Of a DNA stretch of 64,000 bases, positions 1 through 64,000 are shown in pieces (the first letter of the stretch is position 1; every line of letters starts with the position of its first letter). Origin of the DNA: Octopus vulgaris (Eukaryota). Below the pieces are notes generated by a model. That model did not search any database. It was not told the DNA's origin and saw nothing but the letters and a program-made list of their open reading frames with translations. A program made the translations under genes and the position numbers. Where the stretch lies: positions 78,864,001-78,928,000 of the forward strand of contig OX597819.1 of assembly GCA_951406725.2 (NCBI GenBank), given 5' to 3'.

Positions 1-640
1 CTAATGAAGTTCATTCCATAATTTCTTGTTCTTTTGCCATTATTCAGTTTTTTATTATGCTCTGTACTCGGCTAATGCTTTTTCTCTGAAGAATATGTCT
101 ATTGAGTTTTTAACTCCAGATTATTAGTATCACCATGCCTAAGTGAAACATGAATATACATATATATTTATACACGCAAACACATGCATGCACTCGTATG
201 ATATATATATGTTTTTGGTGGTGATTTATATGCCATATGGGTCCTTTAGTAATTTGCTACAGGATGGTAGAACCTTCCCAGTGGTGTTACTGTAACAAGA
301 GAATGGTAAACTGTCATCAGCAAATTATTTAGTGTGTGTTTATGTGTGTGTTCCTTTCTAGGAAAGATTATAGGAAGAATCTTGTGTTCCAATTTGATGT
401 AACAAGTCTTAGAGGAGTTGAGGCTATTGTTTGTTGGCTTTGGTGTGTGGTTTGTCTAGAGGGGTTAGAAAGTGTTTTGTCTTTTGTTTATTTCTTCTCT
501 CTTGGGCAGGGCGGGAGTGTTATGTACTCTGAGTGATTCAGAGTGTAAATCAAAGGCTGCAATGATCACATGACTAAAACTTGACATCTATCATCACACT
601 GTGACATTTGAGGATACCTTAGTTGCAGCTCCCCTTTTCT

Positions 641-796
641 CTATATATATATGTGTGTGTGTGTGTATGTATGTATATGTGTGTGTGTGCTCATATATTG
701 TGTGTAGATTCATGTATCCATATGTATGTATTTGTGTGTATGTATATATATGTGTGTGTGTGTATATATATACATACTCATATGTGTCTATATATG

Positions 797-851
<55 letters not shown>

Positions 852-1001
852 TTATATATATATATATACTGTATGTGTTTATATATATATATATACTGTA
901 TGTGTTTATATATATATATATATATATGTATGTGTATATATATATATATATATATATCTGTATGTGTTTATATATATATATATATATATACTGTATGTGT
1001 T

Positions 1002-1062
<61 letters not shown>

Positions 1063-1086
1063 TTATATATATATATATATATATAT

Positions 1087-1174
<88 letters not shown>

Positions 1175-1443
1175 TATATATATATATATATATATACTGT
1201 ATGTGTTTATATATATATATATATACTGTATGTGTTTATATATATATATATATATGTATGTGTATATATATATATATATACTGTATGTGTATATATATAT
1301 ATATATATATATTATATATGTATATATATACTGTATGTGTGTAAATATATATGTATATATGTATATATATGTGTGTATGTGTATATATATATATTATACA
1401 TATATATATATATATATATATATAGTGTATATATACATACATT

Positions 1444-1491
<48 letters not shown>

Positions 1492-1510
1492 TGTATAACT
1501 ATGTGTGTAA
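641..1510. repeat. Compound (TA)n/(TG)n microsatellite with a recurring ACTGTATGTGTTT spacer
   Basis: Directly visible; explains the Y/I/C-rich ORFs at 601-1560. Confidence 0.97.
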
Positions 1511-2014
1511 GGGTATCTGTATGTGAAGAGAGAGAGAAAGAGTAACAAGTTATACATCAATCGTTATCATTTGAAATATAAATTATACAAGACAACAACA
1601 GGCAGTAGAAATGAGAACAAGGGCAAGGGCGTTGCTGAAGGAAGATGTGGAGAATAGGGCAAGATGGGATGGGCTGTCATTGGGTCCTGCATGACTACCT
1701 CACCCCTCTTTTTTTTTTGTGTGGTAAGGAAAGTAGCCTTGAAATGCTTGTGACAGTTGTTAGCTTGTTTTGGGCATACAAAAGATAACAGAATATTCCA
1801 CAGGATTTGAAACTGGGTATCGCTCATATACTGTGGCAGCTATGTAGTTCTTTGTTCAGTCCCCACTGTGCAGCACCTTCAGAGCAAATGCCTTCAACTA
1901 TAGCTCCAGACTGATCAATGCTTTCTGAGGGAAAATTAGGTTGATGGAAACTCTGTGGAAGCCCATCGTTTGTGTGTGTATGTGTGTGTATTTCATCATA
2001 AAAATAAAAATAAA

Positions 2015-2260
2015 TGCGCCCTTTTAAAGCCTAGCCAGGCTCATGGGCCTGGTTTCCCAATTTCTATGGCGTATGTGTTCCCCAACTGGACGGGACGCCA
2101 GTCCATCACAGCGTTACTCTTTTTTGCCAGCTGAGTGGACTGGAGCAATATGAAATGAAGTGTTTTGCTCAAGAACAATGCGTCGCCCGGTCCAGGAATC
2201 AAAACCACAATCTTACGAGCATGATGCTGACACCCTAACCACTAAGCCATGCGCTTCCAC
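2015..2260 (-). mobile_element. SINE family C (tRNA head plus V-domain-like core)
   Basis: Minus strand: A box TGGCTTAGTGG, B-box-like GTTTTGATTCC, then TTCTTGAGCAAAACACTTCATTTCATATTGCTCCAG; homologous to 28936, 39029, 51193 and 58355. Confidence 0.85.
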
Positions 2261-2280
2261 ATGTATTTCATCATATTGAA

Positions 2281-2652
2281 CCATTAATCCCCACATATTT
2301 TCTCTCTCTCTCTTTTTTTATTCTCTCTCCATTTTTCACCTCTCAATCCTTTCTTTCGAGTCTAGGCTTGAAATGTCAAAGACTCCTTGATTCTTCCTGA
2401 ACGTCAAACTAATTCACCTACTTGTTGTTCCCTCACTTGTCTTTGGCTTTTGTTTTTTGTAAATTTGAACTGTAGATCGTTAGCCACTACACACATTTTT
2501 TTTCTCTCCTTGTTTTCTGTGTCCCTTTCTGTTGAAGAGCGTAGGCTCGAAACGTAAAAGACTTTTTCTATTCCTGAGCGTTATACTGATACATCTGTTT
2601 GTTTTGTACACCACCTGTCTCCGTCTTTTGTTGTGTTTTTCGTAAACTCTCC
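2281..2652 (+). mobile_element. Two tandem ~185-bp copies of a short Penelope-like (pLTR-type) element bearing a hammerhead motif
   Basis: 2281-2470 and 2475-2652 are similar to each other and to 9201-9380; each contains (C)TTTCTGTYGAAGAGCGTAGGCTCGAAAYGTMAAAGAC or a decayed version. Confidence 0.7.
2525..2560 (+). ncRNA. Minimal type I hammerhead-like motif with variant core CUGUUGA
   Basis: Stem I CUUU/AAAG, core CUGUUGA-A, stem II GAGC-guag-GCUC, GAAA, short stem III (cg), GUA cleavage triplet. Confidence 0.6.
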
Positions 2653-3594
2653 CTATATATATATATATAATCTGTATATATATCTTTATATATTTGTATA
2701 TATGTACGTGTATTTGTGTTCACCCACCCCACCTCCCTGGCTTGACAATCACTGTTGGTTTGTTTACATCCATGTAACTTAGTGTTTCGGCAAAAGAAAC
2801 AGATAGGATACGTACCGGAGGGTTTTTTTATTTTAATGTCCTGGGACTAATTTATTTGATTAAAACTTTTCAGTGTGGTTCTCCAGCATAGCCATAGTGC
2901 AGTGACTCTGAGAGTGCTCACCTTACCCAGTACGGCAAAAACATTCTATCACCCCTGCCCCTTCTTCAAAGCCAGATTATCACCATGTAAACTGTTTGCT
3001 GTTGATAACTGTAGTCCGACCTCATCTCCTACCACATGAGGCTAATAGATAATTTTGCAGCTGCTTAGTCACCAGTAGATTAACTTACTCCGCTACTAAC
3101 ACACATTCAAATAGTACAGTTTCTAATCAGAACAATATTCAAGCATATTGACTCTGACTGTTACACACAATGGTTAAAATTTTAATATGAATTATGAGAT
3201 GTTTGTGTGTCAGTACAAAGGATAGAGCATGGTCACTTAAGATGCAACGGAAATGTGGTTTGGGTCCTTTTGGGAGAGCCTGTTGTATTTTTGTCTCTCC
3301 TAGATTTTTTACCTGTAAATAATGATATTTAATAATAATAATAATCTTTCCTACTATAGGCATAAAGCCTGAAATTTGGGGCAAAGGTACTTAATTTATC
3401 GGCCCCAAAAGGATGAGAGGCAAAGTTGACTTTGGCAGATTGCCTTTCATCCTTTCAGGGTTGATAAAATAAGTACCAGTTACTCACTGGGGTCGATGTA
3501 TTCAACTTACCCACTTCTCTGAAATTACCGGCCTTCTGCCAAAATTTGAAACCAGTGTTAGCATTAGCTAAAATAAATCTAAAATATCTTTTTA

Positions 3595-3982
3595 ATCTTT
3601 TGCTTGTTTCAGTCATAGGACTGTGGCCATGCTGGGGCACTTTGTTGCAGAGTTTTAGTTGAACAAATCGACCCCGGTTCATATATATTTTAAAGTCTGG
3701 TACTTTTTCTGTTGGTCTCTTTTGCTGAAATCGCTAAGTTATAGGGATGTAATCAAATTGACACCAGTCATTGATCAGTGGTTGGCAGCAAACAGATGTA
3801 TAGATGCATATGCATATATTTATGCTTAGCTTCTTCACAGTTTCCATCTACCAGATTCACTCATGAGGTATTGGTTAGCCTGATGCTCCAGTAAAAGACT
3901 CTTACCCATCTGTTGTGCAGTGGGCTTGAACCTGAAACCATGTAGTTACAAAGTAGCTTCTTAACCACACCGCCATGCCTGT
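3595..3982 (-). mobile_element. SINE family A
   Basis: Reverse complement of the family A head, body and tail. Confidence 0.85.
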
Positions 3983-4024
3983 GAATAATGATGAGGTTTT
4001 CCATTCACAAAACAATTTCCCCAT

Positions 4025-4372
4025 ATCTTTTACTTGTCTCAGTCATTGGACTGCGATCATACTGGAGCCCCACTTTGACCTGTTTTTGTTTTTTCTCAAA
4101 TGAATCAACTCTAGTACATGTTTTTTGACCTTTAGACCTGCTACTTATTGTATTTGTCTCTCATGCCAAACTGCCTATGTTACAGGGATGTAAACACAAT
4201 AACACCGGTTATCAGGTGGTGGTAAGACACACACACATATGATAAGCTTCTTTCAGTTTCCATTTACCAAAGTCACTCACAAGGCTTATTTGGCTTGAAG
4301 CTATTGCAGAAGACACTTGCCCAAGGTGCTATGCAGTGGAACTGAAACCGGAACCATGAGGTTGAGAAGCAA
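4025..4372 (-). mobile_element. SINE family A
   Basis: GAAGACACTTGCCCAAGGTGC...GGAACTGAAACCGGAACCATG plus tail. Confidence 0.85.
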
Positions 4373-4770
4373 TTACTACAATTTTCAAAGAAGTTATATA
4401 CAATTTCGAAGCAGCTCTCTCTGCACGGCTTGGATTGAAGTGAGTTTCTTCTCTCTGTTCTGTAGACAGGGGAGGTCATTCAGTGAGTGAAACAAGTCTT
4501 TGTACCTAACAGTAATTGACATGGAGGAGGTCTGCCTAGTTTCTGGTAACTTTTGTATCATCCAATGATTGATTGACTCCAGACTGGGGGAAGATTACAC
4601 ACCAGTTTCTCTATACATGTATGAGTATACATACATGTGTGTGTGTATGTATTTTCTCACTTCTCTTTACCTTCCCCTCTGTCTCATCCCCCCACCATCT
4701 TTCCTGAATTCATTCTGTTATTGACAGAATGACAGGTGTCTATATTAGTTTGTGTGTGTGTATGTGTATG

Positions 4771-4818
<48 letters not shown>

Positions 4819-5899
4819 CTTGTGAACAAGTGTATGTATGTGTATACCTGGCTGTGATGGATGCTGCCCTATTAAGAAAAAAAGAAACTGTCTAGGTTCC
4901 AAGTCATCATAAAAATTCAGCCTAATTTTGTGGTTTTTCTTTTTTGTTTTCTCTATTCATGTTTATATTTTGTATTTTTTCATATTCTTTCTTTCCTCCC
5001 ATCCTTCTTTCTTTCCTCCCTTCTTTTTTTTTCTTCCTTTCTTTTTCTCTTGTATCCCTATCTTTTACGCCTCCTCTGCTCACCCACCCCCAACAGGCTC
5101 CTCTCTTCCCTGCTTTTGGCCTGTGTTTCCCTGTTCTTGTTTGTTGTTAACTTCCTTGTCAGATGTGAATAGCTTGCAGCACAGACTTCTTGTAACAACA
5201 ACAACATCGTAGTCATCGTCACCATCATCATCACCATCACTACCTATTACCACCATCGTCTTTGTCATCGACCTCATCTGCACCACTATCATCATTACCA
5301 TCATTGCCACTACCATCCATCATCACCATCATCATTATCTTCATCATCATCACCACTATCACCATTATATTCCTCTATATTTACCACCATCACATGTTCT
5401 GAAAGAAATACCAGCAACCACAACAACAGTAACAACACAAACAGTTACCACCACCTGCTTGCTAATTCCTGGGCTTTCTCCCCACCCTTTTTTTTTTCTG
5501 AATTTTTTTTTTCTTGTTTTTTTTTTGTTTTTTTTTTTACCTTAGAATTAACAGTTGCAGTGTATTGCTTGTTTGTGCATGTGCATTGGAGGGGAATGTA
5601 GTGATGCATATCAACTGACTCTCAAGACGTGTCTCGTACAAACACACGCAATCACACACACACTTGTACGTACACGCTTTTTGTCGTATCACATGTACCG
5701 GAATATATCCTGTCTGTCGAGGGATACACGGTTTGTTTGCTTGTTTATATTTTGCTGTTTAACCCCCAAGATTAGTCCTGATTTGAACAGACCTTACTTA
5801 GATGCAAGGCGTGCCGGAGATGACCATCCTGTTCGTTTTCTCCCTCTCTCTAAAACATAGTGCTACTATGATGAATTATCCGATGTGTGTGTGTGTCAT

Positions 5900-6080
5900 C
5901 TTCATTATCATCATCGTTTAACGTCCGTTTTCCATGGCATGGGTTGGACGGTTCTACTGGGGTCTAGGAAGCCAGGAGGCTGCACTAGGTTCCAATGTGA
6001 TCTGGCACTGTTTCTACTGCTGGATGCCCTTCCTAACGCCAACCACTCCAAGAGTGTAGTGGGTGCTTTTTACGTGCCAG
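5900..6080 (-). mobile_element. SINE family D 3' part (GTTGGCGTTAGGAAGGGCATCCAG core, (GAT)n tail)
   Basis: Reverse complement of 43370-43530. Confidence 0.8.
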
Positions 6081-6180
6081 ACAGTAGGATGTGATTCGAG
6101 GGAGATTTAGGTGCTATTTTCAATATGCCGAGAGACCACGTTGAGGCTCCTTCATTGCTAAATTTGGTCCTCTTGTTACC

Positions 6181-6408
6181 TTAACCGTTTTGGTTTTTTC
6201 TACTGGAAATATCAAGCCCAAATATTCTATTTATTTTATGTTCAAACTAGCCAGATCTGGTCTCTCACACATATCCTACAATATCATGCTAAAAATAGAT
6301 AATAACACGATAGAAATCTCAAAGCTATGAGATAATCCATGATTAATTCAAAAGTGTGGATAAATAAGCATTACCAGTCGATTGAATAATCTGAATGTTA
6401 AAACGGTC
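6181..6408. mobile_element. piggyBac-like MITE (decayed)
   Basis: Starts TTAACCGTTT and ends AAAACGGT; body similar to 15877-16103 and 35641-35860. Confidence 0.6.
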
Positions 6409-6777
6409 AGAGAGAACCCTTGCAAATGGTGACAGTGGTAGTTACGGGAAGTTAATCACCTGTCATCTTTTATTGCTGGTTGGATCAGCCAACAACATTG
6501 ACTGACTGTAACATTGACATCAGCAACTGTTTGTTTCATTTATAGTGTAAGGGTTTTTAACTAATTGAATTCATTCACCCCTTGTACAATTCATGCTCTT
6601 ATATTTTTCCCAACTCTGAAAAATCATCATTATTAACGTCACCATAAGTTTAACGCCCACTTTTCCATGCTTCTATAGGTCAGGCGGAAATTGCGATGGG
6701 TATTCTGTGACCGGATGCTCTTTTTGTCGCAAACACTCATCTGTTTCCAGGCATGGTAATATTTCTCCATGACTAAG

Positions 6778-6995
6778 GTGGTGAGCGAGCAGAATGGCTA
6801 GCACGCCAGGCAAAATGTCCTGAAGCATTTTGTCTTTACGTTCTGAGCTCGAACTCTGCCGAGGTCGGCTTTGCGCTTCATCTTTACGAGGTCCATAAAA
6901 TAAGTACTAGTTCCGTACTGGGGTTGATGTAATCGACTAGTACCTCCCCCCCCCCAGAAAAAAGTGCTGGCATTGTGCCAAAATTTGAAACCAAT
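6778..6995 (+). mobile_element. SINE family B (Meta-domain-like)
   Basis: GAGGTCGGCTTTGCGCTTCATCTTTACGAGGTCCATAAAATAAGTACTAG resembles the MetaSINE central domain. Confidence 0.75.
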
Positions 6996-7742
6996 ATTTC
7001 TCCATGACTATACACGGGGAAGCAGGAAATGGAGAACACTGCATGCATGACGGTTACTCGCGTTTGCAACTGTCATGCGATCTCGAAGCAAGGAAGCAAC
7101 ACGCGCGTGCGAAGGCTTCCACACAGTTTCCATCTGTCAAATCCACTCGCAAGTCTGGGGGTTATAGTAGAAGACACTCACCTAAGGTGCCACGCAGTGG
7201 GACTAAACCAAAGACCTTACGGTTGGGAAAGCAGGCTTCTTACCGAACACCTTTTATGCACCTTGACGGGTAAGGTTAGCTGACCTTCCATTTGATTCAA
7301 ACTGCAACGTAAACGGGTAACTCTAGACACTAACTGAAGACTGGGTCTCTTGGTTTTACCTGTGCAGTGATTCTGGCATGGTTGTGTGGTCAAAAGAAGT
7401 TCACTTTGTTGCATCGTGGGTTTGGTTTCAGTCTTAGTGCCTTTTAACTTGTGCAAGCGTCTTTCTGTTACAGCTCTGGACTGACCAATGCCTTGTGAGT
7501 GGAATTGGTAGGCAAAAACTGTGCAGAAGTCCATTGTGCACGTGAGCGTTTGACAGTACATGGTGTTGGTGCCCTGTTCATAATTTTGTATCAGTGAACG
7601 GAGACGGGGACTGGGTTTATGCTAGTTGGTTAGTTAAAGTTGACTGTCTGATACAGTTCCGTGGTATATTCTTTTCTACTCTAGGCACAAGGTCCGAAAT
7701 TTTTGTGGAGGGGGCCATTCAATTAGATCGACCCCAGTACGA

Positions 7743-8033
7743 GCTCTTAACCACTACGCCATGTGCCCGTGGGTATATGGCGTAGTGGTTAAGAGTGCAG
7801 ACTACTAACCCCAAGATTGTGAGTTCGATTCGAAGTAGTGATCTCAACAACAATAATAACATCGAAAAATACCTTAGGAATGAGAACCCAGGTTCGAAAT
7901 TTCCCCAAGATACCCGAAGAAGGCTGGAGGGTATCAGCCGAAACGTTGTTTTAACAACAAACAAGATGAGGACAAATATCCATAGAATGTAAATAACGTA
8001 TATAATTCCGCATCTCTTAAATATAGAACTGTA
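7743..8033 (+). mobile_element. tRNA-headed SINE-like element with an internal hammerhead, preceded by an inverted copy of its own 5' end
   Basis: A box TGGCGTAGTGG 7778-7788, B box GAGTTCGATTC 7821-7831, hammerhead 7909-7952; 7743-7768 is the reverse complement of 7771-7796 (23/26 identical). Confidence 0.75.
7909..7952 (+). ncRNA. Minimal type I hammerhead motif (U4>C in this copy)
   Basis: gauac-CCGAAGA-A-GGCUG-gaggguau-CAGCC-GAAA-cg-UU-guuuu; palindromic AACGUU in stem III. Confidence 0.7.
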
Positions 8034-8709
8034 CCTTGTAGTTTTATCTTTGTGCTTGTATGCATGTGTGTCTTGTTTGTCTTTGAAAAATAAAAAAAAA
8101 GTATTTTCTGTATAGTTTTAGTGAAGTCAACAAAACTTTTTGTCATACAAATATTTGTCATTTTTCGTATATATACTTCATGTTGTCTTTTACCTTAAAT
8201 ACTCTATCTCACCTCTTGTTGTACCTATCTTTTTTTATTGTCCGTGCTTCATGTAACTTTTCCCTATTAGATTCTTCTTTAAAAATACTAGCACTCTGAA
8301 ACCAGCGATCTTGTTGTTAATGTGCCGAAACTGCAAAACTTCGAGCAGCAGCAACTGATGAGAGGACGGTGAAGATTAAAATGCACTGAGCAGCACAAAA
8401 TGTGGCAGCACAGGGCTATCCGGGTTCATAATCAGAATGCGGCTTTCACCCACCCCCCACTCTAAGGAATTAAGGTCCAAAACATATGCATAATTGGGGT
8501 AGGGGCTTCTTCTTCGAAGACATTCTGTTATTCAGCCCCCTCCCCCCAGTTTTTTGCTACTCTTGAAACTACCTGCTGATCCCAGTGTCAGTCACTCAAA
8601 TCTCTCACTCTGTTACGTGATATCAATATCTTGTGTATCTATTTCTACTCATCTGCCTTTGTACACATGCATGCGTTGTATATAAACAATATATATGTAT
8701 GTGTATGTA

Positions 8710-9045
8710 AAGGTAAGATTCAAGGACCAAGGTGTAAGAAGTTGGTAAGCTTCAAGCAGTCCGTAGAAGGCATGAAAAACAACTACCAGGAACAGTAGTG
8801 GTTTATTGACGTAGAAGGTTATACATTTTTCCCATATTGAAGTTCGATAACCTGAAAAAGGTTATTTTATAGTTCACGGTTAGCAGCTGGGGTTGCTGTG
8901 TATGCGAATAAAATTCCAAATTTAGGGAATGGAATAAATAAAGTCCAGGCTACATATGTTTCCTAGCTAATAGAACTTTGGAAGTAGTAATTACCAAAAC
9001 GAGGGGTATTCAGCTAGCTACTCATCTGGCCAAAGATACCTTAGT
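8710..9045 (-). mobile_element. Probable Penelope-like pLTR fragment with hammerhead
   Basis: Single-copy block between microsatellites; hammerhead motif at its minus-strand 5' end and an AATAAA downstream. Confidence 0.45.
8948..9031 (-). ncRNA. Type I hammerhead-like motif with a long loop II (degenerate)
   Basis: Minus strand: ggc-CAGAUGA-G-UAGCUA...45 nt...UAGCUA-g-GAAA-CAUAUG-UA-gcc; palindromic CAUAUG in stem III, GUA triplet. Confidence 0.55.
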
Positions 9046-9146
9046 CAAATGAAGGTAATATTGTCATCAAGGGATTCCGTGTTAACTTGCAGAAGATTTG
9101 ATCGAAAATGAGTGGAGAGCACAGAGTGAGAGAACAAAAGGGAAAG

Positions 9147-9198
<52 letters not shown>

Positions 9199-9200
9199 GA

Positions 9201-9380
9201 GCCGTTAATCCCTACACATTTTTTCTCTCTTCGTTTTTTTTTTTTACCCCTTTCAGTCCTTTCTGTCGAAGAGCGTAGGCTCGAAATGTCAAAGACTTTT
9301 CCATTCTTTCCAGGCGTTAAACTAACACACCTGCTTGTTGTTACTTTGTCTTCGTCTTTTGTTTTCTGTAAATTTGAAGA
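9201..9380 (+). mobile_element. Third copy of the short Penelope-like element seen at 2281-2652
   Basis: Collinear similarity to 2281-2470; hammerhead motif at 9259-9294 (CUUU-CUGUCGA-A-GAGC-guag-GCUC-GAAA-ug-UC-AAAG). Confidence 0.75.
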
Positions 9381-9467
9381 ATATGCATGCATGCATGTAA
9401 CACTTCATTATTCACTACTCTTTAAGCAGTGTATCATGTATATATTGTTTTTAAAAGGAAAAAAGTC

Positions 9468-9513
9468 GGCACTCTGACGAAGGCGACTAAGCCAAAACTT
9501 CGAAGTTACTGTC
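9468..9513 (+). ncRNA. Type I hammerhead motif (G12>A in this copy)
   Basis: ggcacu-CUGACGA-A-GGC-gacuaa-GCC-aAAA-cuucgaag-UU-acuguc; 12-nt palindrome AACTTCGAAGTT at 9496-9507; 5 of 6 stem I pairs. Confidence 0.65.
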
Positions 9514-10139
9514 AAACTTTTCCTTGTAAAAAAATACGCGCGCGCGCGCGTATTACACATATCTGGCTGTGTATCTGTCTGTACGTTTCTCTGTCTTCCA
9601 TACTCTACTTAAAATGTTCTTCATATTAAGATGGCTTATTTTTATTCCTCCATAATCTTTCTCACTGCCTCCTCCGCTCACCACCACCACCACCCACCAT
9701 CACAAAGTCCCATTGTTGCAGTTGTTATTGTCTTAGTAGTAGTAGTAGTAGTAGTAGTAGTATGCTACCTCCCACACCTTATGCCAACACCCGCTTCTCT
9801 CTCTCTCTCTTTCTCTCTCACCTTCTCTCCCTCATTCCTTCTTCTCTCTCTCGCTCACCTTCTCTCCACCTCCCTCTGGTTTCTACTCTTCCAAACTCCC
9901 CTCTTTCTGTCTATACATGTATGTATGTATGTATGTATGTGTGTGTGTGTGTGTGTCTTCAAACAGAATTCATATTGTTTTATATTCGCAATCCATGTCG
10001 GTTAATTTCGTCATCGTCATCACACAACTACAAAAATAACATCTCTCCAGAATTTAACATCCATAATCGTTACTTTTTGCAATTATAATTGTTATTGTTG
10101 TGACTGCCGCATTTATTTGGTTGTTTTTTTTTCTTCTCT

Positions 10140-10207
10140 TTTGTATTTATTGAGGCTATTATTATTGTTATTATTATTATTATCATTATTATTATTATTA
10201 TTATTAC

Positions 10208-10277
<70 letters not shown>

Positions 10278-10300
10278 GTTATTACTATTATTGTTATTAC

Positions 10301-10358
<58 letters not shown>

Positions 10359-10372
10359 TTTTTTTTTTTTTC
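10140..10372. repeat. (TTA)n trinucleotide microsatellite
   Basis: Directly visible; source of the poly-Leu ORF. Confidence 0.98.
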
Positions 10373-10746
10373 TTTACAGTCGTTGTTATTGCCTCTGTAA
10401 TTGTTGTTGGTGTAATTGCTAGAATAGAATAACTGTTGTTGTTACTGGTGTTTTTGTTATATGTTTTATTTATCGGAAAGTAATTCTTTCGTTGTAGAGG
10501 TGAAGTGTAATATTAACTCCACACACACACACACACACCCTAATCACCCCCCGTTCGTCCTCGCCTCCGTATCCGTGTCTGTCTATACATATGCACGCCC
10601 GTCTATGTATGTATGTATATATATATGTATGTATGTTTATGCGTTTTTGAATTTTCATTTTCTATTACAATATTTCTTAAGTTATTTATATTTCCATACT
10701 TTATTGAAAAATTTACTGTATTTTGTTGACGCCGTCGACGTTCTCG

Positions 10747-10778
<32 letters not shown>

Positions 10779-11043
10779 ATTGATATTGATTGTGGTGGTG
10801 TCGGCGGCGGTGGCGGTGACGGTTAATTGGGTTACTTTGGGCAGGGTTCGTTAAGTTTGTGTATGTGTGCGTGATTATATAAGCATCGTGTTTGTGTGCT
10901 GAAGATTTTAAGTGTGCGCCCGTGCGTGTGTGTATGTATGTATGCAAAGATGTACGTGAAATCCTTATGTGCATTATTTTTCACTCAGCTGTATTTGTTT
11001 CTCTACGCATTTTCTGTGTTTTTTACGGTTTTATGCGTTGTTT

Positions 11044-11232
<189 letters not shown>

Positions 11233-11877
11233 CTCTACGCGTTTTAGTAGGATTATATGTGTAATTCTATATCCATTGTTTTGTATGTATGTGTGAATGC
11301 ATATGCTTTTTTTTTTTTTATTCTTATTTATTTTATTTCATTTAGTCGCATGTGAGTGTTTATACAAGGTTTTGTATGCGGAAGCAGTTGTATGTCACGG
11401 TGTGTATGTATGTGTGTGTGTGTGTACGTACTAATTCGTGTGTGCGTGTGTGCGCGCCAGTTTGTATGAGGTACGGGCTAATGTGTATGAATGTGTGTGT
11501 ATGCGTCTGTCTGTATGTGGCACGGACTAGTGTGCACGAATGTGTGTGTGTGTGCCAAATTTGTGAGATGTATGATTTTTGCTATAATGAGGTTTCTTTC
11601 ATTACAAGCTAATAAATAAAAGGAAATAAATTATAATTTCAAGTAAAACAGAAACTGTGGTTAAAGAACATCGGTGACGGCGGCGGCTGAGTTTGTGAGA
11701 GCGTGACGGCCGCCGTCATCATCATCATCATCATCATCATCATCGTCACCCTTGTTTTCAGGAAATGGTATGAAGCTATGATGAAGGAAAAACTAGGTAG
11801 ATTAACGAATAAATAAATAAATAAATAAATAAATAGGTAGGTAGGTGTAGAGAGAGAAGGGGGCAGGGACAGATACA

Positions 11878-12684
11878 TCTCTCTCTATATATATATATTT
11901 CTTTATTGCCCACAAGGGGCTAAACATAGAGGGGACAAACAAGGACAGACAAAGGGATTAAGTTGATTACATCGACCCCAGTGCGTAACTGATACTTTAT
12001 TTATCGACCCCGAAAGGATGAAAGGCAAAGTCGACCTCGGCGGAATTTGAACTCAGAACGTAACGACAGATGAAATACCTATTTCTATTTCTTTATTACC
12101 CACAAGGGGCTAAACATAGAGGGGACAAACAAGGACAGACAAAGGGATTAAGTCAGGTTACATCGACCCCAGTGCGTAACTGATACTTTATTTATCGACC
12201 CCGAAAGGATGAAAGGCAAAGTCGACCTCGGCGGAATTTGAACTCACAACGTTGCGACAGATGAAATACCGCTAAGCATTTCGCCCGGCGCGCTAACGTG
12301 TCTGCCAGCGTGTATGGCAGGTTTGGTAGCCTTCAACTATCACTATCTCCTCTGAGACCCTGCGGCGCAAGTTGACCAAAAATTGAGAGTATGATAGAAG
12401 AAGGCTTGCTCTTCCTTCCGTAGAAGAAAAAATTCAAATCGGACCATGTTAACACCAAAAATTATTTACATCAAAAAGGTGCTTTTTTTTTTTCTATGAA
12501 AATCCCTATTTTTTTTTACAATTTTTTGACTGCTGTGTCACCGCCATTTTTCGGTGTATTTCAACCAGAAAAATGTTCACTTAAAGAGAATAACAAGCTA
12601 CATAATGCAAAATGTTTACTTTTCAAAAATTCCAATTCTAAAGGGTTCGAAACAAACCTGAGCAACGCCAGGCGATACTGCTAG
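11878..12684 (+). mobile_element. Non-autonomous Helitron with a nested SINE B dimer
   Basis: 3' end: hairpin CCTG-a-GC-aac-GC-CAGG (12657-12672), then CTAG (12681-12684) followed by T; candidate 5' end A|TC at 11877/11878 (less certain). Confidence 0.65.
11897..12309 (-). mobile_element. Young tandem dimer of SINE family B (Meta-domain-like)
   Basis: 11897-12080 and 12087-12309 are nearly identical and retain their CpGs. Confidence 0.92.
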
Positions 12685-13054
12685 TAGAGTGATAGACGGA
12701 TAGACAGGTAGAGAGATGTAGATAGATCAGTGGTTGTAGTTGTTTAACCCAAGGTCAATCATGATCAGGATTAACTTCTAATTATGACCATCTTTTTTTT
12801 TACCGTCTTTTTCCAGCAGTGTATCTAGAATTACATTTTATATTATCCAATTTGTTCCTCACGGTAGGGATGGATGTGCAGGTTTACTTAATATTTTTAA
12901 CAAGTTTTAGCAACCATATAGAGCTGCGTCCCTCAAACATTTCCTGCTTAAGGTCCCCTTTGATTTTCTCTTTTACACGGATGGACCCTCATAGCTATTC
13001 CATGTTTTAAAAAAAATCCTATTATATTTTTAGAATTGAATATTATTAGGAATA

Positions 13055-13410
13055 ATTTGTTTCAGCTATCTGACTGTGGTCATTCTCGAGCACCGCCTCG
13101 AAGGGTTTTAGTCGAACAAATCGACCACAGGACCTATTATTTAAGCCTAGTATTTATTCTATCGGTCTCTTTTGCCAAACCGTTAAGTTACAGGGACGTA
13201 ATCATACCAAAACCTGTTGTCAAGCAGTAATGGATGGCAGACATATTTACGATGGACTTCTTACAGTTTCTCTCTACCAAATCCACTCATAAGGTTTTGG
13301 TTGACCTGAGGCTATAGAAGAAGACACTTGCCTAAGTCGCCATACAATGGAACTGAACCCAGAACCATGTGGTTGGAGAGCAAGCTTCTCACCACAAAGC
13401 CACGCCTGCT
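13055..13410 (-). mobile_element. SINE family A
   Basis: Reverse complement of head, body and tail. Confidence 0.85.
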
Positions 13411-14002
13411 CCTATTGAAAATGAAAGTTATTTAATTTATATTTTGCACTGTTGCAGTTTATTGCAGATATATTTTAACAACAAAATCCTATATGGACCC
13501 TGGTTGAGAATCACTGATATATAGTCTCTCTCTTTCTCTCTGAATCCCCTTCTCTTAGAAGAGCATTAGACCAGTGTTTCCCCTAAGAGAATTTTGTGGA
13601 ACCACTGAGTTCTGTGAAAAGATTCTGGCGTTCCAAAAAATGTTTTTGAATAAAATTTAAATAAACTTTAATTTTATGAAAAAACAAAAGATGTTTTCCT
13701 TCATGGATATAATGTTAATATTATATGAATAAATTCTGTCTCTGAAGCCAGTTTTGGTTCATTTAATGTTCTCTTAAAATTAAGGCAGATGGGGCTTATC
13801 TATAAAATATAGGTATTGCTTCAACAGTTTTAAGAATCATATAAGTGTTCCACAACTAAAGAAGCTTGAGTAAGACTGAAATCAACTGAAGACAGATTTG
13901 TGCTGGGTATCAGTAAGTTGGATAGACTTGTGAATAGGCTGGTGATTAGGAGAGAGAGAGAGAGTAGGTGGGAGAGATAGGTATTTTGAATATGTTGATA
14001 TA

Positions 14003-14382
14003 CACTACCGTCAGAAATTAATTAGCACCCTTGATTTGCTCTTCACTCAAGGTATGTGCTGTCACCTAGTGGCCATATCTCGAACTATTGCTTTGTTGCG
14101 AGTTCACTGTTGCGCAGAACGATGACGTAACTTTGTTTGCAGAGCAGTTTGAGAGTCTACACCCTTATGATGTTGACATAGCAGTGCAACAACAACTTGG
14201 AGTGCGGATGCAGACAAATCTTCCTTTGTTTAATAGATATAGGTAGCGCCTCGCAAGGACCGAAATCACACCATACTAAGTTTTCTCATCGCGTAAGACA
14301 TTTTGAACAGCTCATAGGTTAATTGATTTAATCTATTTAATGTAGAAATTTGAGAAGTGCTAATTAATTTCTGACGCAAGTG
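14003..14382. mobile_element. Tc1/mariner-type MITE, 380 bp
   Basis: 26-bp TIRs CACTACCGTCAGAAATTAATTAGCAC / GTGCTAATTAATTTCTGACGCAAGTG (24/26 match), TA on both flanks. Confidence 0.9.
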
Positions 14383-15369
14383 TATATAGTTTTCACGTGG
14401 CACTGAGCCTGCAAGGTTAGGAATGCTTAGCTGGAGAGGGATGCAGGGGACATAGTCTCTTTTGGCCTGGTAACTATGGCTGGATGCCCTTCCTAATGCC
14501 AACTGCGCTACAGAGTGTATTGTGTGCTTAGAATAAGTATATTGGTATCAGGGACAAACTGAATTACCTTTAACCAGAAATGGAATCTCAGTTGCCAATT
14601 CAATCTGACTGGCGCTTACTTCTTGTTCTCTGCTTGTTTGTCATTTTTGGCCTAAATTAAAAACATCAAAGCATAGGCACACATACACACAACCACACAC
14701 ACACACACACACATGCAGGTGGAAGTGAGAAAGAGAAGGGTGTTTGAGTGAGTCTGTGTAATGTTGCTAAGTGTCTGCTAATTGTTCGTTAAATAAACCA
14801 AACTGGATAGGCAGGTCATGAACATCCCTTGTTAATTGACTCAAGTGTGTGCTGTATGTAAGCCTCTCTCTGTGTGCATGTGTGTGTGTGTGTGTTGTGT
14901 TAGCAGCTTAAGTAAAGTGAATTGTCTTTAGCAGGGAATTACCAACAGATTGTTGTACTTAGCTTTGATGCATCGGCAGTCCTATCGATGTAATAAGCTC
15001 AGTCATTCAGTATTTTGTCTTAGATATTAGTCGTGTAGATCGTTGTGAGTGATGGGTGGTGGTGGTGGTAGTGATGGTGGTGTTTTGTTTTGTTTTTATT
15101 TTTTGCTCTTTTTTTTTTTTTCATTTCTTTATATTTTCTCTCCTCACAGTTTAAGAAGTAAAGAGCTTTTTGGGAAAATTAATATTGTTGACATTTAGTC
15201 TGAATTGGTCATTGTTATTTTTGTTGTTATGACGAGGATGATGCTTATCATCAGCAGTGGCAACATCAGCAATAATAGCATTAACATCTGTTGAAAGATT
15301 ATCATCACTTGCAAAATTATCAGCAACATTATCATTGTCGCCATCGTCGTCATCATCATCATATAAAAG

Positions 15370-15740
15370 GGGCACATGTGGCTGTGTGGTAAGAAGCTTG
15401 CTCCCCAACCACATGGTTCTGGGTTCAGTTCCATTGTGTGGTACATTGGGCAAGTGTCTTTTACTGCAGCCTTGGGCCAACCAAAGCTTTGTGAGTGGAT
15501 TTAGTAGACGGAAACTGTAAGAAGCCCTTCGTAAATATGTGTGTCTGTCAGTCTGTCTGTCGCCCATCACCGCTTGACAACCAGTTTTGATATGATTACA
15601 TCCCTGTAACTTAATGGTTTGGCAAAAGAGACCAACAGAATAATTAGTAGGCTTAAATGATAGGTCCTGGGGTCGATTTGTTTGATAAAACCCTTCGAGG
15701 CGGTGCTCCTGCATAACCACAGTCAGATAGCTGAAACAAA
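15370..15740 (+). mobile_element. SINE family A
   Basis: TGGCTGTGTGGTAAGAAGCTTG...GGTTCAGTTCC...GGGCAAGTGTCTT plus tail. Confidence 0.9.
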
Positions 15741-15876
15741 TATAGTTGTACAGTTGATTTAGCATCTATCTGTTTCCCTTATTTAGAGGTCCTTAATCGA
15801 GTACTATAATTGTCCCTTAATATCTGGCCTCCCCTAGACACAGGAGTTTTAGTGAAGCTATTTCTGAAATGAAAAA

Positions 15877-16103
15877 TTAACTCTTTAAGCATTCAAAACA
15901 ATCTATCTTATGCAATGCTTTTTCATTCACATTTTAAGTTAATCCATGCATTATCTCATAGTTTTGAGATTTCAGTGATATGGTTGTTTATTTTTAGAAT
16001 GACATTGTTGGGTAGGTATGAGAGGTCAGATCTGCTCAATTTGAATGCAAAATAGGTAGAATATTTGGGCTAGATATGGCCAGTTTGAATGCTAAAGGAT
16101 TGA
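15877..16103. mobile_element. piggyBac-like MITE
   Basis: TTAA-CTCTTTAAGCATTCAAA ... TTTGAATGCTAAAGGA-TTGA; opposite orientation to the copy at 35641-35860. Confidence 0.7.
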
Positions 16104-16449
16104 GACATGGAGTAAGTGTTGTATGTATCATCATTACATTGTAGATAATTTGTGTTATTGTCTCACTGTAGTTTTGTATTGCTCTTGTTTTTTGTTTTTA
16201 TTTTTAATTTAATTTAACACGGGTGTGGTTATAGGGAACCTGAGAAGTATTGAACCATCGAGGTGAGAATGATCTTATGACTTTAGATTTCTGAGACCTG
16301 TGTTTTTATTATACTATCTTATGCAATACTCCCTTAAGGCATATCATGTAGCAGTTGAAGTAGGCTGCCAGGACAAGAATATAAAGAATTTTTATATTGG
16401 CAGCATTTAGGAATCCTTGGGACTGTCCTCCAGCAAGCCCATTTATGCA

Positions 16450-17860
16450 TTAAAATATGGAAATTGTGGACTATGTAAATATCAGGTTTCCCCCTTCTAA
16501 ACCATGTGAGGGTCATCCTGGAAAATTGAAAACTTTGAACTTCTAGCTCTAGTTTGGTTGCAAAGGGCATTGGAAGGAAAACTAGTTATCAGTGTTTTCA
16601 TCATGTGACTAGATTTTTTTTTTTAGGGCTCTTCACTGCCATAACTTCTGTCTTTTGCAAAGCACTGACTTAGCGATGAGACTGTTTATTTACTCAGATC
16701 CAGTAGAGAATGAGATGATAACTATATTTGATGATAGAGTAGCATTTAGGGCATTGATGTTGCATGTCAATGGAGTATATTTCTTCCCTTTCTCCACAAA
16801 GTATGCTAGCATCAATATTGCCATTTGGTTTTCCCACAGAGAATGTCCATAGGTATATTTTTACCTAGCTCTTCCTTCAAGTTATAACACCACTTGGTGT
16901 TTGGCAGCAGTGAGAAAGACTGTACTTTGTTGTGATGGGTCTAATAAGGCTGAAACATGTCAAGAGTTATGATTTTACTGCCACACAGATTCACCATACA
17001 TTACATTGGTTGCATTGTATTTTCATTAATTCTAACTAAAATTTTGGAAGCTGCTTTCTTTGCCTGTTTTGACCAGTATTGCTAATTAATTTAATAATTA
17101 CTTTTCCACACACTCTGGGTGTAATTTTAATCACTTAAAACTTCTTGGCTAACAATGTTAGGCTTAAATATGTTAACACCACACTTACTGTCTTTATATA
17201 GACAACTGCTGTCTGAATTTCTCTTTACTTGTCCGTCGCTGTCTCTTTGTCTATCTCCTTCTTTTATTATACTCAAACAAGACTTTTTTAATGATATTGT
17301 GGATAATGAATAAAGCCTAATTAAAATGTCCTTTTCTCGAAAATTTATAATTAAAATCAATTCTTGAAGATTCCTGCCAAGTTTGTGTTGTGTCCCAAGA
17401 ATCAGTCTGTTGACACAAACTTGTGTAGAGGAATGGTTATTGAAATGATTAGATCTATTTTATCATAGGTCTGTGACAGTTGTAACCTTCAACATCAGGA
17501 ATCCTTTGAAAGACAGAGAGTGATTGAAGAGTCCCTCCACCCATAACTCTCTTTTTTTTAGATACCCATTACACATAGATAATCTTTTGTAGGTAATCTA
17601 TAAAAAAATAAAAAATAAAATAATTATGTTTGGCACCATTAATTGTTATCTTTAGTTTCTCCAGATGTTTCAACAAGATTCCTTTTGCTTGTTTATCCAT
17701 TCTTGTAAGCAGAATCATTTAAATAAATTCTATTGGGATCATATACTACAACAACTGTTATTAGTGAATGTTTTAAACATTCTTATGGGACAATAATCAC
17801 TCTAATAGGTATGGCATGAAGCAGGGTCTCCCAAATCTGCTATCTCATTCCTTAACAACA
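16450..17860 (+). pseudogene. Heavily decayed non-LTR retrotransposon ORF (zinc-finger-like N terminus plus RT remnants, possibly R2/NeSL-like)
   Basis: Fragments read across frameshifts: CGLCKYQ...NHVR (~16470), PIT (~17566), IVIFSFSRCFNKIP (~17642-17683, cf. DFxKAFD), GMKQGLP (~17813-17833, cf. GVxQGxP), in the expected order. Confidence 0.4.
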
Positions 17861-18081
17861 ATGTTAAGAGCACATCTTATGCAACCAACCATCACACTGA
17901 ACTACGTAAACACATAAGCACACACACATCACAAAAACACTAGGTTTCACATTGAACATCTCCACAACATATACACAATACATATAAGTGACATAGTGAG
18001 AACACAATGGCTATACTTAGAGCAGTACTACATTTAGTAAAGGGAAAGAAACCAAAAAAAAAAGAATCATATTTAAACAAT

Positions 18082-18495
18082 GCAGGAGTGGTTGTGTGGT
18101 AAGTAGCTTGCTAACCAACCACATAGTTCCGGGTTCAGTCCCACTGCGTGGCACCTTGGGCAAGTGTCTTCTACTATAGCCTCGGGCCGACCAAAGCCTT
18201 GTGAGTGGATTTGGTAGAGGGAAACTGAAAGAAGCCCGTCGTATATATGTATATATATATATGCGTGTGTGTGTTTGTGTGTCTGTGTTTGTCCCCTTAG
18301 CATTGCTTGACAACTGATGCTGGTGTGTTTATGTCCCCGTTACTTAGTGGTTCGACAAAAGAGACCGATAGAATAAGTACTGAGCTTACAAAAGAATAAG
18401 TCCAGGGGTCGAGTTGCTTGATTAAAGGCAGTGCTCCAGCATGGCCACAGTCAAATGACTGAAACAAGTGAAAGAAAAAAGGAAAAAAAAAAGAA
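18082..18495 (+). mobile_element. Near-consensus SINE family A flanked by a ~105-bp direct repeat
   Basis: Full head, body and tail; 17977-18084 is repeated at 18496-18600. Confidence 0.92.
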
Positions 18496-18618
18496 AATAC
18501 ATACAAGTGACATAGTGACAACACAATGGCTATACTTAGAGCAGTACTACATTTAATGAAGGGAAAGAAACAAAAACAAAAATCATATTTAAACAATGCA
18601 TGAAATTCATCATGAACT

Positions 18619-18999
18619 AGAATGACACAACTGAGTACCACTGTTTGGTTGCTGGCAGTCGGCATGAGTGATAGGACATTCAACCTGTTTTGGTGGCAGT
18701 ATGCTTTGGTACTTCAGGCAAACACATTTATATATGCACACTCTCATAGAAATATACAGACAGGGAGAGAGAGAGAGAGAGATATTACATATACATCCAA
18801 ACATAGCGAGATGCTCACACGCATAAACAGTGAGGAAGTGGGGAGAGAGAGAGAGAGAAAGAGAAGCAGGGAGAACAGGAGAAACATTAAAATCAGAACA
18901 TTAAAATATGCCTGATGTCAAATAAGTCAGCCTCAAATCATTGATGCCATGGCATGAAAAGAGCTGTGCCAAACTGGCTGTGCAAAAATATCACATACC
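18619..18999. mobile_element. Unclassified MITE-like element; second, inverted copy at 62702-63138
   Basis: Shared GGACATTCAACCTGTTTTGGTG block and matching terminus (...TCACATACC). Confidence 0.6.
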
Positions 19000-19057
19000 T
19001 CTCTGGGCTATGGCAGCCCTACCTAAAGGGTAAAAATAAGGGTAAAGGCGCCCACTG

Positions 19058-20250
19058 GTCATGAATGACCCTGGGATTGCACCTAGAAAGTTGCCCTCGT
19101 TCTAGGCAAGCTGGGTGGAATGCTTAGCGGTATTTTGTCTACCGTTACGTTCTGAGCTCAATTTCCATTGAGGTCGACATTACCTTTCATCCTTTCGGGG
19201 TTAATTAAGTACCAGTTACGCGCTGGGGTCGATGTAATCGACGTAATCCCTTTGTCTGTCCTTGTTTGTCCCTTCTGTGTTTAACCCCTTGTGGGCAATA
19301 AAGAAATAAGAAAGTTGCCCTCTGAGGCAAGTCCGGGCAAGGTAGTCTCCCATGCATACCGGCCTCCCCTCTCCATGCCACTGATGTTATTGAAGGGAAA
19401 GACAAAGGCTGATACAGCTTGATTTTTTTTTTTTTTAGGCACATGGCCTTTATAAAGAGGGGACACCACAAGGACATATAAAACACGTATCAAATGGACT
19501 ATGACTATGACAAAAAAAATGAGGATGAAATGGCTTACTTGCCCCACAAAGCAAGCAGTTTCATTTTACTGTTCTTTTAAATTACAGTTCACTTTACAGT
19601 CATTTATCTTTTTTTTTTTTTATTATTAACATACATATACAACAAATATTGCATAAGATTGTCGAAAATTACAACAGGCGGCAACTCTTCGTATCTAAAC
19701 TGAAGTGGTGATACTTCAACTCTTTTTTTTTTTTTCCAAACAGTTCTACTAATCTCTCCCCTCTTTCTCTCTCCAATAGCACGCCCTTCTTACTTTCTGA
19801 TTTTGCCATTTTCACTCTGATAACATTTTTCATCTTTGTTAATGTCTTTTCAATTTCAACACTTTTTACACATTCTACAAGGTTTCATAAATTTCTCCCT
19901 GTATGTATCTTTCTCTGATATCTTTCACCACTCTCTTCATTCGACACATATTCCTCTGTCTCAAATTCGCTGTCTCTTTCGTTTTCATTCTTCTGTCATG
20001 CTCCTTCTTCCTAACTGATTGAAGGCAATGGTTCCTGTGCTCACGTTTCACTTGATTTTCCAATTTTCTTCTTTTCTTTTTTGTTCTCTTCCTTGTTTGT
20101 TTTTCTTTTTTCCTCCTTGGGGCTTTTAGGTAGTGATTGGAGCAATGCGAAATAAAGTGTCTTGCTCAAGTACACAACACATAGCCTGGTCCAGGGATTG
20201 AACTCACTACCTCATGATTGTGAGCCTGACTCTAACCACGGAGCCATGTA
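19058..20250 (-). mobile_element. SINE family C interrupted by two nested insertions
   Basis: Pieces 19058-19098, 19323-19421 and 20135-20250 reassemble into the reverse complement of 39029-39358. Confidence 0.8.
19099..19308 (+). mobile_element. SINE family B with a 14-bp TSD
   Basis: AGAAAGTTGCCCTC at 19085-19098 and 19309-19322. Confidence 0.9.
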
Positions 20251-20783
20251 CCTGGGCTCCCAATTTCTCCATGCAACAAACCACAAAGAACAGAAACCTA
20301 TGCACTTTGCATCCTCTTAAGCTGTAGGCAGGCCACACCTGTACACCACCTATTATATATCCAGTGAGGTAAACCTGCTAAAAAAAAAAAGAGGAAAGAC
20401 CTCATGATATGTGAAGGTCACAATTTGTTGCTGTGTCAAACTTAAATGTCCGCAGTTACTTACATGAGCATCTTCAAAACTCCCAAGCATCCAAGTAGAT
20501 ACCTTCTATACTGCTGAAAACTAATGCAATGTTATCTTAAAATATAGCTACAAAGTGTCCCGGCTTCAACACTGCATACCAAAGTGTACAGTATACTTGT
20601 CAGCTAGGTAGAACTATTGAACTAGTTGACCAGAGTCGATTTGGAGCTAGCTACACTAACAACACCATTGCCATCACTGGCCACAGTGCTACCACAATCT
20701 TTCACTATCCATACTGCTACCATTACTACTACTACTTCTGCTACTACCAGCAACAACAACAACAACCGAGGAAGCCTCTGCAT

Positions 20784-21183
20784 CAGTGGTTCTCAACCAG
20801 GGTCCATGTAACCACCTGGGGGTCCCATATAAGATTTTTTAGGCTTCACACAAGCGAATTTGTAAATTGGAGATTTGCAGTAATATTTTTAATGGTTCAT
20901 GAAAACTTCTGCTTCAGGTGTATTTATTGTAAAAAAAAAAAAAAAGACAGCTTAATTTCTTTCTCAAATGATTTTAACATCATTCAACATGTTTCTGACC
21001 ACTGAAATATGTTCTCTCAGTGAGTGCTATTGCAAGCTTACACAAATGAATGGGTGAAAAGCAAAATAGGAATTTTGGGAGAAGTATCTATAAAACTAGT
21101 CTGTTTTATAGATGGGTCCACTATGAGGTCCACCAGAATAAAATAGTAATGAAAGGAAGGGGTTCGTAGGTTAAAAAATGGTC
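20784..21183. mobile_element. hAT (Charlie/MER5-like) MITE remnant
   Basis: Begins CAGTGGTTCTCAACC; the same terminus occurs inverted at about 13490-13517 and 29500-29526. Confidence 0.6.
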
Positions 21184-21654
21184 ATTCAGTCTGCTAGAGA
21201 TAGCTGCTAAATCACCCTCAAAATGTACAAAAGGACACATTAGATAGTGCAGCCCCATCTAAGAAAACAAGACAGGATTGTCATAGTTGGAATGTCTTAG
21301 ATGTGCATAGGTCCACAACCACCACAGCCACTACAACCACCATGAAAACAACAACAACAACGACACTTTATACTCCACTCTTGTTTCAAGTGTTACTGCA
21401 ACCTTCCGCTGCGAACCACTACAGCAAACATCACCACAACAACCAGCGCAAGCACCACTCTAACCTCTACCAATACTGTTCTGTTTACTTCTTGCCTTAA
21501 ATTAAGTGATGATAGTTCTTTGATTGCTATTGTTTGTTTGTTTGTTTGTTGGCTTGTTAATTATTTCTATTGTTTCCTCTTCTTCTTATAGTCATTGTTT
21601 ATTATTACATTTATAATTAACTTCTTCACTCAGTGCTTGTGTATGTACGTGTAC

Positions 21655-21915
21655 ATTTGTGTATATATGTGTGTATATATATATATATATATTTGTGTGT
21701 GTATGTATATATATATTTGTGTATATATATATATTTGTGTGTATATGTATATATATATTTGTGTATATATATATATTTGTGTGTATATGTATATATATAT
21801 TTGTGTGTATATGTATATATATATTTGTGTGTATATGTATATATATATTTGTGTGTATATGTATATATATATTTGTGTATATATGTATATATATATATAT
21901 GTGTGTGTGTGTGTA
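21655..21915. repeat. Minisatellite of 18/24-bp ATATATATTTGTGTGTATATGTAT units
   Basis: Directly visible. Confidence 0.93.
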
Positions 21916-22959
21916 CATATATACATACGTATATGTCATAGTGTTGGTGAACTCGAACATACACGTGCACATACACAAGCACATGCATGCACGCACTTCC
22001 TCCTCCCTCATAAACTATCACCTGCTATGAGGAATAAATCTTTGAATATTGAAGAAAAAGGTTACACAAGCATTTAAGCAAGGGTTGGACCTCCACCTCC
22101 ACCTCCTCTTCTCTCCCCTCCTCCACACTCTGCAGTGTAGGTCGTGGGTGGCGGTTTGATGTAGCACTGGAAGGGGTTTTCTGTTTGTTTATTATCGTTG
22201 TATTACTGCTGCAGGCTATAGACTGTATGTGTGCGCGTGTGCATGTGTGTATGTGTGTGTAAATGTGTGTGTGTGTGTGTGTGTTTTATTGTTGTTGTCG
22301 TTGTCGTCATTATTGTTATATAGTATATTATTGTACAGTACTGCTACCATCACTTGATTTTGAGCTAATTATGAAGTAAATGTATGTAATTAAAACTGAT
22401 AATTTGCATCTCAAGTTCAAGCACTGATCACCACTGGTAGAAGATTTAATATCTTAATTATAAAGTCTGTATAGAGTGAAGGTGGTGGTTGTGGTGACAA
22501 CAGTGGCTGGTTGCAGTGATGGTGGTGGCAGCGGTGGTGGTGGTGTATGAGTAGAGGTAATGGCTGAAGGTGTTGGTGGTTTGGCGGTGTTGGTCGGTGG
22601 TGGTGGTAGGGAAGTGGTCATGTTAGCGAAATTTATGGTGGAGAATCAAAGTAGGAGTCCTTTTGTTAATTACAACAAATAAAATGTTTGAATGCCACAC
22701 ACAAAAGAACTGCAACAGCAACAACATTTCATTACGACTGCCGCCGCCACCACGACCACCTCTGCTGCCAGCACCACCATCACCACTAACACCACTGCGT
22801 CTATCTCGTCAAGAAACATAATTAGCTATCTCCCCGCATTAAATAAGCATAATATTTCATCTGGAATGGTCAAATCAGATGTTCTCATCAAAATCGCTGT
22901 TTTGATTTTTGGCTTCCGGTGAAACTGTTTCTCGGGTGAGAACAAACCAATGACTGGTG

Positions 22960-22991
<32 letters not shown>

Positions 22992-23243
22992 GTTTAGGTT
23001 ATTTCTCTATAAGAGCTGACAAGACATTGCTGTAATACAGGGGTTAGAATTTTTTTCTTTCCTAAACTTTTTCACTGCTTGGTCAAAACAGAGAAGGGTG
23101 GTACCCTGGACACCCCTCTGAAGAATTTGAACTTGGAATATGAAGAGCTGAAAGAAATGCTGCAAAGCAATTTGTCTGATGCACAAATGACTCTGCCAGC
23201 TCACAGTCCAATTAAAAACAACGATAATAATAATAATAATAGT

Positions 23244-23760
23244 GTTATCATGTACATTGTTTTGTCTTGGTATAAAAGATGGGCTATAGCAAATATTCTG
23301 CTCAATACCACAGATTTGCTTGTCAGTTGTTTGACCTTAATCAGTTGAGCATGTCCCTTAGTGGCTGACAATATGTGCATCTCTGATCACGAGCGGAAGT
23401 AGTGGGGGAGCATCATAGCCATGTGTTGAGAGGGATTTTGTGGAGTTTGAATAATTCACCTCTGGAAACATAGGTGTTTCGTTCAACATCCTTAAACAAC
23501 CCTTATTCAAGGACCTTTTGAGCGGGATGGGTTACTCGACCTGAAGAAAATTCTAACTGGGCCCCACCTGCAAGGTCATGTGCTGTTTATCTTCATATGA
23601 GATCACCATGTCGCGCACATATGGTTGTGATGCATGTGCCTGGTGTACCCTTATCAGATGGGTAGTCATGATGGGTATATTGGGCTTCGTATATTTTACC
23701 CCAGTGTCACTTTGATGGCATGAACTGCTCTCTCACTCAATAATAATAATAATAATAATA
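23244..23760 (+). mobile_element. 5'-truncated retroposon with a (TAA)n tail inserted into a (TAA)n tract; possibly the 3' end of an R4/Dong LINE
   Basis: (TAA)nTAGT on both sides (ending 23243 and 23762); Dong/R4 elements are known to target TAA repeats; the clade is an inference. Confidence 0.6.
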
Positions 23761-23769
23761 GTTTAAAAT

Positions 23770-24815
23770 TTTTCACTGAAGGCTTGTAATTTTGGGGAAA
23801 CAATTTAGCTCAGTAGTTAACTGGTACTTATTTTATCAACCCCAAAAGGATGAAAGGCAATGTCGACTTCAGTGGAATTTGAACTCAGAATGTAATGATG
23901 CACGAAATGCCACTAAGCATTTTGTTCAGCATCCTACTGATTCTGCCAGCTTGCCACCTTAATAATAATAATAATGGTTTGAAATTTTGCCACAAGGGCA
24001 GCCATTTTGTGAGAGGGGATGTGTCGATTACATCGACCCTAGTACTCAACTGGTACTTGATTTAAGGAAAAGTCAACCGTGGCAGAATTTGAACCCAGAA
24101 CATGAAGGCAGACAAAATACTGCTAAACCTTTTGCCAAACATGCTAACAATTCTGCCTGCTTGTCACCTTAATAATGATTTCAAATTTTGACTCAAGGCT
24201 GGTCATTCTGAGGAGAGAGAGAGAGAGAGAGTGTTAATTAAATTGAATTCAGTGCCTGACCAGTACTTTATATTATTGAGCCTTGGTGGTAGTGACACAC
24301 ACACACACACACACACAAAAGGTAAAGTCAACTACAGTAGGATTAGAAAGCAGAGCATACTGCATCTGGATGAATACCACAAAGTATTTTGACCAACGCT
24401 GTAATGATTCAGCCAGCTCACCACTTTTGTAATTACTTCTAATTAAAATCATGAGGCCAATAATTTTGTGTGTGTGTGTGTGTGGGGGTTAGTTGATTAC
24501 AAGGAGCACCAGTAATTGATCGGTTATTTTGTAAACCCTTGAAGAGTGAGAAGCGAATTTAACCATAGCAGGATTTGAACTCAGAATCGAAAGATTTGGA
24601 AGAAATGCCGTAAAGTACAATTCTGCAACTCTACTGCCATAGTAATGGCTTCTAAGAGACACCAGCACTTAACGGGTACTTTTAATTTATCAATTTTAGA
24701 AGGATAAAAAGGCAAGGTTAGCCTTGTCAGGATTTGAACTCAGAACATAGAAAGCCAGACAAAAATACTGCAAAGCGTTTTTGTCCAATGCTCTAACAAT
24801 TCTGCCAATCCATTG
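23770..24815 (-). mobile_element. Head-to-tail array of about 5 diverged SINE family B copies
   Basis: Recurring GGATGAAAGGCAA...ATTTGAACTCAGAA...TTCTGCC blocks at about 23770, 23975, 24175, 24450 and 24660. Confidence 0.8.
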
Positions 24816-25785
24816 CATTCCACAATAACATCAACAGTGACAATGGCAACATGTAAAATGCAAAGAAAGCTATTCCGTATCCTGCACCTGCATCCAAAAT
24901 AAATAATTGAACAGATGAAGAGAAGTATTCTCCAGTGTTTGTCTTAGTTCTGTGAAATCTCTCAACCTCCTACTTCTCGGAGTCTTCTGCACCTCCAAAC
25001 TGTCATGCCTCCCCACCCTTCCACTTTCCTCGTTGTCGGTGCCACCATATATGTTCCAATAACTCTAGTTGTACACATGTATGCTCACACACATGTTGGA
25101 AAATGAAAATGAAAAAAAAAAAAAAAAAAAATTCAATTTCATTTAATCCCTTGTCTCAGATTCTGGAGGTTTCTGGCCGCAGTCACATAAGCCCTCATTG
25201 GCCACTACTGTCATTTGCAACATGCATTCATCTATATTCTTCCCTGCCTCTGTCTGTCTGTCTCTTTCTCTCTCTCACCCCCCCCCCCCCCTTCTCTCTC
25301 TTTCTCTCTTTAGCCTTTGGAATCTTAGAATGTTTTTACCATATCTTCTTCTGCTTTCAGCTTCAGCAAAGTCTTTTTCACTATCTCTGCCGTTTTCGGT
25401 ATATCTTTCTTTCCTTGGTTTCTTGCTTTTACATGCAGCCCTCCTTCTGCCGCTGTCTCGCTCTTTCTTCTTGAATGGTAAAATCACTATGTCTTTCTCC
25501 TCCTCCGTCGCCGCCTCCTTCCACCACCACCACCACCGCCATTCTTCTCTGCACATGCACTTTCCCACCCAGCCGCACCCCTTCCTCCCCTCCTACCCTG
25601 TCCACTTTGCAGCAGAATCTGTTTGCTGTCTCACAGTAAACGTGTAAACAAATCAGATCACAAGTTAGTGTACAAATGAGGATGAGGGTGAGAGAAGACA
25701 ATGTGGTGGTTGCAACCAGATGACTGACACCAGAGAGAAAAGGGAGAGAGGGGCTGGGGGGTAATGGGAGAAGGTAGAGGGTACA

Positions 25786-25821
<36 letters not shown>

Positions 25822-26899
25822 ACATACAGGCATTGTCTGAATGTTAGTCCATTTTTAAAGTGGGTAGAGTCCTTGAGCAAACATGATATTGCGGTGCTCC
25901 GCCTTCTCTTGTACTTCCTAACTTACCCGCTCTTTAATCATTCTCTCCACCAAAGCATGTCTTGAGAGAGAAAAAGCTGTGCTGTTCCCATCCACCTGCC
26001 TGCCTCCCCCCCCAGCTTGCCCACCTGCCTCTTTGCTCCTCCGGCACACCACCCATACCACCTTACCTTAACGTTGTGCCTTATCGCACCTTCTGCCCTC
26101 CACTTCCTCGCCCACTGCACAAATCACTCAAGTCATTCACAAAGTGTTGGCAAGGACCTTCCTCGCTGCATCTTGTAAATTCTCAACACAAATGTACACA
26201 CACACACACACACACACGTACATACATGTGCAATGCACACCACATACACACATATAAATCACCCCCTTGGTGCATTCCTCAAATGCTAGAACGGAACAGT
26301 TGCCAGCAGGTATGGGGCTTCTTTTATCTGGGCTTCCATAGCAAACATGCCAATCAAAAGATCAACCAGGCACTCTCATTCACATACTCTCTTACCCTAT
26401 GCCTTTCTCTGTATATCTCTCACTCCCTCTCTCTCACCCCTCTCACTTAACTATCAATATATGCTGAGGAGGTTTGTGAATTGTTGGTGGGTTCACTGGC
26501 TGGTTTTCTGGCTGGCTCTTTGAGCACACAGAATCCATGCGCACGCACACAAACACTTGCATGAACATATGCCGTCTTATGCTTTACAAACTCTTCTCCT
26601 TGTCTTTCTCACTCTCTTCTTCGCTGTCTCTTTGCATAATGATGTGTGTGTATGTGTGCTTGCGTGTGCATTCAAACATATGTCATATAGTTAAATGTTC
26701 ATTAGCATATGTTAAACAAATATGTGCACGTGTATGTATGTGTATATATAGATATATATATATATTTGTGAGCATGAGTATTTATGTGTATATGTGCAGA
26801 TATATAACTATATAGTTGTGTGTGTGTGTGTAGTCATCATTTAATGTCTATTTTACCACACTTGCATGGGTTAGAATTCATTAAAAAAAAATTATATGA

Positions 26900-27260
26900 G
26901 TGCAGGCATAGCTGTGTAGTAGGAAGTTTGTTTCCCAATCACATGGTTTTGGGTTCAGTCCCACTGCATGCCACCTTCAGCAAGTGTCCTCTACTTGAGC
27001 CTCGGGCCGACCAAATTCTTGCGAGTGAATTTGGTAGAGGGAAACTGAATGAAGCCCATCATTTATATGTGTGTGTGTGTGTGTATGTATGTATATATTT
27101 ATGTGTGTGAATCTGTGTTTATGTCTTCGTAACTTAGCGGCTCAGCAAAAGGGACAGGCAGAATAAATCCTGGGGTCGATTTCTTCAACTAATACCCTCC
27201 AAGGTGGTGCTCCAGCATGGCTGCAGTCAAATGACTGAAACAAGTAGAAGAATAAAAGAG
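26900..27260 (+). mobile_element. SINE family A
   Basis: Head, body and tail match 18082-18475. Confidence 0.88.
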
Positions 27261-28623
27261 TTCACACACACGAATACAAAAAATGCTTTTGATAATATCT
27301 TTCAATTTTTCTGGGATGGCCCTAAGTAATAAATATAGAAGAAATATTTTGTGATACCAGGCTATATTAGGTACTAATCAGAATATGCTATCTGTTGGTG
27401 GTTAAGTGGCTGCTAGGACATAAGAGACAATATAGGCAGGCTTATCCAGTAAAACTACATTTATGTTTGTAATATTTGTTATTTCAATAATAAATTCATT
27501 GAAAATCCATTTAGTGTAATCAGTAGATCAATCAACAATCGATAATGCATAGTATAACTCGTGTGTGTGAGATCGGTGCTTTTCTTTCATTTAAGTTAAA
27601 CTTATAGACAGGTCTTGTATGTAATTCATACCAAAACGGGGAAAAAAATTGAAGTGCCTTTATTTAATTACTCTGTGTGTGTGTGTGTGTGTATGTGAGT
27701 ACAGGGTGATTCTGAAATTCTTTTAGTATTTTAATTATGAAATTTTCTGTTTGTTACCAACTTGTTTTATATATTTTTATTATTGCCTTTGCTATTTTAC
27801 TCTGTGTGTGTGTGTGAGAGTGTCTTTTGATGTATATGTTATTTTAGTAAAATGGTGTTATCAAAATCAAAAATATGATAGACTAGCCATTGTTCTAAAA
27901 TGGTACAATGTAATAGTAATCCAATTCAGCTGTCTACACATACCTAGTCCAACTACCCAGGGTGGTCTGATTGAATGACTGGCAGTATGAACATGCAGAT
28001 AGGTGGACCAGCTATCCTGGAACCCCTGAACCATTGTACACAATAGGAGGACTGAGTTGTGTGTATATTGGGGTGGTGGCTACATGAATATTGTGGGGAG
28101 GTGAATGAAGGTTATTATGACATGGGAAGTGAGAGAGTTAGGGAGAGGAGACAAAATGTGCATTAGAATGCATAACTGACCTCAATTATTAGCCTAGTTA
28201 TATTAATGCTAAAGGGACTTTTGAAAGAATCTGTATGTGTTTTGGAGATCATGTGTATATGTTTCCACAAAATCTATAATGTAGCATACATATGGTGTAT
28301 TCAAGATGGGAAGCCTGTGTTTAATAACAATAACTTACTAAAATAGTAAAACCTTCAACTTAACAAAGCAAAACGAATTAAAAGAACAAACCAAAAACAC
28401 CAAACAAAAAGCAAATTATTTTTTCTTCCCTTTCGTTAGTAATCAATCAAAAATATTTCTTCCAATTATGTAATGGAATAGGAGGAGATGGCTGGTGGGA
28501 AAAGTGTTTTACATGGAACATAAGTTTTACTTGGTCTTCCTTCTCTCTTAGATATTTTACATCAGTCTAAGCAATCAATCTCATTAATTACTTCTATCGT
28601 GACATTTCTCTATCTCAATAGTT

Positions 28624-28662
<39 letters not shown>

Positions 28663-28689
28663 CATTGTAAGATAGTCAAAGGAATAATA

Positions 28690-28865
28690 AAAGTGGTAGT
28701 AGGGAGAACAATAGTGTCCAAAAGAGTTGAAGGTCTTCCCAGTCTGGCGAGATCAATGTGGTTGATGCTCAGCTTCAATATCTGTAGAATGAGGGGAATC
28801 CTTGGGCAAGAGGAGAATTCCAAAGGGCCATAGCAACACTGGACAGGTAAGACTAGGTAAGGTTT
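28690..28865 (-). mobile_element. Decayed CR1/L2/Jockey-group LINE 3' end
   Basis: Minus-strand translation LWNSPLAQGFPSFY/LKLSINHIDL resembles the LWNSLP...FK..IN C terminus. Confidence 0.4.
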
Positions 28866-28935
28866 TTATTTAGTACGAGCAGCTGTTGTAGATAAGGCAC
28901 TAATTATTTCATGGTTTGATAAGAAAAGTGTGAAC

Positions 28936-29255
28936 GGGTGTGGCTTAGTGGTTAGGGTATTTAGCACATGATCATATAGTTGTGAGTTCAATCTCCAGCG
29001 ATGTGCTGTGTGTCCTTGAGCAAGATACTTTATTTCACATTGCTCCAGTCCACTCTGCTGGCAAAATGAATTGTTCCTGTATTTCAAAGGACTGGCCATG
29101 TCACACTCTGTGTCACACTGATTCTCCCTGAGAACTATGTTAAGAGTATGTGTATTTGTGGGCTGCTCAGCCACTTTCACATTAATTCCATGAGCAGGCT
29201 GTTCTGTTGATTGGATCAACTGGAACCCCCGTTGTTATAACCGATGGAGTGCCAG
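28936..29255 (+). mobile_element. SINE family C (V-domain-like) with an alternative tail
   Basis: TGGCTTAGTGG A box, GAGTTCAATC B box, TGTGTCCTTGAGCAAGATACTT core; related copy at about 32270-32500. Confidence 0.85.
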
Positions 29256-30144
29256 TTAGTTAAGAAAAGCAAGGACAGGTAATATAAATAAAATAGTTTT
29301 AGTGGCATTGTTTTTTTGTTTATTTTTAACACATTAATTTGTGTAGGTTGAACTAAGTATTTTGTTACAGAAAGAAACCTAGCTGTTCCTTGCAATACAT
29401 ACCAATACATATATCTGAAGTAAAATTTTTTCAAGGGCCCTTAAAATATTCTTGTGGGTTCCCAATTTACTATTTTGTTGCATGGACCCCCCAAAATCTT
29501 ATATGGACCCTGGTTGAGAACAACTGATTTAGCAAGAAGGAAAGTCAGCACCCATTACATTATATATAGAGAGCCTCTAATACTGATGGAAAGGAGGGAA
29601 GAAACTGGTCACATGAAAATATGACTCATCATGTGGTCAGCCACTCCAGTAAAAATCAAAAAAAAAAAAAATCAGAAGGTCTCCTGGGCCATGGGGGTCC
29701 CTATAACTGATTTACTCTATTTGAATTTTGCGCTTTGTGGGTTTTATCAGCAGCATTCTTTCTACATGAATCCACATGTGCTCTATCTATCTACATATAT
29801 CACTACTTGTTTTCATCCATAGCGCCCTCTTGTTGCCATCTCCCACTCTCTAACCATTTATTACATGCAGGTGGCAGAATCGTTAGCACACCTGGAAAAA
29901 TGCTTAGTGGTATTTCATCCACCTTTATGTTTGAATTCTGCCGAAGTCAACTTAGCCTTTCGTTCTTTTGGAGCTAATAAAATAAGTACCAGTTGAGCAT
30001 TGATCTCATTATAATCAACTTGATTATTCCTGGGTATGAGTATAAAAAAAACTGCATCCCTTTGCCAACCATTTCCAGCCAGTGTGGCAGAGTAGGCTCA
30101 TCAAACTAATATGATCTCTAGCTCAGATTCCCAACCTCCACATC

Positions 30145-30205
30145 AGACTGTGGTTGGTTGAGAGAGCATGTTGAGGCCTTCATCCTGCAGTGGACTGAAC
30201 ATAGG
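30145..30205 (+). mobile_element. Possible RTE-clade LINE extreme 3' end
   Basis: Translates as DCGWLREHVEAFILQWTEHR, similar to the RTE terminal EAFxLQW motif. Confidence 0.35.
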
Positions 30206-31315
30206 TAGTCTTAGCCAATCTAGTCCAATCCACTATTACTATGTGGAATTCTCACCTACTCTTTCATAATACCTTTTCCCACCAGCTCCAATATTCACTA
30301 GCATAGCTAGAAGGGAATGTCCCCTTCTCCTGGTAGTACTTTTATGTGGGCTGCATCACTTTTGGGTCTGTTGTAGGTTATAAGCCTGTGTAAGCTATTT
30401 TGAAATCAAATAATAGTGGTTTTAATGTCAGGACATGGACATTACTCACCATTAAATACAACAACTGATATAGCCACTCTGCAATTTGTATTCTTTGTGG
30501 GGCCCCTGAGGCAGCAAACTGAAGGGCCACCCCGGGTAGAACACACTCTAGCTACACCACTGCCAATATTATGTATTTATTATCCACTCTAATTGCATTC
30601 CTCTAATCTATCAGCTGTGAGTAATGATCTGCACTGACTTTAAACTCTCTCGTGTGTGCACATGCATGCATGTACGCACACACACACACGTGCACGCAGC
30701 TTTCAGACTCTGAAAAAATGCAGGAAGCTGAGCCACTACCGACACAATAGAAAGAATCAAAATGACATGGAGAGAAAACAAAAACAAATTTAAAAAATAT
30801 AAAATACACCTGAACACTAATCCTACCTCAAATATGTAATACCAAATAGTAAAGTATACCAAATGTTTTCAAAACAAAACAAAAAAAAAAAAACGAAAAC
30901 CACCCCAGAAAAATCTGGGGAAAAAAACCAAAAAAAAACCATAATGGCTAAATGTACTAATGGTGAAAAAAGCAGAAAAAAAATTAGATTGAGAAAATGT
31001 ACAATGTCACAAAAACTACAACATATGCCCATCACCTACTGCAGACCCTGGAGATAATAGTTTTTTGTTTGTTTGTTTTTTTTTGATGAAAAAAATAAAG
31101 AACATAAATAAATAACAGCAAAATACCTGAAACAGTTCAAGGTTGAGTGGCCAGCACTGCTAGCTTACAAATCACTGGTGTGACATTTTGACCTTTTCTT
31201 GTAGAAAGTCTTCTGCTTATACTCCACCTGACCCAAACATTGTGACCTCTTCAATTAAGAAATACCAGTATATTCATTACTCTCTCTCTCTCTCCTTTAA
31301 AACATAGGATTCTCT

Positions 31316-31367
<52 letters not shown>

Positions 31368-32543
31368 TTGTTCCATTTGTAGGTGCCCTTTGCCATATGT
31401 CATGCTTCTGTGATTCTGTGATGCTTTCTTTCCCAAATCTGTAAACAAAAAGAAGAAAAAAAGAAAAAAAAAAGACAACCACAAATAACTTGACTCTAAC
31501 ATGTAACAATGTCTAGATTCAATATTTTGGCAGAAATTATTTCATTTTTTTTTTTTTTTGGGTAATTTCTTTTTGTTTACATTTATTTACTATATATTTT
31601 AAATCTGTTTTTTTTTTAATTTTTTTTTTTTGTATTCAGTTGTAATTTTTAGATTTATCTTAGTTAATTTTCTATGGCATCTTGTCCTGTTTGTTTGTTT
31701 GTCGCCCGGCTTCCCAGCCCACCCCACCTTCTTCTTTGCAGAGAGCATCACTATACAGCAATGTCTCTACATATAAGCACTCAAGAAGTTAAGAACAAAT
31801 CTGTTTTATGGACCAGTCAAGCTTTTGATAAACATGGCATTGAAAAAAGTTTCAGTAAACTTTGACATTTTCATGGTTATTTTGTAATTTTTTTTTTTTC
31901 CTTTACAGATTAATTTTTTTGTTTGTTTTTGGTGTCTTTGTTTACTTTTGTGTTTCTTTTGTTTTATTTTTTCACTCTTGCCACTTGCTTGAAGGAATTC
32001 CCCCCTCCCACTTTTTATTTATTTAAAAAAAATTATTATTGTTTTTTTTATTTGAAAAAGACCTCAGAATGGTTATTTGTGTGTGTGTGGACAAATAATA
32101 TATATATATATATATACACACACATGCGTGCATGCACATTAAAAAAAAAATTTACAGTATTTCCTTTTTGTCATTGACTTTAAATGTTTGCATGGGTTGG
32201 ATGCATCTGCAAATTCAGATACTTTAAGCATTATTTTTAGAATCATTTTTGTTTTTTATTGTGTGTAGGTGTGTGGGTTAGTAGTTAGGTTATTCAGCTC
32301 ACTATTGCATGGTTATGTGTTCAGTCCCCCAGCAGTGCATCATCCTCAAACAAAACACTTTATTGCACATTGCTCTAGTTCACTCACCTGGCCAAAATGA
32401 GTAGTACCTGTATTGTCATACTCTGTGTTATGCTGATTCTCCCAGGGGTACTATATTAAGGGTATGCAGTCTCTGGAGTGCTCAGTCACTTGCATGTTAA
32501 TTAGTGGTTTTAGGTTCAATCCCACTGTGAAGCACCTTAGACA

Positions 32544-32895
32544 GTGGAGACGCAATGGCCCAGTGGTTAGGGCAACAGACTCGCGGTCGGAGGATCGCAG
32601 TTTCAATTCCCAGGCCAGGCGTTGTGTGTGTTTATTGAGGCTCTGGCAGGGGGTGGTGGCGACCCCTGTTGTACTCTTTCGCTCCAACTTTCTCTCACTC
32701 TTTCTTCCTGTTTCTTGTCCCTGACTTCCCACGCAACCACTGAGTCTGGATACGCATTCATCCATCCGTCGATGCTCTCGATGTCGGGGGTTGACCTGCT
32801 TTCTCTTCTGCGGGTCTTACGAATAGCAAAGGACCATGTTTCGGACTTCTCCCACTAATGGGACGAAGACCGTTTCACTCAACAAACAAACAAAC
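32544..32895 (+). mobile_element. tRNA-derived SINE (single copy here) with a (CAAA)n tail, nested in a family A copy
   Basis: A box TGGCCCAGTGG 32556-32566, B-box-like GTTTCAATTCC; TSD AGCACCTTAG(A/G)CA at 32531-32543 and 32896-32908. Confidence 0.88.
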
Positions 32896-33199
32896 AGCAC
32901 CTTAGGCAAGTGTCTTCTCCTATTGTCCCACTCTAATTAATGCCTTGTGGATGAATTCTATTGCCTGAAACATTTTGGAAGTTCATCATATATATGTATG
33001 TATGCATGTGTGTGTGTGATGTTTGTCTTTGTTTCCACCACTACTTGATGATCAGTACTGTTTTTTTTTAACTTAGTGGTTTGACAAAAGAGACTGACAA
33101 AATAAGTATCAGATTTATTAAATAAGTACTAAGTACTGGCTTAAGTAAATACTACGAGGTAGAACCCTAGTGTGACAAAGACTAATAAAAGGTAAGTGC

Positions 33200-34135
33200 C
33201 GAAACCACATGAAAAGCACCCGGTCCACTCTGTACAGTGGTTGGCGTTAGGAAGAACATCCAGCCATAAAAACCATGTCAAAAGAGACTGGAGTTTGAAG
33301 CAGTTCTGTGGCTTGCCAGCTCCTGTCAAGCCTCCAACCCATGCCAGCATCGAAAACAGATGTTAAATGATGACGATGATGATAGTTATATATCAGCAGT
33401 ACCCCAGCATGACTGCAGTTCTATGACTAAGGCAGGTAAAAGATAAGTAGTGCTGGTGCCACAAGAAAAGGACCCAGTCCATTCTGTAAAGTGGTTGGCG
33501 TTAGGAAGAGCATTCATCCATAAAAACCATGACAAAACTAACAGTGAAGTTCAGGGCAGTCCTCTAACTTGCTAGCTCTTGTCAAGCCTCCAGCCCATGC
33601 CAGCATGCAAAATGGACATTAAATGATGATGATGATGATGATGATGATTATATATTGGTCGGTCAGTGTTAACTCATATCCAAGTAGTAGATCTGTAACC
33701 AGTCATTGAGCATCTTCATCTTGATGGGTACAAAGGCTGCCAACACCCCAGGCAGCTGGTATGTAGGTGTAATGTTCATTGAAATTCAGATACTTAAAAA
33801 GAGTGATACAAGGGTTTTTATCATCATGAACACATTACTACTTAAATGTAATTGTTTTGTTTGATTATAATTAGTTTGTTGTAAATTCTATTAAACAAAA
33901 GAAGATTAAAAAAAAAAAAATTATGGCCAAATAGAATTTAAATTATTTCATGTAAATAGTAGGTAGGTAAACTGGCAGAGAGTGGTTGGTGTTAGGAAGG
34001 GCATCCAACTGTACAAACCCTGCCAAAACAGACACAGTAGCCTAGGATAGTTTTTCTACCTGGCCAGCTCCTGTAAAGTGTCCTACCCATGCATGTATGA
34101 AAGATGGCTGTTAAACAACAACAATGATGATGATT
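33200..34135 (+). mobile_element. Three SINE family D 3' fragments (about 33200-33385, 33450-33650, 33980-34135)
   Basis: Each has GTGGTTGGYGTTAGGAAG...CCCATGC...(GAT)n. Confidence 0.8.
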
Positions 34136-35550
34136 AGAGTGTTGGATAAACTACCTCATAGCATTCATTCTGACTGTTAGTGCACTGAGTTCAAATCATG
34201 CTGAGGACATTTCTGCTTTTTTTTTTCTTTCTTACTATCTTGGGTGGGTTGGATGGAAACAGTACCATTCTAGAGTTGTAGATTGGTGTGGGTCTGTGCT
34301 TTTTGAGTTCAAATCCCACCTTATCATTGACACATTTATTTTTGTCTGGCATTCCCTCTTCAACTGCCACCTCCACATAAATAGTAGAACTCTGAGATTT
34401 TAATATTTGGATGGCTCTTTTTTTAAAAAAATTTTTAATTGTTTTTTGTATTGATTATCATTTTCTCTTCCTCTTTCCCTTTCTAGATGTGAGTAGCTAT
34501 GTAGATCCCTTTACAGAAATCTGCTCTGTCCCCCCACCACCTCACATTCATATTAATCCCCTCACCTCTTAGCGCGAGCCCCCCACTTTTCCCAGGGTTT
34601 GAAGTATTGTGAATGGTATGACAAACTCAATAGTGCAGGCAGCATGAAAAACACCCAGTCCACAGTCCACACTGTAAAGTGTTTGGCATTAGAAAGGGTG
34701 TCTCTGCCGTTTCTAATGCCAAAAATCACACCAAAGCAGACATCAGATCTGGTCAAACCATCCATCTCATGCTAACATGGAACATGGATGTTAGAGGTGG
34801 AGGAGGATGTTGATGATGATGATTTAGTTGGAAAGTGCAAGTAGTTCCCATTTTGTACCGAGGTCAGTGTTGTTTTACCCTGGTCATCTCTGAAAGAACA
34901 AGCATGCATATGATTGTTAGGCATGCTATTTAGAAAGTCCCATGGGCCACTGATGCCCTTCACTGTTGTAGAGCATTCCATGGATTTATTTCAGCCAAAC
35001 CCATCTATGTTGAAGTGCATGGCTTCGTGGTTAAAGTGTTGGACTCCTGATTGTTAAATTCTGGTTTTGGTTCCTGAACCAGGTAATGTGTTGTGTTTTT
35101 AAGCAGAACACTTCACTTCACATTGCTCCTGTCCACACAACTGATAAAAATGAGTAATCCTCTGATGGACTAGCATCCCGTCCAGGAAGAAATTTTTAGG
35201 CCATACAAGGAAACTAGCCTTATGCCCCTTACAAACTAATGTGGGCTAACCAAAGCGCATCTATAAACAAGGTTTGATTTTCTCTCTCTACCTCTCTCTC
35301 TAGAGAGAGTCCAGTGTTAACTAGTAAGAATGTTCTCTAAAATTAATTATTAATTTTTGTTTTACATTTTTAGTTCGGCTACCAGCAGTATTTCACCAAA
35401 AGCAGGCTGGTCTTTATCAGACAACTGTCCAACATTCTATCTATCTTCTTTGAACAAACATTAGACCCTCTTATGAGTTCTTTGACACATGACAGTAATT
35501 CATTTGCAACATCTAAAAGTAAAAATTTTGCAGAACCATCAAATGCCTTG

Positions 35551-35983
35551 TTAACCCTTTCATTACTAAAATTGTGTTTAAAATACTTCCTTCATTTCAG
35601 TTAAAGAAACAAGGCATTTAGTAAAATAAATTTGTCCTTATTAACCCTTTAGCATTTAAATGGACCACATCCAGCCAAAATATTTTACAAGTTTTACGTT
35701 CAAATCAGTCAGATCTCTCCTCTCACACCAATATCATTCTTAAAATTAGCAGTTACCTCATCAAAATCTGAAAGTTACGAAATAACGTATCATTCATTTT
35801 CAAAAAAGTGATTAAATGAGCAGTACTTGAGACAGAATAATGTAAATGCTACATGGTTAAGCTACTCTATGAAACATAAATTAACATAGGATCTTAGGGG
35901 CAGGTTTTTAATTTCAATCACTTTAAAAGTTTCTCTTATAGAATCAGGAACAGTCGCAGGCAGGTTGGTATCAAAAGGGTTAA
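35551..35983. mobile_element. piggyBac-like MITE with a second piggyBac-like MITE nested inside (35641-35860)
   Basis: Outer TTAACCCTTT...AAAGGGTTAA; inner TTAACCCTTTAGCATTTA...TAAATGCTACATGGTTAA. Confidence 0.78.
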
Positions 35984-36142
35984 TATGAAAGAAAAAAGGA
36001 GAATCAATTTTATTTTGGGCACCTTATAAATAAATATTGGGAAAAGAAATGGTAAACATAAATAATTGATAAAATTATACGTAATTCTATTGCGTTAGAT
36101 AACGACGGAAATGGTGTGGAACTCAGGGTCTGAGTTTGAATT

Positions 36143-36252
36143 TCTCCCTCTCTCTTGCTCTCTCCCTCTCTCTTGCTCTCTCCCTCTCTCTTGCTCTCTC
36201 CCTCTCTCTTGCTCTCTCCCTCTCTCTTGCTCTCTCCCTCTCTCTCTCTCGC

Positions 36253-36290
<38 letters not shown>
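36143..36290. repeat. 18-bp minisatellite TCTCCCTCTCTCTTGCTC x5 followed by (CT)n
   Basis: Directly visible. Confidence 0.95.
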
Positions 36291-36598
36291 AAGCTAAGCA
36301 AATACAATATTGTTTCTTTAATTTGCTTTCCTGTTTGTATTGCTAAGTAACCTTTTACTGTGTGTCTAAGTTTGCTCAGAACCATTGTGTATGACAAATA
36401 CTGTTGTGTGGTGTTTTTTCATTTGCTTGGTATTTTATTTTCCTTCTTTATATATATACATACATACACACACACACACACACAATATATATATATATAT
36501 ATATATGAATATATATTCACCTACATACATAATAATATACACACACATATTCATCATGGTATATTCATATACATATAAGTAATGGTGTGTGTGTGTGC

Positions 36599-36638
<40 letters not shown>

Positions 36639-37694
36639 ATCCACTCACACACAATGACGTGCATGCATATATTTACACACGTATGCATGTGTATATATAT
36701 ATATATATATATAAATAGGCATTCCATGCGATTCATTAGGAAAGCGGAAGAAAAATACTGCACGCCATTGAAAGCTGTGATAATCAATTTCCTGATAACA
36801 TGAGTCAGATCATTCCTTCATTTCTGGCGCTGACTGCCTAAAACAAAAACACCCTGTGCATGTGTTGCTGGTTATTTGACACTTGTATATCAGCATTTTC
36901 TGACATGACGGGAGCAAGGCTTGTGAGCATCTTCACCGTCTTCACTGACAGAAACGGCTCAGAAAAAGGACTACTTCGTTTCTTGGAATCTTATTGGTTA
37001 ACGACCTTCACCTTTCCTCGGTGGTTCCAAAGCTGTTGTGACACCAGAGAATCTCTGTTGGCAGTTTGAATGTCAGGCTAACCGTTCTGCCGCCGCCACC
37101 GCTGCCATTTGCTGACTCCGACGCCATTGATGTTATTTTTGCTTCCGAGTTAACGTTGTTGTCACAGGATTAACCGTTTATTAGCTTCACTCATTTTTGG
37201 CCTGCTTTCTGCTTTTGTAGAAATCACTCCAGATAGATGCACATAAGCATGCACACATACTTACACATACATATAGTCAGTTACCCTTACACGTATGTGT
37301 GTGTATGTATCAGTCTGTTTATGTGCCTAGGTTGATGGACCTTTCAATGGATGAATAGATTTAGATAAATATATATTGAAGTGTTAAACAATGCAGAGAT
37401 ATGTCAGTATGTATATAGAAAAGCCTGTGTATGAGGAAACTATATATACATCATCCATACATGTATGTGGACCGATGTGTATATATATTTATACACTCAC
37501 ACGCACATACACTGGTTAATGATCTCCCATATATATATGTCAATATGTTAACCATATGTGTATACACACACTCACAAGCAAACATATTTACATATATGTC
37601 AATATGTTAACCATATGTGTATACACACACTCACAAGCAAACATATTCACACAACATGCCCATATGTGCAGTATATGTATGTATAAGATAGGTA

Positions 37695-37726
<32 letters not shown>

Positions 37727-37739
37727 CATGCATGCATGC

Positions 37740-38128
37740 ACAGGCTTGGCTTTGTAGTAAGAAGTTTGCTTTCTGACCACATGGTTCTAGGTTCAGTCTC
37801 AGTGTGGCAGCTTGCCCTAGTGTCCTCTACTATAGCCTTGGGCTGATGAGAGCCTTGTGTGTGGATTTGGTAGATGGAAACTGAAAGAAGCCAGTCATGT
37901 GTATGTGTGATGGAGGTTGTTTTTGTGTGTGTTTGTCCCCCACCACTTGTGGATAACCTATGTTGGTTTGTTTGCATTCCTGTAACTTAGTAGTTTGCCA
38001 AAAGAAAACTATAGAATAAGTACCAGAATTTAAAAATAAGTACTGGGGTTGCTCTCAATGTCTAAAACCCTTCAGGATAGTGCCCTAGCATGGCCACAAT
38101 TCAATGATGATTACAAGTAAAAGATAAA
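37740..38128 (+). mobile_element. SINE family A
   Basis: Head, body and tail present. Confidence 0.85.
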
Positions 38129-39028
38129 GGATTTGCGTGTGTATGTATGTGTGTGTACGCGTGCATGTGCATGCCTGTGTACATGTATGTGACGGTGTGT
38201 TTGTGTGAGCGCACGCGTAGTAAATTGTCTGAGCATACAGAGTGAAGAAATGAAGAAATTCTTTATCAATAACACAGTGGCAGGAGACAATCAGAACTAA
38301 AAATACTACAAATTGCAAAGATGGTTGTTGACTAACAGACGTTTCTTCACTGACATCACGCTACTGCCATGCCAACCTCCATCCATCCATCCATCCACCC
38401 ACCTACCCACCCACCCACCCACCCAACCATCATTTCATACTAGGCACTCAGTATTACTACTGCTATAGCGAGTGGCCTTTGCGAGAAAAAGGTGGTCAAG
38501 CCGTGATTGGCTTGGACATGCTTGTACCCAGAGGTATTGAATAACGCACTGATAGATTCCGCAGACTTCATCTCCATCTTGATGATATTTGAAGGCTTTT
38601 ATTAGCTGTGACAACAACCTTGAATTGACAAATCAATTTGTTTCCACAGTACAACGTCACATGAGATTTTAAACGAAAGTCTATTATTTGCCAAAATTAG
38701 GAGACTTTTAAATTTGTGTGCATGTCTAGTTGATCTGCCATCTTAGTCATCACACACACACATGCACACACACATACACACACACATGCACACATATAAA
38801 TATATGGTTTATATACAAATATTAGATTCTACACATTTACAGCATTCTTTTGCTTTCATTCAGCTAGTGTTCATTGTTTTTATCTTTATAAAAATACTTA
38901 TCTTAATTCTCTTTCGCGCTCTCTCCCCTTCTCTTTCTCCCTCTCCTCTCCCCTTTTCTCTTTTCTCTCTGTATATATGTGGATGGATGGATGTAATATA
39001 TATGTGTGTATGTATATGTATACATGTA

Positions 39029-39358
39029 TGAAGGTGCATGGCTCAGTGGTTAGAGCATCGAGCTTATGATCGTGAGGTTGTGAGTTCGAATCCTGGACTG
39101 GGCTGCGTGTTGTATTCTTGAGCAAGACACTTTATTTCACGTTGCTCCAGTTCACTCAGCTGTGGAAATGAGTTGCGATTTCACTGGTGCCAAGCTGTAT
39201 CGGCCTTTGCCTTTCCCTTGGATAACTTTGGTGGCATGGAGAAGGGAGACCGGTATGCATGGGTGACTGCTGGTCTTCCATAAACAACCTTGCCCAACCT
39301 TGTGCATCAGAGGGTAGCTTTCTAGGTGCAATCCCATGGTCATTCATGACCAAAGGGT
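39029..39358 (+). mobile_element. Full-length SINE family C
   Basis: A box TGGCTCAGTGG, B box GAGTTCGAATCC, V-like core, tail ending ATCCCATGGTCATTCATGACC. Confidence 0.92.
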
Positions 39359-40067
39359 CACCCATATGTATGTGTATATGTAATATATATATATATATGT
39401 CTATATGTGTGTGTGTATATATATATATAGATGTATATGTCTATTTGTGTGTGTGTGTTTTATAGATATATATATATAATTATTATTGTAAACAAGCATC
39501 ATGACCATCATTTAAATGGTGTTGTAATTCCCAACTCTCAACGGAAACATGCCTGGCTTTGGGGAAAATATTGTTGCCACTGGCTATGAGGAAACAGGTG
39601 AAGGGTTGGTGGCTGGAAACCATTCAACTGTAGGAGGTTGATCCCACTGAGTCTTGTCTGACCCATGCAAGCATTGAGATGTGGATTTTATAATGATGAT
39701 AATGGTGTTGGTGGGAGTGATGGTCAGGAAGATGATGATGATGATGATGGTTGTCATCTATGCAAACAGCGAATGTTAAAACAATGTCAATGAAATGTGT
39801 ACCAGTGATATACTGTGGTCAGTTCTATCCATAGGTTGTTTTTTTTTCCTTTTCTAGAAAGTTTCTTGTGTCCAAAAGGTGTGGTAAGGAGTTAGCTTCC
39901 CAACGGCATGGTGTTGGGTTCAGTCCCACTGCATGGTACTTTGGGCAAGTGTCTTCTACTAGTGCCCCAGGTCAACCAAAGCCTTGTGAGTAGATTTTTA
40001 ATTTAAGAAGAAGCTCATCATATAAATGTGCATGTGTGTGTTGCTGTTTTCTTGCCCTGACATTGCA

Positions 40068-40410
40068 TTCTTTTATTCTTTTACTTGTTTCAGTTATTTG
40101 ATTGTGGCCATGTTGGGGCACTGCCATTAGTCAAATCAACTCCAGGACTTATTCTTTGTAAGCTTAGTACTTATTCTATCTTTTCTTTTTTTTTTTTTCC
40201 TGAACCACTAAGTTACAGGGATGTAAACACACCAACATCAGTTGTAAAGCAATGGATGGGAGACACACACACACACACACACACACACATGACAAGGCTT
40301 TGGTCGGCCCGGAGCTATAGAAGAAGACACTTGCCCAAGGTACCATGCAGTGAGACTGAACCCAGAACCATGTGGTTGGAAAGCAAGCTTCTTACCACAC
40401 AGCCACTCTT
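40068..40410 (-). mobile_element. SINE family A
   Basis: Reverse complement of the family A consensus; a partial plus-strand head lies at about 39878-40020. Confidence 0.85.
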
Positions 40411-42028
40411 ACGTCTTCATGATAATTGTTAGATTTATTTATTTATTTTCTTTCGCTGCTTTCATGGATTCTCAATACTCTCAATTGCTATCCACTTCCA
40501 TTACTATTAACTTGAACTTGGAGCTTGAGTCATAGTGGATCTTTCAGTAGCTGATTACGTGCCCAAGAACGCCATCCCTAAGGATGCGTTGCAGTTGCTT
40601 GTGATCCTGACTGTTAATCTTTTAGGATTCCTCCACTCAACATCCATGTAAGAAGCACCATTAGCTCAGTTGAGCTGTTTCACTACCTCTTCACAATCTG
40701 CCATATTGCAGTCCCATGACTTTGCTATATTCCTGACAGGGTGGCTAAACAGGGGCTATGCCTTGTCTAAGGGCAGCTCGTACCTATGTGGGGCACAGTT
40801 ATCACTATATGAGGTATTTTCAAAATTCCCTCATACCTGAATGATAATTTTAAATAAGGGTCACTGTTCTGCAAGTAGTGCCGTTTGTTTCTTACATTCC
40901 ATAAAATAATGTTTAGTCATGGGGAACTATTACCATAATTAGAGACAGGTGAACGTTGGCAATGGAAAGGGTATCCAGCTGCCGAAAATCCTCCTCAACC
41001 AATTCCATCTGACCCATGCAAGCACGGAAAAGTGGATGTCAAAACTATGATGATGTTGATGATGATGATAGCTATTTGTGGGATTTATGCTGTGAGCATG
41101 CACTCAGTATCTAACATATTCATTTTAATGTCATTTATGACAAGATTAGTGATGTGCATGTAACTGTGGCAAATTGCCAGTGTCAAATAAAATGCCTTGC
41201 AACATTTGTTCCAGCTCTGTGCATTGAGAGTTGAAATCCTGCTGAGATCAGCATTGCCTTTGCATCGTTTCACAGTTCATAGGCAAAGCATCAGTCAATG
41301 GAATTCTGAGTGTGTTGGACAAACTGTTTTGCCAGCCTCTGTTTAGGCTCTCTGGTTTCTAAGTGCAGGTTCTGCTGCTTAGGGGTTCAAATTCTGTCAT
41401 TGACCAAGGCTAGTCACCCAAACATGGGACTATGATTGATTAGAAAAGCTTGAATTGTTAGGGGTTGGGGATTGCAATTGAATGACGATGATAATGATGA
41501 TGATAAGTGTGTTTGAGTGTGTTGTGGTGGGTGAGAGAGAAAGGGTGTGTGTTTGATGGCCTAGTAGGTAGGATGTTGCACTTACGATTGTGAGATCTTG
41601 GTTTCAATTCCCAGATTGGCGGTGTGTTGTGTTCTGGAGCAAAGCATTTCATTTCACATTACTCTGGTCCACAAGCTGTTAAAGGGTAATCTTGTGGTAA
41701 ATTGGTGTACAAGGATGAGATGGTGACCCAGGAAAAATTTCCTGAACAGAGGTCTTGCAAGCCACATTTTATATTCAGCAATCAAAAGGATGAATAGTAC
41801 AACCTGTACTGTGAAACTCGACTGCTTGGGCTTGATTGTTCAACCATATCAAAGGTTGATTGATTGATTGAATATGTGTGTGCGTATGTGTTTTTGAGCA
41901 AAATACAATATGCTTATATGCTTCTTTATACAAAAAAAAATGTTTCTACATGCGATGAAATTCTTTTATGTAATTTTAATATGCAATTAAGAAACTCTAG
42001 ATATGTATAGGTTTGTGTGTGGGTGTAT

Positions 42029-42230
42029 ACTCTTTACTCTCTTACTCTTTTACTTGTTTCAGTCATTTGACTGCAGCTATGCTGGAGCACTGCCTTTAGT
42101 CAAGGAAATCGACCCCAGGACTTATTCTTTGTAAGCTTATACTTATTCTATTGGTCTCTTTTGCTGAACCGCTAAATTACTTGGATGTAAACACACCAGC
42201 ATCGGTTGTCAAGCGATGTTGGTGGGGACA

Positions 42231-42275
<45 letters not shown>

Positions 42276-42434
42276 GGGCTTCTTTCAGTTTCTGTCTACC
42301 AAATCCACTCACAAGGCTTTGGTCGGCCCGAGGCTATAGTAGAAGACACTTGCCCAAGGTGCCACACAGTGGGACTGAACCTGGAACCGTGTGGTTGGTA
42401 AGCAAGTTGCTTACCACCCAGCCACTCCTGCGCC
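42029..42434 (-). mobile_element. Near-consensus SINE family A
   Basis: Reverse complement of 18082-18475 with an internal (CA)n. Confidence 0.93.
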
Positions 42435-43131
42435 TATGCATATCTATATACTTTTGCATGTATACATTTATGTCCTTGTGTATTCATGTATGTCCATGTG
42501 TGCATTCGTAAGTGTATACTGATAAAAGAATTCTACAATGGAAGTGTTAGATTTGGGCAGTGGTAGGTGAAATTGGATTTATATTTAGTAGTACCTGACT
42601 TGGATGAGTGTGGGAAGCAATGTTAATTAAATAATGTTTCTTTGTCTGATTTATTCTCATCCCACAGTTGAAACATTTAAAATGTCTCATTCACTGCTTT
42701 GCCTTGCTTATTTTTTTATCTGTATAGATACTGCATTTACAACAGTATGTGCAAACCAACACGGGAGCCTTTATATTGTTGCTCAGTTTGCTAGAAATAA
42801 CAGGCAAGTTTATTTAACATCATCTCAACTCTGTCTTTTACATGTGTCTTTGTGTGTGTATATTTGCATACATTTGGTGATTTAATATATAGATTTTGTT
42901 ATAAAGACTGGAGCAGTTTCAAATCAATATTCAAGACGCATATTAAAATAAACATAGGATTTAAATTTGCCTCTTTCTTGAGCCTGGGTTTAACCCATGA
43001 TTTTATGAGCTTTCATTCATAAAAATGCAGTGTTGTGATTGGAAGAATTTCACAGTATCAGAATTTATGCAAAACTTCTCTGCTACCTTCATGTCAGGTG
43101 ACACAGGAAATTGCCAAAATCATTTGCTGTA

Positions 43132-43530
43132 AAATCGATCAACATCAATGGAATTGTAGCTGTGATACCAGTGCCGGTGGCACATAAGAGAACCTTCCGA
43201 ACGTGGCCAGCGCCACACCGACTGGCTTCTGTGCTGGTGGCACGTAAAAAGCACCATCTGATCGTGGCTGTTGCCAGCCTTGCCTGGCCTCCGTGCCGGT
43301 GGCACGTAAAATGCATCATCCGATTGTGGCCAATTGCCAACCTCGTCTGGCACATAAAAAGCACCCGCTATACTAATGGAGTGGTTGGCGTTAGGAAGGG
43401 CATCCAGCCGTAGAAACATTGCCAGATCAGACTGGGCCTGGTGCAGCCTTCTGGCTTCCCAGACCCCAGTTGAACCGTCCAACCCATGCCAGCATGGAAA
43501 GCGGACGCTATATGAGGATGATGATGATGA
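43132..43530 (+). mobile_element. Longest SINE family D copy, with four internal TGCYGGTGGCACRTAAAAAGCACC subrepeats
   Basis: Subrepeats at about 43172, 43232, 43294 and 43346; core GTTGGCGTTAGGAAGGGCATCCAGCCGTAG; (GAT)n tail. Confidence 0.85.
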
Positions 43531-43999
43531 TTTTCTGTAAGAAAACTTTATAGTTATTTATATATAAATGTAGCAAAGAAAAATTATAAAAAAAAACAAA
43601 CCCCAGGTAGATAAGCTGTGTTGTGAATTATAGAGTCCACAGCTTGTTTGGATGTTTCATTTCTTTGGCACAATTTCTGAAGGCACATGTCCTTTCTATC
43701 TATCATCAACCATTTTACAGCGTGTACTTAAATGCATTTTATCCTACCACTGGGGACTAGAGCAAACTTGTCTGCAGTAGATCCAAAGTGTTTCCTTCAC
43801 TCATCATCTGTTCTTATTCAGATTTACTGCTCTGCTATGTGGGTAGCCTGTGATGTTACTTGCAAAGTCTACCTCTTGATCATAGCCATGCCTCACAGCC
43901 ATTATGATGCTAGTCATACTAAAATGTCGAAGACTCTAGACCAGGAGTTCTTCAATGGGGTCCATACAGGATTTTATCATTAAAATTTATGCACAATAA

Positions 44000-44437
44000 G
44001 TGCAGTCGTAGCTGTGTGGTAAGAAGCTTTCTTTCCAACTACATGGTTCCAGGTTCAGTCCCACTGCTTGGCATCTTGGGCAATTGTCTTGTACAATTGC
44101 CTCAGGCCGACCAAAGCCTTGTGAGTGGATTTAGTAGACGGAAACTGAAAGAAGCCTGTTGTACTGTTGTGTATGTATGTATATATATATGTGTGTCTAT
44201 ATATATATATGTCTATATCTGTGTTTTTGTGTCTGTGTTTTTACCCCTGCCATCACTTGTCAACTGATGTTGATGTGTTTATGTCACCGTGACTTAGTGG
44301 TTTAGCAAAAACAACCAATGGAATAAGTACTAGGCTGATAAGGAATAAGTCCTGGGGTTGATTTTTTTCAACTAAAAAACACTTTCAGATGGTACTCCAG
44401 CATGGTCACAGTTAAATGACTGAAACAAATAAAAGAA
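44000..44437 (+). mobile_element. SINE family A
   Basis: Head, body and tail present. Confidence 0.88.
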
Positions 44438-44513
44438 TGTAAAGTAAAGTGAATATATTAATTAAATTAATAGCTCATTAGTTTTCTGAGTTCAGCTGAG
44501 TTTCACACATGCC

Positions 44514-44576
<63 letters not shown>

Positions 44577-44792
44577 ACACATATATATATACACACACAC
44601 AAACACAAACGTGTGGAGTTCCAATCACCTTCAAAAGATTCCTGGTGGCATTTTCGCTCTCTTCTGTCAATCACTCTTCACTCTCTGTTGTTCTGTTTGT
44701 GTGTCTTCTCTGCCTCTTTCTTTCTCTCTCTGTCTCTTTTTTCTACAATCACGTCCCATGTCCATCAGTTACTGTAACGAGCAGTGATTGCT

Positions 44793-44840
<48 letters not shown>

Positions 44841-45162
44841 TGTATACAAATATATATGTGTGTGTGTGTTCATTACATGTATGAGGTGTGTGGGTGGGTG
44901 TTATTGGGGTTCTGTCTAATAGGACTGCATGCAGTAGAGGACAGCAGCATGGTACTAAGTGTTAAATCATGAAAAACTGTGACTCATGCTGCAGCAGGTT
45001 GACAGGATCTGGAGACAACCGAAAGCTGTCGCTTTTATTAATAATAGTAGTAATAATAGTAACAACGATGATGGTGGTAATAATAGTAACAATAATAATA
45101 ATAATAATAATAATATTTGTTGTGCAAGATTTTTTATGTGAAATAGTATGTTGAAACAGATA

Positions 45163-45468
45163 TTGTTATATTTTGGAATGGTCATTTTGCCAGTTTAGCC
45201 AATAAAAACACATGCACTATATATTTGGTGTTACTTTGCTTCAGTGTTATTTATTTTTTACATTAAACTTAATCTTATTTCAGCCAGAGTTCTTTCGTCA
45301 CAAAGGACCACTGATGAGGTCACAGGAGTGTGACGAAAGAACTCTGGCCGAAATAAGATTAAGTTTAATGTAAAAAATAAGTAACACTAAAGCAAAGTAA
45401 CACCAAACATATAGTGCGTGTGTCTTTATTGGCTAAACTGGCAAAATGACCATTCTGAAATACAACAA
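45163..45468. repeat. Long inverted repeat: 140-bp arms, 26-nt spacer (inverted Penelope-like pLTR structure)
   Basis: 45163-45302 is the reverse complement of 45329-45468 with 9 mismatches, all transitions. Confidence 0.95.
45305..45350 (+). ncRNA. Minimal type I hammerhead ribozyme motif with an intact core
   Basis: ggacca-CUGAUGA-G-GUCACA-ggag-UGUGAC-GAAA-gaac-UC-uggccg; predicted cleavage after C45344. Confidence 0.8.
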
Positions 45469-47533
45469 CAACAATAATAATAATAATAACAATAATCCTT
45501 TCTACTGTAAGCACAAGGCCTGAAATTTTGGGAGAGGGAGATAGCCAATTACATCGACTCCAGTGCTCAGCTGGTACTTATTTCATCAACCCTAACCCTA
45601 GCCCCAAAAGATGAAAGGCAAAGTTGACGTTGGCACAACTTGAACTCAGAGAATGTGAAGATGGATGAAAACGTTTCTGCCAGTAATAATGATGATGATC
45701 CTTTTTACTATAGCCACAAGGCCGGAAATTTTAGTAAGAGTTATGGCACAATGTCCAAGTCCTTCATATAGTTACCCACATTATACCTCCTCACCTGTGG
45801 AAAGTGAATAAATCTTGGCCTGTCTGTCTTAAGTTTGAAGTCATGATCAGCACATTAATCTTCGCATAGTAATATATTATTATGTAGGTTGGGAGTTGTG
45901 TATATAAATAAATGATATGGACGAGGTGTTTGAGTACTACAATTGTTTCAAAACCACATTGGATGTATGTTACATAACATTATGAATGTCCTGTAATCAT
46001 TCCAGTGTACTTCAGGTACATGCAGGATTTGTAGTACTAAATGACCTTTTCCATCCCATTTATATGTAGATTTGATTATCGCATTATAAGCAGCCTTTGT
46101 TGCTTTCAAAACAGAGTTGTATAGTACCTGTCGTCTTATTGGAATTTTCTGTCTAATCTTGATATGGAGTGAACTGTATTTGATGCCTTGGTCAATAAAT
46201 TTATTGATTGAGTCATCTGTCTTCTCTATACTTATTTTTATGCTTGAGACAAACAAACTATGTCTTACCACAATATCTTAATTGATCCTTTTACATATGT
46301 GTGTGTATATTTATTTGGAAACAGTTACAAAATTTGTTTATATTTGCTCAGACAACAATATTAGCGAAAGGATAGAATGTGATCTAGGTTAGACAGAATT
46401 TCATTGGTCAGTAGTAGTCCTGAGAGGTCGCATGTTTGCCTGGTGAGCTTCATTGGTCTTAGGGTACTTACATATTTATGGAATGAAATTTGAATATCAC
46501 CATTAGCTCAAACTGCCTATCTTCATTTAAACTTTCATTGCTATCCTAACTCCAGGATAATACCACAGAACTTTGTTCTTATCTTCCTTGATAAAGAGTC
46601 TGAGCTCAAAATATCAGTGTTTCCTTTCCTCTCATCAATTACACATATATTTTCCTACTATTGCATTTATTTTGGATTAATTATTGCCATCGCAACCCTA
46701 CACAATTTCCTTTGATTTCTTTTTTGTTTTCATTTTACTTTTACTCGTTAGATCTCTGTGAGGAAAGTTGTCTAGCACCAGTCACTAAATATTCCAGATA
46801 TATCAGGTAGTGTTTTTGTGTGACTGTTAACATCAATTTGTATGTGTCAGTGTCAGGTTGACCATCTGTGTGTGTGTGTGTGTGTTTGTGATTGTTTCTC
46901 TTAATATGTTTATGCATGTCTGTCTCGTTTCGTGTGCTTGCCTGATTCTGTGTGTTTGTCTAAGTCTCTTTGTATGCTTGCCTATGTTAGTCTCACTCTT
47001 ACTTTCTCTCTCTTTCTTTTCTCTCTCTCTCTCTGTCTCTCTCTCTGTGTATATTTGTGGTGGGAGAAGACAAAGCTTCAAACTGAAAATCAAAATCTAG
47101 CGAGTGATAGGAAAGAAGGAAAAAGCTGGGTGGTGGGGTAGGGTGGAGAGAACAGTTGTAGGAACCTTTAAAAGAGGGTGAAGGTGAGTGGATAGGAGGA
47201 AAAAGGAAAAGAAATGTTTGTGTGTGTGTGTGTGTGTGTTGTATAAGGATCACAAATCAATGATGTCTGATCAATAATGGCTAGAGACCATTGATTAGCT
47301 TCCATGTATTGCTGTACAGTGTATAGAAGTTATTTCTTCAAGTATTTCCCCATAGGGATTTTTAAAAGCCATTTTATGCAGTTAATGTTATCTATCTTGT
47401 ATTGTCTCAGCTTTCAACTCTCTAGAACAGACCAGTGGTGGAGATGGTGGTGGTGGTGGTGGTGGTGACTGGATAGTGGGGGGTGTTAAGTGGTGGAGGT
47501 GTCGTGGTGCTAGAGAGAGAGACATACTGCAAC

Positions 47534-47936
47534 TTGATTGATATTAACCTCATGTCAGTAGTTGTGTGGTCGTGGTGGTGACACAAGAATCAAATTCAGG
47601 TTGACATTGCCCTGGTGTAGGACATTGTGTGGTCATATAGCAAGTTAACATTGATCAGGTGTCGGTGAGGTGATCGGGTTGTGGAAGTATGGAATGCCGT
47701 ACAGGTTAAAATTGACCTGGCGTTAGTGGTGCTGTGATGTCATACAACATGTTGACATTGCCCTGCGGTTAGTGGCATGGTGATGATGTAAGACTTTGTA
47801 CGAGAAGTAGTTGGCATTGATCTGGTGCTGGCCACCTTGTGACAGTGGATGTTTGGTGGCATAAAAGCAGGTTGGTATAGACTTGGTCTTGGTAGATGTG
47901 TATAGATCACTACAAGTCAAGTTGACCTCGTTTTGG
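47534..47936. repeat. Degenerate array of eight ~25-bp CAGGTTGACATTGACCTGGTGT motifs with diverged spacers
   Basis: Motif starts at 47534, 47597, 47641, 47702, 47748, 47807, 47868 and 47913. Confidence 0.7.
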
Positions 47937-47982
47937 TAATCTTGTACTTTCTATTACTAGCCTTGTATTTATATATATCATC

Positions 47983-48210
47983 GGTTTCAAACTTTGACAC
48001 AAGGCCAGTAGTTTTTTGAGGGGAGGGGTTAAGTTGTCAATTATATTGACCCCCCCTCCCCCAGTGCTCGACTGATACTTATTTTATTAACCCCAAAAGG
48101 ATAAAAAGCAATGTTGACCTTGGTACAATTTGAACTCAGAACTTAAAGACTGACAAACTGCTTCTAAGCATTTTGTGCAGCATGCTAACGATTCTGCCAG
48201 CTCGTCCCCT
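47983..48210 (-). mobile_element. SINE family B
   Basis: Reverse complement of the Meta-like domain and the GGCGAGCTGGCAGAATCGTTAGC-type head. Confidence 0.82.
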
Positions 48211-48244
48211 TATTTGTATTCCTTATTGGCATGTATTTATTAAA

Positions 48245-48590
48245 GGTGCAGGTATGGCTGTCTGGTTAAGAAGGTGACTTTGCAACCTTATGGTTTTTGG
48301 TTCAGTCTTAACGCTCGGCACCTTGGGCAAGAATCTTCTACAACCCTCGGTTGACTAATGTTTGGTGAATGAATTTGGTTGACAGAAACTGTATAAAAGC
48401 CTGTCATTTGTGTGTGTGTGTGTGTTAGCTTGTTTATGTTACTGTAACTTAACAGTTTGGCAAACAACGCCGATAAAATAAGAACCAGGTTTAAAAAATA
48501 ATACCAAGGTTGATTTGTTTGACCAAGCTTTTTTAGGTGGTAGCCCAGCTTGGCTGCAGTCCAGTGATTGAAAGAAGTAAAAGATAAAAA
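48245..48590 (+). mobile_element. SINE family A
   Basis: Diverged head, body and tail. Confidence 0.82.
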
Positions 48591-48671
48591 ATATTCTGAT
48601 CTATGGTATAGAGTAGCAGCAGAGGTGTAAATTCATCTTACTGTAGCAACTAATAAAATTTGTATCTGTTA

Positions 48672-48938
48672 CCTCTTACCTGTTTCAGTTATTAGACTGC
48701 AGCCATACTGGGATATTGTCTTGAGGAATTCTAGTTGAACTAGTCGACCCCTGTACTTATTTTCGTTTTAAGCCTTGTACTTGTTCTGTTGGTGTGTTTT
48801 GCTGAAATGCTAAGTCACAGGGATGTAAACACACCAACACTGGTTGTCAAGTGGTGATGGGAGACACACACATATATGTGGAAACAGAAGGAAGTCTGTT
48901 GTGTGTGTATGTATGTATGTATATATATGTGTGTGTAA

Positions 48939-48980
<42 letters not shown>

Positions 48981-48984
48981 TCAT

Positions 48985-49032
<48 letters not shown>

Positions 49033-49243
49033 CATCATCATCATCATATATATATATATATGTATGTATCTATGTATGTATGATTAACAGGCTTCTCTCA
49101 GTTGTCATCTACCAAATCCATTCATAAAACTTTGGTTGGCCCGAGGCTACAGTAGAAGACACTTGCCCAAAGTATCACACAGCGGGACTGAACCCAGCAC
49201 CATGTGGCTGGGAAGCAAACCTCTTACCACATAGCCATGCCTA
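48672..49243 (-). mobile_element. SINE family A with an expanded internal microsatellite
   Basis: Tail at 48672-48860, head at 49088-49243. Confidence 0.85.
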
Positions 49244-49639
49244 CACATATCTCTCATTTTTAACCTACTTTTCTTAGTTTATGAAGAAATAGTGACTGAA
49301 AACATATCACCACACAACTACTGGCAAGGGGTTAATATCAATCAAGTTGCAGTATGTCTCTCTCTAACATCATGAAACCACCACCACCACTTAACTTTGT
49401 GATGTTTATAAAAATTTTGATTGAATATGAAGTTAATGAAAGACACTGAACATAGAAAATTAGAGAAGAAAAATATATTTCTTTGATATTCCTACTACCT
49501 GTTTAACTAACTTTATCATGAACTCAAAGATTTTGAATGAAATCTGTACAATATACAGCAGTGAAAATGTTTAGGATATGGAGACACAGTGAAGTTAGGA
49601 TGTGTTTGTGGCAGTATTCAAATAACGGAGTAATCTGTT

Positions 49640-50180
49640 GACTGTCAAGCTCATGGCAAATGTTAATCTGTGGTTGAAGACGCCTAACAAGTATTGGACA
49701 ATATTGTTATGAAGACACAAGTTCAAGACAGATGTATCATAGAAATTAAGACTGATGTGATTGACTCTTGAAGAACAGGGAATAAAAACTAGCGAATAAC
49801 AAGATTCTTAATGTGATCTTGTTTGAATGAATATATCAGAGAAACTAGACAGTCGGAGATCAGTTAGAAGCATATTTCAATATCTTGGCATCTTGGAGAT
49901 CAGTCAACCATCGTATCTGCAGTTCAAAAACGATATTATGTCCGGCATATGTACGGATTCTTGCTCTGAAGTAATAATACTCTGAAAGAATTTAAATATC
50001 GTAAATAGGATTTTTGACTGATATTCTTTGATCAATATTGACCCAGTGAAGTTTTGCATAGAAATCTTTGATACTTACACGATGTGAACATATTGAATAC
50101 AAGATGGATTACAGTCGTCTGGGCATGTAATTTATTGATGCTTGACCGGCTGATACCAACAAACAAAGAATTATATCTGC
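49640..50180 (+). pseudogene. Heavily decayed RTE-clade reverse transcriptase C-terminal region
   Basis: Across frameshifts: MKTQV (~49709, cf. KKTEV), FQYLG (~49875), MYG (~49949), SEVLHR (~50045), LQSSGHVI/MLDRLIP (~50109-50157, cf. LRWxGHVxRM...RxP). Confidence 0.45.
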
Positions 50181-50675
50181 ATGTACTCATTTCATACGAT
50201 GTTCACAAGTGCTGTTGAGAAGTGAATGCTGGTCGTGTACGAATGTACAGCCACCCAAGCCTTGCTGATGCTGCCAATAGTGAGGACATGCAAGGAGGAG
50301 AAGAGGGTATGGTCAGTCAGTCGGTTGGTTGGTTGATTGATTGATCGATTGATTGATTGATTTGTTGAGGGAAGGAGGGAGAGTGGAGTTAAAGAGGATC
50401 GGTGAATAAATCACTTTGTTATGGTGGAAAAATAAGAGGGGTGGGTACGATCAAAACTGAGCAAGGATAAAAGTATGTATGTGTGTGTGTGTGTATGTTG
50501 GAAGCAAAGCCAAGGGAGAGGAAAAGAAACATTTACAAGGTGTGGGGTGGAGTGTACGAATATAGTTTTACTTCTAAAGTAGGCAGGTGAAGAAGAAGGA
50601 AGTGTGAGGGGCATTGATTTATACCATCCAGGCTCTGACCTTTCCTCAGAGCCATCAACTAACCTTTCATATATC

Positions 50676-50783
<108 letters not shown>

Positions 50784-51192
50784 TGCATACATACATGTAT
50801 ACACACACGCACACACAATATAATATGCATGACATTTGTTTTTTGTTAGGTTCATGTAATTCTCAAGTCCCGATAACACTCTTTACTTGTTGATTTAGAA
50901 CCTCTTTTACTTGACTTACGTTACCATGGAGATTGTACTTGGTTCTGCAAGCTTGCTTTTAGCATAATAATTTAGTATGGTCTTAGTAAATATGAATACA
51001 GTTGAAACAAATGCTTTTGTTTGGCTTTTTACAGCTGTTGCTGTGCCTGGAATATTACCTCTTTTCTACAGGTAATAGTCTGCAAGAGTTTTGCTTGCAG
51101 AAAAACACCCACCACTGCAGAATTTTCATCCAGATATGGTGTCTGCATATGTGTATATACATATATATCTATATGTGTGTATTTATCTATGG

Positions 51193-51520
51193 TGAAGGTG
51201 CATGACTCTGTGGTTAGAGCGTCAGGCTCACACTCATGAGGTAGTGAGTTTAAGTCTGGGACCAGTCTGTGTGTTGTGTTCTTGAGCAAGACACTTTATT
51301 TCATGTTGCTCCAGTACACTCAGCTGTAGGAAGGAGTTGTTATGTCACTGGTGCCAAGCTGTATCAGCATTTGCCTTTCCCTTGGATAACATCAGTGGCG
51401 TGAAGATGAGAAGCTGCTATGCATGGTCAGCTGCTGGTCTTCCATAAACAACCTTGCTCAGACTTGTGCCTTGGAGGGTAACATTCTAGATGTAATCCCA
51501 TTGTCATTCATGACCAAAGG
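51193..51520 (+). mobile_element. SINE family C
   Basis: Collinear with 39029-39358. Confidence 0.9.
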
Positions 51521-51574
51521 AGATTTTTATATATCATAACCAAATGAGGTCTTTATAAATAAATAAATAGATAG

Positions 51575-51978
51575 GCACAGGAGTGACTGTGTGATAAGAA
51601 GCTTGTTTCCTAACCACATGGCTCTGAGTTCAGTCCCACTGTGTGGCACCTTCTACTATAGCCTCAGGCCAACCAAAGCCCTGTGAGTGGATATGGTAGA
51701 TGGAAAGTGAAAAAGATCATCATGTATGTATGTATACACACACACACACATGTTTGTATCTATGTGTATGTTTGTGTTAGTTCCCTCACCATCTCTTGAC
51801 AACTGATGTTAGTGTGTTTACATCTCTGTAGTTTAGTAGTTCAGCAAAATAGTCCAATAGAATAAATACTAGCCATACAAAGAATAAGTCCTGGGGTCGA
51901 TTTGCTCAACTGAAACCCTTTAAGGCAGTGCTCTAGCATGGCCGCTGTCTAATGACTGGACTGAAACAAGTAACAGAA
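51575..51978 (+). mobile_element. SINE family A
   Basis: Head, body and tail present. Confidence 0.88.
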
Positions 51979-54924
51979 TAATATAGAAAGATAGATAGAT
52001 AGAGAGATCCCTTTTTAGACTACAAAATTTTGTACACAACCCAAACAACTTTAATGTTGTGGAATTATGATCTTTTGGCATCGCGGGTATGTAGTTGAAA
52101 AAAAAAAGTTTCTTTTTATACCTTTAGATGTTCTGTTCATGGTTGAAGAGTTCAAATGTTGTCATCGCCATGTTGCTGTTGTTATTACAACAGTACAAGC
52201 ACTGCTAAGGTCCTCTGCTTGAAGGTCACAACACCACACAACAGCTGCTGGAACAAGGGTTTTCAACTGCTGACCATGTTGTTTGTAGTCCAGTGTTTCA
52301 ATCATAGAACTTAATCCAGTGTTTCAGAACGGGTGGGATTTATTTAAAGGGAAAACATGTAAAACATGATTTATGTTGAAATTCTCTTTGTTGTTTGAAG
52401 ATTTCATCTGTGCTTCTTGACCTAAAATACTAAGTACTTTGGCTTTTTACTGCTTGCATTGATTTGGCATATATTATATTATTGTCGTGTTACACCATTT
52501 CCTGTGCATAGGCTCTCTCTCTCTCTCTCTCTCTCTCCCCTCTCTCTGTTTTTATTATTTATTTTCTTTTTACACATTTGTTTTTCTTCTATTAGTGACC
52601 CTGTTTGATCAAAACACCTACTGCAGACATGATGGGGGTGGTGGCAGTGGAGCTGCTGCTGGGGAGGGATATTTATCACTTAATCCTCCCTTCAGTTCTC
52701 AAAGTTATCCAGACATCTTCATTTATCATACTTCAACACAAACTGGCTTTTCACAGCGAAAAACAAAACGTAACAAAGCAAAAACAAAAAGCATAAAAAA
52801 AAGAAAATCTTTTTTCTTTCTCTCTCTCTCTCTCCCCCTCCCTCCTGTCCATCTACCCATCCACCCACTCACCTGCTTTGGATCATCCATCAAAGATGTT
52901 AGACAAGCGCTGGACTAGCTACCTGCTAAGTCTGTCTGAAATTAGGATAGCCTTGCTGTTTGCTGACTTGATTTTGCAAGACTCTTTACAGTGGACAAGC
53001 AGAAATGTCACACGGCATAAAAAATATGTTCTTTTACAAAAAAATCTTAAATCTGCACAATTAGAATATATGTGCCAGAATTTTCCAGTATATGTGTGTG
53101 TATATTTTCAGTGTATGTTCTGAGTTCAAACTCTACTGGGTCCCTTCATTCTCTTGTAGTCAATAAAATAAGAGCTGGTCAAATGAACCCCTGCTTAACA
53201 AAAAAGAAGGAAAAAAATGGTTGTGGAAGTGCTGCAAATATTCAGGACATTATTTCTTGAACCTTGCTTCTGAATAATTTTAGTTTAAATTTCAGCTGGT
53301 TTTTGGATTTTTCTTTTGTCTCAGCATTTCCATTATTTATAAAAACTTTGTCATTATCAGCCACTACCAATGGTTTTCGTGCCCTCTTTGTAAGAGTTAA
53401 CTCCCTTGTTTTTTCTTTCACTTCTCGTCAGCTTAATTTCTTTTATGATGGGGGAAAATGATGATGATAATGGATGCTGATTGCAGTTTCTGTTGCTGCT
53501 GATGACAATGATTAACTCACTGGCTAACTGATTCATTTATAGATTTTACCATAGAATCTATGTGATCTGATTTTTGATGCATGGCTGTGTGGTAACAAGT
53601 TTGCTTCTCAACCACATGCTTCTGAGTTCAGTCCCACTGCATGACACCTTGGGCAAATGAGTGTCTTTTACTATAGCCCCAGGCCAACTAAAACCTAGTG
53701 AATGCATTTGGTTGACAGAAACTGAAAGAAGTCCAACGCATGTGTGTGTGTTTTTCCATGTCTAAGCCTGGTGAGTTTATTTTGAAAGAAGCCCAATGTG
53801 TGTGTGTGTGTATGTGTGTGTGTGTTTGTGTCCCCTTGTTTTGACATGGTGCATTAGTTATAACTCAATGTCACTGACCAGCCAAAGCCTGGTGAGTTCA
53901 ATTCATTGGCAGAAACTGAGAGAAGCCCAATGTATGTGTGTGTGTGTTTGTATCTCCTTGTCTTGACACAGTGCAATAGTTATAAGTAATTGTCAATGTC
54001 ATGCAAGCTGTGTCATTCATTTACAATCCTGGAAAAATAGTACCTTGCTTTGGAGTAAATAAGGGTTGGCGACAAAAAGTGCATCCAGCTGAAGAAAAGC
54101 CTGTCTTAGTAAAACTCCATCTGATCCATGCAAGCATGAAAAAGTGGGCTTTAAATGATGTTGCTGATGATGGTAGTGTTGATGATATAACTATTACCTT
54201 CCTCTCTACTATCACCATAGATCCCATCCTTAAATCCACGAAGTGAAGGCCTGCAGCATTTACCTAGTAGATGCTCAGCTGGATGGAGATTTTTCAGGAA
54301 ATCCAACTAGACATTTGTCAGGTGTCATTTCAAGCAAGACAAAATTAAATTGATTTTGGTATCAATCTGAGATGATGTATCTATCATCACAGCCAACCAA
54401 AGGCTGATTACTTGTGTTGATCTTTTTTTTTTTTTCCTTTTTTTTTCTTTTTACATTGGGTTTTATTGTTGTTTGCACAGCATTGTTTACTTAGTTTCTC
54501 ATAGACTTGGTGGATAATAAATATCTCTTAGCTTGATACCCTTTCTAATTATAACTCTGTAACTAGGCAGTGAGATTGATGTGTGTATGTGTGTATGTGT
54601 GTGTGTGTGTGCATGCATGCATGTGTGTTTATGTGTACAGTTTGGATTTATAGAGCTGAAAGAATTCTCTGATATGTGTTGGCCATCATCAGTATCATTA
54701 TCATCATTTTAGTATCCACTTTTCCAGGCTTGCATAGGTTGGAAGTAATTTATTGAGGATGCCCTTCCTGCTGCTAACCCTCGCATATCTCTAAGCGAGG
54801 TCATATTGTCCTAAGGCCACACATATTTTTGCAGAATATTGGAAATGAACAAAATTGCTTGTATAGCAGTGACACTCATTTTCAACTCTCTTGCAGTGCC
54901 AATGCATGCACACACACACACATT

Positions 54925-55134
54925 TTTATTCTTTTACTTGTTTCGTCAATTGACTGGCCATACTGAAGCATCACTCTGAAGTGTTTTTATCAAACAAATT
55001 GACCCTAGGACTTATTTTTTAAACTTAATACTTATTCTATTGATCTCTTTGCTGAATCGCTAAGTTACAGGGACGTAAACACACCAACACCGGTTGTCAA
55101 TTGATGATGGCGGGCCAGACACACATACATAGCC

Positions 55135-55178
<44 letters not shown>

Positions 55179-55410
55179 CAAGCTTCTTTCAGTTTCCATC
55201 TACCAAGTCCACTCACATGGCTTTGGTTTGCAATTAGAAGACACTTGTTCAAGGTGCTATGCAGTGGCACTGAACCCAGTACCATATGGTTGGGAAACAA
55301 GCTTCTTGCCTCACAGCCATCTCTGATGGGCTTCTTTCAGTTTCCGTCTACCAAATCCACTTACAAAGTATTAGTTGGCTCTGGGCTGTTGTAGAAGACA
55401 CTTGCCCAAT
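54925..55410 (-). mobile_element. SINE family A plus an adjacent partial copy
   Basis: Reverse complement of the consensus; the body segment is repeated at about 55325-55410. Confidence 0.82.
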
Positions 55411-56099
55411 ATGCTATTTTATCATACCAAGTATCACTGTGCACACTCTACAACTGATAAACCACCACCACCACCATCGTTATCACCTTCATTATCACCA
55501 TCTTAATAGTGTTTCACCGTTCTGGCTTAAATTAGACAGGTAAGTCATACGGCATATTACCTCTCTTTTCAGTGTTCTGTGTCTTTGACTAAGGACCAGC
55601 ATCCAGAGACGTACCCTTGTCTCGCCACTTACTCCTCCTCTACTTCCCTTTATCGTCCTCGGTCCTTTGACATGGTTTGCCTTCAGTATCACCACACAGC
55701 AATTTTCCAACTAGTTCTTACCATTCAAAGGTATTTATTTTGTTAACACACCAAAGTACCTGTCTAGACTCGCGTATCGCCTATACAACCACATGAACAT
55801 ATCAACCCACCCCTATATCCATCTACCTGCTTCTTCTGATTTATGTCCATATATACCCTATTGTTTGTCTCCATCGCATTGTTTCTCCCCTAGCTATTTT
55901 GAGCTGGTCATCTATGTATCTATCTATCTATCTCTCTTTCTCTCTCCATATCCATCTTTCACAAAAAATGTAAGATCCAACAAGTGAGTGACTACTACAT
56001 GGGTCACTGAGAATGCAAGAAATAACTACTGAACCACCATCAAATCACAACCTACTATCTTAGAAAATGGAAGGACTTGTTGGAGAATGTGTCAGACAC

Positions 56100-56510
56100 A
56101 CAAGCACAGCTGTGCAGTTAAGGTGCTCACTTTGCAACAGTGTGGTTTCAGGTTCAATCCCACTGCACAGCATCTTGAGCAAGTGTTTTCTACTAGTGTC
56201 CCTAGGGTCAACAAATGCCTTGAGAGTGAATTAGGAGACAAAAACAATGTATAAACCCATCTTGTGTGTGTGTGTGTGTGTATACACACGCATATATACA
56301 CGTGTACATATATGCATGTGTGTATCCACTGCTTGACAACCGGGGTTGGTTTGCTTATGTCACTGTAACTTAGCAGTTTGGCAAAAGACACCAGTAGAAT
56401 AAATACGTGTCTTAAAAGCAATAAATCCTGGAATCAATTTGTTCAACTAAAACCCTTCAAGGTGGTGCCCCAGCATGGCCACAGTTCAATGACTGAGATG
56501 AGTGAAAGAA
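56100..56510 (+). mobile_element. SINE family A
   Basis: Head, body and tail present. Confidence 0.82.
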
Positions 56511-56646
56511 AAGAGAGATGCGCAGTACCTGATGATGGAGTGGCAGGTGAGGGAAGACAAGATGGCTTCAGCTAGAATGTTTTCGATCAAAGGTCTACTT
56601 GATGAAGGCCAGCTTGGATTTAAACAGCAACAGCTATTAGGAATGT

Positions 56647-56691
<45 letters not shown>

Positions 56692-57938
56692 ATCAATGCC
56701 GACCTACCCAGTATATACCATTCACTCAATACCAACCTCCATCTTTATGTGTGTATGTGTGTGTCTAGTTGTCTGGCTACATAGATAATGCTTACAGCCA
56801 TTATGGTTTTGAAGCATTCTTTCCACAAGAATCTTAGCATTTCACAACAGTTCGGTTCATCCATCCATCCATCCATCCATCCATCCTTCAACTTTCTTTC
56901 CCCCCCCCCCCCGGCCTGCTTTCTCTCTTTCTTTTTCTCTCCCCTTTATCCATCCAACCACCCTGCTGCTCTTCTTCCCCGCCCTCCACCACCACCACCA
57001 CCACCTAGCTCAACCAAGCAGCTACTTATATGCAAATATGATTAATTCGATTGCTTCCTCTCTTGTTTCCATTCTCTTTTTGGCCAATAATTAGCTATTA
57101 TTCGCATGTCGGAATCCGAGACAGTTCCAACAACAATGGCACTAGACCGCCAATATGTACACCCTCCTCCGCCTCTTCCCCCATCTCACCTACCCTACCA
57201 CTTCCACACATACAACATCATCCCCCTCTCTATTTCTCTATCTCTCTCTCTCTCTCTCTCTCCCCCCCTTTTTTCCTTTTTTTTTTTTCTTCTCTTATGT
57301 GTTCTGCTCTGCTCTTTTGATTGCCTGTGTATTTATTTAAGTGAGGTTTTGATAAATGCTCAGAGGAGTGTGTGTGTGTGTGTGTATGTGTTTTTGTTGG
57401 TTTTTCCGGGGGGAGGCAGGGGGTGTTTTTAATCCAACCTTCCGACTTCTCCCTCTTCACACCGCAACCACCACCACCTCCTCCTCCTCAAAACTGTTCA
57501 TATTTCACCCACCCACCACCTCTTCCCCTCACCCCCTTTTTATGAATTTTTCATCTCTTCCATTGCAGAGTTCAAAACGACACAGAGATAAATCATTCTC
57601 CTAGTTTTGATGATTACAATAGTAGCTGTTGTTCTAGTTGTGGTTGTTGTTGTGGTGGTGTCGGTGGTAAATGGTTATAGTTATGATGGGGCTGGTGATG
57701 TCGTTGTTATGATAGCTTTTTTTGATTGTAACATTAGTGATGATGATGGTGGTGATGTTGATAATGGTAATGATGATGGTAATGATGTTTGCAATAGTGG
57801 AATTATTGATGCTTACATTGTTTATGATGATGATGCTGATGTTGATAGTAAGACTAAGACAATAGCTGTTCTAATACTACTACCAGTGTTTCTGTAAGTG
57901 ATATATGTTACTGCTGCTACTACTACTACTACTGTTGC

Positions 57939-57970
<32 letters not shown>

Positions 57971-58354
57971 GTAATAATTTCTTTAACTGATACTGCAAGG
58001 CCACAACTTCGTAGGCAGTGGCAGGAGGAGAGGGTTTACACTTGATTGAATCGAAGCCCCATCCCCCACCCCTCCATAAGAACAATATTGATAAATGATA
58101 ATGATAGCAATATTGGCCACAGTGAAAAGAACAAAACATAGAGTAAAAAGACCACCACCATCTCAGCCACCAACATCAACAACATCGCCACCACCACCAC
58201 CACCGCCGACACCACCACCACTATTACTTACTAACTAATGATAAATAGATCCACTGTTGGTTTTGATAATGAGCAATATTCTGTTGTTCAATTCAACTGA
58301 GCTTGCTGGTCTTTAAATTAACATTGAAGAGGCCCGGTAAAAAGTAGGTGAAGT

Positions 58355-58830
58355 TACCTTTTTTTGAGTCGTGCCAACTCATAAGGGCCAGTTTCCATGG
58401 CATATAGATTCTCCACCTGTACGGGTCACCGATCTGTCACGAGTTTACTCACCTCTTTGGACTGGAGCAACGTGAAATGAAGTGTTTTCCCTCAAGAACA
58501 CAATTCGTTGCCTGATCCAGGAATTGAAACTGCAATCTTACGATCATGAGTAGTCCAACACCCTAGCCACTAATCCATGTGCATCCACTAAAAAGTTATC
58601 TTCTCAATTCATAACAACTAATAAGGGCCAGTTTCCTGGTTTCCATAGCATATATGATATATTCCCCACCTGGAGGGGATGCCGGTTTACTCATTTTTGC
58701 CAGCTGAGTGGACTGGAGCAATGTGAAATGAAGTGTTTTGCTCAAGAACCCAATGCATCACCCAGTCCAGGAATCAAAACCACAATCTTATGATCATGAG
58801 TCCAACACCCTAACCACTAAGCCATGCTCC
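58355..58830 (-). mobile_element. Two tandem SINE family C copies
   Basis: About 58370-58590 and 58610-58830; both resemble 2015-2260. Confidence 0.85.
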
Positions 58831-59841
58831 TGAAGTGACCTAGTATTCTGCAGGGATTACATATGTACTCCCTGTGTAGAATCAGTGTGTATGACAGTGT
58901 ACAACAAGGCTGGATCTTTGAATTACATGTACATCCCATCTAGCAGTTTCTGGCTTCTCGACTTTGTTGACAAGGCTTTGAATTAACTTTAAATTATGTA
59001 TGGTAAATAAATAAACGATGCTTGCTCGAAATGCCACAGAGTGAGATGGAACCAAGGACTTCATGATTGCAGTGTGAACTTAACCATTCAGCTAGGTTTG
59101 TGCCCCCAATTCCTATTATAACTGCTATTACCAACTATTGCTACACCCAACACTCAACAGTTTTGTCATTAATACCTTGTTCATCATAAAGCAACTATCA
59201 CTATTACACCACTATAACACTACGACCAACACTGGCAAAAAAAACTACCTCTCAATGTGCTAGTTATAGCAGTCAGTTCCCCCTCATGAAGAAAATGAAT
59301 GACACCATTTAAGGAAAGATGTCCAAAGGAAGTTGGAATGGTCATTGTTGACATGTCTTGATTGAGGTTAAACTGGGGGTAAAGAATTGCAAGAGAGCTA
59401 AATTTATTGCCCAGCCTACTAGATATAGCAGCCAAATTTCCCTCAGTCCCATACATTAGATAATGTAGTAATCCTATACAGAGTTAGCACTTTAAATTTT
59501 ACAGTTTGCATAAAAAGAAGAGAAAACAATATCTCATCCAAAAATAAAAGAATATTTTTTAAAAAATCAAAAAATATCAACTAGATTATGGCTCAGAGTA
59601 GCTGCTCTCAGCCTCAACTGTGGCCTGAAAGTGATCCTAGAACCTAGCTTATGTGTTCTTTACCATGTCCCTGGGAAGAACTGCAAACACCTCCTTGATC
59701 GTGGCCACTAGTTTGTCCCTGGTGTTGCAAGCAGAGTGATTGGTATCTTTCTCAGTTATTCCCTACACATAGTAATCCTTGGGATTATAATTGGGGGGAT
59801 TAGGAGGTGAGAAATTGCTGCTGATGAAGTTGCAGAAATTA

Positions 59842-59971
59842 GTAAAACTGAAGGACCTCTACAATAAGTGTGTGAATCTGAGAGGAGAATATGTTGAATA
59901 AAATCATAATTAACTGATCCTCATGTATTTTCTTTTACCCAAAACCAGGAACTTTTCAGCTTCCCCTTGTA
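59842..59971 (+). mobile_element. mariner transposon 3' end (transposase C terminus plus right TIR)
   Basis: VKLKDLYNKCVNLRGEYVE* (59842-59901) matches the mariner terminal KC...GxYVE motif; ends GGAACTTTTCAGCTTCCCCTTG followed by TA. Confidence 0.85.
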
Positions 59972-61179
59972 CACATGTTATGCCACTGGCTGTTTTTTCA
60001 TTTATTATTTCCTTTTGCTATTCTGGCATGAAAGAAAATGAAATTGTTGAGGTGGACTTTCTGTTGCCACCACCACAACCACCAGCATTACATAACAACC
60101 CTTAAATACTTATTGCCCTCACTTCTGTGCAGATCTCAGAGATATACGAAATGTTTTAGGTTCAGGTGTGGCTGTGTGGTTAAGAAGCTTGCTTTGCAAC
60201 CATGTGCTTTCAGGTTCAGTCCCACTGCATGGTACCTAGGGCAGGTGCCTTCTACTGTAGCTCCAGGTTGACCAATGCCTTATGAAGGAATTTAATCACC
60301 ACCACAACCACTGCCATCACCACCTCCACCACTGCCATCATCACCACCTCCACCATCACCACCACTACCATCACTACCTCCTTCATCATCACCACCTTCA
60401 CCATCATCACATCATCACACAGCAGCAACACTCCACCACCACCACCACCACACTATTACCTATTACCATCTCATAGTATTGCGACACCACCATCACTGCC
60501 ACCACTAAATTATCACCTTTATATAGTTTGTATTATCGCATCCCTCCCCACACACATCCATCCATCCATCCATCCACTGCATTAGCATCACCATTATAGC
60601 AACCAGCATCCATGCAACAGCAGTTATAATGTTAGCTTCACCACCACCACTACCACCGTCGTCGTCGCCATCGCCATGCAATTATCACCATCACAAAGAC
60701 ATTAGCTGACATCTATTGTGTGATATGTGTTGTATATTGGTTTTGATAACATTGTATGAGAAGTGGGTGGTGGGAGCGATGGAGGTGGCGATAGTGATAA
60801 AGACAAATGTAGGAAGTGGAGGTGATGGTAGTAGTAAGAGAGAGAGAGAGAGAAAGAGAGGGTATCTAGTTATTTTGCTCTTGTTACAACTCCATGTGGC
60901 AGGCAACATGAAGAAAAAGGCATCACACTGAAATATACAAATTTGGTTTGTCTAAATGTCTTGGCAGTGGTGGAGGTGGTGGTGGTGGTGGTGGTGGTGG
61001 TGATGATGGTAGTGTTGGTGTTGGTGGAGACAAAGGAGCAAGTGGTGAACCACAAACATTCGTAATTGTTGGTTGAGGAATTGAGACTCATATCGGTACA
61101 GGTGTCATGAGTGGCGATCTTCCTGGCTGATTATATTGGTTGAAGGTGGTGTTGTATTCTTAATAGTGTTTTTGTGTAT

Positions 61180-61217
<38 letters not shown>

Positions 61218-61493
61218 GTGTGTGTGTATATATATAAATATATGAGAGAGAGAGAGGCAGACAGAGAAAGTCAACAGATGAGATCCAGAGATATTCAATA
61301 CAGAAAACAGTAGCACTCAAATGATTTGGACTTAAACTCAGAAATTTTTACTGCACAGAAAAGAGTGGCTATAAGAGGAATCCAGGTGATTTGGAGGTAA
61401 TGATGCAAATCTATAATACATTAACAGTCATTTTGAATCTTGCTTGATTGCTTGCAATGTTACCCAGCCAAAGTGGAGCATAATAGGAAAATA

Positions 61494-61797
61494 CTATGAA
61501 TTAACTTTACCCTGAAATGTTAATAAGAAGGGAATGAAACAAGTTTTGCATAAACCGGAGCAGTAGTTATTGAGATATTCAGGGTTTGGGGGTATAAAAA
61601 CCCAAAATGGTTCATAATGGAAAAATGTTCTGAATTTAACTTCATCCTGAAAGGGAAGAAACTCTAATCTTTGAATGTCACATTTGTTGAAAGCATGCGA
61701 AATAGCCTAGAAAAGAAAAAAAAACCCCACAGAATAAAACTCTGTTGCTGGGAAACTCAGAGTTGCCTCGTGACCCAATGGGTCATAGCTTGTCTAG
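61494..61797 (+). mobile_element. Helitron-like 3' portion
   Basis: Hairpin TGACCC-aat-GGGTCA (61771-61785), CTAG (61794-61797), then T; 5' end not located. Confidence 0.55.
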
Positions 61798-61841
61798 TAA
61801 ACAAATAGAACTGCTTAAGCTAGAAATACAAAATATGTCTG

Positions 61842-61896
<55 letters not shown>

Positions 61897-61978
61897 ATAT
61901 GTTCTCATTTTCTCATTTTTTTGACGTCCTGTACCTATATATGCTTGTATATATACATATATATGTAGGTATGTACAA

Positions 61979-62030
<52 letters not shown>

Positions 62031-62045
62031 TGTGTGTGTGTGTGT

Positions 62046-62224
62046 CTTTGGTTCTCTAGTTGCCATAAGACACAAGGTTGCAACATGATCTCTCCAACCA
62101 GCCTTGTTTTCTGCTACTGTTCTAGTCCCGTTCCAGCTTCTTTACCCTTCTGGTTTCCTTTCCTTGTCAATGGCCCTTTGCCATATGGTTTTAGGGCACC
62201 CTGCTGTTCTTTTTCCCCTTTAGG
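62046..62224 (-). mobile_element. RTE-clade LINE 3' fragment
   Basis: Minus-strand translation [47 protein letters not shown] matches the RTE terminal GKRxxGRPKxTW...WRxxVxALC pattern; followed by a microsatellite tail. Confidence 0.85.
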
Positions 62225-62701
62225 CTATGAATTAACTTTACCCTGAAATATTTATAAGAAAGGAATGAAACAAGTTTTGCATAAATTGGAGCAGTAGTTA
62301 TTGAGATATTCAGGGTTTAGTGGTATAAATACCCAAAATGGTTCATAATGGAAAAATGTTCTGTTATTTAACTTCGCCCTACCGCTTTAGTACCACCATA
62401 TGATTGCTTGCCTGCTCACCCATCACTAATAACTTTCATATATTCTTTCAACCATCACCGGTATCATCTCATCTTACCACAACCTAAAGAAGTGCCTATA
62501 TCAGGCTTGGGCAAAAGTTTTAGGGAAGAGTACTGCATGAGAACTGTATCATCAAGTGGGTCACAACTAAAAAGAGAAAAGGGTATTTTTTTGTCATATG
62601 TAACGTTTGGAAACTGCAGAGGTTGGCAGGTTGCCTATGACTAGCCTATGTGATTACTTGGCCTGCCAGAAACCCTTTCTAGATCTCTTTCACACCACAC
62701 A

Positions 62702-63138
62702 GGTATGTGACATTTTGGCACAACCATTTTGGTGCTGCTTTTTTTTGGCATCATTGATATAGCTCTATTTGACATGAGAGAATTTTTAAATGGTTCCTTC
62801 CTTTCTCCCTCTCTGTCTCTTCCTCTCTTCCCCACTCTCTCCTATCCTCTCTCTTCTCCTATGTCTCTCCTCTCTTCTGTCTTTCGTCTTAGCTCTTCTC
62901 TGTCCCCATCTCATTTCTCCCTATCTCTTCCTCTCTCCCATTCTCTTTGTAGTTTTGTCTCTATGTATGTGTAATATTTCTCTTCCTGCCCAGCCCATCT
63001 CTCTGTATGTATATATTTTTGCGTGCATGTGTGTACCTCCAGTACCCAAAACATGCAGTCACCAAAACAGGTTGAATGTCCATTCAGCCATGCCATTTCA
63101 TCAGCATCTAAAACAGTTGCACCAAATCATCCCATTCC
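62702..63138. mobile_element. Unclassified MITE-like element with imperfect ~35-bp TIRs (GG...CC ends)
   Basis: GGTATGTGACATTTTGGCACAACC vs the reverse complement of the right end GGAATGGGATGATTTGGTGCAACT; homologous to 18619-18999. Confidence 0.6.
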
Positions 63139-63264
63139 GATATCACATACAAGCTCAATGACCATATCAGATATTGTAATTCTAGACATGCTGTGCCTAA
63201 ACTAAAAATAAACCATGTTTTTTTCTTTTTCTTTTCGTTTTTCTTCTTCTTTTTTTTTTCTTTT

Positions 63265-63672
63265 TTTTTTTACTTGTCTCAGTCATTGGACTGCAACGAC
63301 GTGCGGCTTTGAAGATTTTTTAATTGACCCCAGTACTTATCTCTGTAAGTCTGGTGCTTATTTGATCAGTATCTTTATGTGTAAGAACATGTTACATTGC
63401 TGGGATGTAAACAAACCAATGTTAAGTTGCTGGAGTGTAAACAAACCAACACTGGTTCTCAGACAGTGATTGGTGACGAACACAGGCACACTCACTCACA
63501 CATGCACACAGTGGGCTTCCTTCAGTTTCCTTCCTCCAAATCCTCTCACAAGGCTTTGGTCAACCCAGTGCTATAGTAGAAGACATTTGCCCAAGGTTCC
63601 GTGCAGTGGGACTGAACCTGGAACTGTATGGTTGAAAAGTGGCCTTCTTACCACACAATCGCGTCTGTGCCT
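63265..63672 (-). mobile_element. SINE family A
   Basis: Reverse complement of head, body and tail. Confidence 0.82.
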
Positions 63673-64000
63673 ACATTATCATCATAAATAGAACAGCTTA
63701 GTTTATAGAACTCTCCTATAAGATCTCACCTGAGACTGAACAATCAGGAACCATGTGACCACACTGAATGCCATGTTACTATCACCACAACCACTACATA
63801 TAACCATATTATAGTCACCATATTACATGGCTACTACCACCCTATCATACCAGTCATGTCACATCATGTCATTAGCACTACCACCACAACTACTACTGTA
63901 TTACACATACCCCAGCGCTGTTGTCTTTTCATGCTGTATAACAACCATACTATAAAAAGTAATGACCTCTTTCGGCCATGCATGACCATGGGATTGCACC

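What the first reader, a model, noticed from the sequence alone, without database searches (positions are those of the whole stretch)
45163..45468. Palindrome with 140-bp arms and a near-canonical hammerhead at its centre
Seen: arms 94% identical (9 transitions in 140 bp). The 26-nt spacer plus the start of the right arm spell ggacca-CUGAUGA-G-GUCACA-ggag-UGUGAC-GAAA-gaac-UC-ugg. The left arm is an inverted copy truncated inside stem II. Known: PLE insertions often consist of a pLTR preceded by an inverted truncated copy, and pLTRs carry minimal hammerheads. Inference: in a read-through transcript the 140-bp hairpin and the ribozyme fold are mutually exclusive, so the inversion would silence self-cleavage while creating a long dsRNA substrate for ADAR or Dicer, which is relevant given the extensive A-to-I editing in coleoids.
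Basis: partly seen in the sequence, partly recalled or inferred. Interest (0 to 1): 0.74.

Follow-up and report, generated by a model that had tools for sequence, protein, structure and literature searches.

The report
Folded-back octopus Penelope retroelement stump
The palindrome is real, but it is the short mirror-image stump that a Penelope-type jumping gene leaves on insertion, one of thousands in this octopus genome; the only surprise is that the family's most multiplied recent copies have changed a core letter of the hammerhead motif that this older copy still keeps, so the likely ribozyme may have become dispensable.

Summary
Confirmed: 140-bp arms, 131/140 matches, 9 transitions, 26-nt spacer, hammerhead-shaped motif at 45305-45349. 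The unit is larger than reported (45112-45468): the left copy carries about 48 more bases, the Penelope 'tail'. It is a 5'-truncated, head-to-head insertion of a Penelope-like element (PLE) family with over 3,000 motif copies; a full copy has a 1,312-residue RT + GIY-YIG frame between two hammerhead-bearing pLTRs (Nematis-like linker). Breakpoints vary, so it is not a MITE; 45 of 46 inverted pairs have the tail on one arm only. The layout is published (PMC8557442, PMC3846280), and this scan noted it before in other octopus PLE families. The long hairpin does exclude the ribozyme fold in silico (33 kcal/mol), but the motif probably cannot cut alone anyway (non-palindromic loop 3, extra G), and no transcription or editing of this locus was shown. 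Possibly new: core position 9 is A in older copies (25 of 26) and here, but C in 2,916 of 3,180 exact copies, including a copy with an open frame. This is a natural test of whether PLEs need their hammerhead.

The parts
45112..45302 (-). Inverted copy of the PLE pLTR 3' part (element positions +18 to about +208, counted from hammerhead C3), 5'-truncated at the 3' strand of stem II
   Evidence: BLAST to natural copy L031, 95%
45112..45159 (-).
   Evidence: Same sequence follows +160 in many copies and runs on into the ORF in L167 and L170
45300..45468 (+). Direct copy of the pLTR (element -11 to +157), ending at the family's short 3' end (about +160)
45300..45302 (.). Head-to-head junction with 3-nt microhomology shared by both copies
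   Evidence: gap -3; same junction in 2 other insertions with unrelated flanks
45305..45349 (+). Minimal type I hammerhead motif: stem I 45305-10/45345-49, core 45311-17 (A9 = 45317), extra G 45318, stem II 45319-24/45329-34, GAAA 45335-38, non-palindromic loop 3, predicted cut after C 45344
   Evidence: sequence; fold; layout as in PMC4209133
45446..45448 (+). Start codon of the element ORF (element +135), truncated here after a few codons
   Evidence: L170: C3 at oriented 428, open frame with first Met at 563
45078..45111 (.). (AAT)n target microsatellite, left flank
45469..45496 (.). (AAC/AAT)n target microsatellite, right flank; a target-site duplication cannot be told apart from the repeat
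   Evidence: (family D5)

Best explanation
This is a short head-to-head insertion of an endonuclease-bearing Penelope-like retroelement in an (AAT)n microsatellite, likely made when the element's GIY-YIG/RT protein cut both target strands and copied element RNA twice, once from each of two fixed start sites about 56 nt apart. Shown: family identity, two preferred 3' ends (+160 and about +216), one-sided tail, variable junctions. Inferred: both cDNAs stopped early (+18 and -11) and were joined through a 3-nt microhomology, giving the palindrome; the arms then drifted neutrally (6.4%). The hammerhead is the ordinary pLTR motif carried along. In a read-through RNA it would be trapped in the long hairpin, but this is an accident of where the copying stopped, and the motif is predicted to be weak even without the arm.
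For: Copy number: 1,122 first-look candidates, and 40 scored loci at 95-100% identity, the window's own included; 3,393 exact copies of a 3' motif. Protein: natural copy L031 has an open RT + GIY-YIG frame upstream of the same hammerhead plus an inverted partial copy. Pfam RVT_1 (E 0.0025) and GIY-YIG (E 0.0023-0.0025) are both below their curated cut-offs; the best homolog is an Octopus vulgaris RT protein at 93%. Full-length pLTR-ORF-pLTR copies exist: L167 and L170, a 1,312-aa open frame with a hammerhead on each side. Geometry: 46 distinct head-to-head pairs in loci L001-L146, 45 with one short (about +160) and one long arm; one tail-to-tail case. In the first 100 hits, I counted by eye 21 minus/plus pairs within 5 kb, spacings 120-4,538 nt, all different. 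17 of 30 loci picked by the 3' motif have an inverted partner. Arms of young pairs are 0-0.2% divergent over 2 kb. Literature: PMC8557442 (inverted 5'-truncated copy plus one-sided tail), PMC3846280, PMC11167929 (both strands cut and extended; tail = stretch between two RT start sites).
Against: Pfam scores are below cut-off, and the clade rests on motif inspection, not a tree. No target-site duplication or empty site was seen. The two-cDNA mechanism is inferred; PMC3846280 instead proposes self-priming on an antisense template. The tail here (about 56 nt) is longer than the 30-40 bp in print. The pairs were partly chosen because they were pairs, so their frequency is not an estimate. The exact junction recurs in 3 insertions, so breakpoints are not fully random.
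Confidence: 0.92

Rival explanations
1. The inversion is a functional switch that silences self-cleavage and makes an ADAR/Dicer substrate in a host read-through transcript.
For: With the left arm, stem II pairing falls from 0.56 to 0.0 and forcing the hammerhead costs 33 kcal/mol; the arm takes over once the RNA passes 45340. A hairpin with 131 Watson-Crick pairs and 4-5 G-U pairs would form on either strand. dsRNA from such repeats is a general ADAR substrate (own knowledge; only a search listing was seen).
Against: The geometry is a by-product: of 46 pairs, 24 hold the whole motif in both arms, 17 hold it in the loop, 2 are like this one and 3 lack it. The arms decay neutrally, 4 of 9 differences at CpG. 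Loop 3 self-duplex is +1.4 kcal/mol versus -4.8 for palindromic hexamers, and single min-HHRs showed no cleavage in vitro (PMC4209133), so there is probably little to silence. No host exon was identified near it.
Confidence: 0.06
2. A MITE or foldback DNA transposon with fixed terminal inverted repeats, the hammerhead being a chance match.
For: Long inverted arms in an AT-rich site; the Rfam hammerhead score is weak; stems show no covariation within the family.
Against: The same sequence is the UTR and ORF start of an RT-endonuclease element. Copies are nested 5' truncations with variable junctions. The junction occurs 3 times in 2.8 Gb, with different outer ends.
Confidence: 0.01
3. Same element, but the palindrome arose by self-priming (fold-back) of one cDNA or antisense RNA rather than by two target-primed cDNAs.
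For: Proposed for rotifer PLEs (PMC3846280). The left copy stops exactly at stem II, a natural hairpin, and this junction recurs 3 times.
Against: Simple fold-back copies one strand and does not by itself explain why the other arm ends at a different fixed site in 45 of 46 pairs; spacers range from a few bases to kilobases.
Confidence: 0.2

Closest known systems
Insertions of endonuclease-positive Penelope-like elements with inverted 5'-truncated pLTR and one-sided tail (PMC8557442; PMC3846280)
   Same: Head-to-head inverted copy, tail on one end, pLTR overlapping the first ORF codons, microsatellite target, C-terminal GIY-YIG, N-rich stretch in the ORF
   Different: Tail about 56 nt rather than 30-40 bp; this octopus family is not among the octopus PLEs named in the supplement places I saw (Naiad and Hydra). 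Repbase and Dfam were not searchable.
Minimal type I hammerheads of metazoan PLE pLTRs (PMC4209133)
   Same: CUGANGA core, extra base before a long stem II with G10.1-C11.1, short stem I, vestigial stem III; paired motifs on opposite strands 100-700 bp apart already reported
   Different: Extra base is G (consensus H); loop 3 is not palindromic; most family copies have C at position 9, and about 1,370 also have U at position 17
Nematis clade of PLEs
   Same: CX4CxxC linker followed after only 7 residues by the cysteine before GIY, as in Nematis_C4, and a similar end of the endonuclease
   Different: No phylogeny run; Neptune has a much longer linker, Poseidon none
PAc (Poseidon of Anolis) in vitro system (PMC11167929)
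   Same: Two RT start sites inside the ORF 5' end defining the tail; hammerhead near the ORF start; AT-rich targets
   Different: Here the start codon lies 135 nt downstream of C3 rather than inside the hammerhead; a different clade
Non-LTR retrozymes (bioRxiv 10.64898/2026.07.22.740005)
   Same: PLE-derived hammerhead units; a few loci of this family form short tandem arrays (L036, L105, L106)
   Different: This locus is a single inverted stump, not a tandem array

Membership tests
EN+ Penelope-like element (family level) | Single ORF with PLE-type RT and C-terminal GIY-YIG endonuclease linked to the repeat | tested here: met
   L031 and L170 frames; Pfam RVT_1 and GIY-YIG hits below cut-off; RT homologs
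EN+ Penelope-like element (family level) | pLTRs flanking the ORF as a partial tandem, with hammerhead in the pLTR | tested here: met
   L167 and L170
EN+ Penelope-like element (insertion) | Inverted 5'-truncated copy at the 5' end with variable breakpoint | tested here: met
   46 pairs; 21 different spacings
EN+ Penelope-like element (insertion) | Optional tail at one end only | tested here: met
   45 of 46 pairs; window 45112-45159
EN+ Penelope-like element (insertion) | AT-rich or microsatellite target, TSD variable | tested here: inconclusive
   Microsatellite flanks seen here and in most copies; TSD not separable from the repeat
Nematis clade | Short CX2-5CxxC linker plus CCHH motif | tested here: met
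   By eye against the alignment rows of the PMC8557442 supplement
Nematis clade | RT groups with Nematis in a phylogeny | not tested
   No reference sequences available to the tree tool
Metazoan PLE minimal hammerhead | CUGANGA, GAAA and UH core with G10.1-C11.1 and 6-8 bp stem II, short stem I | tested here: met
   Window copy; not met at position 9 by most family copies
Metazoan PLE minimal hammerhead | Palindromic 15.2-16.2/loop 3 allowing a dimer helix III | tested here: not met
   AGAACU in old and young copies; self-duplex +1.4 kcal/mol
Metazoan PLE minimal hammerhead | Extra nucleotide between 9 and 10.1, consensus H | tested here: inconclusive
   Extra base present but G
Metazoan PLE minimal hammerhead | Stem covariation or excess conservation within the family | tested here: inconclusive
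   Stems invariant; old versus young majority differ at 2 of 45 motif sites and 14 of 124 flank sites, Fisher p = 0.24
Metazoan PLE minimal hammerhead | Self-cleavage | not testable with these tools
   Needs in vitro assay
MITE / foldback DNA transposon | Fixed ends and fixed internal structure across copies, defined TSD | tested here: not met
Non-LTR retrozyme | Tandem units each with a hammerhead | tested here: not met
   One complete motif at this locus; the palindrome matches nothing else in the window

The most novel reading that the evidence does not exclude
This octopus PLE family is a natural loss-of-function series: the ancestral A9 hammerhead (kept in this stump) was replaced by a C9 and then a C9+U17 version in the lineages that went on to make over 90% of the recent copies. 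That would show in a genome that PLEs spread without, or better without, self-cleavage.
Probability: 0.5. Interest if true: 0.48.

Novelty: new member of a known kind. Interest (0 to 1): 0.27.

Why it matters
The locus itself is an ordinary transposon relic. Two family-level facts have value. First, the one-sided tail in 45 of 46 inverted pairs ties the two RT start sites measured in vitro for another PLE to genome insertions; earlier notes of this scan reached the same idea. Second, what hammerheads do for PLEs is stated to be unclear (PMC8557442), and here the conserved A9 was lost in the most amplified subfamilies, including a copy with an open frame. Natural A9, C9 and C9+U17 variants allow a direct cleavage comparison.

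Tried and rejected
Expression: no RNA holder listed. Contigs of runs only guessed to be RNA covered the repeat parts and one 193-nt piece into the right flank; this cannot show transcription, strand or editing. One search listed no A>C at 45317 and no C>T at 45344 in 4 runs. Position 45317 lies too near the stretch end to trust, and short contigs may be dropped, so I draw nothing from it about other animals. Host gene: 62 long frames in the window, mostly simple repeats; 4 of them were scanned against Pfam with 0 hits, so host-gene context is unknown. The nine transitions as an editing scar: rejected, they are genomic, split across arms and strands, and 4 are at CpG; 9 of 9 is a mild excess over 72 of 128 in other pairs (p = 0.006), unexplained but post hoc. 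Rfam miRNA hits only reflect the hairpin. The tree of 171 copies was poorly resolved (23 changes of the A/C label versus 47 shuffled), so polarity rests on the older subfamily, not on the tree. My first clade guess, Neptune, was dropped after reading linker lengths. A paper search for kinetic data on A9 substitutions found none relevant; that A9C harms cleavage rests on my own knowledge of the G12-A9 pair and on the general statement in PMC3088659 section 8. The Lünse et al. paper on PLE hammerhead dimers was not held, and one supplement file of PMC4209133 could not be searched; either may list C9 or non-palindromic variants. The search for octopus + Penelope + hammerhead gave 5 papers, 4 listed, none on this family by title. 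A sequence look-up of earlier findings returned nothing.

Full report
Observation. The inverted repeat is as described: arms 45163-45302 and 45329-45468, 140 nt, 94% complementary, 26 nt apart, with nine differences, all transitions. The centre folds far better than shuffles (z -16.9, 0 of 200). The hammerhead-shaped motif starts at 45311 (C3) and has a 6-bp stem II and a 3+2 bp stem I. Rfam sees it only weakly (Hammerhead_3, E 0.37, below gathering).

Family. The window lies in a 2.8-Gb genome. The right copy has 1,122 first-look candidates; the 40 scored loci are 95-100% identical, the window's own included. An exact 29-nt 3' motif occurs 3,393 times, with 0 for the reversed control. Following copies upstream leads to a GIY-YIG endonuclease frame on the same strand and to L031, where an open frame with RT motifs and the endonuclease precedes the hammerhead and an inverted partial copy abuts the 5' end. 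Both Pfam hits are below their curated cut-offs. The closest protein is an Octopus vulgaris RT-domain protein at 93%, which is my basis for calling the host an octopus. L167 and L170 are full-length pLTR-ORF-pLTR copies; L170 has a 1,312-residue open frame starting 135 nt after C3. The endonuclease linker (CX4CxxC, then 7 residues) resembles Nematis rather than Neptune rows in the PMC8557442 supplement; this is by eye, without a tree.

Anatomy of the locus. Counting from C3, the right copy is element -11 to +157 and the left copy is +18 to about +208 reversed, so the insertion spans 45112-45468. The extra 48 bases on the left are the family's tail. Copy 3' ends cluster at +157 to +160 and at about +207 to +216 followed by TA repeats. 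The junction has a 3-nt overlap. Both flanks are (AAT)n-like, so no TSD can be called. Both arms share one sublineage letter (45364), and each has private changes, four at CpG. This fits one insertion followed by neutral decay.

PLE or MITE. In loci L001-L146, which were partly chosen as pairs, I found 46 distinct head-to-head pairs and one tail-to-tail case. Breakpoints range from inside the tail to almost 3 kb upstream. In 45 of 46, one arm ends near +160 and the other carries the tail; the exception (L139) runs into a full-length tandem. In the first 100 of 2,916 hits, I counted by eye 21 minus/plus pairs within 5 kb, all with different spacing. In 30 loci chosen only by the 3' motif, 17 (13 of 26 distinct insertions) have an inverted partner. 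The window's exact junction occurs 3 times in the genome, with unrelated flanks and different outer ends: a mild microhomology hot spot, not a fixed element. The MITE reading fails.

Mechanism. PMC11167929 (parts 1-2 of 4 read) shows that a PLE protein cuts and extends both strands of AT-rich DNA and starts reverse transcription at two sites that bound the tail. The simplest reading of the 45 of 46 asymmetry is that each cut strand primes one cDNA, one at each site, and the two truncated cDNAs are joined head to head. This is inferred. PMC3846280 (passages) offers self-priming on an antisense template as an alternative. PMC8557442 (passages and supplement parts) describes the same inverted copy plus one-sided tail.

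The hammerhead. PMC4209133 (parts 1-2 of 4 and a supplement search) defines PLE minimal hammerheads with a long stem II, an extra base before it and a palindromic loop 3. It reports opposite-strand pairs 100-700 bp apart, and no cleavage by a single motif. This copy meets the core but has G as the extra base and AGAACU in loop 3, whose self-duplex is +1.4 kcal/mol against -4.8 for palindromic hexamers. A second family in the genome has the standard palindromic loop and a different stem II. With the left arm present, stem II pairing drops from 0.56 to 0.0 and the ribozyme fold costs 33 kcal/mol.

Position 9. Among exact 32-nt matches, position 9 is C in 2,916, A in 201, T in 59 and G in 4; A is 50 times commoner than the other transversion, so it is a lineage state. 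In the group with a GAAG loop II, 87 of the first 100 of 322 hits have A (counted by eye). An older subfamily picked by a flanking motif, independent of the hammerhead (30 of 55 hits fetched, 4 dropped as truncated or rearranged), has A in 25 of 26, with median divergence 7.3% against 3.0% for A-type and 1.8% for C-type copies with the GGAG loop. So A9 is ancestral and C9 is derived and most amplified. A further subfamily with U at position 17 has 1,373 exact copies, 99 of the first 100 with C9, and its inverted arms are often identical over kilobases. All 14 long copies checked carry C9, including L170. Caveats: A-type and C-type samples were chosen by exact match; A also turns up inside young C clades; the motif is not significantly more conserved than its flanks (2 of 45 versus 14 of 124, p = 0.24); and the harm of A9C is from my own knowledge, since searches found no kinetic data. 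Every hammerhead listed in the PMC8557442 table that I read keeps A9. PMC11167929 found hammerhead mutants did not affect insertion in vitro, and PMC8557442 suggests hammerheads may be dispensable or parasitic, so the pattern fits an open question rather than contradicting print.

Earlier scan notes report the same architecture in other octopus PLE families, in this genome and others, including the two-start-site idea. I had the pair statistics before looking; they agree but are not independent support. None of the 8 notes shown mentions the A9-to-C9 change.

Verdict. A real feature and a new member of a known kind: a dead, roughly 360-bp inverted PLE stump. The regulatory reading is unsupported. 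Interest 0.27, carried mostly by the family-level loss of A9.

Noticed in passing
G000 genome-wide; L180, L181, L191, L200, L203: A second, unrelated repeat family with a standard minimal hammerhead: extra U, 5-bp stem II, palindromic loop 3. No protein link was found in these loci.
   Followed up: partly
L036:3437-5545; L105:953-1685; L106:957-1925: Short tandem arrays (periods about 326, 248 and 340 nt) of the hammerhead-bearing pLTR, retrozyme-like; their copies carry A9, though these loci were fetched through A9-biased searches.
   Followed up: partly
family copies, element -50 to -70: Many copies begin 50-70 nt upstream of C3, at a motif resembling a YY1/initiator site (recalled, not tested); possibly the transcript 5' end.
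   Followed up: no
family pairs L027, L051, L054, L063, L074, L107, L129, L136, L142: Tail-bearing arms often stop at element +107 to +116, about 100 nt from the outer start site; L054 and L074 share an identical junction at different loci.
   Followed up: no
window 45481-45732: High-copy SINE-like repeats directly right of the insertion (two related 5' ends, 45481-45529 and 45684-45732); they resemble octopus SINEs from recall.
   Followed up: no
L167, L149-L164: The element ORF has a long asparagine-rich stretch upstream of the RT, recalling the N-rich inserts of rotifer PLEs (PMC3846280).
   Followed up: no
L032:170-919: A different GIY-YIG-like frame with a longer cysteine linker, probably another PLE clade, beside an insertion of this family.
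   Followed up: no
window 11896-12270: Two tandem 191-nt copies (96% matches) of a SINE-like unit.
   Followed up: no
window 23013-23345 (+): A frame with a protein-like stretch that may be a host exon; no Pfam hit.
   Followed up: partly
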